Counted from the first letter of the stretch, positions 1-54,297 are shown. The stretch is 54,297 nt of DNA from Deltaproteobacteria bacterium (GCA_040218735.1 JAVJQW010000036.1:1-54297); one strand, 5' to 3'. Numbers and translations are program-made. The notes: a model not told the origin generated them from the sequence alone.

Positions 1-1
1 G

Positions 2-577
2 AGCGGTAACGATCGCGTCGAGGCGACGACGCCCGACACGTTCGCTTCTCGCTTCGACGGGAGCGCCGAAGCGAAGGCGCTCTTGGATCGAGCCAAAGAG
101 CTCACCCCGCCTGGGACGGACATCGGAGAGATCTTCGAAGCCGCGCTCGCGCTGTACGTCGAGAAGCTGGAGAGGAGGAAGAACGGAAAGACGAGTCGTC
201 CGCGATCGAAACCCGCCGACGATGCGCCGGCGGGCGCAGCGTACGTCCCGGCGGCAACGCGGCGCGCGGTGGTCGAGCGCGACGGCGCGCAGTGCACGTA
301 CGTGAGCCCGGACGGTCGGCGATGCAGCGAACGGTCGAACCTCGAATTCGATCACGTGGGCGGGCGTACGCTGGGCGCCGGGAGCGTGGTCGGCGAGCTC
401 CGCTTGCTGTGTCGCGCGCACAACCTTAACGCGGCGCGGGAGGTGTTGGGTCACGCCCTCATCGATCGGAGGATTCACGGGCGCCGCTCCACCCGGACCA
501 GGCCAGGCTCGATTCCGGAGCCTACTCGGCCTGAAACGCATCCGACGCCGCCGGCACGCGCGGAGGGCAGTTCGTGA
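2..577 (+). CDS. HNH endonuclease-domain protein, N-terminally truncated
   Basis: Frame is open from base 2 (SGNDRVEATTPDTF...). It carries PAATRRAVVERDGAQC...GRRC...LEFDH...LRLLCRAHN, a Zn/HNH signature, and is near-identical to the right-end ORF. Confidence 0.85.
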   Translation, partial: SGNDRVEATTPDTFASRFDGSAEAKALLDRAKELTPPGTDIGEIFEAALALYVEKLERRKNGKTSRPRSKPADDAPAGAAYVPAATRRAVVERDGAQCTYVSPDGRRCSERSNLEFDHVGGRTLGAGSVVGELRLLCRAHNLNAAREVLGHALIDRRIHGRRSTRTRPGSIPEPTRPETHPTPPARAEGSS

Positions 578-773
578 GAGCGATACCAGCCGATGTTCGA
601 GAGCGCGGCCCTCCTTCGGAGCACTGCGCTCCGCGGACCCCCTCCCTCACCAGCCCGGCGAAACGGCGCACGTGGGACGAGTCGCTCCGCGTCGCCGGCG
701 CGCTGCCTTCCATCGAGGCGCCCCTCGCCGCCTGATGGGGGCTCGAGGCAGGCCCGTCCGCTAAGTGAACGGC
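539..773 (+). ncRNA. Putative structured RNA or cis element overlapping and following the HNH gene 3' end
   Basis: About 22 mismatches in 196 nt (578..773, hand count) versus the right copy. Stems at 601-608/624-631 (inner CTCC-TTC-GGAG), 632-637/686-691, 703-708/746-751 and 756-770; some substitutions keep pairing as G-U. Confidence 0.45.
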
Positions 774-781
774 ATTGCTTT

Positions 782-948
782 TAGGCCATAACGCCGCTCC
801 GCTTCGCGAACCGCCTTGGCACAGTCTTCGGACCGGCCGCACTCGCGACCGGCCGCAGCCTAGACCATAACGCCGCTCCGCTGCGCGGACCGCCTTGGCA
901 CAGTCTTCGGACCGGCCGCATTCGCGACCGGCCGCATTCGCAGCCTAG
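782..948. repeat. Two tandem ~79-85 bp hairpin-rich units bounded by TAG
   Basis: Unit 1 is 782-860 and unit 2 is 861-945; both begin TAGRCCATAACGCCGCTCCGCT and contain GTC-TTCG-GAC and an internal GACCGGCCGCAYTCGC sub-repeat; final TAG at 946-948. Confidence 0.95.
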
Positions 949-1949
949 CCCGCTACCCAGAGGATCGTCACCAGCGTCACGATGAACACCCCCACGCCGA
1001 TCAGCACGGCGACGGCGGTCGACATCGGCTTCGCGGCCGGCTCGGGGAGCGGGTTCGTGCGGGGGACCGGCGCCTCGGCGGGGTCGATGCTCCCGGGGAT
1101 GGCGCTCGTCTCGACCGGGAACGGCTTCCGCACCGGCGGGAGCGTCATCTGCGTGTCCTCGTCGTCGAGGTTGAACGCGGAGCGGTCGCGGATGAACGTG
1201 TCCGCGAAGGGATCCACGTCGTCGCCCGGCACCGCACCGAACGTGGAGATCGCGGGGCGGTCGTCGGGCGGCTCGGCGTCATCGACCGTCGGCGGCTCCT
1301 GCACACGCGTGGGCGCCTCCGCTTCCGAGCGCTCCTGCACCGGGACAGCGCCGAGGTCCTTCGCGACCTTCTGCATCTCGGCGAGGCGCACGCCCATGAT
1401 GGTGGAATCGAGCTCGAGGTTCTGGAGCGTGGCGCGGACGGCGTCGATCGTCTTCGGCCTCCGGCCGGGCGCCTTCGTGAGGAGCTTCTGCACCAGCGCG
1501 TCGAGCTCCGGCGGGACGTCCTGGAGCGCATTGGCGACGAGGGACGCCGGCGCCTCTTCGATCTGCTGGCGCAGCACCTCTTCGTGCGTCGCTCCGGCGA
1601 AGACCGGCTGCCCGGTGATGACGTGGTGGAGCAGCAGCCCGACGGCGTAGATGTCGGTGCGCGCGGTCGCGACACCCCCGCGCGCGACCTCCGGAGCCGT
1701 GTACCCGGGCGGCGGCACGTCGGCGGGGTCGAGCACGACGCTGAGCGTGTTGCCGAGGTGGTGGAACCGGACCGCGCCGGGGTGAATGGCCCCGTGGATC
1801 TGCCCGGCGCCGTGGATGCCGCTGAGGATCTCGCAGAGGCGGTCCACGATCTTGACCGCCTGCGACAGCGGGACCGGTCCGCGCTCCAGCGCCTTCGTGA
1901 GCGGCTCGAGCGGCGCGTGCGGCGCCCGGCCCTGCCCTGCGGCCGTCAT
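945..1949 (-). CDS. Degenerate Ser/Thr kinase-like (pseudokinase) membrane protein
   Basis: C-lobe motifs YTAPE and TDIYAVG are present, but HGAIHP replaces HRDLKP, DFG and the N-lobe are missing; C-terminal TM helix. Confidence 0.75.
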   Translation of the reverse strand: MTAAGQGRAPHAPLEPLTKALERGPVPLSQAVKIVDRLCEILSGIHGAGQIHGAIHPGAVRFHHLGNTLSVVLDPADVPPPGYTAPEVARGGVATARTDIYAVGLLLHHVITGQPVFAGATHEEVLRQQIEEAPASLVANALQDVPPELDALVQKLLTKAPGRRPKTIDAVRATLQNLELDSTIMGVRLAEMQKVAKDLGAVPVQERSEAEAPTRVQEPPTVDDAEPPDDRPAISTFGAVPGDDVDPFADTFIRDRSAFNLDDEDTQMTLPPVRKPFPVETSAIPGSIDPAEAPVPRTNPLPEPAAKPMSTAVAVLIGVGVFIVTLVTILWVAG

Positions 1950-2061
1950 CTCGCCGGGGATACTACCAGGTCATCGCGCCACGGGTACTCCACCGATGAC
2001 CGGCCAAGATTGATGCAGAGGCTCAAGTCGCCCTGCCACCTACCCGACCTGATCGGGGACC

Positions 2062-3135
2062 ATGGGCCTCCTCGACTGGTTTAGACGCAGCGAAGCACCT
2101 CAGCTCGACGAGGTCCTCGCGCGCGACCCCGCGACACTCCCGCCGCGCGCGAACAGCGTCATCCACAGGCAACCGGCGACGCCGGCTCCGATTGCGCCGA
2201 TGGCGTTCGCCGGAGAGGCCGCCGAGCAGGTCGCGCGCGACCTCTACGCGAAGGCCTCGACGATGACGGACCCCAACGACCGCCGGTACATCTCGACCCT
2301 CATCCGAGCGGTCAAGAACGACGGCGTCGAGCTGCCCGCGATCCCCGAAGACGTCGTGCGCGTACAGCGCGTGCTCGCGTCGCCCGACTGCTCGGCGGGT
2401 GACCTCGCGCGCGCGATCAAACACGACCCGGCGATGGCGACGCGGTTCATCTCCGTCGCCAACTCGCCGCTGTACCGTCGCGGGGAGCGCACCAACACCC
2501 TCGAGGACGCGATCGTCCGCGTCGGGATGAAACAAGCGACCTCGCTGGTCCTCGCGATCGTCTCGAAGGCGAAGATGTTCCGCGTCGCGGACGACAAGGC
2601 GATGGCGGACCAGCTCCACCACCACGCGCTCGCGGCGGGCGTCGCGGCGAAGCTCATCGCGCAGACGCCGGAGGTCGAAAGCGACGCGTTCCTCGGCGGG
2701 ATGTTACACGACCTCGGACGTGTCTTCCTGCTCACGGTCGCCGGAGATCAGTTCCGCGCGTCACGCGGCGCGAGCCGCCCGCGACACACCACCGTTGAGT
2801 ACCTCCTCGACGAGCTGCACGCCGGCTTCTCCGGGCTCGTCGCCGAGCGCTGGGGGTTCAGCCAGGCGCTGGTCCACGCGCTCCTGCACCACCACCTCCC
2901 CGAAGAGGGCGGCGCGGAGCTCGTGATCCTCGTGCCCCCGTTCGCCGAAGACCTCACACACACCCTCGCGTGCGCCGACCTCGTCGCGCACCTCGTGCTG
3001 GGTGAAGAGCTCGCCGACGGCCGCGAGGAAGCGCTCGCCGCGATGCTCGAAAAGCTCGGCGCCGGTGAGCCGGACGAGGTCGTGCTCGACACGAAGGACG
3101 CCTACGAGGCGCTTCAGTACGAGCTGGGCGGCTGA
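2062..3135 (+). CDS. HDOD domain protein
   Basis: LPAIPE, IKHDPAMATRFISVANSPLY, AIVRVG and GGMLHDLGR motifs. Confidence 0.9.
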   Translation: MGLLDWFRRSEAPQLDEVLARDPATLPPRANSVIHRQPATPAPIAPMAFAGEAAEQVARDLYAKASTMTDPNDRRYISTLIRAVKNDGVELPAIPEDVVRVQRVLASPDCSAGDLARAIKHDPAMATRFISVANSPLYRRGERTNTLEDAIVRVGMKQATSLVLAIVSKAKMFRVADDKAMADQLHHHALAAGVAAKLIAQTPEVESDAFLGGMLHDLGRVFLLTVAGDQFRASRGASRPRHTTVEYLLDELHAGFSGLVAERWGFSQALVHALLHHHLPEEGGAELVILVPPFAEDLTHTLACADLVAHLVLGEELADGREEALAAMLEKLGAGEPDEVVLDTKDAYEALQYELGG

Positions 3136-3136
3136 C

Positions 3137-4891
3137 CTACGTCCCCAGGACGTCGTGGCACCGCGCGCAGTCGACCTGCGGGATGTGGCAGGTCTGACAG
3201 CGCCGGATCCCGCGCTGCGCGGCGTTGCCGTGGCGCGTGCGGAAGAACTCCCGCGGGAAGTGATCGCGGGGCGGAACGTTGTGGCAGTCGGCGCAGCGAT
3301 CGCGCTGGTGGCACGTCGAGCAGCGCTCGGGGTCACGCACCGCGGCGCGGCCGTGCGGCTCCTCGCGCCAACGCACCGTGTGGTCCTTCGGGCGCGTGCG
3401 CTCGTGGCAACGCTGACAGTCCGCGCCGACGCCACCCGACATCTCGACGTGGCAGGTCGCGCAGTCTCCGTCGTCCGCCTCCGCCGCGCGCGCGTGACGA
3501 CGCCGGAACGTCGGCGAGTGCGCCAACGCGCGATCGAGCTGCGAAGCGAGGAACGGCGACGTGCTCTCGCGCGTCACCACGTGACAGACGGCGCAGCGAT
3601 CCAGCCGCTCCGTCGAAGCGACCATCTCGCGCTCCAACCCGGCGTGGCACTCGAGGCAGTCCGCCATGCGCATCGGCTCGACCATCGACAGATCCCTTGA
3701 ACGCGTCACCGACTCGTGGCACTGCCCGCACGCGACATCCTCCAGCTCCGGCTTCGGCTCGTCCGGGAGGTGCGCGCGGTGCTCGAACCGGATGTCCGTC
3801 ATCCGCGGGCCCTGCGCGTAGTGCTCGGCGAGCAGCGAGCGCGCGAGCATCAGGCGGTCGCTCGACTCGGTGACCGCGTGGCAGCCGCTGCACGCCTCGG
3901 CGACGGCCGGCGCGACCTCGCTCTCGTTGTGGCACTTGACGCACACCGCGTGACCCGGCGCGACGCCCGGCGTCTGCCCGTCGAACACGGAGGTGTGGCA
4001 ACGACGACAACCGATCTCGTACTCCTCCTGCGCGGCGCCCCCCTTCGCGAGGTGGGTGTCGTGGCTGAACGTCAGCGCGAGGCGCGCGGTGCGCTGCATC
4101 GGGGGCGTCGCCTCGAAGCTCACGTGGCAGCGCTCGCAGGTCTTGGTGTCGATCGGCAGGTACGTCGTCGGCTCCGCCGGGTCGCTGACGTGGCACCCCG
4201 CGCACCCCACGAGCTCCGTGACCGCGGCGTGTTTCGCGTGTTCGAAGCGATCGAAGCGCGCGGGGAACGGGTTCGGCACCGCGCGGGGCCCGTCCTTCGG
4301 CGCGACCTTCTTCGTCTCGATCGTCGGCGGCGGCGCGCTCGCCACCGGCGGTGGGGGCGGCGGCGGCGGAGGCGCCATCGTCGGCTCCAGCTCGACCGGC
4401 ACGTAGACCGAGCCTCGCGGCAGCGCATCCCGCGCCCGCAATCCATTGAAGCGACGGATCGTGTCGAGCGAAGGCAACCCGTAGATCGTGCTCAGGTCAC
4501 GCGCCGGCCGCGCGCCCACGGGCACCGCGATCTCCACGGGCAAGGGGAGCACGGTGCCGGTCGGCGGCTCGGTGCCCTCCGGGTACTTCAGCTTCGCGCG
4601 GAGGAACGCTTCGGCGCCCGGCGCGCGGTAGAAACGCGAGACGATCGCGGCGAGCGTCTGACCCAGCCGCACCTCGTGGCGCACCGTGCGGACGATGCGG
4701 ACGAAGCGGCCGTTCTTGCAGTTGGCCTGGTCCGGCGTGCGGTTGAAGATCGCGAGGATCTTGCCGAGGCGCGCGTCGCCGTAGCGCTCCTGCGCGATCG
4801 CTTCGTAGGTCTGGCCGGTGCACTTCACCGTCAGCGCCTGCGCGGAGGCGACGCTCGGGAGGAACAGCAGCAGGAACACCAGCGCTCGCAT
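3137..4891 (-). CDS. Secreted multiheme c-type cytochrome (14 CxxCH) with LysM-like N-terminal region
   Basis: Signal peptide; GQTYEAIAQERYG and HEVRLGQTLAAIVSRFY LysM-like segments; Pro linker; 14 CxxCH counted; FxHxxH c3/c7-type distal His motifs. Confidence 0.9.
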   Translation of the reverse strand: MRALVFLLLFLPSVASAQALTVKCTGQTYEAIAQERYGDARLGKILAIFNRTPDQANCKNGRFVRIVRTVRHEVRLGQTLAAIVSRFYRAPGAEAFLRAKLKYPEGTEPPTGTVLPLPVEIAVPVGARPARDLSTIYGLPSLDTIRRFNGLRARDALPRGSVYVPVELEPTMAPPPPPPPPPVASAPPPTIETKKVAPKDGPRAVPNPFPARFDRFEHAKHAAVTELVGCAGCHVSDPAEPTTYLPIDTKTCERCHVSFEATPPMQRTARLALTFSHDTHLAKGGAAQEEYEIGCRRCHTSVFDGQTPGVAPGHAVCVKCHNESEVAPAVAEACSGCHAVTESSDRLMLARSLLAEHYAQGPRMTDIRFEHRAHLPDEPKPELEDVACGQCHESVTRSRDLSMVEPMRMADCLECHAGLEREMVASTERLDRCAVCHVVTRESTSPFLASQLDRALAHSPTFRRRHARAAEADDGDCATCHVEMSGGVGADCQRCHERTRPKDHTVRWREEPHGRAAVRDPERCSTCHQRDRCADCHNVPPRDHFPREFFRTRHGNAAQRGIRRCQTCHIPQVDCARCHDVLGT

Positions 4892-6444
4892 CAGTAGCGC
4901 CCTCCCACCGTGAGCTGCAGGTCGTTGGCGAACCGCACACCGTCCGCGAAGAACGACGGGATGGTGCCGACGCCGTACCGAAGCAGCGCCCAGAAGTCGG
5001 AGTGGTACGAGACCAGCGCGGCCATCCCGCCGAAGAACGCGTTCTGGTTGTTCGTCACGCTCAGCGGACCGCGCGTCTTGAACGTCGACGCCTCACCCTC
5101 CGGACGCAGCGCGACCCGCCACGCGCCGAAGGACAACGGGACCTCCGCGTACAGCCGCACCGCGCCGCTCTGCCGTTCGCCGCTCCCGGTCGACGCGAAC
5201 ACCCGCCCCGGCTCACCCGGATCCTCGACCGCGAAGCGCGCTTCGGCGCCCACGCGGACCTGCTCCGTCACACGAAACTCCGGGCCGCCGTACACCTCGA
5301 CGATCGCCGGGCGCATGCTCGTCTTGTCCTCGGCGGAGAGCGGCTGCCGGGTGAAGCCACCGACCGCGAGGACCACCGCCGTCGCCGGCCACCAGCGCGC
5401 CTCGGCCTCCGCCAACACGTGCGCGGTCTGCGGTCCGAGGAACAGCCGATCGAGGAGCGCGGTGGACAGCGGCACGCCCATCGCCGCCTGCACGTCGCTC
5501 GCATCGGGCCCGAGGCCACCGCGGCCGAACGTCACCGGGTCACGACCGAGCTGCATCTGAAGACGCCAATCGACGAGCACCGACGCGGTGGTGTTCTGCG
5601 CGGATCCGTCGTGTCGCAGGACCAAGGCGAGGCCGACGTCGTCGCGCTGCACGCCGTAGGCGTCGTCGTAGGCTTGGACGGAATCGCGCCCGCCGATGCG
5701 CGCCTCTGCGGAGAGGTCGAGGTACACCAGCTCCCCGGCCGAGAACCCGCCGCGGACGATCGCGCGGTGCAGCGACTCGAGCTTGTACGCAGCCTCGAGA
5801 TCCACCGCGCCGAGCTCGAGCTTCAACCCGGCGCCGGCGACGAGCCATGTGAGGGCGTCGTTCGCGCCGTCTTCGAAGTTGCCGTCGAGCACGGCGCGCC
5901 GCCCGGCGTACACACTCCACCGCGCGGGGCCGGTGTTCAGCCCGAGGCGCGCGCCGTCGAACATCAACAACCGCGCGGTGCGGTCGAGGTCCGTGAGGCG
6001 TCCGGCGCGAACCGACCACACCCGGCGCCGGTCCTCGTCCTTCCCGACGTACTCGACGTACGCCGAGAACAACCGGACGTTCCGACCGAACGTGAAGTCG
6101 TCGTAGGGATCGCGGAACGGATCGCCGAGCGTGGGGTCGTTGGAGAACGGCCGCGCCACGGTACCGAGCCCGAGGTAGAGCCCGAGCGGACCGACGTCGC
6201 CGCTCCCGTACACCGACGCGCGCAGGGTGCTCTGCCCGGAGGGCCCCGGCTGGGCGTCCTCGGCGTAGACCGCGTTCTTGTAGCGCGCGTCGACCTCGGC
6301 GCCGAGGAACGCGGAGCTGCGGAGGCTACGGCTGAGCGTCGCGCGGGAGGCGGCGTCGGTCGCGCCGTCCTGCGCCCGGGCGTGCGGGGTCAGGAGGATC
6401 GTGGCGATGGCCACGCCGACCGCGCATGCGCTTCGCGTCGCCAA
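4891..6444 (-). CDS. Putative outer-membrane beta-barrel protein
   Basis: Signal-peptide-like N-terminus (TTG start estimated), amphipathic beta-strand pattern, C-terminal LQLTVGGRY; TGATG overlap with the cytochrome start. Confidence 0.7.
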   Translation of the reverse strand: MATRSACAVGVAIATILLTPHARAQDGATDAASRATLSRSLRSSAFLGAEVDARYKNAVYAEDAQPGPSGQSTLRASVYGSGDVGPLGLYLGLGTVARPFSNDPTLGDPFRDPYDDFTFGRNVRLFSAYVEYVGKDEDRRRVWSVRAGRLTDLDRTARLLMFDGARLGLNTGPARWSVYAGRRAVLDGNFEDGANDALTWLVAGAGLKLELGAVDLEAAYKLESLHRAIVRGGFSAGELVYLDLSAEARIGGRDSVQAYDDAYGVQRDDVGLALVLRHDGSAQNTTASVLVDWRLQMQLGRDPVTFGRGGLGPDASDVQAAMGVPLSTALLDRLFLGPQTAHVLAEAEARWWPATAVVLAVGGFTRQPLSAEDKTSMRPAIVEVYGGPEFRVTEQVRVGAEARFAVEDPGEPGRVFASTGSGERQSGAVRLYAEVPLSFGAWRVALRPEGEASTFKTRGPLSVTNNQNAFFGGMAALVSYHSDFWALLRYGVGTIPSFFADGVRFANDLQLTVGGRY

Positions 6445-6494
6445 CCGAAGGACCGCTCCCGAACCGGTCGGGTAACATCGATCCGATTCGCGCG

Positions 6495-7454
6495 CTACCG
6501 CGCCCGCGAGGCGGCGAGCTCGGGGCAGACCTTGTCGAGGTCGTCCACCTTCGCTTTGACGTCGATCAGCCCGGCGACCCACGACGACACCTCGCAGCTC
6601 GGGGTCATCCGCGTGGAGGCGCCGTCGAGCGACTCGACGAAAGCGACCCCCTTCGTCCGCACCGCGAGGCGCTCCACCATGCGCTCGATCTGTCCGTACA
6701 GGCGCTGCATCGCCGCGAGCTCGGCGCGTTCGATCGCCTGCTGCATACGCGCGTAGCGCGCCTCGATCTGTTTCGCGAGCGCCCGCGCCGCGTCGCCCGC
6801 CTGCGGGTCACCCTGCTCCGCTTTTGCGCGCAGCGTCGCGAGCTTCTTCTGGTCGGCGTCGAGCGCGTTCTGTTTGTCGTCCTTGTCCTTGTCGAGCTTG
6901 GCGATCGCGGCCTTCCCCTCGCGCATCTGGCGGACGATGTCGTCGAAGTCGACGTACAGGAAGAAGTCGAACCGGCAAGCTGGGTTGCGCGGCGGCGGCG
7001 CCTTCACTGCGCCCGCGCGCGCCGTCTCGATGAGCCAGGACGTCGCATCACACGCCTTCGGCGCACCGCGCAGCGGGACGTCGCCCACCTCGTGGATGTG
7101 AATCCCCTTCACCCGCTTCTGCGCGTCCGCCACGTAGCCGCGGAGCTCGGCGAGGTGCGGAGCGAGGAGCCGGTCCTGCGCCGCACCGAGCTCCTGGTTG
7201 ATCCCCTGGATTCGCTCCGCGAGCTCTTCGGCCTGGGCGCGGTAGGCCGCGGGAGACATCTTCGCGCGCCCCGCGAGGAGGCGATCCTCGCGCTGGCGGA
7301 TCTCGGCCTCCCGCTCACGCTGGAGCTTGCCGAGCGCCTCCGAGACCTCGCGCCCGGCGGGGAGCGCGCGGAGCGCAGCCGCGAGGTCGACGGTGTAGAC
7401 CTCGGCGGGGGTCGGGCCGGTCGCGGCGGCGAGCGCGACGAGGACGGCGATCAC
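6495..7454 (-). CDS. Tandem OmpH/Skp-like periplasmic chaperone
   Basis: Two repeats of a (Y/T)VD strand, long coiled coil and terminal strand-helix; signal peptide from a GTG that overlaps the upstream stop (GTGA). Confidence 0.65.
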   Translation of the reverse strand: MIAVLVALAAATGPTPAEVYTVDLAAALRALPAGREVSEALGKLQREREAEIRQREDRLLAGRAKMSPAAYRAQAEELAERIQGINQELGAAQDRLLAPHLAELRGYVADAQKRVKGIHIHEVGDVPLRGAPKACDATSWLIETARAGAVKAPPPRNPACRFDFFLYVDFDDIVRQMREGKAAIAKLDKDKDDKQNALDADQKKLATLRAKAEQGDPQAGDAARALAKQIEARYARMQQAIERAELAAMQRLYGQIERMVERLAVRTKGVAFVESLDGASTRMTPSCEVSSWVAGLIDVKAKVDDLDKVCPELAASRAR

Positions 7455-7846
7455 GAGCCGAGGACCTCCCAGGGTTTCTTGGCCCCGGGGACCTTCGCGT
7501 TCCCCACGGGGCGGGGGTCGCGCTCGGTGCCCAGGAGCCTTCGCCACGTCGCGTCATCGACGCGCGCGCCGGGCGGGGGCGCGAAGACCTCGTCGACCTT
7601 CTTGAAGCGCAGGCCGACCTCCAGGAGGCCGCGGCCCGCCTGGGGGGCGTCGAGCTTCGTGGCCAGGAAGTGCGCGAAACGAAAGACGTCTCGGATGGTT
7701 TCGTCGAAGCGCGGCTGGGTCTTTTCGGCGTCGAGGATCGCGGCCACGGCGTCGAGGCCCTCGGGCGGGAAGGCGTAGGGTTCGTCGGTGCCCTTCACGA
7801 GGTGGGCGCCGATGCGCTCGGCGATGTCGGCGGGGGGCTGGGCCAT
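7451..7846 (-). CDS. Hypothetical protein
   Basis: Protein-like ORF whose stop overlaps the next gene's start; start uncertain (7846-7876). Confidence 0.6.
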   Translation of the reverse strand: MAQPPADIAERIGAHLVKGTDEPYAFPPEGLDAVAAILDAEKTQPRFDETIRDVFRFAHFLATKLDAPQAGRGLLEVGLRFKKVDEVFAPPPGARVDDATWRRLLGTERDPRPVGNAKVPGAKKPWEVLGS

Positions 7847-7919
7847 CGGTGCGTCGAGCATGGGCAAAACGCCCATTGGGAAGCAACCTCCGGCTTTATC
7901 CCACCGATACACACATCAC

Positions 7920-9113
7920 ATGTCCGCATCTGCCGTCCGGGACGCCATTGCCCAAGTCATTGCCCCCAACAGCGCCGCCGGCGAGGCGGTCACGCTCGAC
8001 GAGGGCCAGCGGGTCCTGCGGAGCGGCGGCGAGACGCTGTCGCGCGGGGAGCTTCGCGAGCTGGTGTCGTTCTTCCGCGACCAGGCGGCGGACCCGACGA
8101 ACGATCGCGAGGTCCAGGCGTGGTGCTCGGAGCACGCGCAGACGATCACGTTCCTCACCGACGAGATCATCCCGGCGCGCCTCGAGCAGCTCGAGCGTGA
8201 AAAGCCGATCCTGGAGCAGGTGCAAAAGCAGATCATCAGCGAGGGCGTGACCCTCCCGCAGGTGGTCGCGCAGGACCTGAAGGACCGGCACGGGTTCGAC
8301 GTCGACCTCCCGGCGTACATGCAGAAGCTCGACCCGAAGGCGCAGGCGCACCTCGCCAAGACGATCGGCGCCGGCGTCGCGCAGTCGTACGACTGCCGCG
8401 AGATCGAAGCGCGCGAGCTCGCCGTCGACCACGGGCACATCACGCTCAAGGGGCGCTTCCAGCGTTACCCGCAGGGGCACGAGATGGCGGAGCTATTCGC
8501 GCTGAGCAGTCAGCAGGGCAAGCTCGACGGCCTCGACCCCCGCGCGACCATCCTGCACGCCGAGGCCATGAAGCCCCTCATCTCGGGCAACGTGGAGCAC
8601 AACGTCTTCTCGCGCAGCGGCGACACCGTGAACCTGCGCCCGAGCACCGACAACTGGAACGGCCGCATCACGGAGGTCTACGACGAAGCCAGCCACACCG
8701 ACCACCTCGCGTGGCACAGCACGGGCCCCTTCGCGAGCAACTTCCTCATCGACTTCTCCGGCGGCATCCACGCGCTACGCGCCCCGCGTCGCAGCAACCA
8801 CGCCGACAACTGGGGCATGGGCGGCGGCATCCTCACCACGGGTTCGCTCGGCCGCGGCTGGCCGGCGATCTGGCACGGTCACATCCACGCCGAGGTCCGC
8901 AACGGGGAGATGGTCATCACCCAGATCGGCCTGTCGGGGCGCCTGTGCCGTCAGGTCGCGGACGGCGAGCTGTCCCTCCCCGACCCGCGCCCGTTCTTCG
9001 AGGCCGCCGGCTTCAAGCTCGCGAGCCCGAACGTCATCCGCTTCGAGAACGCGGAGCACGGGCGCCGCTGCATGATCGACGAGTCGCGCGGCATCGTCAC
9101 CGCGCGCCCCTGA
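7920..9113 (+). CDS. Hypothetical cytoplasmic protein, possible C-terminal enzymatic domain
   Basis: Long ORF with GC3 codon bias, no signal peptide, His-rich C-terminal domain. Confidence 0.7.
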   Translation: MSASAVRDAIAQVIAPNSAAGEAVTLDEGQRVLRSGGETLSRGELRELVSFFRDQAADPTNDREVQAWCSEHAQTITFLTDEIIPARLEQLEREKPILEQVQKQIISEGVTLPQVVAQDLKDRHGFDVDLPAYMQKLDPKAQAHLAKTIGAGVAQSYDCREIEARELAVDHGHITLKGRFQRYPQGHEMAELFALSSQQGKLDGLDPRATILHAEAMKPLISGNVEHNVFSRSGDTVNLRPSTDNWNGRITEVYDEASHTDHLAWHSTGPFASNFLIDFSGGIHALRAPRRSNHADNWGMGGGILTTGSLGRGWPAIWHGHIHAEVRNGEMVITQIGLSGRLCRQVADGELSLPDPRPFFEAAGFKLASPNVIRFENAEHGRRCMIDESRGIVTARP

Positions 9114-10332
9114 CCTCCGCCAAACGTCCCTCCAAGAAACGCCGCTCGACCTCGTTGCACGGCGCGGCCAGCGCCGCGGTGTACGCCTTGGCCGCCGCCT
9201 CGTAGCGCCCCAACCTCCGCAGCAGGTCCGCGCGCGCCGCGTGGAAGAGGTGGTAGCCGTCGAGCGCGTCGGCGAGGGCGTCGACCTCCGCGAGGCCCGC
9301 TTCGGGGCCGTCGCGCATCGCCACCGCGACGGCGCGGTTCAGCGCGACGACCGGCGTCGGGGCGCGCGCGAGCAGGTGATCGTAGAGCGCGACGATCTGC
9401 GCCCAGTCCGTCACGTCCGCCGTGGGGGCTTCGGCGTGGACCGCGGCGATCGCTGCCTGCAGCGCGTACGGGCCGGCGCGCCCCAGTCTCAGCGCCTGCT
9501 TCGTGACGCGGATGCCCTCCGCGATCTGCGCCTGGTTCCAGCGCCCGCGATCCTGCGCCTCGAGCAACACGAGCTCGCCGGACTCCGACGCACGCGCGGC
9601 GCTGCGCGCGTCGTGCAGGAGCATCAACCCGAGCAACCCGAACGCCTCGGGGTGGTCGTCGAGCAGCTGCGCCAGCGCCGCGCCGAGGCGGAGCGCGACC
9701 TTGCACAGATCGCGACGCACCACCTGCGCGCCGTGCGTCGCCGAGTACCCCTCGTTGAACACGAGGTAGACCACCGCGAGCACGCCCGCGACGCGTTCGT
9801 CGATCGCGTCCTCGTCGGGCACGACGAACGGGATCTTCGCGCCGCGGATCTTCTTCTTCGCGCGGACGAGGCGCTGCGCCATCGTCGCGTTGGGCACGAG
9901 GAACGCACGCGCAATCTCCTCGGTCTCGAGCCCGGCGATCGCCCGCAGCGTCAACGCCACACGCGCCTCCTCCGCGAGCGCGGGGTGGCAGCAGGTGAAG
10001 ACGAGCCGGAGCATGTCGTCGCGGATCGGGCCGTCCTCCCCCGCGGCGACCTCGCGCTCGAGCGACGCGAGCCACTCCAGCTCGTCGTTCTTCTTGGAGC
10101 GCATCGTGCGCCGCCTCAGCTCGTCGATGGCGCGGTTGCGCGCCGCGACGACGAGCCACCGCCGGGGATCGTCCGGGACCCCGCGGACCGGCCACTGGTC
10201 GAGCGCCGTGAGCAAGGCGTCCTGCAGCGCGTCCTCCGCGAGGTCGAGGTCGCGGACGGATCGCACCAGGCGCGCGAGCACCCAGCCGTGGTGCTCGCGG
10301 TAGACCCGTTGGATTTCGAGGCGCGTCTGCAC
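9097..10332 (-). CDS. ECF sigma factor with TPR-like C-terminal extension (ECF42 type)
   Basis: DLAEDALQDA, LRLVFTCCHPAL, YLVFNEGY and GPYALQAAIAAVHA motifs; adjacent DGPF/YciI gene. Confidence 0.92.
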   Translation of the reverse strand: MQTRLEIQRVYREHHGWVLARLVRSVRDLDLAEDALQDALLTALDQWPVRGVPDDPRRWLVVAARNRAIDELRRRTMRSKKNDELEWLASLEREVAAGEDGPIRDDMLRLVFTCCHPALAEEARVALTLRAIAGLETEEIARAFLVPNATMAQRLVRAKKKIRGAKIPFVVPDEDAIDERVAGVLAVVYLVFNEGYSATHGAQVVRRDLCKVALRLGAALAQLLDDHPEAFGLLGLMLLHDARSAARASESGELVLLEAQDRGRWNQAQIAEGIRVTKQALRLGRAGPYALQAAIAAVHAEAPTADVTDWAQIVALYDHLLARAPTPVVALNRAVAVAMRDGPEAGLAEVDALADALDGYHLFHAARADLLRRLGRYEAAAKAYTAALAAPCNEVERRFLEGRLAEVRGAR

Positions 10333-10343
10333 CGCGCGTCAGC

Positions 10344-10694
10344 TCAATCGAACACCATGAGCGGCCGGACCTCGACGGTGCCGAGGTCGGCGGCGGGGAT
10401 GCGCGACGCGAACTCGATCGCCTCGTCGAGATCCTTCGCCTCCACGAGGTAATAGCCGCCGAGCTGCTCCTTCGTCTCCGCGAAGGGGCCGTCCGTGGTG
10501 ACGACCTTGCCCTCGCGCTTGCGCACGGAGGTGGCGGTCGCCACGGACTGCAGCGCGTCCCCGGCGATGAACGCATCCTTGGATTTCAAGTAATCGTTGA
10601 ACGCGAAGTAGCGCTCCAGCATCTCCTTTTGCTGGGCCTCGGTGTGGTCGGCCCGAGCGTTCTCGGCTTCGTAGATCAAGAGCAAGTACTGCAT
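10344..10694 (-). CDS. YciI/DGPF family protein
   Basis: TDGPFAETKEQLGGYY motif. Confidence 0.95.
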   Translation of the reverse strand: MQYLLLIYEAENARADHTEAQQKEMLERYFAFNDYLKSKDAFIAGDALQSVATATSVRKREGKVVTTDGPFAETKEQLGGYYLVEAKDLDEAIEFASRIPAADLGTVEVRPLMVFD

Positions 10695-10851
10695 GTTTCG
10701 TCCTCCTACCCCGAGGACGAACGGGCCGCCCTAGGATCGACAGCGGGTCGTCGATTTTTTTTTGCGTCGGGCTGTCGATCGACGCCGACCTCCTTCGTCC
10801 TCCTCCCGAACACGGCGCCCCGGCGGGCGCTCAACGATGAGGAGAATGAAG

Positions 10852-11601
10852 ATGGGTTACGATCACGGACGTTTCGTTTGGCACGAGATCATCACGAAGG
10901 ACGCAGAGCAGGCGAAGGCCTTCTACACGGAGCTGCTCGGTTGGAAGGTCGAAGAGATGGACATGGGGGACTTCGTCTACCCGATGCTGAAGGCCGGCGA
11001 CGCGCCGGTGTGCGGCGTGGCGCCGCCGCCGATGGAGGGTGTGCCGACGCACTGGGTCAGCTACCTGTCGGTCGAGGACGTGGACGCTGCGGCCAAGAAG
11101 GTCGTGGCCAACGGCGGCGAGGCGCTGATGGACGCGATGGACATCCCGACCGTCGGCCGCATGCAGCCGGTGAAGGATCCCTCCGGCGGGGCGTTCTTCC
11201 TGTTCAAGTCGGCCACCGAGGACGCCGAGGCCGCGACGGGCCCCGGCACCTTCCACTGGAACGAGCTCGCGACGGACGACCCGGAGGCGGCGGTGGCCTT
11301 CTACGAGAAGACGTTCGGCTACACCCACGAGACGATGGAGATGCCGGACGGCACGTACTTCGTGCTGAAGAACGGTGACACGATGCGGGCCGGCGTCATG
11401 AAGAACCCCGTCCCGAACGCCCCCACGCACTGGACGCGCTACGTCGCCGTCGATGACTGCGACGCGGCCGTGAAGCGCGCGACGTCGAGCGGCGGGAAGC
11501 TCCTCGGCGAGGTCATGGACGTCCCGGGCGTCGGCCGGTTCGCGCACGTGGAGGACCCGGGCGGCGCGGCGCTGGGCGTCATCAAGCCGGTCGAGCGCTG
11601 A
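10852..11601 (+). CDS. VOC/glyoxalase family protein with two domains
   Basis: Duplicated F(V/H)WxE...AFY...HWxxY...DPxG; GAGGAG RBS at 10839-10844. Confidence 0.92.
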   Translation: MGYDHGRFVWHEIITKDAEQAKAFYTELLGWKVEEMDMGDFVYPMLKAGDAPVCGVAPPPMEGVPTHWVSYLSVEDVDAAAKKVVANGGEALMDAMDIPTVGRMQPVKDPSGGAFFLFKSATEDAEAATGPGTFHWNELATDDPEAAVAFYEKTFGYTHETMEMPDGTYFVLKNGDTMRAGVMKNPVPNAPTHWTRYVAVDDCDAAVKRATSSGGKLLGEVMDVPGVGRFAHVEDPGGAALGVIKPVER

Positions 11602-11682
11602 TCGAGCACGCATCGAACCGCGGGCACGATCGGCGACGCTCGATCGCGCCCGCCCGCGCTCGGTTGAAGTACAGTGGGCACG

Positions 11683-12411
11683 ATGCGCTCCGTGCTCCTC
11701 CTGCTCCCCGCGCTGCTCCTCGCGCCGCGCGCGGCCGACGCGTGCTCACTCCCCGAGGGCCGCCACGTGGCCGCCCCGACCGAGGGGACCCAGATCCCGA
11801 TGAACGGCGCGGTGTTCGTGATGGCGGAGGCGTTTTCGCCCTCCTCGGACGACCCGGCGGTCCTGGACGCGAGGGGCGACCGACTCCCCCTGCGCGCGAG
11901 CTACGGGACGTCGCCGAGCCGCGACCGGCTCTTCGTCTTCTCGCTCCCCGAAGACCACGGCGCCTACGTGTTCACCAGCGGACCCGTCGGCGTCTCCCGC
12001 TCGGACGAACCCGACATCACGAGCCCGGACGCCCCCTCCGCCGACGTCATCTTCTCGGAGGGTGACTACGACGAGGAGGACTCCTGCGGGGCAACGGGCG
12101 ACGCCGTGACGCTGGCGATCGACCCGCCCTCGGACGCCGTCGCGTACGTCGTCTATCGTGACGAGGTCGCGATCACCGGTCGCTTCGTCGGCGAGCGCCT
12201 CGCGTACGACAGCCCCGGCCCCGGCGAGCACTGCTACGCGGTCACCGCCATCGACGCCGCCGGCCTCGAGAGCGCGCGCGGTACACTCGGGTGCTGGTCG
12301 TTCGACGAAGGCTGCCGGTGTGTCTCGGGCGCCGCGAGCGGCGGGGCGCTCGGTGCCCTCCTCGTCCCGTGGCTGCTCCTGCTCCGTCGTCGTCAGTCGA
12401 TGCCGAGCTGA
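11683..12411 (+). CDS. Secreted protein with MYXO-CTERM-like sorting tail
   Basis: Signal peptide; C-terminal GCRC...hydrophobic...LLLLRRR. Confidence 0.75.
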   Translation: MRSVLLLLPALLLAPRAADACSLPEGRHVAAPTEGTQIPMNGAVFVMAEAFSPSSDDPAVLDARGDRLPLRASYGTSPSRDRLFVFSLPEDHGAYVFTSGPVGVSRSDEPDITSPDAPSADVIFSEGDYDEEDSCGATGDAVTLAIDPPSDAVAYVVYRDEVAITGRFVGERLAYDSPGPGEHCYAVTAIDAAGLESARGTLGCWSFDEGCRCVSGAASGGALGALLVPWLLLLRRRQSMPS

Positions 12412-14555
12412 GCGCGGATCTTCTTCCGCCAGTGCGCTTCGACCTCGGCGGCTTCCTCGGGTGTCGACGCCTTCAACATCGTTCCCTCGCAGCGATCCAC
12501 GCGCTCGTCCGGGAGGTCCTCGAGGAAACGTGAGCGCTCGCGCGGGACGACCTGCCCCCACTTCGTGCGGCTCGTCGCGTAGCTCACCGTCAGGTAGGTG
12601 CGCGCGCGTGTCACGGCGACGTACGCAAGCCGGCGCTCCTCGTCGATGTGACCGTCTCCCTCCAGCGTACGCCGGTGCGGGAGTAGCTCCTCTTCGACGC
12701 CGACGAGGAACACGTGCGGCCACTCCAACCCCTTCGACGCGTGGATCGTCGACAGGATGACCTTCTCCTCCTTGTCGTCCTTGTTGTTCGAGTCCTCCCA
12801 ACCGGAGAGCGCGAGGTCGGAGAGGAACGCGCCGAGCGACGCCTCCTCCATCTCCACGAACAGCGCGTCGTCCTCGTCTTCGTCGTCCTCGGGCGGCTCC
12901 TGCTGAGCTTCGAACGCCGCGCGCTTCTTCTTCTTCTTCACGCGCTTCTCGAACCGGTCGAGCTGCTCGAGCACCGCGCGCACGTTGTCGACCTTGCGGC
13001 TCGCGGATTGCGGATCGTCGGTCGAAGCGAACAGCGTCGCTTCCAGTTCCACGGCGTCGAACAGCTTCCGCGCGACGGTGCTCGCCTTCTGCCGCTTCAA
13101 CAGCTTCTTGTGCTGGGCGAGCAGCTCCATGAAGGACGCCACCGCGTCGGCGCCCTTCTCACTGAGTGTGTCGACTTCGTAGGCGCGGTTGAGCCCGTCG
13201 ACGAGCGGGAGGTTCTCGCCGCGCGCCCAGTCGTCGATGCGTTTGATCGTCGTGTCCCCGATCCCCCGCGGCGGGTAGTTCAGGATGCGGCGCATCGACT
13301 GCTCGTCATCGGCGTTCACGAGAACCTTCAGGTACGCGAGCGCGTCCTTGATCTCCTTCTTGTCGAACAGGTCCATCCCGCCCACGACGCGGTACGGGAC
13401 GTGCGCCGTGCGGAGCGCGAGTTCGATCGCACGCGATTGCACGTTGCTCCGGTAGAGCACCGCGACGTCCTCCAGCGGGACCTGCTTCGCCTGCAGCTGC
13501 ACGATCGCGTCCGCGATCTCCTCGGCCTCCGCGTCCTCGTCCTCGAGCGCGACGATCTTCACCTTGTCCCCGTCGCCCGCCGCCGGCTTGAGCCGCTTGT
13601 CGTAGCGGTTCGCGTTCTTCTCGATGATCGCGTTCGCGACCTCGAGGATGTTGCCGGTGGAGCGGTAGTTCGTCTCGAGCATCACCGTCTTGGCGCCGGG
13701 GAAGTGCGTCGAGAAGCGCAGGATGTTCTCCACGTCCGCGCCCCGCCAGCCGTAGATCGACTGGTCGTCGTCGCCCACGACGCACAGGTTTCGCCGCTCG
13801 CCCGCGAGCACGCGCATCAGCTCGAACTGCGCGCCGTTGGTGTCCTGGTACTCGTCGATCATCAGGTACTGCCAACGTCGCGTGAGGCGCTCGCGGATCT
13901 CGTCGTCGGTCTGAAGGAGACGCAGCGTGAGGAGGAGCAGGTCGTCGAAGTCGACGACGTTCTGCGCGCGCAGCGCGGACTCGTACTTTTCGTAGGCCTC
14001 GATCGCGGCGACCCGGTAGTCGTCGTCGGGCATCAGCTCCTCGACGATCGACTCCCCCGCGGCGTTGAGCAGATCACCTTCCGCCTCGCGAAACCCACCG
14101 CTGTCGATCCCCGCGTTCTTCGCGTGCGAGATGACGACCATCAGGCGCTTCGCGTCGAACTTGCGGTCGTCGATCCGCAGCGTGCGGAGGATGCGACGCA
14201 GCGTGCCCATCTGCTCGCCCCCGTCGCAGATCGAAAAACCCGCCTTGAGGCCCACGCGATCCGGGCAGGTCCTCAGGATGCGCGCCCCAAGGGCATGGAA
14301 GGTGCTGATCGTCGTGCCGCGCGCCGCCTTCCCCGCGAGCTTCTTCGCCCGCTCCTTCATCTCGAACGCCGCCTTGTTCGTGAAGGTCACCGCCAGGATG
14401 CTCCGCGGGTGGACGCCGCGGTGGAGCAGGTGCGCGAGGCGATACGTGATCACGCGGGTCTTGCCGCTGCCGGCGCCCGCGAGGACGAGGAGCGGTCCCT
14501 CCGTAGTGAGGACCGCTTCGAGCTGCTCGCGGTTGAGTGAGTCGAGGTCGAGCAA
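12393..14555 (-). CDS. UvrD/Rep/PcrA family SF1 DNA helicase
   Basis: LAGAGSGKT, TFTNKAA, IDEYQDTN, VGDDDQSIYGWRGA, NYRS, TIHASKGLEW and EERRLAYVAVTRA motifs. Confidence 0.95.
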   Translation of the reverse strand: MLDLDSLNREQLEAVLTTEGPLLVLAGAGSGKTRVITYRLAHLLHRGVHPRSILAVTFTNKAAFEMKERAKKLAGKAARGTTISTFHALGARILRTCPDRVGLKAGFSICDGGEQMGTLRRILRTLRIDDRKFDAKRLMVVISHAKNAGIDSGGFREAEGDLLNAAGESIVEELMPDDDYRVAAIEAYEKYESALRAQNVVDFDDLLLLTLRLLQTDDEIRERLTRRWQYLMIDEYQDTNGAQFELMRVLAGERRNLCVVGDDDQSIYGWRGADVENILRFSTHFPGAKTVMLETNYRSTGNILEVANAIIEKNANRYDKRLKPAAGDGDKVKIVALEDEDAEAEEIADAIVQLQAKQVPLEDVAVLYRSNVQSRAIELALRTAHVPYRVVGGMDLFDKKEIKDALAYLKVLVNADDEQSMRRILNYPPRGIGDTTIKRIDDWARGENLPLVDGLNRAYEVDTLSEKGADAVASFMELLAQHKKLLKRQKASTVARKLFDAVELEATLFASTDDPQSASRKVDNVRAVLEQLDRFEKRVKKKKKRAAFEAQQEPPEDDEDEDDALFVEMEEASLGAFLSDLALSGWEDSNNKDDKEEKVILSTIHASKGLEWPHVFLVGVEEELLPHRRTLEGDGHIDEERRLAYVAVTRARTYLTVSYATSRTKWGQVVPRERSRFLEDLPDERVDRCEGTMLKASTPEEAAEVEAHWRKKIRAQLGID

Positions 14556-14608
14556 CGCGCCGTGTTGCTTAGGACCTCGGCGGTCGATCGGCAACCCGAT
14601 CGAGCGGC

Positions 14609-16438
14609 TCAGCGTCGGATCACGAACCCGTCGATGCCGTCCGCGCGTCCGAGGCCTTCGACGTCGACCGCGCCCGAGTACGCGCCGGCGATCGTCACGC
14701 CGCTCGCGTCGTCGCGGTAGGCGGTCGCGGTAGCCTGCCCCGCCACGAGGAGCTCGGTCGCGGTGAGCACTCCGTCCGCGTCGAATTGCATCGCGACGAC
14801 GCCCGCCGCGCCGACCGGAGGGACGACGGGCGTGCCGTCGATCTCGAACGTCGCGGTGAACGACGCCACGATCGTCGCGGTGACCCCGATGCTGCTCGCA
14901 CCCGCGGTCGGGACGAGCGCCGCGTCCACCGCGACGTCCTTCACCCACTCGGGTTGCAGCGGCCCCGTCGTCAGGTGCATCGCGAAGATGCGGCGGTCGG
15001 GAGCGCCGATCGCACCGACCACGCCGTACCCGCGCGGCCCCGCGCCGAACGTGCCCGAGACGAGGAGCCTCCCTTGGGTGGGCGGCGCCGAGAGGACCTC
15101 GACCCGATCGTGCCCCGCGCCCGCGATCTCGACGAGGTTCGAGATGTCCCCGTCAGGCGACAGCTCGAACAACACCACGTCCGTTTCGCCGTCCGACGGC
15201 GCGGCGATCGGCGGGCGCCGATCCGCCATGGACGACGGCATCGCGACGACACCGAGCGTCCGCGCCGCGGTGACGACGTATCCGCCGCCGTGCACGACGA
15301 CGGCGTCCGCGACGACGGCGTCACCGCCCGCGATCGTCGCGCCCCGTAGGCAGGCGAGGTCGGGATCGAAGACGACGGAGAGCGCGCGGTCCACGCCGTT
15401 TGTCACGCTGACCTGCCCGTTCCCCGTCCAGGCGCACCCGTCCTCCAGATCGACACGGCCGCGCTGCGCGCCGGCGACGGCGATGCGGAGCGCGCCCCGC
15501 TCGAGGCCCACCGCGACGTCCGTCGCACGATCGTCGACGCCCGATCCGAACGAACGGTCCGCGACGACGGCGCCGTCGCCGGACAGCACGAGCACGAACA
15601 CGTCGGTCCCGCCGCGTGTGTCGAAGGTCGCGACGACGCCGCTCGGGCCCGTCACCTCGAGCCGCTGCTCGAAGGTCCCGACGACCGTGGTCGCGCCGTC
15701 TTCGAGCGACGCTACCGCGGTCACCGCTTCGTCGCCGGGGCCCGTGAGCCACAGCCACCACGCGGTCCCGCCGCCCTCATCGAGCGCGGCGACGAAGCCG
15801 TCTTCGCCGTCGGCCTGGCGCTCGCCTCCGAGATCGATCGTCCCCGAGAACCGCCCGACGACGACGTCGCGCGCCGCGTCCACGCGCACGACGCCGGTGA
15901 CGTGTTGATCGCCGACCCCGCCGATCGCCGCCACGCGACGATCGCCGACGGCCATCGGATCGCCGTCTTCGCCGGGGGTGGTCGTGACGTCGGCGGTCGG
16001 TCCGCAGTCGTCCCAGCCGCGCGGCGGCACACCGGCTTCGAGGCGCGCCGCGTCGCACGCGCCGGCGCAGGCGGTCGCGGGGTCGAGGCAGACGAAGACG
16101 CGCGTTCGCTCACCCGCCGCGAAGTCGTCGAACCGCGCGACGTGCTCGAACGCGCCCCCCGCCTCCGTGAAGCGGAGCCTCACCTCGACGTCGTCTTCGG
16201 ACGGCACGACGCCGAAGCTGCCGAGCGCTCCGTCGTCGTCCTCGGTCCGCGTGAGCAGCACGCCGTCGCGACGTTCACCGCCGACGTCGAGGTCGACCTG
16301 CACGTCCCCGAGCGCCGCCGCGTCGAGCGTGGTGCGCACGTGGACCACGAGCTGTCGCCCGTCGGGTGAAGAACACGCAGCGAGGAGAGCGACGAGGCCG
16401 GCCGAGGATACCGGACGTGGGATCGACGGTGGCTTCAC
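14609..16438 (-). CDS. Lipoprotein with beta-propeller-like repeats
   Basis: Lipobox LLAAC; repeated GxGDD / VVVGxF / DxFV blades; GTGA overlap with the upstream gene. Confidence 0.7.
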   Translation of the reverse strand: MKPPSIPRPVSSAGLVALLAACSSPDGRQLVVHVRTTLDAAALGDVQVDLDVGGERRDGVLLTRTEDDDGALGSFGVVPSEDDVEVRLRFTEAGGAFEHVARFDDFAAGERTRVFVCLDPATACAGACDAARLEAGVPPRGWDDCGPTADVTTTPGEDGDPMAVGDRRVAAIGGVGDQHVTGVVRVDAARDVVVGRFSGTIDLGGERQADGEDGFVAALDEGGGTAWWLWLTGPGDEAVTAVASLEDGATTVVGTFEQRLEVTGPSGVVATFDTRGGTDVFVLVLSGDGAVVADRSFGSGVDDRATDVAVGLERGALRIAVAGAQRGRVDLEDGCAWTGNGQVSVTNGVDRALSVVFDPDLACLRGATIAGGDAVVADAVVVHGGGYVVTAARTLGVVAMPSSMADRRPPIAAPSDGETDVVLFELSPDGDISNLVEIAGAGHDRVEVLSAPPTQGRLLVSGTFGAGPRGYGVVGAIGAPDRRIFAMHLTTGPLQPEWVKDVAVDAALVPTAGASSIGVTATIVASFTATFEIDGTPVVPPVGAAGVVAMQFDADGVLTATELLVAGQATATAYRDDASGVTIAGAYSGAVDVEGLGRADGIDGFVIRR

Positions 16439-17223
16439 AGCGCACCGCCCCACCCGGCACGCGGCGCGAGGCCGCGCAGGACGACGTCGCGCGAGCCGCC
16501 GTCGTACTCCGGATCGCCCGGCCGCGTGATCGCGTACGTCACGAGCGCCGCACCCGCGGCGGCGGCGACGATCGCGGCGCCGCCCACCCACCAGACCCAC
16601 GTCGTGTCTTCGGCCGCCGGGGGCGCGGCGACCACCTGCGGCGGGGGCGGCGGGGGCGTCACCTTCGGGAGCGGCGGGCGGGCGTCGATCGTCACCGTGA
16701 TGCGCGCGCCCGGCGCCAGCTCCGCGCGCCGGGTCTGCCGCGCGCCCGACGCGTCCTCGTACGTGAGCACGTGGGTCCCCGGCGCGAGGACGAGCGCGAG
16801 CTCACCCGCACCGTCCGCGAGCACGTCTCCATTCAAACGAAGGTCCCGCGCCGCGCCCACGACCGAGATGTTCAGGTGGACGAGGCGCGCCCGGAGGGCC
16901 TCGACCAGCGTCCGCGCGTGCTCGACGCCGTCGGTGTGGCCGCGCTCCGTCGCGGCGTCGAGGAACCGCTCGAACGTGGCGATGGCCGCGCGGTCGTCGC
17001 CCGCCGCGCGCTGCGCGAGGCCCAGGTTGTACTGGGCCGACAGGCTGAAGCGCAGCGCGAGGGATCGTTCGAAGGCCTCGACGGCCGACCGGTGCTCCCC
17101 GGCGTCGAGGTGGCCGACGCCGGCTTCGAAGGCGCCACGCGCGGCTTCGAAGTCGGGTTCGGGCGCAGCGGCGATGGACGCCAGGGCGGTGACGAGGACG
17201 AGCAGTCGATTCGGCTGAGGCAC
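16435..17223 (-). CDS. TPR plus PEGA-like membrane-anchored protein
   Basis: Signal peptide, TPR (AQYNLGLAQR), LAPGTHVL PEGA-like segment, WVWWVGG TM helix. Confidence 0.75.
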   Translation of the reverse strand: MPQPNRLLVLVTALASIAAAPEPDFEAARGAFEAGVGHLDAGEHRSAVEAFERSLALRFSLSAQYNLGLAQRAAGDDRAAIATFERFLDAATERGHTDGVEHARTLVEALRARLVHLNISVVGAARDLRLNGDVLADGAGELALVLAPGTHVLTYEDASGARQTRRAELAPGARITVTIDARPPLPKVTPPPPPPQVVAAPPAAEDTTWVWWVGGAAIVAAAAGAALVTYAITRPGDPEYDGGSRDVVLRGLAPRAGWGGAL

Positions 17224-17293
17224 GGTTTCCCCCGCGGGGAATCATGGCAAACCGTTCGCGCCGTGAACAGACCGCGTGGTATGAATTCAGGCG

Positions 17294-18730
17294 ATGACCA
17301 CGGCGCACAACGAGGTCCCCTCGCGGGTGGGCGCCTGCATCGCGGACCGATATCAGCTGCTGCGGGTCATCGGTCGTGGGGGGACGGCGACGGTCTACGA
17401 GGCGGAGCACGTCGTGACGCAGCGTCGCGTCGCCGTGAAGACGATCGATGCGTCCATCGCCCTCTCCGTCCCGACGATCGCGATCCGCTTCCTGCGTGAA
17501 GCGCGCGCGGCGGCGCAGATTCGCCACCCTGGCCTCGTCGACGTCCTCGACGCCGGGCAAGAAGAGGACGGGAGCCTGTACCTCGTGCTCGAGCTCCTCG
17601 ACGGCGAGGACCTCGGTCAGGCGCTCCGCAACGGACACATCGATCCGCTCGACGTCACCGACGTCGTCATCGAAGTGCTCGACGCGCTCCAAGCCATGCA
17701 CGCCGAGGGCTTCGTCCACCGCGACGTGAAACCGGCCAACATCTTCCTCGCGCGCGGCCTCGACGGGCAGCGCCACGTGAAGCTGCTCGACCTCGGCATC
17801 GCCAAACAGATCGCCGGGGACGCCGTCCAGGAGATCACGGCGCACGGCGTGTTGCTCGGGACGTTGCACTTCATGAGCCCCGAGCAGGCGCTCGGGAGCG
17901 TCATCGACGCGCGCACCGACGTCTGGGGCGTCGGCGCGACGCTGTTCTTCGCGTGGGCCGGCCGGCCCCCGTTCACGGGCAAGGAGCCGGGCGCGCTGCT
18001 GCGCGCGGTGATGGACGAACCGCCGCCCTCCGTGTCGGCGTTGGCGCCGACGATCCCCGAAGCGCTGGCCGCCGTGATCGACCGGGCGCTGGAGCGCTCC
18101 TCGACGCGCCGCCACCCCAGCGCGGAAGCGCTCCGCCGCACGCTCCAGATCGCCCGCACCGCGCGCCCGCGGTACGAAACGCTGGAGCTGAAGGACACCC
18201 GACGCCTGGAAGCGCCCCCCCAACCGCGCCGCTGGGCGCGGGTCGTGCTGCCGGTGCTCGCGCTCGGCGCGCTGGCCGGGTGGGCGCTGATGCCTGCGCC
18301 CGGGTCCACCCCGCTCGGCATCGAAGCGCCCCGCAAGGCGCCCGCGATCGCGGCGCCCGCCTCGGCGGCGAGCGAGGGCCCCGCGCATGACGAGGACGGC
18401 CCGGCGCCCGCGAACACCAGCCCCCCGCCCGCGAACGACGGCCCCCCGCCCGCGAACGACGGCGCCGCGCCCGCGAACGACGGCACGGTGCACGCGAAGA
18501 GCAGCCGCGCGCAGGCAAGCGTCGCTCGGCCACCCGAGTCGCCCTCGACGTCCAAGCCCCTCACCGCGACGAAGCCGTCGAGCCGCGGTGCCCCGCCACG
18601 ATCCCGGCCCGTGCCCCTCGTCCGCCCGCGACCGACCCGCACCAAGCCACGCCCCAAACCCACGGAAGCTTCGTCGCCAGCGACGCCGCCGCGGAGCCGC
18701 CCCGACGATCCGATGCGCGTGTACGAATGA
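17294..18730 (+). CDS. Ser/Thr protein kinase
   Basis: GRGGTATVY, VAVK, HRDVKPAN, DLG, MSPEQ; TM helix and Pro-rich tail. Confidence 0.95.
   Translation: MTTAHNEVPSRVGACIADRYQLLRVIGRGGTATVYEAEHVVTQRRVAVKTIDASIALSVPTIAIRFLREARAAAQIRHPGLVDVLDAGQEEDGSLYLVLELLDGEDLGQALRNGHIDPLDVTDVVIEVLDALQAMHAEGFVHRDVKPANIFLARGLDGQRHVKLLDLGIAKQIAGDAVQEITAHGVLLGTLHFMSPEQALGSVIDARTDVWGVGATLFFAWAGRPPFTGKEPGALLRAVMDEPPPSVSALAPTIPEALAAVIDRALERSSTRRHPSAEALRRTLQIARTARPRYETLELKDTRRLEAPPQPRRWARVVLPVLALGALAGWALMPAPGSTPLGIEAPRKAPAIAAPASAASEGPAHDEDGPAPANTSPPPANDGPPPANDGAAPANDGTVHAKSSRAQASVARPPESPSTSKPLTATKPSSRGAPPRSRPVPLVRPRPTRTKPRPKPTEASSPATPPRSRPDDPMRVYE
18401..18484 (+). repeat. In-frame 21-bp tandem repeat, 4 copies
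   Basis: Encodes PAPANTS-PPPANDG-PPPANDG-AAPANDG. Confidence 0.85.
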
Positions 18731-18843
18731 CGAAGCCTGACAAGCGAGGAACGTCGAAGCGGGGTAGCCCGGTCGAACGCGCCGGTTCACGCCGACGCGT
18801 CGGGCGAGCCCGCAACGCGTAGGTGAATAGGTCGGGTGTTCCG

Positions 18844-18873
18844 TTGACAGCAATCCAACGGCTCGCCTTAGGT
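18844..18873 (+). promoter_or_regulatory. Possible sigma70 promoter
   Basis: Perfect TTGACA at 18844-18849, about 40 nt before the ATG at 18889; the -10 match (TTAGGT) is weak. Confidence 0.3.
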
Positions 18874-18888
18874 GCCGCCAGTTCGACC

Positions 18889-19845
18889 ATGCGCCTGCTC
18901 TCGATCGCCGTACTCGCCACCGTCGCAATCAGCGCCACGGCCCAAGCCGCTGAGGTCCCGACGCGCGTCTACCTGAACGGCGTCCCGACGCCGGTGTACT
19001 TCAACGACGGCGACAGCTTCAAAGTCCTCGCGGGTGTCCACAGCGGGACTCGCGCGCGCCTCGCCGGGTTCAACACGCTGGAGAGCTACGGCCCGGTGCA
19101 CCGCTGGGGCGGCTGGGACGCCAAGGAGCTGTACTGGCTGGCCAAGCTCGCGACGCTCAACGCGCGGCGCGGCGTGTGGCACTGCACCTCCGAGGATCTG
19201 AAGACCGACACGTACGGCCGCATCCTCTGGTTCTGCCCCGACCTCGCCCGCGACCAGATACGCCGCGGCCTCGCGCACGCGATGACCGTCAGCACCGCCC
19301 CGTCGGATCCCAGCTACCTGGCCGCGCAGCGCCAGGCGATCGAAGGGCGCCGCGGGATCTGGGCGCACGGCGTCCCGGCGTTCGTGATGACCTCCCTCCA
19401 CTCCACGACCGAGGGCGGCGGGCGCGACGACGGCACCCAGTACAACCGCATGGTCTCGTCGCTCGACGGCCACTCGAACTCGATGGCGCACAAGGAGGCG
19501 TACAGCGAGTGCCAGTGGGTCTGCGCCGAGGAGCGGGACGTCTCGACCTCCTCGGTCGCCGCGGGCGTGCAGGCGCTCCGTGCGCGCACGGACCTCGAAC
19601 CGATCCTCGGCGACCTCACGGAGGAGCAGGTCAGTCAGATCGTCCGCGACTTCGCGCACGTCGGCTGGTTCGCCTGGTTCGACGACGAGGAGGACAAGGA
19701 CAAACGCCTCGAGCTCGAGCTCGCGCTCGCGAAGCTCGTGCAGGACGGCATCCTCCCCGGCGCGCCGATGGGCGAGGGATCGTGTGTGCTCTACGTCGAG
19801 TTCGGCCGACGCTACGGCAAGAGCCGCCCGGGGTGTCTGCGGTGA
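18889..19845 (+). CDS. Secreted thermonuclease (SNase-like) protein
   Basis: Signal peptide; DGDSF, RLAGFNTLE, DTYGRIL, GLA and RRGIW match SNase motifs. Confidence 0.8.
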   Translation: MRLLSIAVLATVAISATAQAAEVPTRVYLNGVPTPVYFNDGDSFKVLAGVHSGTRARLAGFNTLESYGPVHRWGGWDAKELYWLAKLATLNARRGVWHCTSEDLKTDTYGRILWFCPDLARDQIRRGLAHAMTVSTAPSDPSYLAAQRQAIEGRRGIWAHGVPAFVMTSLHSTTEGGGRDDGTQYNRMVSSLDGHSNSMAHKEAYSECQWVCAEERDVSTSSVAAGVQALRARTDLEPILGDLTEEQVSQIVRDFAHVGWFAWFDDEEDKDKRLELELALAKLVQDGILPGAPMGEGSCVLYVEFGRRYGKSRPGCLR

Positions 19846-21257
19846 GGCGCGCGCTGGTCGCCGCCCTGCTCCTCGTCGCGGCGTGCCGCTACGAGAAGCC
19901 GCTCAGCCCGGTCCTCGGCTACGAGCGCGACGACATCGCGTGCTCGGACGGCATCGACAACGACCGCGACGGCCTGACCGACTGCGACGACGGCGACTGC
20001 CTGGAGGTCGCCGGACACTGCGGCGACATCATCCCTCTCGCGCCGTTCTTCGAACGCGAGAACGATCTGCTCGTCTGCCGCGACAACATCGACAACGACG
20101 ACAACGGGCAGTTCGACTGCGGTGACCGCAAGTGCCAGGCGATCCCGGAGGCCTGCTGCAACACCGAGTTCACGAACGAGCTCTGCAGCGACGGCATCGA
20201 CAACGACGGTAACAACTTCATCGACTGCTTCGACTTCGGGTGCTCGCGCGGGATCTTCGTGTCGGTCTGCGGCTTCTCCGAGGAGACGGACATCGCGTGC
20301 CGCGACGGCATCGACAACGACAGCGACGGCCTGACCGACTGCGACGACGTCTTCGCCAACGGCGAGATCAACTGCGGGAGCTTCGAGGTCTGCTTCGAGA
20401 ACTGCGCCGACGGGATCGACAACAACGGCAACGGCCGCATCGACTGCGAGGACACCGCGTACTGCGTGGGAACGCAGGCCTGCAAAGTCGACGAGAACAC
20501 GATCGAGCTGTGCTCGGACGGCGCGGACAACGACGCCGATCAGTTCACCGACTGCGAAGACGTGGACTGTAGCGGAGCGGGCGCGGCGGCGGAGCAGTTC
20601 TGCATCGGACGCCGCGAGGACACACTCGCCAACTGCTCCGACGGCATCGACAACGACAACAACGGCTTCACCGACTGCGTCGACCGCTCGTGCTCACGGA
20701 GCATGGACCAGACGATCCTCGACTACTGCGCGTCGCTCCCTTCGGAGACGACCGTCGAGACCTGCAGCAACGGGATCGACGACGACGCCAACGGGTTCAC
20801 GGACTGCGGTGACTTCTCCTGCTCGCGCAGCACGGACCCGGCGGTCGCGGCGCTGTGCCCCTCGGAGGACACCCCCGAGACGTGCAGTGACGGCATCGAC
20901 AACGACAGCAACGGGTTCACCGACTGCAACGACTTCTCGTGCTCGCGCAGCGACGACCCGGCGGTGCTCGCGGTCTGCACGTTCGAGAACACGTTCGAGC
21001 TGTGCAAGGACGGCATCGACAACGACGGCAACGGCTTCACGGACTGCGAGGACTTCTCGTGCTCGAGCCCGACGCAGGCCACGGACGCGACGCGCCTCGC
21101 CTGTCAGGAGGCGGTGGGCAGCCCCTCGCAGCTGAACGCCTACTGCTCCGACGGCATCGACAACGATCAGGATGGCGTCACCGACTGCGACGACTTCGAC
21201 TGCTCGCGGCACCCCTTCGTGACCGCGTGCGACGACAAACCACTGGTGTGTGAGTAA
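19842..21257 (+). CDS. Lipoprotein with 11 Cys/Asp-rich C-x-DGIDNDxxGxxDC repeats
   Basis: Lipobox LVAAC; 11 repeats counted; GTGA overlap with the nuclease stop. Confidence 0.88.
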   Translation: MRRALVAALLLVAACRYEKPLSPVLGYERDDIACSDGIDNDRDGLTDCDDGDCLEVAGHCGDIIPLAPFFERENDLLVCRDNIDNDDNGQFDCGDRKCQAIPEACCNTEFTNELCSDGIDNDGNNFIDCFDFGCSRGIFVSVCGFSEETDIACRDGIDNDSDGLTDCDDVFANGEINCGSFEVCFENCADGIDNNGNGRIDCEDTAYCVGTQACKVDENTIELCSDGADNDADQFTDCEDVDCSGAGAAAEQFCIGRREDTLANCSDGIDNDNNGFTDCVDRSCSRSMDQTILDYCASLPSETTVETCSNGIDDDANGFTDCGDFSCSRSTDPAVAALCPSEDTPETCSDGIDNDSNGFTDCNDFSCSRSDDPAVLAVCTFENTFELCKDGIDNDGNGFTDCEDFSCSSPTQATDATRLACQEAVGSPSQLNAYCSDGIDNDQDGVTDCDDFDCSRHPFVTACDDKPLVCE

Positions 21258-21260
21258 TCA

Positions 21261-22844
21261 ATGAGTACGGGATGGACGACGACGGCGGCGTTTCTCTGCA
21301 TGTGCGCCCTGGCGACACCGAGTGTCGCGTGGGCTGCCGACAAAGAGACCAATTGCTCGGACCGCATCGACGAGGACCAAGACACGGTCACCGACTGCGC
21401 CGACGCGGATTGTTACGACGACCCGGTCTGCAAGACGGCGGGGGGCCTCGAGAACTCGGACGTCCTGTGCAGCGACGCGATCGACAACGACGGTGACGGC
21501 GCGGTCGACTGCGAAGACGCGGACTGCGAATCGGCGGCGGTGAAGGTGTGCCAGGGCTCCTGGGAGGGCCCGCTCGGCGGCACCGGCATCGCGTCGACCG
21601 GCGGCAACACCGGTGAGCAGCCGCTCCCCGAGCTCGCGCCGGGTCAGTCGCTCGAAGACCTGATCGGCACCGGCGGTGACGTCGACGGCGAGCGCAACGA
21701 CTTCGTCTGCTCGGACGGCCTCGACAACGACGGCGACGGCGCGATCGACTGCGCCGACATCGGCTGCCGCTTCGATCCGAACGTGAACGTCTGCCGCAGC
21801 TCGCCGGGGATCCGGTTCACGTTCGCCGCGCACGTGCGGTCGAGCTACGAGTACTGCAAGGGCAACCAGTGCACGGACGCCACGTCCGTCGACCCCCGCA
21901 ACGAGACGTACGACACCTTCGACACCCGCGTGAACCGCATCCAGCTCCGTGCCCTCGGGCCGGTGCCGTTCATCCAGGATTCGTTCTTCCTCATCTCGAT
22001 GCGCGCCGAGCGCTCGCCGCGCCTGACGTTCGCGATGTTCTCGATGCCCATCGGCGGCGGCCACTACCTCAACATCAACAGCGGCGGCGGCGGCCTCTCG
22101 AACGGCCTCGTGCTGTCGGTGTCGAAGAACATCCTCCTCGACCCGCCCTTCTACCTGTACTCCGCCTTCGAGGCCGGTAACGGTGCGGCGGTCGAGGTCA
22201 ACGGCCCGCTCGTCTACGGCCTGCTCGACTACCGCGTCTTCGCGGCCGGCGGGTCCGGGCGCTTCTCGGGCGTGGTCGGCGGCAACTTCTTCAACAACGA
22301 GGACCGCAATTACACGTACGGTGTCGGCGGCCAGCTCGCGCTGTACGCGATGGGCCGCTTCGACCGTTGGGACACCCGCTTCCTCTACACACCGGTGCCG
22401 CGCGCGCTGACGCTCTACGCGGGTGGTCGCTACGACCAGCGCGACGACGAGCGCTACCCCGCGATGAACATCGCGGCGCTGTTCCGCTGGGGGCACTTCG
22501 AGCTGATCGGCGAGACCTACGGTAAACGCGAGCTCAACTTCGACACGTGGCAGCTGTCCTACAACATCCAGGCGGGTCTGCTCGTCATCCCCAAGTGGCT
22601 CTTCCTCGCGGCCGACTTCGGACAGTTCTACGCGACGGAGTTCGACGACGACGTCGAGCTCACCTCCGAGCTACGCCGCATCGTCGACGAGACCCAGGCC
22701 CGCTTCGCCGCGCACATGTACGTCTGGCGCAACGTGGGGCTCGTCTCGTTCCTCTACACGTACCGATTCGTGGAGGCGGCGATCGACACGCGCGACAACC
22801 TCTACAGCCACGAGTTCCGCGTCGAGACGCAGTTCCGCTTCTGA
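21261..22844 (+). CDS. Outer-membrane porin-like protein with 3 N-terminal Cys/Asp repeats
   Basis: Signal peptide, 3 repeats, aromatic-rich beta region ending VETQFRF. Confidence 0.8.
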   Translation: MSTGWTTTAAFLCMCALATPSVAWAADKETNCSDRIDEDQDTVTDCADADCYDDPVCKTAGGLENSDVLCSDAIDNDGDGAVDCEDADCESAAVKVCQGSWEGPLGGTGIASTGGNTGEQPLPELAPGQSLEDLIGTGGDVDGERNDFVCSDGLDNDGDGAIDCADIGCRFDPNVNVCRSSPGIRFTFAAHVRSSYEYCKGNQCTDATSVDPRNETYDTFDTRVNRIQLRALGPVPFIQDSFFLISMRAERSPRLTFAMFSMPIGGGHYLNINSGGGGLSNGLVLSVSKNILLDPPFYLYSAFEAGNGAAVEVNGPLVYGLLDYRVFAAGGSGRFSGVVGGNFFNNEDRNYTYGVGGQLALYAMGRFDRWDTRFLYTPVPRALTLYAGGRYDQRDDERYPAMNIAALFRWGHFELIGETYGKRELNFDTWQLSYNIQAGLLVIPKWLFLAADFGQFYATEFDDDVELTSELRRIVDETQARFAAHMYVWRNVGLVSFLYTYRFVEAAIDTRDNLYSHEFRVETQFRF

Positions 22845-22929
22845 GCGGGCGTCCGCGGTACGACGTCTGACCGACCCCCGGTTCAATTCCACGCACTCCG
22901 GGCCCGTGTCCTACCGATAACCACCTCAC

Positions 22930-23409
22930 GTGAGGGGGTTGTCGATCGCGGGGCTCTTGCTCGTCGCCGCCTGCGGGCCGGCGGGAGGGCCAGGTACGGG
23001 ACGACTCGCCATCGAGGGCGACGCGCGCCGCACCGACGCGACCCGCACCACCACGATGGAGCCTGAGAAGGAGACCGTCGAACAGACGTGCATCGAGCCG
23101 ACGCTCGCGGCGCTGCGTGAAGAGATCTTCCTCCCGCGCTGCGCGACGTCCGGCTGCCACGACGCCGAGACCGCCCGCGAAGGCCTCGACCTTTCGCTCG
23201 ACATCGATGCGCTCACGGGGCGCCTCGCGGCGGCGGCTTCGCAGTCGCCCAGCGGGATGCCGCTGATCACCCCCGGCCAGCCGGGTGCGTCGTACCTGTG
23301 GCTCAAGGTGTCGCTCGAGTCGCCGCTGATCGGAACGCAGATGCCGAAGCGCGCGACGCCGCTCGACGACTGCGAGCTCGAAGCCCTGAAGCGCTTCATC
23401 GAAGGTTGA
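22930..23409 (+). CDS. Lipoprotein with atypical heme motif (CATSGCH)
   Basis: Lipobox LVAAC; CxxxxCH...PGxPxxSYL...MP pattern of monoheme cytochrome-like domains. Confidence 0.65.
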   Translation: MRGLSIAGLLLVAACGPAGGPGTGRLAIEGDARRTDATRTTTMEPEKETVEQTCIEPTLAALREEIFLPRCATSGCHDAETAREGLDLSLDIDALTGRLAAAASQSPSGMPLITPGQPGASYLWLKVSLESPLIGTQMPKRATPLDDCELEALKRFIEG

Positions 23410-23443
23410 CGGCGGGGCCGGATCCCACCGTAGTGGGCGGCAG

Positions 23444-24190
23444 ATGCGAGGGGCCGTCTGGGCGCTGAGCCTCCTCGTCGCGACGCCCGTCGCGGCGGCG
23501 AGCACGCGCGTGGTGGAGATCGAGCAGCGCGTTCAGGAGACGCTCGCGCAGGAGGGGGTGTCGCTCGCGCGGCACGGCTACGCGCTGCAGCTCACGCAGA
23601 CCGCCTCCACGACCGTCGTGGTCCGCCTCCTGCCCAACGGAGCGCAGGAGGGGAAGATGCGCATCGTCGAGGACGTGCCGGAGTCCGTCGACGACGCCGT
23701 GCAGGAGATCGGGCTCGTCGTCGTGAGCCTGTTGCCGTCCGAGCACACCCACGGCCCGGCGCCGGCACCACCGCGCGACGTCGCGACCAAGTCGATCGAC
23801 ACCCCCGCCACCGACGCGTCCCCCGCGGGGGTGAAGACGGGGGCGCCGATCTCGGAGGGCGACCGCTACTACCTCGGCCTGGCGTTCAGCTGGGCGATCG
23901 GGTTCGGCTCCGGTCAGTTCATCGCCGGTGCACCGCGCGGGTGGTTGTACGCGATCCTCGACGTCCTCGGCGCGGGCGTCACGACGACCGGCGTGGTCCT
24001 GTTCGTCAACGACGACACCCGCGAGCGCCTCGGCATCGGGCTCATGATCGGCGGCGCGGCGGGGCTGTTCCTGTCGCGCGTCTTCCAGGTGATCGACCTG
24101 CTCGCGTTCGGCGCGGACACCGGCGCGCTCGCGGTGATGCCGCTCGCGGACGGTGACACCCCGGCCGTCGGTTGGGCGCTGACGTTCTGA
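23444..24190 (+). CDS. Hypothetical exported/membrane protein
   Basis: Signal peptide; GFGSGQF and hydrophobic segments; ends WALTF. Confidence 0.65.
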   Translation: MRGAVWALSLLVATPVAAASTRVVEIEQRVQETLAQEGVSLARHGYALQLTQTASTTVVVRLLPNGAQEGKMRIVEDVPESVDDAVQEIGLVVVSLLPSEHTHGPAPAPPRDVATKSIDTPATDASPAGVKTGAPISEGDRYYLGLAFSWAIGFGSGQFIAGAPRGWLYAILDVLGAGVTTTGVVLFVNDDTRERLGIGLMIGGAAGLFLSRVFQVIDLLAFGADTGALAVMPLADGDTPAVGWALTF

Positions 24191-24191
24191 C

Positions 24192-24989
24192 TCAGTCCGC
24201 GGCGGGGATCAGGCGGAGCTCGGAGGAGAAGACCTGCACCGCATCGCTCGGGGCGACCTCGGCGATCTCGCGGATCCGTTCGGCGCTCGGGAGCGCGCCG
24301 CGGCGGGCGACCGCGAAGTACACGCGGACGTCGCCGACGTGCCCGCCGAACAGCGTCGACGCGCTGCCGACGATGCGGAACACACCTTCTTCGGAGCTCT
24401 CGATCTTGCCGGCGAGCGGCGCGAGCTTGCCGTCGGCCTCGAAGTACACGGCGGCCGCCGCCGCGCCTTCGATCGCACGCTCGGGGACGACCTGGAGCTC
24501 GACGCGGGACGTCGGGCTGAAGACCCGAATCGAATCTGCGGGGGGGGTGTCTTCGTGCTCTGCGCCACGGACGCGGGCGTCGCCGCCGATCATCTCCATG
24601 CCGTACGTGGGCAGCGGTCCGTAGTCGGGGCCGGTCGGGACGAAGACGAACATCGCGGCCACGGCGGCAGCGGCGACCAGCGCGCCCCCGACCACCCGCC
24701 GCAGCGGGAACGGCACGACGTTGTCCATCGTCTCCGGGGCGCTCGTCGACGACGTGGGTCCGAAGGCCTCCGTCGCGGCGGCGACGATGCGGTCGGCCGC
24801 CGCCCCGTCGAGCGGGCGGTAGGCCTCCAGGGCGAGCGCCAGCTCGGGGTCCTGGGCCGCCTCGGCTTCGAGCCCGGCGAGCTCCTCCGTCGAGAGGCGA
24901 CCCTCGGCGAGCGCCTCCAGGCGTGGATCGATCTTGGCCTCGTCGGTAGCGAGTTGGGCCAAGGCGTTCATGAGGGGATCATTGCTCAC
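24192..24989 (-). CDS. Putative anti-sigma factor (single TM)
   Basis: Directly downstream of an ECF sigma gene; NVVPFPLRR followed by a TM helix. Confidence 0.7.
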   Translation of the reverse strand: MSNDPLMNALAQLATDEAKIDPRLEALAEGRLSTEELAGLEAEAAQDPELALALEAYRPLDGAAADRIVAAATEAFGPTSSTSAPETMDNVVPFPLRRVVGGALVAAAAVAAMFVFVPTGPDYGPLPTYGMEMIGGDARVRGAEHEDTPPADSIRVFSPTSRVELQVVPERAIEGAAAAAVYFEADGKLAPLAGKIESSEEGVFRIVGSASTLFGGHVGDVRVYFAVARRGALPSAERIREIAEVAPSDAVQVFSSELRLIPAAD

Positions 24990-25000
24990 GCGGACCTCGC

Positions 25001-25639
25001 CTACGGACTACCACGCGCAGATGGATCTTCTGACATCAGACGTGCGGCGATCTCTCGCACTTGTTTCGAAAGGCGACTCCGCCACGCGTAAAGCGCATCG
25101 TGAGACATCCCCGTCATCGTGGCCACCTCGGCCACGGGGTGCTCCTCGACGTACAGGAGCAGGAACAGCCGCATCCCCTTCGCAGAGAGCCGAGCGCGCA
25201 GCTCGTCCAGCACGCGCTCCAGGACCTCTCGCGAGCCCACGGCGACCTCGGGTGACGGGCTGAGATCCCCGCTGTCCATGTCCTCGATGAGGGTAGGGTC
25301 TTCCGTCCAAGGGCTGCGTTTGCCGCTGCGGAGCACCGACGTTACTTCGCGCTCCGCGATGAGCCCGACGAAGTTCGCGAGGGAGAGGCCGCGCTCGGGC
25401 GACCACGCCTTCAGCGCCTTCGCGCCGTTCGCGAAGAGCGCGGCGAAGACCTCCTGCGTCAGGTCTTCGACCTCCTGGCGTACGTTGCGTCCGCGCGCCG
25501 ACGCGGCGCGTCGCAACAACACCCGCGCCACACGTGCCTGAACGACCGGCATCAGCGCCAGGGTCATCCGGCGAATCGCGTCGGGGTCGCCTTGGAGCGC
25601 CGCTTCGTAATACGGGCGCGCAGGGTCGCGGCTCGGCAC
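25001..25639 (-). CDS. ECF sigma-70 factor
   Basis: VEDLTQEVF region 2 and EVATMTGMS...YAWRSRL region 4; GGAGG before the GTG at 25639. Confidence 0.88.
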   Translation of the reverse strand: MPSRDPARPYYEAALQGDPDAIRRMTLALMPVVQARVARVLLRRAASARGRNVRQEVEDLTQEVFAALFANGAKALKAWSPERGLSLANFVGLIAEREVTSVLRSGKRSPWTEDPTLIEDMDSGDLSPSPEVAVGSREVLERVLDELRARLSAKGMRLFLLLYVEEHPVAEVATMTGMSHDALYAWRSRLSKQVREIAARLMSEDPSARGSP

Positions 25640-25756
25640 GCTGCCTCCGTTCGAACCATGCCCCCAGCAGGCCGGCAACCTTTTGAAAACATTTTTGTCA
25701 GAGTCCGGCCACTCATCTCGTAGCCCATAGGTGAGGAAACCGCCGAGGGGGAGCCG

Positions 25757-26590
25757 ATGAAGGTACACCGAATCGAACGCGCGGGGGGAAGCGCCTCACC
25801 CTCGGCGGATCCCATTGCTCAGGACCACCGCGACCACACCATCTCGCGGCTCTACCAGCAGCTCCAAGCGCGCGAGCGCGACAACGACGTGCTTCAGGAC
25901 CGCATCGCGGCCCTCCAGAACCGTGACCTGTTCCACCTCTCGGTCGCGGCCAACGCCCACACCTTCAACAACCTCCTCACCATCGTGCAGTGCCACCTGA
26001 AGCTGCTCGAATCGGCCGGCGGGACCCCGGACGCCGAAGACCTGGCGACGATCCGCATGGCGATGACCCAGGCGCAGCAGATCGCAGCGCGGATGCTTCG
26101 CTGGAACGAGGTGGACGAGGTCCGCCCCCTCCCCGTGAACGGCATCGTGCGACACCTCGCGCGGCTTACCCGCCCCCTCCTGGTGCCGAGCGTTCGTCTG
26201 GACCTCGAGCTGGACGAGGCGGTCCCGGACATCCTCGCGGCCGAGCAGGCGTTGCTCGATGCGCTGGTCAACGTCGTGGTCAACGCCAACGACGCGATGC
26301 CCCACGGGCGCGTTCGAATCAGCACGAGGACGGAGGCCGAGAGCGTCATCATCGAGATCGCGGACGACGGACCGGGCATGGACGAGCTGACGCGTCGGCG
26401 GATCTTCGAAACCGGTTTCACGACGAAGGGCGACGACGGTCACGGCATCGGGCTGACCTCGATCACGGCGCTGTTCCGGCGCGTGGAAGGCGCGGTCGAC
26501 GTGCGGTCGGTGCCCGGCGAAGGGACCGCCTTCACGTTCCGCTTCCCGATCCACCGAGACACGGAACCGACGCGTCGGCGAGATGCGTGA
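25757..26590 (+). CDS. Sensorless histidine kinase
   Basis: AHTFNNLL H-box; NVVVNANDAM, DDGPGM, FTTK and GHGIGL boxes. Confidence 0.9.
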   Translation: MKVHRIERAGGSASPSADPIAQDHRDHTISRLYQQLQARERDNDVLQDRIAALQNRDLFHLSVAANAHTFNNLLTIVQCHLKLLESAGGTPDAEDLATIRMAMTQAQQIAARMLRWNEVDEVRPLPVNGIVRHLARLTRPLLVPSVRLDLELDEAVPDILAAEQALLDALVNVVVNANDAMPHGRVRISTRTEAESVIIEIADDGPGMDELTRRRIFETGFTTKGDDGHGIGLTSITALFRRVEGAVDVRSVPGEGTAFTFRFPIHRDTEPTRRRDA

Positions 26591-26610
26591 GGGATCTCTG
26601 ACGCAGGTGG

Positions 26611-27540
26611 CTACGTCTTGCGCGTGAGCGGGAACAGCTGCATCGCGAGGTGGTAGACCTCGGGGGCGTCTTCGCCCTCCTCCGCCAGGTCGTCGTCGTC
26701 GATCATGTCGAGCAGATCGCGACGGCACTGCTCGATGCGTGCACGCACGAGATCGTACTTCCGCGGCGACAACACAAACGTGAGCGCGGTGATGTCGCGT
26801 TTGTTGATCGCGACGGTGTCGAGCGTCTGCGCGGCCTCCTCGAGCATCGCGCGGTGGAAGTTCCGGATCGCGAGCGAGCGGACCTTCGGACCGGTCGACA
26901 ACTTCGTCTGCGACGAGCGCAGGCGACCCTCGGCGTCGCGGACGACGAGCCCGACCTCCTGCAGCAGATCGAGCGCGCGCTTCGCATCGGCGGGGCTGAT
27001 CTCCGGACGCAGCCGACGCGCGATCCACGCGGGGTCCTCAACGAAGTCGGGGAGCAGCAACATCTCGCGCACGGCGAGGATGAACCACTCCGCGTAGACC
27101 TCGTACTGCGCCTCCTCGATGCGCCCGGTGCCGACCGAGTCACGCTGCTTCTTGAGGCGTAGATAGTAGCGGTTGCGTTCGGCGTCGGTGGTCGCCTGCC
27201 CGAGCATCACGAGGGTTTCGAACGTCTCCTGCTCACGCTCGTCGAGGCCGAGCCCGACGGCGAACTTCGCGATCGATGCGTTCGAGAGGTTGCGCTTCCC
27301 CTCGGCGACGAGCTGCAGGAAATTCGGAGACCGAAAGCCCGCGACGCGCGAGAAGTAGCGATACGAAAACTGCCGCTTGGTCGCCTTGAGGTAGACGATC
27401 ATCTCGCGCAGGTAGGTCCGGTAGTCGTCGAACGCCTCCGGCGCAGGACGCTCGATCGTATTCTCCTCGTCTGCGGGCACGTCCGCATCCGGTGCGGATG
27501 AGGACAACGATTCGCCTTCGATCGCCGGTTCTGAAGCCAC
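26611..27540 (-). CDS. TIGR02147 family protein
   Basis: DYRTYL...FSYRYFSRVAGFRSPNFL...GKRNL and C-terminal VYHLAMQLFPLT. Confidence 0.9.
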   Translation of the reverse strand: MASEPAIEGESLSSSAPDADVPADEENTIERPAPEAFDDYRTYLREMIVYLKATKRQFSYRYFSRVAGFRSPNFLQLVAEGKRNLSNASIAKFAVGLGLDEREQETFETLVMLGQATTDAERNRYYLRLKKQRDSVGTGRIEEAQYEVYAEWFILAVREMLLLPDFVEDPAWIARRLRPEISPADAKRALDLLQEVGLVVRDAEGRLRSSQTKLSTGPKVRSLAIRNFHRAMLEEAAQTLDTVAINKRDITALTFVLSPRKYDLVRARIEQCRRDLLDMIDDDDLAEEGEDAPEVYHLAMQLFPLTRKT

Positions 27541-27632
27541 GACACCATGGTGACGTATGCCCCGCGCATACGCAAACGGCTGACTCGGTCCGAGTCAGGT
27601 GAGCACGCGAGGCCCTGTCCCCCGAGCCCCGG

Positions 27633-28709
27633 TCACGAGAACCACTTGGACAGCCGCGGGCCTCGCTGCTCGGCGTAGTGGCTCGCGATGTCCGCACCGT
27701 AGAGCCGGCGTGGGGGCGCGGTGAGGCGCTCGTAGGCGAGCATACACACCGGCTGGCGGTGCCGAACGATCAGGTCGTCCTCGTACGGGCGCACCTCGAG
27801 CACGGCCGGCGTCCCCCGCCCGCGTGCGCCGAAGCCCGGGTCGAAGAAGCCGGCGTAGTGCGCGCGGAACTCTCCCGCGCTCGTGTCGTACGGGAGCATC
27901 TCGGCCGCGCAGGACGGCGGCACCACGAGGTGCTCGTAGGTGCTGAACACGTAGAACGCCTCGCGCGACAAGAACAACGCGCCGTCCTTCGGGCGAGGGA
28001 TTCGGTCGAAGTAGTCGCCGGGCGCGTGGGCGCCGATCTTGGCGAGGTCCAGCGGGCGGTAGCTCTTGCGTGCGCGCCAGCCGACGATCTCCTGGTCGAG
28101 ATCCAGCGTCATCAAGACCGCGCCGTCGCGCTGCCTCGACAGCGGCTCCCCGTCGGGCGTGAACAGCAACGTGCGCTCCGCCTCCAACACCGACAGCGCC
28201 TGCGGCCCGAGGACGTCGCGACCCTCGAAGAAGATCGCCTGGTTCAGGCTCGTCCCCGTGCGCAGCACGACGTCGAAGCTCTTCGGGATGATCTCCAACC
28301 ACAGCGCACCCTCGTACCCGGCGCTGATGCGGTCGTAGCGCGCCGAGCGGCTGGTGAGGACGCGCGTCTGCACGTCGATGCGTCCGGTGCTGCTCTTGTT
28401 GTTCGCGTACGCCGCGACGTGCGGCGGGAGCGCGAGCGACTCCGCGAGACGCACGACGTAGACCTCGCCGCGCACGAGCACCTCGCCGTTCACGAGATCG
28501 AGGCGCCGCCGCGCGAACCGCGTGACGACGTCGCGCACGTCCTCGTCGAAGAGCGGGAGCATGCTCCCCGGCACCGAGTACCCCTCTTCGCCGACGGTGA
28601 GGTCGAGCGACGCCGGTTGGATCCGCGCGTCGGCGATCCCGCCCTCGGAACGAATCGCGCCGCGGTCGACCAGCGCGCGGATCGCGTCGTCGGCGAAGGT
28701 CCCGGTCAC
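27633..28709 (-). CDS. dcd: dCTP deaminase (long dUTPase-fold DCD family)
   Basis: IQPASLDL, NKSSTGRIDV and GEFRAHYAGFFDPGFG motifs. Confidence 0.88.
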   Translation of the reverse strand: MTGTFADDAIRALVDRGAIRSEGGIADARIQPASLDLTVGEEGYSVPGSMLPLFDEDVRDVVTRFARRRLDLVNGEVLVRGEVYVVRLAESLALPPHVAAYANNKSSTGRIDVQTRVLTSRSARYDRISAGYEGALWLEIIPKSFDVVLRTGTSLNQAIFFEGRDVLGPQALSVLEAERTLLFTPDGEPLSRQRDGAVLMTLDLDQEIVGWRARKSYRPLDLAKIGAHAPGDYFDRIPRPKDGALFLSREAFYVFSTYEHLVVPPSCAAEMLPYDTSAGEFRAHYAGFFDPGFGARGRGTPAVLEVRPYEDDLIVRHRQPVCMLAYERLTAPPRRLYGADIASHYAEQRGPRLSKWFS

Positions 28710-28719
28710 GGGTTACAGG

Positions 28720-29835
28720 TTAAGCCGAAGCCTCGCCGTCCACCACGGGGAGCCGGCGGCGCCGACGCAGGTCCACGTTCCCGAGCTGCCCACACGCCGC
28801 CATGACGGAGCGCCCCTTCGTCACGCGGCGACGCACCGGGAGGCCATCCTCCTGCAACCAGGCGCAGAAGCGATCCACCTCTTCGTCCGTCGGCGCGCGG
28901 GTGAGCGGCGCGCTCCCGGGGTTGTACGGGATGACGTTCACGAGCACGCGACCGATCGGCGCGCAGAACTCGGCGACAGCGCGCGCGTCTTCGCGCGTGT
29001 CGTTGAAGTCCGGGAGCAGGCAGTAGTTGACCGCGTACACGAAGTTCTTGCGGCGCGGGTAGTCGACGAGCGCGGCCTGGAGCTTCGCGAGGGGGTGCTT
29101 GCGGTTGATCGGCATCAGCGTGTCGCGTTTGTCGTCGAACGCCGCGTTGAGGCTGACCGACACGTTGAGCCGCGGCCACCTGAGCGCGCCGAGGCGCCGC
29201 AGCCCGTCCGGGTTGCCGGCGGTGCAGACCGTCATGCGCTGCTGCGAGTACGACAGGCCGCGACGGTCCGCGAACACCCGCAGCGCGTGGAGCATGTGGT
29301 CGGCGTTGTCGAGCGGCTCGCCCATCCCCATGAAGACGATGTTCTTGATCGGCCAGCCGAGCGCCGTCTGGGCGACGACGACCTGCGCGACGATCTCCGA
29401 GACCGACAGATTCCGCAGCAGCCCCATTCTGCCGGTCTCGCAGAACGCGCAGGCCAGCTTGCAGCCGACCTGGCTCGACACACACAGCGTGTAACGTCCG
29501 CCGCCCATCGGGATACGGACGCACTCGATCTCCAGATCGTCGTGGGTCTTCAGCACCGCCTTGATCGTCGTGCCGCGCGCGTCGGGCTCGTCCGTGGTGC
29601 GCACCACCTCGGGCAGGGTCAGTGAGAAGTGCGCGCGCCACTCGGCGCAGGAGCGCTCGTTCAGCCCGTGGTCCTCGGGCGCGAACCGCCCGCGCAACAC
29701 GGCGTCGGCGTGGATTTCGCTCCACGCTCCTGCGCCCGAGGCCAGACGCTCGCGCGCCGCGTCCCGAAGCTCCTCCGCCGTGAGGCCCAAGAGGTCCACG
29801 CGAGCGTTGTCCAACGAACCGCGCGCGGTCGGCAA
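28720..29835 (-). CDS. rlmN: RlmN/Cfr family radical SAM RNA methyltransferase
   Basis: CVSSQVGCKLACAFC, FMGMGEP and AACGQL motifs. Confidence 0.85.
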   Translation of the reverse strand: MPTARGSLDNARVDLLGLTAEELRDAARERLASGAGAWSEIHADAVLRGRFAPEDHGLNERSCAEWRAHFSLTLPEVVRTTDEPDARGTTIKAVLKTHDDLEIECVRIPMGGGRYTLCVSSQVGCKLACAFCETGRMGLLRNLSVSEIVAQVVVAQTALGWPIKNIVFMGMGEPLDNADHMLHALRVFADRRGLSYSQQRMTVCTAGNPDGLRRLGALRWPRLNVSVSLNAAFDDKRDTLMPINRKHPLAKLQAALVDYPRRKNFVYAVNYCLLPDFNDTREDARAVAEFCAPIGRVLVNVIPYNPGSAPLTRAPTDEEVDRFCAWLQEDGLPVRRRVTKGRSVMAACGQLGNVDLRRRRRLPVVDGEASA

Positions 29836-29879
29836 GATGGTTGCTCCATCGTGTCTCGAGTGCGCATGCTCCGCGCCCG

Positions 29880-30821
29880 ATGCGGGCCCTCCTCGTCCTG
29901 TTGCTCCTGGCTGCGTGCACCGCGCCCACGCCCCCTCCGCCGCCGCCGGCGACCACGCCGAGCCGCATCGCCGGGAAGGCCGAGTTCCCGCCGCCCGAGG
30001 CGATGATCGGCGTCTCCGGCCTCGCGCTCCGCCCCGGCGGCACCTTCTACGCGGTCAGCGAACGCGAGCCGACGCTGTTCCCGATCGAGATCGGCCCCGA
30101 GGGCCAGCCGAAGGCCAAGGCGCCCCTCGAGATCCGCGGCAAGCCCGACGGCCTCGACCTCGAGTCCATGACCTTCCTCGACGCCAACACCGTCGCGTTT
30201 GGTACGGAGTCCGACGACGAAGCCCGCACCGAGGACGCCATCCTCTACGCGGCGATCGCCGACGACGGCGTCACGATCCTCGACGAGCGCACGCGCGCGT
30301 TCTTCCCGTACGCCCCCTTCGGGATCCGCCCCGAAGGCAACCGCGGCATCGAAGGGCTGTGCTCGATCGACGCGAAGCTGATCGCCGCGAGCGAGCAGGT
30401 CTTCGAGAAGGACGGACGACGCCTCGCGCCCCTCGGCGTCTACGACCCGCTCACCAAGTCGTGGGCCTCCCACGCCGTCGTGCTCACGAGCGAAGCCGGG
30501 AAGATCTCCGCCCTCGCCTGCGCCGGCGGCCCCGCGCACGCCGAGGTCTGGGCGATCGAACGACACTACGAGACGGTGCGGGTGATTCGGTTCGACGTGC
30601 CCCTCGGCGCCCAGGCCATGCAGACGATCGAAGCGACCCTCGTCGAAGACCTCGGCCCGACGCTCGGCCCCAAGCCGAAAAACTACGAAGGCCTCGCCGC
30701 CGCGCCCGGCGGTGGCCTCTACCTGATCAGCGACAACAGCTACGGCCGGCTCGACGGGCCGACCACGCTCCTCCTCTTCGTCCCGCAGACCACCAGCGCC
30801 GCCCCTGCCGTCGCGCCGTAG
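29880..30821 (+). CDS. Lipoprotein, phytase-like/SdiA-regulated beta-propeller
   Basis: Lipobox LLAAC; GVSGL, DLESM, GIEGL and NYEGL...LISDN motifs. Confidence 0.7.
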   Translation: MRALLVLLLLAACTAPTPPPPPPATTPSRIAGKAEFPPPEAMIGVSGLALRPGGTFYAVSEREPTLFPIEIGPEGQPKAKAPLEIRGKPDGLDLESMTFLDANTVAFGTESDDEARTEDAILYAAIADDGVTILDERTRAFFPYAPFGIRPEGNRGIEGLCSIDAKLIAASEQVFEKDGRRLAPLGVYDPLTKSWASHAVVLTSEAGKISALACAGGPAHAEVWAIERHYETVRVIRFDVPLGAQAMQTIEATLVEDLGPTLGPKPKNYEGLAAAPGGGLYLISDNSYGRLDGPTTLLLFVPQTTSAAPAVAP

Positions 30822-30826
30822 TCACG

Positions 30827-31408
30827 ATGCCCTCCGTCTCGGATCTCCGCCTCGCTCTGTCTTCGCACGCGCCGAAGACCATCCCGCTCGAGGCGCACAT
30901 GCGAAAGGCGGCCGTCGCGGCGATCTTTCGGAAAGCGGAGCGCGGCGTGGACCTGCTCCTCATCGTCCGCGCCGTGCACGAGCGCGACCCGTGGTCGGGC
31001 CACATGGCGTTCCCGGGGGGCCGCGTCGAAGCCCACGATCCGGACCCGCTCGCCGCGGCGATCCGCGAGACGAAGGAGGAGGTCGACGTCGACCTCGTGC
31101 GCAGCGCGACGCACCTCGGGCCGCTTTCCCACGTGCTCGCGAAGTCCCACGGCAAGCCGGTGCCGCTGGTGATCGTTCCGCACGTGTTCCTGCTCGACGA
31201 GCCGGTGACGCTCACGCCCGACCCGAGCGAGGTCGCCGACACGTTGTACGTCCCGTTCGATCACCTCCTCGACCCCGCGAACCGCGACTCGATGCAGCGC
31301 AAGTACGGCGGCATCCCGCTGACGTTCGCGTGTTACCGTTTCGGCGAGCGCATCCTCTGGGGCCTCACGCTGCAGATGATCGACGAGCTCCGCGGGATGT
31401 TCACCTGA
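30827..31408 (+). CDS. Nudix hydrolase, CoA pyrophosphatase type
   Basis: WSGHMAFPGG...AAIRETKEEV and LWGLT motifs. Confidence 0.9.
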   Translation: MPSVSDLRLALSSHAPKTIPLEAHMRKAAVAAIFRKAERGVDLLLIVRAVHERDPWSGHMAFPGGRVEAHDPDPLAAAIRETKEEVDVDLVRSATHLGPLSHVLAKSHGKPVPLVIVPHVFLLDEPVTLTPDPSEVADTLYVPFDHLLDPANRDSMQRKYGGIPLTFACYRFGERILWGLTLQMIDELRGMFT

Positions 31409-33351
31409 TGGCCCTCCTCGCCGCCGACGAGCTGCACCTCGCCTACGGTGCACGGACGATCTTCGACGGCGCTTCGGTCGCCGTGGAGCGACGCGACCGC
31501 CTCGGCGTGGTCGGCGCGAACGGGAGCGGCAAGAGCACCCTCCTCAAGATCCTCGCGGGCGGCATCGAGCCGGACGGCGGACGTATCGTTCGCGCGAAGG
31601 GGCTGCGCGTCGGTTACCTCGCGCAGGAGCACGGCGACGTCGGCGACGGCACACTCCTCGAACACGTCCTCGCGCGCGCGCCCGGGCGCGATACGCTCGC
31701 GCTCCGCGTCGAGGAGGTGCAGAGCGCGCTCGCGGAGGCGTCGGACACCGACGAGCAGATGGCGCTGTCGGAGGAGCTCGCGGATCTGGTGGAGGCGCTC
31801 GGCGCGCTGGACAAGGACTTCGCGCCGCACCGCGCGAAACGCATCCTCGTCGGGCTCGGGTTCGCGCTCACCGACTTCGACCGCCGCGTCGACGAGTTCT
31901 CCGGCGGCTGGCGCATGCGCGCCGCGCTCGCCGCGCTGCTCTTCGAGAAGCCGGACGTGCTTCTGCTGGACGAGCCGACCAACCACCTCGACGTCCCGAG
32001 CGTCCACTGGCTCACCCGCTTCCTCGACAGCGTGAAGCAGGCGATCGTCCTGACCTGCCACGACAAGGAGTTCCTCAACCGCCACGTCAAACGCGTCGCG
32101 AGCCTGGAGCTGGAGGGGGTGCGTGTCTTCTCGGGCAACTACGACGAGTACCTCGAACAACGCGAGCTGGACCTCGCGATGCTCGAGCGGCGCGCGGAGA
32201 AGGACGAGCAGAAGAAGAAGGAGCTGGAGGCGTTCGTCACGCGCTTCCGAGCGAAGGCGTCGAAGGCGAGGCAGGCGCAGAGCAAGGTCAAACAGATCGA
32301 GAAGCTCGAGTCGCAGATGGTCGACATCCCGAAGGTGCGCCGCGCGATGTCGATCGCGTTCGAGCCCACCGAGCGCACCGGCGGCGACGTCATCCGGGTG
32401 TCGGACCTCGCGTTCGGCTACGGCGAGCACCGCCTGTTCTCGAAGCTCGACCTGCTGGTCCGCGCGCACGAGCGTATCGCGATCGTCGGCGCCAACGGCG
32501 CGGGCAAGACCACGCTCCTCAAGCTCATCGCCGGCGAGCTGTCCCCGGAAGCCGGCTCGATCGACTTCGGCAGCGGCGTCGGCGCGAGTTACTTCGCGCA
32601 GCACCACTCCGAGACCCTCGACGAGAACGCGACGGTGCTCGACTCGGTGTGGGCGATGGCGCCGGACCTCTCGCAGAGCGCTGCGCGCGGGTTGTGCGGG
32701 GCGTTCCTGTTCTCGGGCGACGACGTCGACAAACGGATCGGCGTCCTCTCCGGCGGCGAGCGCGCGCGCGTCGCGTTGGCGCGGATGCTCGCGCGTCCGA
32801 AGAACCTGCTGCTCCTCGACGAGCCCACCAACCACCTCGACACCGAGTCGGCCGACAAACTCACCGAGTCGCTCGACACGTACGACGGCACGTTGCTCTT
32901 CGTCTCCCACAACCTCGACTTCGCGCGGCGCCTCTCGAACGTGGTCTGGGACGTCAGCGCCGGCTCGGTGACGACCTACCCCGGTTCGCTCGCGGACTAC
33001 CTCGACCACGTCGCCGCGCAGCAAGACGCGCTCGACGCCGAGCTCGCGGAGGACGACACCGCCGCCGTCCCGCAGGACAAAGCCGCACGCATCGCCGCCC
33101 GCGAGGAGAAGAAGGCGCGCGAGAAGGAAGCCCGAAAGAAGCGCGCGGCGCTCGACCGCGCGGCGGCGGAGATCGAGGCGAAGATCGCCTCACTCGAAAC
33201 GCAAAAAGCCGAGCTCGAGCAGCTCCTCGTCGACAACACCGACGACCACGAGGCCCTCGCTAAACACGGCGCTCAGCTCACTCAGGTGAACGCGTCGCTC
33301 GAGGCGGCGATGGATCGCTGGACGGAGATCGAGATCGAACGCGAGGGTTAG
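31408..33351 (+). CDS. ABC-F family ATPase
   Basis: Two ABC domains (GANGSGKST, GANGAGKTT, LDEPTNHLD twice), no TM helices, coiled-coil tail. Confidence 0.95.
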   Translation: MALLAADELHLAYGARTIFDGASVAVERRDRLGVVGANGSGKSTLLKILAGGIEPDGGRIVRAKGLRVGYLAQEHGDVGDGTLLEHVLARAPGRDTLALRVEEVQSALAEASDTDEQMALSEELADLVEALGALDKDFAPHRAKRILVGLGFALTDFDRRVDEFSGGWRMRAALAALLFEKPDVLLLDEPTNHLDVPSVHWLTRFLDSVKQAIVLTCHDKEFLNRHVKRVASLELEGVRVFSGNYDEYLEQRELDLAMLERRAEKDEQKKKELEAFVTRFRAKASKARQAQSKVKQIEKLESQMVDIPKVRRAMSIAFEPTERTGGDVIRVSDLAFGYGEHRLFSKLDLLVRAHERIAIVGANGAGKTTLLKLIAGELSPEAGSIDFGSGVGASYFAQHHSETLDENATVLDSVWAMAPDLSQSAARGLCGAFLFSGDDVDKRIGVLSGGERARVALARMLARPKNLLLLDEPTNHLDTESADKLTESLDTYDGTLLFVSHNLDFARRLSNVVWDVSAGSVTTYPGSLADYLDHVAAQQDALDAELAEDDTAAVPQDKAARIAAREEKKAREKEARKKRAALDRAAAEIEAKIASLETQKAELEQLLVDNTDDHEALAKHGAQLTQVNASLEAAMDRWTEIEIEREG

Positions 33352-33353
33352 GA

Positions 33354-33366
33354 GCCCCTTCGGGGC
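33354..33366. terminator. Small hairpin between convergent genes
   Basis: GCCCC-TTC-GGGGC; no U tract. Confidence 0.3.
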
Positions 33367-33367
33367 G

Positions 33368-34042
33368 TCAGACCAGCTCGTCCTCGTCGAAGTAGTCGAT
33401 CTTGTGCAGCGGCATGATCACCGACGACAGGATGTTCGTCGTGTGGCTCGCGATGCGCTTGTAGAAGCGCGCGAGGAGCACCATCGCGACGGTCGAGCTG
33501 GACGCGAAGCTGGCGTTCGCGATGCGCGGGACCAACGCGTCGGCGCGTTTGTTGAGCTCGCGGCCGCGGCGGATGAGCTGCTCGGCGGCCTTGGTGTCGG
33601 ACTCCTGGAACACCGGGCCCGCCTGCCCGAGCATCCCCTCGACGGCGCGGCCGACCTCGCGGAGCTCGTCGCGGATGTCGCCCTCCGGCAGGCGCCCGAG
33701 GTGGTCGACCTCCACGATGTTCTTCACGTAGTCGCCGATACGCTCCGCGTCCTTCACCACGTTGATGAGGACGAAGCAGTACGGCAGGTCGCGGTTGTCG
33801 CCCCCCGACGCCGCCAGGTGTGACAGCACCTTCTTGCGGGTCTTGCGCTCGAGTTTGTTGAGGCGGACGTCGCGCTCGTAGGTCTTCGCGCGGAGGGTGT
33901 CCGTCATCATGTCGCCCCACATCGCGACGTTCACCTCGCGGAACATCGTCTCCGCGAGGTCGAGCATCTCGAGGAACTCGGCGCCGAACTGGTGCGCGGC
34001 GTCGCCGTCGCCGCGGAGGATGGCGAGGAGGTCGAGGAACAT
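33368..34042 (-). CDS. PhoU-domain protein
   Basis: KDAERIGDYVKNI and KRIASHTTNI repeats; next to the Na/Pi transporter. Confidence 0.88.
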   Translation of the reverse strand: MFLDLLAILRGDGDAAHQFGAEFLEMLDLAETMFREVNVAMWGDMMTDTLRAKTYERDVRLNKLERKTRKKVLSHLAASGGDNRDLPYCFVLINVVKDAERIGDYVKNIVEVDHLGRLPEGDIRDELREVGRAVEGMLGQAGPVFQESDTKAAEQLIRRGRELNKRADALVPRIANASFASSSTVAMVLLARFYKRIASHTTNILSSVIMPLHKIDYFDEDELV

Positions 34043-34049
34043 GCGCGCC

Positions 34050-35297
34050 TCAGAACGACCGGCTCAGGAAGACGAGCGCCGCCGGCACGCCGTAGAACGC
34101 GCCGACCACGTAGATCAGCGCCCAGCGCTTGCTCTTCACCGCGACCCCGGCGAGCCACTGCGCCGCCTTCATGGGCCACCGCCGCGTCATCGGCGGGACG
34201 TAGAACAAGGCCGTCCCCATCAGGTTGAACAACAGGTGCACGATCGCGATCTGCCGTGCGAGATCCGCGGCCGGCCCGCTCACGGCCGACGCCGCGATCA
34301 GCGCGGTGACCGTCGTGCCGATGTTGGCACCGATCGTCACCGGGAAGACCTGCCACAGCCGCACCACGCCGGCGCCGGCGAGCGGCACCATCACCGAGGT
34401 CGTGATCGAGCTCGACTGCACGAGGACCGTCAGCACCGCGCCCGAGACGATCGAGAGGACGCCGCCCTTGAAGCCGCGGCCGAGCACCTTGCGGATGAAG
34501 CCCTCCATCCGCGAGAGCACCAGCGACTTCATCACGCGCACGATCAGCATCAACGACAGGAAGATCAGCCCGAACGCGAGGACGATGAGGAGGATGGAGC
34601 CGAAGAAGGCGTCCGCGGTGAGGAAGTCGATCGTCGACTCCATCGCGTGCACGCACCCCTTGAGCGCGCTCTTGAGCGGGCTCTTGTAGGTCGCGCCGGT
34701 CGCGGCCGTCGCCGGGAACAGACCGACCAACCAGGCGGAGGTCTTCTGGAGGACGCCCGTCGCGATCTCCAACGGGAGCAGCGCGAGCACGGTCAGGTAG
34801 TTGAAGAAGTCGTGGCAGGTCGCCGCTGCGAACGCGCGCCGGAACTCGGTGCGCCGACCGATCTGCGCGAGGGCCGCGACGGTGTTCGTGACCGTCGTCC
34901 CGATGTTCGCGCCCATCACGATCGGGATGGCGTTCTGAATCGGGAGCACGCCGCTCGCGGTGAGACCGACCACCAGCGAGGTCGTCACCGAGCTCGACTG
35001 CACCAAGGTCGTCGCGAGGATGCCGGTGACCAACCCGGTGAACGGGTTTTGCACCGCAGCGATCAAGCCGTCGATGACGCCAGAGCCGAGCCCCTTGATG
35101 CCGGTCGAGAGCGCCTGCACGCCGACCAGGAACAAGAACAGGAGGAGGAGCGCGAGGAGCGGCCGGAAGTACGCCGTCCAGGACGACCCGCCGGCGGCCT
35201 CCGCCTCCCCGGCGGGAAGATCCTTCGCGTCCGACGCATTGATGGCGTCGGAGCTTGCGTCAGGCCCGGGTTGCAGGATGCCGTCCGTCGGTCCCAT
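34050..35297 (-). CDS. Na/Pi cotransporter (NptA/SLC34 family)
   Basis: Two QSSS...GANIGTT repeats. Confidence 0.93.
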   Translation of the reverse strand: MGPTDGILQPGPDASSDAINASDAKDLPAGEAEAAGGSSWTAYFRPLLALLLLFLFLVGVQALSTGIKGLGSGVIDGLIAAVQNPFTGLVTGILATTLVQSSSVTTSLVVGLTASGVLPIQNAIPIVMGANIGTTVTNTVAALAQIGRRTEFRRAFAAATCHDFFNYLTVLALLPLEIATGVLQKTSAWLVGLFPATAATGATYKSPLKSALKGCVHAMESTIDFLTADAFFGSILLIVLAFGLIFLSLMLIVRVMKSLVLSRMEGFIRKVLGRGFKGGVLSIVSGAVLTVLVQSSSITTSVMVPLAGAGVVRLWQVFPVTIGANIGTTVTALIAASAVSGPAADLARQIAIVHLLFNLMGTALFYVPPMTRRWPMKAAQWLAGVAVKSKRWALIYVVGAFYGVPAALVFLSRSF

Positions 35298-35359
35298 CGT
35301 TGTTGACCACGCGTCTAAGCGCGTGACGGCGCTGCGTCAACGATGGGATCCCGGACACT

Positions 35360-35872
35360 TCAACCGTCTGCGTTTCCGGCACCTTGGGCCTGGCCCGCGG
35401 CGTGCTCTCCCACGATCCGAACGTAGTCCGGCCACGCGCTTTCGAACCCATCTTTGATCTTGCTTTCTACGACCCGGCCCACGACCGGAATCTTCACGTC
35501 GATGGTCGTGTCCAAGGTGAGCTGCGCACCGTCGCCCTTCGCGACGAGCCGGTAGCCGCCCTCGACCGTCACCTTGTTGCCGTGCGCGCCGCTCCACGAC
35601 CACCGCGCGCGCTGCGCGGGGACATCCCAACGGACGGTCGTTCGGTTCTCTTCGGTCTTGTTCCGATCGATTCCCTTGACCGTGCGTGCATGTGACACGC
35701 TGCGGACGGTGTACTCGTGCCGGGTGTCGGACTTCGACAGCTCGATCACCTCGACCTCCAGCGCGTTGCGCGAGCGCTCCGACTTCTCGATCATCGCGGG
35801 ATCCCGCATCGCGTTCATGACCGCCTCGGGGCTGAATGGGAGGTCGAAGGTGCGTTCTAGTTTCGTCGCCAT
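35360..35872 (-). CDS. DUF2505/SRPBCC-like protein
   Basis: VKIPVVGRVVE C-terminal motif and size. Confidence 0.7.
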   Translation of the reverse strand: MATKLERTFDLPFSPEAVMNAMRDPAMIEKSERSRNALEVEVIELSKSDTRHEYTVRSVSHARTVKGIDRNKTEENRTTVRWDVPAQRARWSWSGAHGNKVTVEGGYRLVAKGDGAQLTLDTTIDVKIPVVGRVVESKIKDGFESAWPDYVRIVGEHAAGQAQGAGNADG

Positions 35873-35896
35873 CGGCCGGAACCTTATCATCGCAGC

Positions 35897-36205
35897 GTGG
35901 AAGATTCGGAGTCGGATTTCGAACCGTGCGGGCTCTGCGGTCGACCGCTCGTGCCCGGTCCGAGCATCAACCGTCACCACCTCGTCCCCAAGACCTTCAA
36001 GGGTCGGGAGGCGGTTTCGATCCACCGCATCTGCCACTCGAAGATTCACTCGGTGTTCACCGAGCGGGAGCTCGCGAACCACTACCACACGTTCGAGCGC
36101 CTCCTCACCCACGAGGAGATCCTCAAGTTCGTGAAGTGGGTCCGGAAGAAGGACCCCGAGATGTACAGCAAGAACCGAACGACGCGCGCGAAGCGTCAGC
36201 GCTGA
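35897..36205 (+). CDS. Small HNH-like protein
   Basis: CGLCGR, HHLVPK and CHSKIH motifs. Confidence 0.8.
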   Translation: MEDSESDFEPCGLCGRPLVPGPSINRHHLVPKTFKGREAVSIHRICHSKIHSVFTERELANHYHTFERLLTHEEILKFVKWVRKKDPEMYSKNRTTRAKRQR

Positions 36206-36840
36206 CGTTCGATCAGGAACACGAGCTGCGTGAAGCTCGACAGCCCCTTCGCCTTGAACCGGGGCTCCTGCTCGATCAGGTCCTCACCGTGCAGCAGCTC
36301 GAGCTTCCCGAGCTCGGCGAAGTACCCCTCCACCTCCTGCCGCGGGACGGAGTGCGGCGGGCCGTTCATCTCGGACTGGTCGTAGTCGAACGTCACGAGG
36401 AGCAACCGACCGCCCGGCGCGAGGAGCCCCTTCAGGTGCTCGGCGTACTTCGGTCGCTGGTCCGGCGCGAGGGCGACGAGCGCCGCGCGGTCGTAGATGC
36501 ATTCGAAGGTCCCGAGCTCGCTCGGGCCGACGTCGAAGATGTTGCGCGCCCACAGCTCGACGCCGCCGCCGAAGTAGACGCCGTCGCCGCGCTGCTCGGG
36601 CTCGACCCCGCGCTCGGCGTAGTAGTCGACGACCGCCGACTCGACGAGCTCGACCCCCACGACCGGGTGTCCGCGCTCCGCGACGAACGTCATGTCCACG
36701 CTCTTGCCCGCGAGCGGCACCAGGACCCGCCCGCCCTGGGGGAAGTGCTCGCAGAAGCGCGCGAGCACCGGGTTCACCGCGTCACGGTGGAACCCGATCA
36801 TGTTTTCGCGCCACCGCTTTCGCCAGAAGGACTCTTCCAT
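36196..36840 (-). CDS. tpm: Thiopurine S-methyltransferase family
   Basis: FWxxRW...IGFH, VLVPLAGKSVD, YDRAALVAL and GPPHSV motifs. Confidence 0.9.
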   Translation of the reverse strand: MEESFWRKRWRENMIGFHRDAVNPVLARFCEHFPQGGRVLVPLAGKSVDMTFVAERGHPVVGVELVESAVVDYYAERGVEPEQRGDGVYFGGGVELWARNIFDVGPSELGTFECIYDRAALVALAPDQRPKYAEHLKGLLAPGGRLLLVTFDYDQSEMNGPPHSVPRQEVEGYFAELGKLELLHGEDLIEQEPRFKAKGLSSFTQLVFLIERQR

Positions 36841-36884
36841 CGCCCTGGTCTCTTTTCGCGTCGGGCGTTCGTTGGCAACACAGG

Positions 36885-37814
36885 TTGATCGCGCCTGCGG
36901 GGGTGGTTAACGAGCGAGCACCCGTGGCCCTCCCGAGACGTTGGTACTGGAGCATCCTGCTGCTCGGCGTCGTCGCGTTCCTGCTGATCGACGACGTCTT
37001 CGACAACCCGTTCGCGATCGACGCGTCGATCATCTGGAGCTACGCGCTGGTCGCGGTGCTCGTGCCGATCGCGCTCGTCGCGAACAAGACCCTCACGCTC
37101 GGCAACTTCCTGTTGTGCGAGCTGGAGCTCTTGCTCCTGAAGTACGCGATCACCACCTGCATCGCCGTCGCGCTGTGGGCCTCGAACGACCCGCCGCCCG
37201 CGCCCCCCAAAGCGGAGGTCGTGACGAAGCCGGCCGAACGCCCTCAGGCGCCACCGCCCTCGCCGCTCGGCCCGACCGGCGCGATCGCGGGGGTGGTCCT
37301 CGACGCCAACGACGCCCCGGTCGCGGGCGCGTGGGTCTATGTCGACTCCGGGCTCGACGACCTCGCCTTCGCCGTCCCGACGACCCCGGTCACGATCCAC
37401 AACGACGGCCGCGGTTTTTCGCCGGCCTTCAGCGTGCTGCGCACCTACCAAGACCTCGAGCTCGTCGTCGACGACGCGCAGCTGCACACCCTGGCCGGCA
37501 CCAACGAGCGCGGCGAGCAGGTCTTCTCGGTGCCCATGGTCGCGGGCGGTCGCCGCCAACCGTTCTCCACCACGCGCGAGCTCGGCTTCGTCCGCCTGTC
37601 CTGCCGCGTCCACGAAGACCGCGCCGAGCCCGCGCATCTGCTCGTGCTCGCCCACCCCTTCGCGACGCAGACGGACGCGGCCGGGCGCTTCGTCTGGCCC
37701 GACGTGCCGGCGCGCCTCGTCACCCTCCGCGCGATCCACGGCGAGCGCCGCACGCGCGCCGCCGTTCAGGTCGTCGCAGACGAGCGCGCCGAGACGCGCC
37801 TGACCGTCCAGTAG
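36885..37814 (+). CDS. Membrane protein with carboxypeptidase-regulatory/cupredoxin-like domain
   Basis: Three N-terminal TM helices; GAIAGVV, FSP, CRVH and HPFA.TDAAGRF motifs. Confidence 0.7.
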   Translation: MIAPAGVVNERAPVALPRRWYWSILLLGVVAFLLIDDVFDNPFAIDASIIWSYALVAVLVPIALVANKTLTLGNFLLCELELLLLKYAITTCIAVALWASNDPPPAPPKAEVVTKPAERPQAPPPSPLGPTGAIAGVVLDANDAPVAGAWVYVDSGLDDLAFAVPTTPVTIHNDGRGFSPAFSVLRTYQDLELVVDDAQLHTLAGTNERGEQVFSVPMVAGGRRQPFSTTRELGFVRLSCRVHEDRAEPAHLLVLAHPFATQTDAAGRFVWPDVPARLVTLRAIHGERRTRAAVQVVADERAETRLTVQ

Positions 37815-37937
37815 GACGACCTGCCCCGAAGGCCAGAAACTTCCCACACGCCCTCCAGTGGTGATAGCCCTGAGGACGTGAACGCGCCTGACGTGCCGGA
37901 TCGCTCGCGCACCTTCCACGCCAACCAGGCCGTGCAC

Positions 37938-38429
37938 ATGAGCGACATCGTGAACCTCAAGATGTCGATGCATCGCTTCGGCACCGATCGTCCGCGCTTC
38001 ATCAAGGTGCTCGAACCCGACGGCCCGAGCACCGACGGCGGTCGACAGGCGCGGCAAGTCATCTTGCTCACGACCGAGGACGACAGCGCGCCGATGGTCG
38101 TCGGTTATCTCGACGTCGTCGCACGTAAGGCGGAGCTCAAGAGCTTCCCGATGGTGAAGGCGTCGTTCGAGTCGCGCTTCCCGACCGAGATCGACATCTC
38201 GCGCGGCGAGTACAACCGCATGCTCGATCTGTTGAAGGACGCGCTCATCCCGCAGGAGCTCGAAGTGCGGATGGCGACGCCGACGCGTGGACCGTCGGTC
38301 GCGCGCCCGACACACGCCCCCGCACCCGCACCGTCCGGGCAGGTCGTCCCGTGGATCGCGCTCGCGGTCGCGTTCGGTTTCGGCTTCGCGACCTGTTACC
38401 TCCTCATGCGCTACCAACTGCTCGGCTGA
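37938..38429 (+). CDS. Hypothetical protein with C-terminal TM helix
   Basis: Coding-like ORF; start uncertain (37878 or 37938). Confidence 0.6.
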   Translation: MSDIVNLKMSMHRFGTDRPRFIKVLEPDGPSTDGGRQARQVILLTTEDDSAPMVVGYLDVVARKAELKSFPMVKASFESRFPTEIDISRGEYNRMLDLLKDALIPQELEVRMATPTRGPSVARPTHAPAPAPSGQVVPWIALAVAFGFGFATCYLLMRYQLLG

Positions 38430-38590
38430 GCCGTTCGGTCTCCCCCGCCCGCGGGTCACTGCACACTCATCGTTTGCGCCCGCGCGTCGTCGAAGCGGCG
38501 CGCAGACGCAGATGCGACGTTGGCCCGGGCGTTGCTCTTGGACTCCTGCAACGCGCGAAACAGGTCGCGCGCCTACGAAGGAGTCCATTC

Positions 38591-39826
38591 ATGACCGTCG
38601 CACTTCAGTCCTCACCTCAGGCGCTCCAGTGGCTGCAGCGCCTCGGCCTCGATCCGCAGCGTATGATGAGGCACATCCACGGTGTGCAGCGACACGCGGG
38701 CGCGTTGCACAAGATGCTCGACGACTTCGGGCGATCGTCCGGGGTGTCGCCGAACGGTCTGCAGAACCTCTTCGCGCAGGGCGGCATCCCGCCGCGCCAC
38801 CTCACGTCGGCGCCGAACGCCAAGGCCTGCGGTTGTCGTGGCCAGTATGCGAAGCCGCAGAAGGTCGACTTCGGCGCGATGCCCGGGCTCCCGGCCAACC
38901 ACCCCAAGGCGCTGCAGAACCGCGTCAACGGGATGAAGATCGAGCGCCTGGTGAAGAGCAACCCGGCCGCGAAGGAAGCGCTCGAAGCGCGCCTCGGCGG
39001 ACGCATCCTCCCCGACAACAAAAACGACGGCGTGATGCGCGTCCTGCGGCAGCCCGGCGGCAAGCTCGCCCGCGGCGCGCCGACCAACGCACGCCTCGCG
39101 AACGGCTCGCTCGGCGGCATCGCCCGCGGCGCTTCGTCGATGGGGATGAAGGGGCCGTTCGGGCCGGGCGCCTACAACGCGATGATGACCGGCGCGCTCG
39201 CCAACACCCTCGGGATGCGGCCGGCGATGGCCGCGCCGCGCGGCGGGATGCCGCAGCGGCGGCTCTTCTCCGTGAACCCGTACGAGCGGCGCCCGCCGAT
39301 CCCCGGCGCGTTCCCCGGCGGCGGCTTCGGTATGGGGATGCCGGGCGGCGGCGGCTTCGGCGGCTCGATCGCCAGCCCGGTCGCGGGCCTCGGCGGCGGC
39401 GGCGGTGCGCCCGCGATCGGCGGCGGCCTCCCCATGGGCGGCGGTGGCTCGCCGCTCGGCGGCTCGTCGGGCCTCGGCGGCATGTCGGGCGGCGGCCTGG
39501 GCGACGCGCTCAACGCGCCCGGCATGACGATGGAGGACAAGGTCGTCATGCTGCTCATGCAGATCACGAAGGGCTTCGACAAGAAGATCGAAGACCAGGC
39601 CAACCACGTGAATCAGCTCCAGCAGCAGCAAAAGGGCGGCAAAGGCGGCGGCGGCGGCAAGGGCGGCGGCGGCAAGGGCGGCGGCGCCAGCAAGTCGATC
39701 GACGTCGAGACGATGAAGCTCAAGCGCCTCATCGACAAGCGCGGCCAGATGTTCGACATGCTCCGGCAGGTCATCGACAAGTACAACGAGACCGCCAAGA
39801 ACATGATCCAGGCCGTCGGCCGCTGA
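38591..39826 (+). CDS. Gly-rich protein with T3SS filament/needle-like helical C-terminus
   Basis: Low-complexity Gly/Met/Pro body; ends MKLKRLIDKRGQMFDMLRQVIDKYNETAKNMIQAVGR. Confidence 0.7.
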   Translation: MTVALQSSPQALQWLQRLGLDPQRMMRHIHGVQRHAGALHKMLDDFGRSSGVSPNGLQNLFAQGGIPPRHLTSAPNAKACGCRGQYAKPQKVDFGAMPGLPANHPKALQNRVNGMKIERLVKSNPAAKEALEARLGGRILPDNKNDGVMRVLRQPGGKLARGAPTNARLANGSLGGIARGASSMGMKGPFGPGAYNAMMTGALANTLGMRPAMAAPRGGMPQRRLFSVNPYERRPPIPGAFPGGGFGMGMPGGGGFGGSIASPVAGLGGGGGAPAIGGGLPMGGGGSPLGGSSGLGGMSGGGLGDALNAPGMTMEDKVVMLLMQITKGFDKKIEDQANHVNQLQQQQKGGKGGGGGKGGGGKGGGASKSIDVETMKLKRLIDKRGQMFDMLRQVIDKYNETAKNMIQAVGR

Positions 39827-40027
39827 TCGGAACCTCCAGCATACCCTTAGGTACGCTTCGGGCATCGGGTGCCTTGACGTCCTACGCGGTTCACGACGTA
39901 CAGTGTTCTTCCGGTGAGGGGACACCATGTCCCCTCGCCTCCACAACTCTGGGACTATCGGGGGGTAAGACCAGTGAAGAATACCGAAAACGTCGGGCAG
40001 GACCATCGTAGAGCTGGGGGGCTCCAC

Positions 40028-40417
40028 ATGACCACGAAGCCTGTCGTCTTGATCGTAGACGACGAACCGTTCCTACTCGACATCGTCCGTCGAGTGTTGG
40101 TCCGCAACGGGTACACCGTACTCTCGGCGGCTGACGGGAGCGAAGCCATTGCGCTGTACCGAGAGAGCGACGTGCCGATCGCGGCCGTCGTGCTCGATCT
40201 TTCCATGCCGGGCATGGACGGCGTCGACACCTACCTCGAGCTGCGGAAGATCGACGAGAACGTCCGAGTGCTGCTCGCGTCCGGGTACGGCGAGATCGAC
40301 ACCCGCGAGCGCGCGGGGCGACAACTCGACTGTATCGGCAAGCCGTACTCGCCGTCCGTGTTGATCGAGCGCCTCGAGCGTTTGTGGCCCGGCTTCGACG
40401 ACGACCTGCCGAGCTGA
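40028..40417 (+). CDS. Single-domain response regulator
   Basis: VLIVDDE, LDLSMPGMDG, SGY and KPY motifs. Confidence 0.92.
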   Translation: MTTKPVVLIVDDEPFLLDIVRRVLVRNGYTVLSAADGSEAIALYRESDVPIAAVVLDLSMPGMDGVDTYLELRKIDENVRVLLASGYGEIDTRERAGRQLDCIGKPYSPSVLIERLERLWPGFDDDLPS

Positions 40418-40469
40418 TCGGCGTCGACCTTTCCGAGAAGAACGGCATCGGCTAGGACGACGATCGGTT

Positions 40470-41693
40470 TTGGTTCGTCACGCCCGAGCGCCGGTGCTCG
40501 CCGGTTCGTTGATGGTGGTCTTCGCCTGTGGTGGCGAAGCGCTCGTCGTGACCGGAGGCTTCGAGGAGCGGGTCGTCGACAAGCGGTCGACGCTCGGCGG
40601 TGACGTCGTCGTCGCCGACCTCGATGGTGACGGCGTCGACGAAGTGATCGCGGCGTACGCCTCGACCGAAGTCGTCAACGTCTACGCGCGCGGGGAGACA
40701 CTCGAAGACGCGTGGGAGGCGATCCCGATCTCGGGCATCGCCTCCTTCGCGGCGAACACCGTCGTCACCGGCGACCTGGACGGCGACGGTGACCTCGACG
40801 TCGCCGCGACGAACGCCGCCGCCGCCGACGTCGAGGGCGCACGCGGGGAGCTCGTCTGGTACGAAAACCCCGGCGAGCTCCGCGGCATCTGGCAGACCCA
40901 CGTCGTCTCCGGCGCCACGCTCATCGGGCCCAACGCGCTCGCCGCGGGGGACGTCGACGGCGACGGGCTCGTCGACCTCGTCGTCGGCACGAGCACCGAC
41001 GCCGCCGTGGGGTGGTTCGTCAACGCGGGCGCCGGCCGCTTCACCGGCCCGGTGCCGGTCGACGCGACGTTGATCGGCGCCTCGGATCTCGCGCTCGTCG
41101 ACTTCGACGAAGACGGGCGCACCGACGTCCTCGTCGCATCCGACCGCAGCCAACAGCTCCTCTACCTCCGCAACACCAGCACCTCGACGAGCCCCGGCCG
41201 CTTCACGCGCTACGTCGTCGCGACGGGCGAACAGTTCGACAGCCTCACCGTCGCCAACCTCGACGGCGACGACGCGCCGGAGCTCTTGGTCGGCGCCACC
41301 GTCCTCGGCACCGAGGTCGCGACGGGCACGGTCAGCGCGCAGATCTTCGATCTCCCCGACACCCTCGGCGACCCGTGGCCGTCACGCCGGGTGTTCGACA
41401 ATCTGATCACCGAGGAAGGGACGAGCCCGGCCGGGCTGCACGTCGCGACGGGTGACTTCGACGGAGACGGGAGCACCGACGTCGTCATCGCGACGACCGC
41501 CCCCGGCGACGTCGACGTGTTCTTCAACCGCGGCACCGAGTTCGAGGCCAACCCCATCCGACGCGGGTACCGCGGCATTCAGGATCTCGAAGTCGCAGAC
41601 ATCGACGGCGACGGCCGCGTGGACTTCCTGACGAACACCTCGGGCTTCGCCACCCGCGACCGCCTCGCGTGGTGGCGCAACGTCGGTCCTTGA
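40470..41693 (+). CDS. FG-GAP/VCBS repeat lipoprotein
   Basis: Seven DxDGDGxxD-type repeats; VFAC lipobox; start uncertain. Confidence 0.85.
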   Translation: MVRHARAPVLAGSLMVVFACGGEALVVTGGFEERVVDKRSTLGGDVVVADLDGDGVDEVIAAYASTEVVNVYARGETLEDAWEAIPISGIASFAANTVVTGDLDGDGDLDVAATNAAAADVEGARGELVWYENPGELRGIWQTHVVSGATLIGPNALAAGDVDGDGLVDLVVGTSTDAAVGWFVNAGAGRFTGPVPVDATLIGASDLALVDFDEDGRTDVLVASDRSQQLLYLRNTSTSTSPGRFTRYVVATGEQFDSLTVANLDGDDAPELLVGATVLGTEVATGTVSAQIFDLPDTLGDPWPSRRVFDNLITEEGTSPAGLHVATGDFDGDGSTDVVIATTAPGDVDVFFNRGTEFEANPIRRGYRGIQDLEVADIDGDGRVDFLTNTSGFATRDRLAWWRNVGP

Positions 41694-41700
41694 GCCGGTC

Positions 41701-44124
41701 TCAGGGCACTCCGGCGCTTCGCAACATCGCGCGGACGCGATCCGCGTCGCGCGCGTCGGGTGCGAGCTCGAGGTACCGCCGGTAGTGGTGGACGGCCCGG
41801 GGCGTGTCGTCCTGCTTGGCGTAGACCACGCCGAGGTTACGGTGGCAGTCCGGAATCCCGCCGATCGAGATACAGGTGCGCAACGCGGACTCGGCGTCGG
41901 CGAGGTGGCCCTTCAGCAACGCGCTCTTCCCACGCTGGTAGAACTCCTCGGCGCGGAAGCGTTCGCTCCCCTCGCCCGGGCGGAGGCGGCGCTTCGGCTT
42001 CTCCTCCTGCGGCGGCTTCGGTAGGTCGAACGTCGCGTTGCGCTCGCCGTCGCCGGCCAAGAGGATCCGGGGCCCCGACAGCGCCACGATGCTTCGCCCA
42101 TAATGGCTCATGGTCGCGTGGCTCGGGATGCTGGCGAGGCGATCGTCGACGAAGCTGAGCTTGTTCCGGCCCACCAGGATCGGGCCGACCTCAGCGTGGT
42201 CGAACAGACGCGTCCACATCTTGACGCGCACCGGCGCCTCGAAGGGCTGCAGCTCACCCGACTCGTCCCACAGGCGCGGGGGCAAGGAGAGCGTGAACGC
42301 CACACCGCGTGCGGCCCAGGTCGACGTGTCTTGGGGCCGTATCATCCCCAGGTCTTGACTCTCCTTCCACCGGCCACGGCGACTCTTGAAGACGAGCGTG
42401 TGACCCCGGGTGAGATGGATCCCGTACCCCACCGCACCGTGACGTGTCGCAGTGAGACCGATGATCGGCGAAGGCCTCGGCAGAGATTTCGGCTCGACCC
42501 AACGCCCCTCGAGGAGGAATCGCTCGGACGCCGACGGCGAACGCACTCCACCGGCGACCAGCACGGTGCGGTCTTGGAGCCGCACCGCGACGTGCCCCTC
42601 GTAGCTGAACCGCGGCTGAGCCGTGCGTTTGCACCAGCCCTCCAACGAACAGATCTCGGCGCCTTGTCCACTTTCACCGCCGAGGACGAGGAACGTACCG
42701 TGCTCGAGCCATGTCGCGGTGTGCCCGGACTTGCGGCCCTCGACCAACCGCGTGAGCACGCGCCATTCGCCGTTTTCGTCGAGGATGCGCACGTCCTTGT
42801 CGCTCGCCGACGTCGAGGGCTCACCGCCGACGGCGACCACGGCCTCGCCGATCCGGAGCAATGCCGCGTGACGGTGTGGCAAACGCGGGCCCAAGTGCGT
42901 CGTCTGCGGCGCCGCGGTGTCCGGCAGCCGGGGCGCCTGCACCGGCTCGGGCGGCTCGGCGGGTTTCGGCCTCTTCGGCGGCTCCGGAACTTTCACCGGT
43001 CTGAGCTCGTCGACCACGATCGGCGGCGGACGGTTCACGGCGGCCCACATCGTCACGCCACCGACGCCCACGAACGCCGCCGCCGCGAGCCCGACCCACG
43101 CCGGAACCCGTCGACGCCGCTTCGCCGGCGCGTCCAGCGCAGCGAGCGCCGCCGCCGCGCTATCGAAACGATCGCCGCGTTTGTCGGCGGCCAGCCGATG
43201 CACGAACGCCGCGAAGGAATCGGACAGCGTCGCATCCTGGAGCAACTGCGATCGGTCGGGCGCACGCCACGGCGGTCGGCGCGTCGCGAGGTGCGCGAGC
43301 GTCGTGCCGAGGCCGTACAGATCACTCGTGGCGTCGACGATCCCCACGAGCTGCTCGTGCGGGATGTAGCCGAACGTTCCGACCAAGCTCGCGCCGCCCG
43401 TCGTTCCGACGTCGCGCGCGGCCCCGAAGTCGACGAGCACGATCGCGCCGTCGTCGCGCATGACGAGGTTCGCGGGCTTCACGTCGCGGTGATAGACGGG
43501 CGGCGTCACCGACTGCAGGTACACGAGGATCTTCAGCACCTCGCGTGCGATGCGAACGAGCTCGGCTTCCGTGAAGCGGTGGTGCGCGAGGCGGTCCGCG
43601 AGGGTCTCGCCGAAGATGAACTCCTGCGCGAGGTACAGCCGGGTGTGGACGCCCTCGCCTTCGATGAAGCTGCCGACGAACCGCGGGATGCCGGGGTGGT
43701 CGAGCTGCGCGAGGAGCTTCGCCTCGCGTTCGAAGAACGTCAGCGTCTGGACGTCCGGCACCTGCGTGAAGACGAGCTCCTTGAGCGCGACGAGCTCGCC
43801 GTCGCGATCGCGTGCGCGATAGACCCGCGCGTGACCGGTCTGCACGAGCACGCTCTCGATGTGGTAGCCGCCCGGCACGAGCGCCGCGCCGCAGTGGTCG
43901 CACCGGGCATCGAGCGTGACGCGGTCGCAGCCGGGGCAGAACGTCGCCTGCTCGGCGAGGTCTTCCATCGCGACCTCGAGCCGTGCTTCGCGTCGAAGTC
44001 GGTCCGCGCAGCTCGGACAGCTCGCGACGTGCGCCTCGAGCTCTTCGAGGTCGATCGCCGCGTCGTCCCCACGGACGAACATCGCGAGCGCTTCGGCGGA
44101 GGGGTGGTGCGTGATGTCGGTCAT
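41701..44124 (-). CDS. Zinc-finger anti-sigma / Ser-Thr kinase / TM / Kelch / TPR fusion protein
   Basis: HVASCPSC, CPGC..CDHC, VALKE, HRDVKPAN, DFG, TM, GHTATWL and HVAVRLQD Kelch blades, HRNLGVVY TPR. Confidence 0.88.
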   Translation of the reverse strand: MTDITHHPSAEALAMFVRGDDAAIDLEELEAHVASCPSCADRLRREARLEVAMEDLAEQATFCPGCDRVTLDARCDHCGAALVPGGYHIESVLVQTGHARVYRARDRDGELVALKELVFTQVPDVQTLTFFEREAKLLAQLDHPGIPRFVGSFIEGEGVHTRLYLAQEFIFGETLADRLAHHRFTEAELVRIAREVLKILVYLQSVTPPVYHRDVKPANLVMRDDGAIVLVDFGAARDVGTTGGASLVGTFGYIPHEQLVGIVDATSDLYGLGTTLAHLATRRPPWRAPDRSQLLQDATLSDSFAAFVHRLAADKRGDRFDSAAAALAALDAPAKRRRRVPAWVGLAAAAFVGVGGVTMWAAVNRPPPIVVDELRPVKVPEPPKRPKPAEPPEPVQAPRLPDTAAPQTTHLGPRLPHRHAALLRIGEAVVAVGGEPSTSASDKDVRILDENGEWRVLTRLVEGRKSGHTATWLEHGTFLVLGGESGQGAEICSLEGWCKRTAQPRFSYEGHVAVRLQDRTVLVAGGVRSPSASERFLLEGRWVEPKSLPRPSPIIGLTATRHGAVGYGIHLTRGHTLVFKSRRGRWKESQDLGMIRPQDTSTWAARGVAFTLSLPPRLWDESGELQPFEAPVRVKMWTRLFDHAEVGPILVGRNKLSFVDDRLASIPSHATMSHYGRSIVALSGPRILLAGDGERNATFDLPKPPQEEKPKRRLRPGEGSERFRAEEFYQRGKSALLKGHLADAESALRTCISIGGIPDCHRNLGVVYAKQDDTPRAVHHYRRYLELAPDARDADRVRAMLRSAGVP

Positions 44125-44660
44125 TGGTCGTCCTCCAGCGCGTCGCGGACGGCGCGACGCACCTCGCACAGAATCTGTCGGACCCGTTGGACGGAGAGCC
44201 CGACGTCGGCGGCGATATCGGCGTGACGCCGGGACGGATCTTCGTACGCCATGCGGAACACCTGCTGCGCGCGCGGCGAGCAGCGTTCGATCGTCGCGAA
44301 CGCCCGCTCGATCTGCTCACGCGCGAGGAGCTGCCGCTCGGGATCCGGGGTGTTCGCGACGAGCGTCGCGGGCCCTTCGCGCCGCCCGCGGCGGGCGTCG
44401 AGCGCGAAGAACCGCGCCTGTTGGATGACGACACCCGGAAGCTCGAGCCGTTCGAGCCGCCCCGCCCGGTGCTGTTCGAAAATCCGCGCCCAGGCGCGCT
44501 GGGCGATCTCCTTGGCCGCCTCGATCTCGACCCCCATCGCGAGCAGGTGCACCACGACACGCCGGCCGTGTTGCTCGACGGCGCGCGTCCAGATCTGGTC
44601 TTTCGTGGCGACCACCGTGGGGGCCGTGGGGTCTGGGCCGCGGAGGGGCACGGGGGTCAT
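44121..44660 (-). CDS. ECF sigma factor
   Basis: AKEIAQRAW region 2 and HADIAADVGLSVQRVRQ region 4; ATGA overlap with the kinase gene. Confidence 0.82.
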   Translation of the reverse strand: MTPVPLRGPDPTAPTVVATKDQIWTRAVEQHGRRVVVHLLAMGVEIEAAKEIAQRAWARIFEQHRAGRLERLELPGVVIQQARFFALDARRGRREGPATLVANTPDPERQLLAREQIERAFATIERCSPRAQQVFRMAYEDPSRRHADIAADVGLSVQRVRQILCEVRRAVRDALEDDQ

Positions 44661-44705
44661 CGGCAGGGGAACGTCGCTGCCCCCCGATCATATCGAAAAA
44701 ATCCC

Positions 44706-46130
44706 TCAGTCCGGCGAGAAGCAGTACAGGTGCGCGCGTCCGGCGGCGCAGGCGGCGGAGGTCCAGTCACACCCCACGCTCTGGCCGCTGTTCCAGCGCC
44801 CCTGCCCGCCCATCGCGCCGGCGTTCGCGCTGCCGGCGCTGCCCATCTCGTTTTCGTCGCTGGTGGTCCAGGCCTGGCAGTCGACGCCGGTCGGGTTGCC
44901 GTTGGCGTCCGAGCCCGTGAAGACCGTGTTGGCGTTGACGACGTCGATGGTGTCGCCCCGCTCGGTGCGGACGTTCTCGAACAGCACGTTGTTGTCGTGC
45001 AGCAGCTGCACACAGTCTTGGCCCTTGTTGCAGAACACGATCGGGTCACCCGCGGCGTCGTTCCAGGGGCCGAGGCCGATGCGGTCGCGTGCCGCCGTGC
45101 CGGTGATCGACAGGTAGGCCACCCAGGTCTTGTTGCCGACACCGGCGGCGTCGGCGAGGCCCTGACAGAAGGCATCCGCGCCGACGAGACCGCCGAAGTT
45201 CCCGGCCTCGATCACGTTGCCGACGCTCGACACGAAGAACGTCATGTCCGGCGACGCCGTGAAGCTGCGGCAGTCCACCGCGGTCGCGCCGTTGCGGTCG
45301 TAGGTGCACCGTTCCGTCGTCGCACACGCCGCGCCGCACACGCCGCCGCACCCGTCGGGTCCGCAGGCTCGTCCGTCGCACTGCGGTTGGCAGTCCGGCT
45401 CGCAGGAGCACAGCCCGGCGGGCGAGCAGATCAGCTGCGCGTTGGCGTTCGCCGGGCAGAACCCACAGCACCCGTCGTCGCTGCACTCGGCGCCGTCGCA
45501 CATGCAGTCTTCGCACATGCCCATCGCGTTGCAGCGGTTCTCGGCGGGGCAGTCGCCGCACGAGCCGCCGCAGCCGTCGTCGCCGCAGACGCGCCCCGTG
45601 CAGTCGGGCGTGCAGACCTCGCACATCCCCATCTCATTGCAGATCTCCCCCGGGTCGCAGTCGGGTCCGCACTGCGTGTCACACGAGAAGCCGCACTCAC
45701 GCCCGGTGCAGTCCGCGACGCATAGGCACTGGCCGTTCGCGTCGCACTGCAGCGGCGCGTCGCACATCCCGCAGGAGCCGCCGCACCCGTCGTCGCCGCA
45801 GAAGCGACCTTCGCAGTCGGGGAGGCAGTCGACGCAGCGCCCCTCGGGTGAGCAGAACGGGGTCGGCGCGGAGCACGCGCCGCAGGAGCCGCCGCACCCG
45901 TCGTCCCCGCAGGTCATGGTCGTGCAGTCGGGGGTGCACGCGGGGAGGCAAGCGCCGGTGACGCCGCAGACTTCGCCCAGCGCGCAGGCGCCGCAGGAGC
46001 CCCCACACCCGTCGGCGCCGCAGGTGCGTGTCCCACAGTCGGGGGTGCATTCGGTGGGCGCCGGGGCGTTGTACTGGGGGAGCTCGGAGCACCCGCACAC
46101 CAGCGCGAAGAGGAGGAGAACACGCCGCAC
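44706..46130 (-). CDS. Cys-rich repeat lipoprotein with C-terminal DUF1554/collagen-NC1-like domain
   Basis: About 7 CxPDCxGRxCGDDGCGGSCGxC-type repeats; GNFGGLVGADAFCQ...WVAYLS...LYCF. Confidence 0.82.
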   Translation of the reverse strand: MRRVLLLFALVCGCSELPQYNAPAPTECTPDCGTRTCGADGCGGSCGACALGEVCGVTGACLPACTPDCTTMTCGDDGCGGSCGACSAPTPFCSPEGRCVDCLPDCEGRFCGDDGCGGSCGMCDAPLQCDANGQCLCVADCTGRECGFSCDTQCGPDCDPGEICNEMGMCEVCTPDCTGRVCGDDGCGGSCGDCPAENRCNAMGMCEDCMCDGAECSDDGCCGFCPANANAQLICSPAGLCSCEPDCQPQCDGRACGPDGCGGVCGAACATTERCTYDRNGATAVDCRSFTASPDMTFFVSSVGNVIEAGNFGGLVGADAFCQGLADAAGVGNKTWVAYLSITGTAARDRIGLGPWNDAAGDPIVFCNKGQDCVQLLHDNNVLFENVRTERGDTIDVVNANTVFTGSDANGNPTGVDCQAWTTSDENEMGSAGSANAGAMGGQGRWNSGQSVGCDWTSAACAAGRAHLYCFSPD

Positions 46131-46221
46131 GACGCGACCGACGCTAACAGGATTCGCCCACCCGGCGAAGGCTCTCCCGCCCTTGTTTCGGTGCCGCGCC
46201 GCGGCGTAGCCTCCGCCCCCT

Positions 46222-48588
46222 ATGAGCCAACGAGTGCAGACCGCCGCCGTCCTCGGTGCGGGCGTTATGGGCACGGGCATCGCCGCCCACCTCGCCGGCG
46301 CCGGCATCAAGGTCCACCTGATGGACATCGTCCCCAAGGACGCGCCGCCCGACGATCCCGCCGCGCGCAACGCGTACGCGGAGGGCGCGCTGAAGAAGGC
46401 GCTGAAGGCCAAGCCCGCCGTCTTCTTCGATCCGGCGCTCACGCGCATGATCACCCCCGGCAACTTCGACGATCACCTCGACCGCCTCGGCGAGTGTGAC
46501 CTGGTCATCGAGGCGATCATCGAGAACCTCGACATCAAGAAGTCGCTCTTCTCGAAGGTCGCGAAGGTCCTGAAGGACGACGCCATCCTCGCGTCGAACA
46601 CCTCGGGCCTGTCGCTCGCCGGCATGGCGGAGGCGCTCCCGGACGACCTGAAGAAGCGCTTCCTCGTTCTGCACTTCTTCAACCCGGTGCGTTACATGCA
46701 CCTGCTCGAGATCGTCGCGGGTGAGCACACGGACCCGGCCGTCGTGGAGCGCTGCGCGGCGCTCGGCGCGCACCTCGGTAAGGGTGTCGTCTACGGCAAG
46801 GACACGCCGAACTTCATCGCGAACCGCATCGGCACCTACGGGCTGATGAAGACGGTCGACCTGATGAAGCAGCACGAGCTGTCGATCGAGGAGGTCGACA
46901 AGATCGTCGGTGTCCCGATGGGCCGCCCGAAGTCGGCGGCGTTCCAGACGGTGGACATCGTCGGCCTCGACACCTTCGCGCACGTCGCGAAGAACTGCTA
47001 CGACAGCCTCACCGAGGACCCGCACCGCGAGGTCTTCGCGCTCCCCGCCTGGATCACGAAGCTGGTCGAGTCGGGTCGCCTGGGCCGCAAGTCGGGCGCC
47101 GGCTTCTACAAGAAGGAAGGCAAGGACATCAAAGTCCTCGACGTCGCGACGGGTGAGTACCGCGAGCAGAAGAAGGTCCGGTACGACTCGATCGGCGCGA
47201 CGCGCAACGAGGAGGACCCGAAGAAGCGCCTGAAGATCATGATCAACGCGGACGACGCGGGCGGGAAGTTCGCGTGGGCCGCGTTTGCGAACACCGTCGC
47301 GTACGCCGCGCAGGTGCTCGACGAGATCGCCGACGACATCGTGCAGGTCGACCGCGCGATGCGCTGGGGCTTCAACTGGGACGTTGGGCCGTTCGAAGCC
47401 TGGGACGCCGTGGGGGTGCCGGACACCGTGAAGCGCATGAAGGAGGACGGCATCGACGTCCCCGCGTGGGTCACGGACATGCTCGAGAGCGGCCGCACTT
47501 CGTTCTACGACGGTGAGCCCGGCGCGGTGACGTACTGGGACAAGGCCAAGAAGTCGGCGCCGCCGATGGACGTCGACGACAAGGCGATCGACCTCGACGC
47601 GATCCGCGCGAACAAGGAGCGCATCGTGGCGCGGAACCTCGGAGCGCACCTCTTGGACATCGGCGACGGCGTCGCGTGCCTCGAGGTGCACACGAAGCTC
47701 AACACGATCGACGACGACGTCACGAACATGCTGAAGACCGCGGTCGAGGAGGCGGAGAAGAACTTCGACGCCCTCGTGATCGGCAACCAGGGCCAGCACT
47801 TCGGCGCGGGCGCGAACCTGATGCTGATCTTCATGGGCGCGCAGCAGCAGCAGTGGGACATGATCGAGGGCGCGGTGAAGACGCTGCAAGACAACTTGCA
47901 GGGCCTCCGCTACGCGAACATCCCGGTCGTCGCGGCACCATTCCAGTACACGTTCGGCGGGTGCGCGGAGATCGCGATGGCGGCCGATGCGTGCCAGGCG
48001 CACGCGGAGACGTACATGGGCCTCGTCGAGGTCGGCGTGGGGCTCATCCCGGCCGGCGGCGGCTGCCTGAGGATGGTCGAGCGCTGGACGGAGGACGTGC
48101 AGGACGTCGACGGCGTCGACCTGCTCCCGTTCCTCGGTCAGGCGTCGTTGAACATCGCGATGGCGAAGGTCGCGACGGGCGGCATGGAGGCGCAGCGCTT
48201 CCGCTTCCTGAAGCCGACGGACGGCATCTCGCTCAACAAGAGCCACCTGCTGTACGACGCGAAGCAGCGCGCGCTCGGCATGGCGCGGGCGGGGTATCGA
48301 AAGCCGATGCCGCGCGCGATCAAAGCCGGCGGCATCGACGCCGCGTACACGGTCGGGATGCGTGTGTGGGGGCTGGTCGAGGGCGGCTACGCCTCGGAGC
48401 ACGACGCCCTGATCGCGAAGAAGGTCGTCCACGTGCTGACCGGCGGCAACGTCGCGGCGGGCACGGAGCTGACCGAGCAGCACTACCTGGATCTGGAGCG
48501 TGAAGCGTTCCTCTCGCTGTGCGGCGAGGAGAAGAGCCAGGCCCGCATGCAGAGCATGCTGATGACGAACAAGCCGCTGAGGAACTGA
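46222..48588 (+). CDS. fadN: 3-hydroxyacyl-CoA dehydrogenase/enoyl-CoA hydratase
   Basis: GAGVMG, SNTSG, HFFNP and GLVEVGVGLIPAGGG motifs; ends KPLRN. Confidence 0.93.
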   Translation: MSQRVQTAAVLGAGVMGTGIAAHLAGAGIKVHLMDIVPKDAPPDDPAARNAYAEGALKKALKAKPAVFFDPALTRMITPGNFDDHLDRLGECDLVIEAIIENLDIKKSLFSKVAKVLKDDAILASNTSGLSLAGMAEALPDDLKKRFLVLHFFNPVRYMHLLEIVAGEHTDPAVVERCAALGAHLGKGVVYGKDTPNFIANRIGTYGLMKTVDLMKQHELSIEEVDKIVGVPMGRPKSAAFQTVDIVGLDTFAHVAKNCYDSLTEDPHREVFALPAWITKLVESGRLGRKSGAGFYKKEGKDIKVLDVATGEYREQKKVRYDSIGATRNEEDPKKRLKIMINADDAGGKFAWAAFANTVAYAAQVLDEIADDIVQVDRAMRWGFNWDVGPFEAWDAVGVPDTVKRMKEDGIDVPAWVTDMLESGRTSFYDGEPGAVTYWDKAKKSAPPMDVDDKAIDLDAIRANKERIVARNLGAHLLDIGDGVACLEVHTKLNTIDDDVTNMLKTAVEEAEKNFDALVIGNQGQHFGAGANLMLIFMGAQQQQWDMIEGAVKTLQDNLQGLRYANIPVVAAPFQYTFGGCAEIAMAADACQAHAETYMGLVEVGVGLIPAGGGCLRMVERWTEDVQDVDGVDLLPFLGQASLNIAMAKVATGGMEAQRFRFLKPTDGISLNKSHLLYDAKQRALGMARAGYRKPMPRAIKAGGIDAAYTVGMRVWGLVEGGYASEHDALIAKKVVHVLTGGNVAAGTELTEQHYLDLEREAFLSLCGEEKSQARMQSMLMTNKPLRN

Positions 48589-48597
48589 GGAGACACC

Positions 48598-49767
48598 ATG
48601 GCATTTCCAATGAACGTAGTGGTGGCGAGCGCCTGTCGAACCGCGGTGGGCCGCGCCGGCAAGGGCACGTTGCGCAACACCCGCCCGGACGACCTCGCGG
48701 CGATCGCGATGAACGGCGCGCTCGAGCGCGTGCCGGGGCTGCAGCCCAAGGACGTAAACGACGTCGTCCTCGGCTGCGCGATGCCCGAGGGAGAGCAGGG
48801 GCTGAACGTCGCGCGCAACGCGGTGTTCATCGCCGACTGGCCGGACTCCGTCACGGGTGAGACGATCAACCGGTTCTGCTCGTCGGGCCTGCAGGCGATC
48901 GCGCACGGCGCGATGGCGATTCACGCCGGCCTCAACGACGTGGTCGTGGCCGGCGGCGTCGAGTCGATGTCGATGGTGCCGATGACCGGCAACAAGGTCA
49001 GCCTCAACGCGGATCTCGTGGCGCGGCGACCCGAGTCGTACATCGGGATGGGGCACACGGCGGAGCGAGTCGCGAAGGAGTTCGAGATCTCGCGTGAGCG
49101 TCAGGACCAGTTCGCGTTCCGCTCGCACCAAAAGGCGCTCGAGGCGATCGAGGCCGGGCGCTTCAAGGACGAGATCGTCCCGGTGCCGGCGCGGGTGTTC
49201 AAGGACGGTCAGGTCGAGCACGTGACGTTCGACGTCGACGAGTGCCCGCGCGCGGACACGACGCTGGAGGCGCTGTCGAAGCTCCGCCCGGTGTTCGCCG
49301 CGAAGGGCACGGTCACGGCCGGCAACGCGTCGCCGATGAACGACGGCGCGGCGGCGGCGGTGCTGCTCTCCGACGCAAAGGCGAAGGCGCTCGACGTCAC
49401 GCCGCTCGGGCGCTTCCGTGCGTTCACCGTGCAGGGCGTCCCGCCGGGCATCATGGGCATCGGCCCGGTGCCGGCGATCCGTGCGCTGCTGCAGATGGTC
49501 GACCTGAAGATCGACGACATCGACCTGTTCGAGATCAACGAGGCGTTTGCTTCGCAGGCGTCGTACTGCCAGCAGGAGCTCGGCATCGCGGACGACAAGA
49601 TCAACGTGAACGGCGGCGGCATCGCGCTCGGCCACCCGTTGGGCTGCACCGGCGCGAAGCTCTCCGCGACGCTCCTGCACGAGCTGAAGCGGCGCGGCGG
49701 TAAGTACGGGATCGTCTCGATGTGCATCGGCGGCGGCATGGGCGCGGCCGGCCTCTTCGAGATCTGA
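48598..49767 (+). CDS. fadA: Acetyl-CoA C-acyltransferase (thiolase)
   Basis: NRFCSSG, NEAFA, GHPLG and CIGGGMG motifs. Confidence 0.95.
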   Translation: MAFPMNVVVASACRTAVGRAGKGTLRNTRPDDLAAIAMNGALERVPGLQPKDVNDVVLGCAMPEGEQGLNVARNAVFIADWPDSVTGETINRFCSSGLQAIAHGAMAIHAGLNDVVVAGGVESMSMVPMTGNKVSLNADLVARRPESYIGMGHTAERVAKEFEISRERQDQFAFRSHQKALEAIEAGRFKDEIVPVPARVFKDGQVEHVTFDVDECPRADTTLEALSKLRPVFAAKGTVTAGNASPMNDGAAAAVLLSDAKAKALDVTPLGRFRAFTVQGVPPGIMGIGPVPAIRALLQMVDLKIDDIDLFEINEAFASQASYCQQELGIADDKINVNGGGIALGHPLGCTGAKLSATLLHELKRRGGKYGIVSMCIGGGMGAAGLFEI

Positions 49768-49818
49768 GGCGGAGCCCGACCGCCCCTGTCGGCTCTAGGC
49801 TGTAGGCTGCGGGCTCGG

Positions 49819-50337
49819 ATGACCTGGATCTTCGGCTACGGCTCGTTGGTGTGGCGGCCCGCGTTCCCGTTCGTGGAGCGCGTGCCCGGCCACATCACTG
49901 GGTACGTGCGCCGCTTCTACCAGGGCTCCACGGATCACCGCGGCGTGCCCGGCGCGCCCGGGCGGGTGGTGACGTTGCTCCCGGCTCCGGACGACGTCGT
50001 CACCGGCGTCGCGTACCGCGTCGACCCCGCGCACGAAGACGCCGTCCTCGCGAAGCTCGACCACCGCGAAAAGGGCGGCTACGAGCGGCGCGTCGTCGAG
50101 ATGTTGCGCGCGGACGGCGATCCGATCGACGTGCTGCTGTACGTCGCGACCGAGGACAACGACAACTACCTCGGCCCCGCGTCAATCGATGTGATCGCCG
50201 AGCAGGTGCGCGGGTCCGTCGGTCCCAGCGGCCCGAACGTCGAGTTCGTCTTGGAGCTCGCGCGCGCGCTCCGCGCGCTCGGCTTCGACGACCCGCACGT
50301 GTTCGAGCTCGCGGCCGCGGTCGAGTCGGGGCGGTGA
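49819..50337 (+). CDS. chaC: ChaC family gamma-glutamylcyclotransferase
   Basis: WIFGYGSLVW, HRGVPGAPGRVVTL, REKGGY and GPSGPN motifs. Confidence 0.92.
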   Translation: MTWIFGYGSLVWRPAFPFVERVPGHITGYVRRFYQGSTDHRGVPGAPGRVVTLLPAPDDVVTGVAYRVDPAHEDAVLAKLDHREKGGYERRVVEMLRADGDPIDVLLYVATEDNDNYLGPASIDVIAEQVRGSVGPSGPNVEFVLELARALRALGFDDPHVFELAAAVESGR

Positions 50338-50786
50338 TGGCGGAGGTTCGGCCCGGCGACGCCCTCCTCCACCCCGTGCCGCTCGCGGCGATCGGTGTGC
50401 TGCTCCTGAACGACCACGTGCTCAAGGCGGCCTACCCGGGGTTCGTCACCGGAAAGCTCTCCGACGTCGCGGGGCTCGTGTTCTTCCCGCTCTTCCTCGT
50501 CTCCGCATTCGAGGTGGTGGAGGCGCGCTTCGGCGCGCGCTGGCGGCCGAAGCGAGCGGTGCTCCTCGCCGCGGTGGTCGCGACCGCCACGGTGTTCGCG
50601 CTGGTGCAGATCTGGGCGCCCGCGACGTGGCTGTACCGGTTCGGCCTGGGGGCGCTGCAGTGGCCGTTCGTCGCCGTCGCGGGCGGCGCGTTTCGGCCGG
50701 TGGTCGTGATGGCGGACCCCACGGATCTGGTGACGGTGCCGGCGGTGCTCGTGGCCTGGTGGATCGGACGGCGCCGCACGGCGTAG
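50337..50786 (+). CDS. Conserved membrane protein
   Basis: LLLNDHVLK...TGKLSDVAGL...DPTDL; TGATG overlap with chaC. Confidence 0.75.
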   Translation: MAEVRPGDALLHPVPLAAIGVLLLNDHVLKAAYPGFVTGKLSDVAGLVFFPLFLVSAFEVVEARFGARWRPKRAVLLAAVVATATVFALVQIWAPATWLYRFGLGALQWPFVAVAGGAFRPVVVMADPTDLVTVPAVLVAWWIGRRRTA

Positions 50787-50795
50787 GGTGGTCGC

Positions 50796-51746
50796 GTGAC
50801 GAACGTCGCGCCGACGATCCGACGCCTCGTCCTCGGCGCCGTGCTCTTGGCGCTCGGGGCGCTCGGGTGGTGGTTCCAAGCGACGCCCGAGCGTCGCGCA
50901 CCGGCGCGTCCCACGGCGCAGGCACCGCGTGTTGTGAAGGCGCCGAAGCCGCGCGCCAAGACCGGCCTCCGTATCGAGCGCCCCAACGCCACGTTCATCG
51001 TCGAAGCGGACCCGGCGAACGGCCCGCGGCTCGTCGTTCGTGTGCTCGGGAGCGACGGGGCCCCCATCGAAGGCGCCGAGGTCACTTCGGCCCCGCTCGG
51101 GCTCTTCGATCACACCGACGATCGCGGCCTCCTGCTCATCGGTTGGCCGCCCGGAACGTACACGATACACGTGTCGGCCGCCGGCCACGGCCGCGTCCGT
51201 CGAACGGTCGAGGCGCCCGGCATCGTCGACGTCGCGCTCCACCCCGAGGCGACGATCTCGGGCGAGGTCGTCGACCAGCGCGGCCTGTTCCCCGGCACCG
51301 ACGGCAGCATCCACGCCATCCTCTCCGCGGAGGATCGGGGGAGCGCCAACGTCTCGGACGATGGGCGCTTCACGATCGACCGACTCGCACCGGGCGCCTA
51401 CGAGCTCACCGCGGACGGGGTCGGCTGGTTCGGGAGGCTCGAAGCGCCGGTCGTGGTCGAGGCGGGCCAGCACGTCACCGGCGTGCAGCTCGTGGTCCGG
51501 TCCGTCACGTTGGTCTCGGCGCGGCTCGTCCAAGCCGACGGCGCGCCGTGCGCCGACGGGGAGGTCGAGCTGTCGCGCGCGGGCTCCGACTTGCGCTGGA
51601 GCATCTGGATCCACGACGGCCGCGGGAAGGCGGAGGTGCCGCCCGGGACCTACGCGGCCGCTGCGGTCTGCCAGGAGCGCACCGTCGTCGGCCCGCCTCA
51701 GAAGATCGACGGCACCGAAGCCACGATCGCCCTCACCCTCCGGTGA
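50796..51746 (+). CDS. Carboxypeptidase-regulatory-like repeat protein
   Basis: N-terminal anchor; repeated GAPIEGAEV, PGTYTI and PGAYEL Ig-like units. Confidence 0.72.
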   Translation: MTNVAPTIRRLVLGAVLLALGALGWWFQATPERRAPARPTAQAPRVVKAPKPRAKTGLRIERPNATFIVEADPANGPRLVVRVLGSDGAPIEGAEVTSAPLGLFDHTDDRGLLLIGWPPGTYTIHVSAAGHGRVRRTVEAPGIVDVALHPEATISGEVVDQRGLFPGTDGSIHAILSAEDRGSANVSDDGRFTIDRLAPGAYELTADGVGWFGRLEAPVVVEAGQHVTGVQLVVRSVTLVSARLVQADGAPCADGEVELSRAGSDLRWSIWIHDGRGKAEVPPGTYAAAAVCQERTVVGPPQKIDGTEATIALTLR

Positions 51747-52011
51747 CACCTTCGTCACGCACGCGAGGGTTGCGCATCGCGTACGCCGTCGGGCAGTCTC
51801 CTGTCCGAATGGCCGTTCGACTCCGTTAACGTCGTCCGCGCTCCGGCCCCTCGCCGCCGGTGACGCCGAGACGATCCGCTGTCCCCCGAACGACAGCCCG
51901 CGCTTCGGCGCTGGTGTGCGTCCGCGCTTCGGCTCGGACCAGGAGTCCGCATCATGTCCGTTGAAACCCAACCTCCCGTCGAGCGCCCTACCGGCCCGCG
52001 CGTTCGTCACG

Positions 52012-53370
52012 ATGATCCGCGACGGCCTCGCGGGCGAGGACGAAAACCTCGCCCAGGGCCCCCTCCCCCGCGCCATCCCGCTCCTCGCGATCCCCATGGT
52101 GCTCGAGATGGCGATGGAGTCGCTGTTCGCCATCTGCGACGTGTTCTTCGTCGCCAAGCTCGGCGCTGCCTCGGTGGCGGCCGTCGGGCTCACCGAGTCA
52201 CTCGTCGCGCTCGTCTACGCGGTCGCGTTCGGGCTCGCGATGCCCACCGGCGCGATGGTCGCGCGGCGCATCGGCGAGGACGACAAGGACGGCGCCTCCG
52301 TCGCCGCCAGCCAGGCGGTGTGGCTCGCGATCTTCGTCGGCCTCCTCCTCGCGACCTCGGCGTACTTCGGGCCGGAGCTGCTGACGCTCATGGGCGCGGA
52401 CCGCGACGTGCTGGAGGTCGGCGTCGGCTTCACCACGCTCACGCTCCTCAGCGCGCCGATCGTCACGCTGATTTTCGTGCAGGGTGCGGTGTTCCGCGGC
52501 GCGGGCGACGCGACGCGGGCGATGCGCGCGGTGTGGCTCGCCAACGGCATCAACCTCGTCCTCGACCCCTGCCTAATCTTCGGCCTCGGCCCGTTCCCCG
52601 AGCTCGGCGTCACGGGCGCGGCGCTCGCGACGCTGATCGGTCGGGGCATCGGCGTCGCGTATCAGTTCGCGCACCTGTGGCGGGGACCGCTCGTCGAGAT
52701 CGCGAAGCACTGGCGCTTCGACGTGAAGGTCGCGTCGCAGATCGGGCGCCTGTCGATCGGCGGGACGGTCCAGCACCTCGTCGAAACGGGGAGCTGGGTC
52801 GCGATGGTGCGCATCGTCGCCGAGCTCGGAAGCGTCGCCGTCGCGGCCTACACGATCACGACGCGCCTCATCATGTTCTTCCTGATGCCGGCGTGGGGCT
52901 TCTCGAACGCGACGGCGACGCTCGTCGGGCAGAGCCTCGGCGCGAAGGATCCGAAGCGCGCGGAACGTGCGGTCTGGCTCTCCGGCGCGTACGCCTCGCC
53001 GTTCCTGTTCGTGGTCACGGTGTTCTTCCTGGCGATCCCGGAGCGCGTCGCGGGGTGGTTCTCGTCGGAGCCGGACGTCGTGGCGATCGCGGGCGCGGGC
53101 CTGTTCGTCGTCGCGTTCGGCTACGTCTTCTACGGGTGGCAGATGGTGACGCAGCAGGCGTTCAACGGCGCCGGCGACACGAAGACCCCCGCGTGGATCA
53201 ACGTGGGCTGCTTCTGGGGCCTACAGATCCCGCTCGCGTACCTGCTCGCGCACCCGGCCGGGTACGGCACGGTGGGGATCTTCGCGTCGGCCGCGATCAG
53301 CTACACGGTCGCGGCGGGCGTAGGCGTGATGTTGGTGAGGCGGGGTCGCTGGAAGGCGACGGTCGTCTAG
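52012..53370 (+). CDS. MATE family efflux transporter
   Basis: LAIPMVLEM, FRGAGDA, NLVLDP.LIFG, GAALAT and FNGAGDT motifs; start may involve a frameshift (see findings). Confidence 0.93.
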   Translation: MIRDGLAGEDENLAQGPLPRAIPLLAIPMVLEMAMESLFAICDVFFVAKLGAASVAAVGLTESLVALVYAVAFGLAMPTGAMVARRIGEDDKDGASVAASQAVWLAIFVGLLLATSAYFGPELLTLMGADRDVLEVGVGFTTLTLLSAPIVTLIFVQGAVFRGAGDATRAMRAVWLANGINLVLDPCLIFGLGPFPELGVTGAALATLIGRGIGVAYQFAHLWRGPLVEIAKHWRFDVKVASQIGRLSIGGTVQHLVETGSWVAMVRIVAELGSVAVAAYTITTRLIMFFLMPAWGFSNATATLVGQSLGAKDPKRAERAVWLSGAYASPFLFVVTVFFLAIPERVAGWFSSEPDVVAIAGAGLFVVAFGYVFYGWQMVTQQAFNGAGDTKTPAWINVGCFWGLQIPLAYLLAHPAGYGTVGIFASAAISYTVAAGVGVMLVRRGRWKATVV

Positions 53371-53384
53371 ACGTGGTCTAGACG
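53365..53384. repeat. GTCTAGACG direct duplication (11-bp period) at the element boundary
   Basis: Copies at 53365-53373 and 53376-53384; the first contains the MATE TAG stop. Confidence 0.85.
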
Positions 53385-53387
53385 GAG

Positions 53388-53622
53388 GCCGTTCACTTAG
53401 CGGACAGGCCTGCCTCGAGCACCGATCAGGCGGCAATAGGCCCCTCGACGTAGGGCAGCGCGCCGACGCCGCGGAGCGACTCGTCCCTCGGCCGCCGTTT
53501 CGCCGGGCTGGTGAAGGCGGGGGCCCGCGGAGCGCAGTGCTCCGAAGGAGGGCCGCACTCTCGAGCACCGGCTGGTATCGGTCTCACGAACTGCCCTCCG
53601 CGCGTGCCGGCGTCGTCGGATG
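53388..53622 (-). ncRNA. Putative structured RNA or cis element, right copy
   Basis: Gap-free homolog of 539..773 with the same predicted stems. Confidence 0.45.
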
Positions 53623-54297
53623 CCCTTCACGCCGAGGACGCTCGGGACACACGTCTTGCCTGGGCAGGGTAGAGCGGCGCTCGTGGATCCTCCGATCGAC
53701 GAGGGCGCGACCCAACACCTCCCGCGCCGCGTGAAGGTTGTGCGCGCGACACAGTAATCGCAGCTCGCCGACTACGCTCTTGGCCCCCAGCGCGCGGCCG
53801 CCCACGTGATCGAATTCGAGGTTCGACCGTTCGCTGCATCGCCGACCTTCCGGGCTCACGTAGGTGCACTGCGCGCCGTCGCGCTCCACCACCGCGCGGC
53901 GCGTTGCCGCCGGGACGTACGCTGCGCCCGCCGGCGCATCCTCGGCGGGTTTCGATCGCGGACGGCTCGTCTTTCCGTTCTTCCTCCTCTCCAGCTTCTC
54001 CACGTAGAGCGCGAGCGCCGCTTCGAAGATCTCCCCGATGTCCGTCCCGGGTGGGGTGAGCTCCTTGGCTCGATCCAACAGCGCCTTGGCTTCGGCGCTC
54101 CCGTCGAAGTGAAAAGCGAACGTGTCGGGCGTCGCCGCCTCGACGCGATCGTCACTGCTCTTCGCGCCGGGGAACTCGGTGGCGATGAGCATCTCGACCT
54201 CGGCCTTGGACTTGTTCCGCGCCTGCTCGACGAGGCTGTGGGCGTTGTCGTCGTTCATGAACTTCGAGAGCTTCGCGACGCCCGTCATGTGCAGCTC
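53584..54297 (-). CDS. HNH endonuclease-domain protein, N-terminally truncated by the window edge
   Basis: Frame is open to the end (ELHMTGVAKL...ARNKSKAEVEMLIA), followed by the same HNH domain as the left copy. Confidence 0.88.
   Translation of the reverse strand, partial: ELHMTGVAKLSKFMNDDNAHSLVEQARNKSKAEVEMLIATEFPGAKSSDDRVEAATPDTFAFHFDGSAEAKALLDRAKELTPPGTDIGEIFEAALALYVEKLERRKNGKTSRPRSKPAEDAPAGAAYVPAATRRAVVERDGAQCTYVSPEGRRCSERSNLEFDHVGGRALGAKSVVGELRLLCRAHNLHAAREVLGRALVDRRIHERRSTLPRQDVCPERPRREGHPTTPARAEGSS

Follow-up and report, generated by a model that had tools for sequence, protein, structure and literature searches.

The window, by which we mean the whole 54,297-nt stretch of DNA that was analysed, is the entire contig C14 of an 11.6-Mb deltaproteobacterial genome assembly (hereafter G000; 70 contigs, about 70% GC). 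Positions 1-777 are the right end of a 1,795-bp element resembling an insertion sequence (IS), and positions 53384-54297 are a second, inverted copy of it. Because the element breaks the assembly, the window starts and stops within copies. The features of the two copies are as follows.

1..777, + strand: copy A, the right-hand 777 nt of the element (element positions about 1018-1795 of 1,795 bp), cut by the contig start; from copy searches, with the full length taken from G000:C33 and C29
2..577, + strand: C-terminal 191 codons and stop codon (575-577) of the gene for the 320-aa HNH protein; from the open reading frame, relatives and the model
about 227-460, + strand, within 2..577: HNH domain of copy A, with the codon of the catalytic His247 at 353-355
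about 470-574, + strand, within 2..577: predicted disordered tail, the last ~35 codons, evolving nearly neutrally
578..756, + strand: 3' non-coding part of the element in copy A, changing at about 0.6-1x the synonymous rate, with no codon periodicity and no covariation
757..777, + strand: right terminal inverted repeat TCCGCTAAGTGAACGGCATTG, exactly complementary to the consensus of the left ends; from end comparison
778..787, no strand: 10-bp target adjoining the end, CTTTTAGGCC, centred on TTAG, where the right-hand copy of a target-site duplication is expected to lie; from end comparison
53384..54297, - strand: copy B, the right-hand ~914 nt of the element in inverted orientation, cut by the contig end; from copy searches
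53584..54297, - strand: C-terminal 237 codons and stop codon of the HNH gene of copy B, with 0 internal stops; 53587-54297 matches residues 84-320
53384..53404, - strand: right terminal inverted repeat of copy B, 18/21 to the consensus, with the outer 4 bases degenerate; from end comparison

The left end of copy A lies on another contig. Positions 1-773 and 53388-54160 form a gapless inverted repeat with 700 of 773 positions identical (90.6%). By segment, identity was 441/475 in 1-475, 47/63 in 476-538, 38/39 in 539-577 and 174/196 in 578-773, and it fell to 6/27 in 774-800. The two proteins differ at 24 of 191 residues, divided equally between the first 158 and the last 33 (12 each). A preliminary description of this DNA had reported the gapless alignment, which holds over 773 nt at 91%, and a return of nucleotide conservation near position 539 that continues at about 89% past the stop codon, which the segment counts reproduce. 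Its 12 differences in the last 33 residues were recovered exactly, and its 7 differences in a core of ~130 residues were roughly right. It had also placed a sharp end at 773. Identity does drop there, but the true end of the element is that of the right inverted repeat at 757-777, followed by the target; the pairing of copies A and B stops at 773 because the repeat of copy B is degenerate at its outer bases, three of the outer four being changed. The count of two copies, finally, was wrong.

Copies, ends and insertion sites

A search of G000 with window positions 1-800 gave 51 matches. When the internal copies were extended, the repeat was found to continue about 1 kb farther upstream than the copy in the window. 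With a full copy as query, 78 high-scoring segment pairs (HSPs) were obtained, comprising 49,995 aligned bases or about 27.9 copy-equivalents. Copies are about 90% identical to one another, and this identity is uniform along the entire unit. The assembly, which is 96.5% complete and breaks at repeats, is fragmented mainly because of the element copies, and 34 of its 140 contig ends fall within one. Read depth over the element is much greater than over its flanks, a measure of depth and not a copy number.

The full unit is 1,795 bp from end to end in contigs C33 and C29. Left ends start with CAATGCCGTTCACTTAGCGGA and right ends close with its exact complement, forming 21-bp terminal inverted repeats that extend imperfectly to about 36 bp. 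In all, 20 left and 21 right ends were classified in G000, with three sites unclassified. The ends adjoin 10-bp target-site duplications centred on YTAR, mostly CTAG, within GC-rich target sequence. In C29 the identical 10-mer is present on both sides, and in C33 the two sides match at nine of ten positions. When left and right ends were compared in all combinations, 4 of 420 pairs matched at 9/10 or better in the true 10-nt windows, and none did so in any of four shifted control windows. The matching pairs were C33, with both ends on one contig, and three pairs with ends on different contigs (C32/C45 and C58/C53, 10/10 each, and C48/C39, 9/10). Across the 41 ends, the target motif consists of C or T at -7 (36 ends), T at -6 (30), A at -5 (31) and G at -4 (30). 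A TTAG also lies within each inverted repeat, separated by about two turns of the helix from the YTAR in the adjacent target.

These ends represent about 20 different insertion sites whose flanks are unlike one another. Certain insertions lie on the stop codons of flanking genes, as in C33, and others at the edge of a dispersed 79-nt repeat. In a genome of the same genus (G001) the element is absent from the site corresponding to C33, and the convergent genes on either side of the C33 copy are there separated by about 1 nt. The flanks of G001 and C33 are 78% identical, and the comparison therefore shows an insertion rather than the exact empty site.

One derivative of the element, 975 bp in length, has no open reading frame. 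Both of its ends are kept and element positions 644 and 1465 are joined, so that 645-1464 are gone. It is represented by one collapsed left part at the end of C49 and by two right-hand continuations with their flanks at the ends of C5 and C57. The existence of this derivative implies that the ends can be used in trans.

Other elements with the same ends were sought in G000. Every 21-nt site with at most four mismatches to the consensus belongs to the element, save two solitary weak sites (C17:196917 and C54:102465) with four mismatches each. A looser scan with 12-mers gave 630 matches outside the known copies and no convincing pair among them, a result that is noise and uninformative. The DDE-type genes of G000 amount to two PF01609 and two rve matches. 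At the two PF01609 (IS4/IS5-type) loci, the ends at C36 are unrelated to those of the element and C57 has none like them. The assembly yielded no DDE partner sharing these ends. With a completeness of 96.5% and breaks at repeats, it could lack a rare helper copy.

The HNH gene, its product and its relatives

The element consists of a 631-nt non-coding leader, one gene of 320 codons counted from its ATG, and a 201-nt non-coding tail. Diversity among copies shows a codon periodicity of 3.2-11x in element positions 622-1461 and of just 1.1-1.5x in the leader, the last ~35 codons and the tail. Since the periodicity is confined to 622-1461, the element has a single gene. A scan of one full copy for promoters and terminators gave none of either. 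From ten pairs of five complete reading frames, dN/dS was 0.25 (dN 0.048, dS 0.195); it was 0.17-0.22 in the three structured parts of the protein vs 0.80 in the tail. An in-frame stop was present in 4 of 49 protein matches in G000. Judging from these substitution patterns, the HNH gene is under purifying selection.

Profile searches assigned the protein (P0001) to no Pfam family, and PF02720 gave no match at E<=1. With Pfam and NCBIfam together, no transposase family was matched; the only NCBIfam match was a weak one of the HNH part to IscB (model NF040563, residues 215-281, 17.1 bits vs a cut-off of 175, E 0.0023). A PHROGs search returned an HNH family (phrog_333, E 7.6e-5). PADLOC gave no defence family. 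Among 56 relatives, H247, C227 and C237 are invariant, and D246, C266, H269 and N270 are at least 90% conserved. The catalytic histidine and the zinc ligands of the HNH domain are intact, and the central asparagine of the family motif (judged from the consensus) is glutamate in the element protein.

An AlphaFold2 model of the protein had a pLDDT of 91.7 and contained no RNase H-like part and no RuvC or PLMP part. Foldseek comparison with the PDB gave no match at E<=0.001, with weak McrA matches only, and a sequence search of the PDB gave nothing relevant at E<=1. Structural alignment with VIA-align returned ParB/KorB/Spo0J DNA-binding domains for residues ~17-129 (Z 5.8-7.0; the top one, 6s6h_B, had Z 7.0 and rmsd 3.0 over 96 aligned residues, 19-126), ribbon-helix-helix (RHH) proteins such as TraM and antitoxins for ~143-191 (Z 5.0-5.3), and HNH nucleases for ~205-282 (Z 6.0-6.4; 5h0o_A at 6.4, and the HNH of IscB, 9nvu_P, at 6.0 with rmsd 2.7 over 60 aligned residues), all at Z scores of 5-7, which are middling and may reflect merely a common arrangement. 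A homodimer was predicted with a score of 0.70 vs 0.16 for the best control, the runs agreeing in at least 88% of contacts with a partner pLDDT of at least 79; in calibration, 20 of 30 proteins whose solved structures are one-chain pairs attained the mark used, as against 1 of 23 whose structures are single chains. The predicted interface comprises residues 140-189, the ribbon-helix-helix-like part, together with the N-terminal helix. As modelled, the protein shows a ParB/KorB-like DNA-binding domain, an RHH-like dimerising segment, an HNH nuclease and a disordered tail.

Matches to the protein occurred in five of 41 related genomes, numbering from 1 to 49 per genome; most of the five have more than one copy. 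The wider family is very large: its representative clusters number 15,427 at E<=0.001 and 1,335 at E<=1e-30. Relatives are named in databases as McrA or HNH endonuclease. Of 20 relatives, 18 matched PF01844 at E<=0.01, seven matched RuvA_C and three, which are 44-50% identical to the element protein, matched DUF222 below threshold (17.2-20.3 bits vs 24.4). In one neighbouring cluster of the ESM Atlas, 23% of members carry DUF222; PF02720 had no match at E<=1 in the whole of G000. A tblastn search of 72,556 plasmid records with the protein gave no match at 1e-5.

The ends of relatives were compared by alignment; an inverted-repeat scan of 21 loci with 20-nt windows gave the degenerate C33 ends, the positive control, 17/20, a score that noise also reaches. 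Seven distinct metagenomic elements, with 35-37% protein identity, share a terminal sequence of about 150 nt. It is present at five of five left ends and recurs inverted at the right end in L113 (123 nt, 87%), L116 and L104; L103, L108 and L110, of the same clade, gave no sign of the long repeat on the right. These repeats are unrelated to the inverted repeats of the G000 element, as expected if protein and ends co-evolve. The metagenomic elements also have a palindromic motif just within each end. In G003, six full or rearranged copies, along with shorter fragments, are 98-100% identical and have a sharp right end at CTAG/CTAA and ragged left ends. G036 has 63 matches, with a conserved hairpin motif at left ends. 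Copies in Candidatus Eisenbacteria are about 77% identical and look like a promoter, an HNH gene and a second open reading frame, without inverted repeats. The single copy of G001 (49% identity) and four other loci had no convincing flanking repeats.

The 3' non-coding region

The preliminary description had singled out a ~230-nt 3' stretch, beginning shortly before the stop codon and running ~200 nt past it, as a conserved, structured element, possibly an RNA similar to those of TnpB, IscB or HEARO systems or a DNA hairpin. In 11 copies, the 3' non-coding bins differ at p=0.09-0.15, except for one bin at 0.27 that probably results from indels; the third codon positions of the core reading frame differ at p=0.152. 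Bins in the leader differ by 0.08-0.20 (six copies). The 3' stretch, at 0.6-1x the synonymous rate, is no more conserved than neutral sites. Its conservation is thus what young copies show everywhere, with mild constraint at most.

On the + strand the minimum free energy (MFE) of the 3' region was -96.1 kcal/mol (z -1.87), and 8 of 200 shuffled sequences folded as well. On the - strand z was -0.77, with 43 of 200 shuffles as good. The fold is thus at best marginally better than that of shuffled sequence. In an alignment of 22 copies of window positions 540-777, none of the 52 pairs predicted by RNAalifold had compensatory changes, and the covariation term was +1.79. In the MFE structure of the window itself, 88.1% of cells were paired over the 22 copies vs 87.9% in shuffles (89 of 500 as high), and the pairs changed on both sides numbered 6 vs 4.4 (105 of 500). 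The covariation score of this structure, 0.062 vs 0.054 (4 of 500 shuffles), was the sole outstanding measure and can be produced by relatedness alone. Several pairs of the same structure are missing in the majority of copies; 136:152 and 174:207, for instance, were each standard in only 3 of 22. The hairpin at window positions 601-631 is kept in most copies, with 90.8% of cells paired. Rfam gave no match at E<=1 with one full copy; with window positions 1-1000, three matches at E<=10 were obtained, all far under their gathering scores.

These results do not bear out the RNA claims of the preliminary description. The pairing-preserving changes it had noted between two copies did not extend to compensatory change among 22, the wider covariation analysis it had proposed gave nothing significant on that alignment, and the Rfam search it had suggested ended without a match. 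Its alternative for the variable sequence after 773, a guide or a target junction, stands in the second part, for the junction with the target is at 773-777 and onward; the first part fails, the flank being different at each of ~20 sites. A guide located beyond the element end was rejected as a candidate, the sequence there being the duplicated target followed by unrelated flanks. The guide-RNA reading is rejected on sequence evidence, because covariation and Rfam matches are lacking and because inverted repeats with target duplications are unlike the ISC and IS605 arrangement.

Mobility of the element and its place among known systems

The description of the unit as multi-copy, selfish and lacking a transposase, with HNH as its sole gene, was borne out, with some 28 copy-equivalents and no recognisable transposase. 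We lean, by a modest degree, towards an autonomous IS-like element in which the HNH protein is the mobility enzyme. The stronger proposal, that the dimeric ParB-HTH/RHH/HNH protein is itself a DNA transposase, the first of the His-Me-finger (HNH) type and the founder of a new insertion-sequence family, is offered tentatively, as a possibility that we would not yet favour over its negation. In the reading towards which we lean, the HNH protein would be the element's own mobility enzyme. A symmetric dimer would bind the inverted repeats, cut the element ends and make cuts staggered by 10 nt around a palindromic target. The enzyme itself might join the strands, or this might fall to ligation and repair by the host; filling of the gaps would then produce the 10-bp duplication. 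The 3' 200 nt would serve as a DNA end, with the inverted repeat and possible subterminal binding sites, and not as a guide RNA. Several observations count against this reading: the structural matches are middling (Z 5-7), glutamate replaces the motif asparagine, and clean inverted repeats were not seen in other relatives (G003, G036, Eisenbacteria) or, for the long right-hand repeat, in part of the metagenomic clade. Action in trans on the derivative fits an unlinked helper equally. We know of no HNH (His-Me finger) enzyme that carries out transposition.

Inverted repeats with a duplication of fixed length are the classical signature of a DDE transposase, and this suits an explanation in which the element is non-autonomous, an unlinked conventional (for example DDE) transposase acting on its ends while the HNH gene is a passenger of some other benefit to the element or the host, for example in addiction, defence or repair. 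The 975-bp derivative with its two right-hand continuations, which points to action in trans, agrees with such a helper, as do the incompleteness of the assembly and the presence of a few DDE genes in the genome. We nevertheless judge a helper rather unlikely. Nowhere in the 11.6 Mb do such ends enclose any other cargo. The 12-mer scan gave only noise, and the IS4/IS5-type loci at C36 and C57 do not share the ends of the element. Every one of the ~28 equivalents either has the HNH gene or lacks it through a deletion, purifying selection acts on the gene, which is unexpected in a mere passenger, and divergent relatives have inverted repeats of their own that differ from those in G000. Less probable still is a homing or restriction-like selfish nuclease. 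It would spread or stabilise the unit by way of double-strand breaks that the host repairs, or through the death of cells that have lost the unit, insertion having been a separate process that is now extinct. Homing and restriction nucleases typically have HNH domains, McrA is among the best Foldseek and VIA-align matches, relatives bear that name, and copies ~10% diverged would accord with an extinct process. Homing, however, needs homologous flanks, whereas the ~20 flanks here differ and each has a 10-bp duplication of its own, and PADLOC places the protein in no defence family.

We regard two further explanations as highly improbable. One is an RNA-associated nuclease like TnpB or IscB, with a structured 3' transcript that overlaps the gene end, runs to the element end and has its guide beyond. 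The slightly better than shuffled fold of the + strand, the hairpin at 601-631 and 3' non-coding bins mildly less diverged than third codon positions are in its favour; they are set against 0 of 52 compensatory pairs, a paired fraction close to that of shuffles, the missing Rfam match, the lack of a RuvC or PLMP part, the IscB score far below its cut-off, and inverted repeats and duplications, unlike IS605/ISC, with target and unrelated flanks where a guide would lie. The other, which has the lowest standing of all, holds that these are inert repeats kept alike by gene conversion or segmental duplication, with no function at the level of the element. The identity of ~90% that is uniform over the whole unit could be read in this way, but the duplications, 10 bp long and specific to each site, contradict it, and the sharp ends shared by the copies, the inverted repeats and a substitution pattern peculiar to the coding region also speak against it.

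Elements of the IS200/IS605/ISC group are described (PMC4810608) as having no terminal inverted repeats and no target-site duplication, as inserting beside a 4-5 bp site, and as carrying subterminal hairpins for the Y1 transposase and a RuvC domain that works with RNA. The present element shares with ISC and IS200-IS605 units (IscB/TnpB, omega RNA/HEARO) the form of a nuclease-encoding, transposase-less multicopy unit whose HNH resembles that of IscB. It differs from them in that it has inverted repeats and duplicates 10 bp of target, lacks RuvC and matches no RNA family.

Another close parallel is REP13E12/DUF222-HNH of mycobacteria and other Actinobacteria (PF02720 + PF01844). These are also multicopy units, of ~1.4-1.8 kb, whose sole gene encodes a helical N-terminal part and a C-terminal HNH with catalytic histidine and zinc ligands, and the element is likewise multicopy and patchily distributed (~27.9 equivalents; 5 of 41 genomes). 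Unlike them, its protein has no PF02720 match, and it is a distant relative at best. We are not aware that REP13E12 has been described as having terminal inverted repeats with target duplications. Classical DDE insertion sequences of the IS4 and IS5 families resemble the element in their length of 1-2 kb, short terminal inverted repeats, duplications of fixed length and MITE-like derivatives; they differ in that the element has no DDE/RNase H-fold protein and no second coding region, its sole gene encoding a helical DNA-binding part and an HNH. IS5 prefers YTAR targets, as does the element, and makes a 4-bp duplication as against 10 bp here. Both ends without coding capacity, as in a MITE or other non-autonomous element, are found in the 975-bp derivative only, the full-length unit being coding. 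Free-standing HNH homing endonuclease genes of phages and introns are comparable as selfish HNH genes with sequence-specific DNA-binding modules. They occupy one cognate allele with homologous flanks, unlike the element, which lies at ~20 unrelated sites with 20 left and 21 right ends flanked differently.

To our knowledge, the accepted prokaryotic transposase classes are DDE, DEDD, HUH (Y1/Y2), serine, tyrosine and Cas1. Among the titles and abstracts returned by full-text searches of non-subscription literature, none described a bacterial element that has HNH as its only gene together with inverted repeats and target duplications, and the phrase 'HNH transposase' brought up no paper there. 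If an HNH nuclease with two DNA-binding modules moves the element, the chemistry of transposition would be new, and the spread of the very large DUF222-like HNH family, including the long-unexplained REP13E12-type repeats, would be explained. The genome offers an unusually clean natural experiment, with ~28 copies, 21-bp ends, 10-bp duplications, a target motif and a non-coding derivative, and the question is therefore directly testable by a mobility assay and footprinting.

Neutral divergence between copies is about 0.1-0.2. No sign of current movement was seen; the copies are ~10% diverged and the C33 insertion is common to two strains. Among 20 runs listed as containing the C33 locus, there was no RNA run. 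In contigs of four runs from four studies, none joined both C33 flanks as an empty-site or excision allele would, and the joints at C33 among those listed (15 of 18) were rearrangements within repeats. Contigs of run X2 differ from the C33 flanks at 43 of 3,030 and 36 of 2,026 letters (~1.4-1.8%) and reach 29 and 43 nt into the element, on either side. Since these contigs enter the element from diverged flanks, the insertion at C33 is common to a second strain. The locus is contained in runs of eight studies.

Element copies at the contig boundaries and an adjoining dispersed repeat

Both ends of the window are formed by copies of the element (1-777 and 53384-54297), which lie 52.6 kb apart with their right ends pointing inwards and their left parts leaving the contig. 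The target of the first of these, copy A, directly contains the start of a second repeated sequence.

Window 782-936: 79-nt dispersed repeat in a tandem pair whose units are 95% alike

Near-complete copies of this repeat number at least 16, spread over 12 contigs of the genome, and element copies on contigs C4, C5, C14 (the window itself), C32, C46, C49 and C50 adjoin its edge. A CCTAGG-like palindrome is present at this edge, where several element copies sit. The 79-nt repeat may be a preferred target of the element, or it may itself be mobile, a small element that targets sites of the same type.

A rearranged copy of the element on contig C21

One further copy in the same genome is both truncated and rearranged.

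G000:C21:192068-193554: 5'-truncated element copy that has also lost an internal stretch (element positions about 1587-1716)

Beyond the right end of this copy come a spacer of 20 nt (which reads CGCGACTGCACCACTAGCCC in the contigs) and then a 65-nt fragment of the element's middle. This joint of right end, spacer and mid-element fragment was present identically in contigs from all four of the sequencing runs compared.

Units encoding related HNH proteins

The related genome G003 (loci L085-L090) carries a 1.55 kb unit encoding a 386-aa relative, in six copies that are full or rearranged, along with shorter fragments. These copies are 98-100% identical among themselves, which suggests a recent burst of the unit. 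All end on the right with ...GGGCCCTAG or CTAA, and further sequence is common to their left sides, its length varying between copies. In a second related genome, G036 (L133, L134, L141, L147, L149, L155 and L157), several HNH-unit subfamilies share at their left ends a hairpin-forming motif of ~35 nt (CTCTCCCTCGCCCCGCGGAGCGGGGAGAGGGCCGGGG) that is also found solo elsewhere in that genome. Metagenomic relatives with 35-37% protein identity have long terminal repeats.

L113:110-272 and 1716-1878: ~150-nt terminal inverted repeats; also L104, L108, L110, L103 and L116 (inverted right-end repeat seen in L113, L116 and L104)

These repeats open with GGCTGATAGGGAGGGCGG, and a 29-nt palindromic motif (ACTGTCGCTGGCG...CTGGCGACAGTGA) lies immediately internal to each end.

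Repeat arrays within the window

Two further repeat arrays lie between the bounding element copies.

Window 19915-21768: 87-nt coding repeat, twelve copies
Window 45334-46065: repeat spaced at 111 nt, four to five copies (CCGCA...CCGCCGCA...CAGTC)

Copies of the 87-nt repeat show 61-82% identity to the reference copy at a spacing of 105-249 nt, and Cys and Asp codons are abundant in them (GACGGCATCGACAACGAC...GACTGC); the region encodes a large repeat protein. The array spaced at 111 nt probably represents a Cys-rich repeat protein encoded on the minus strand.
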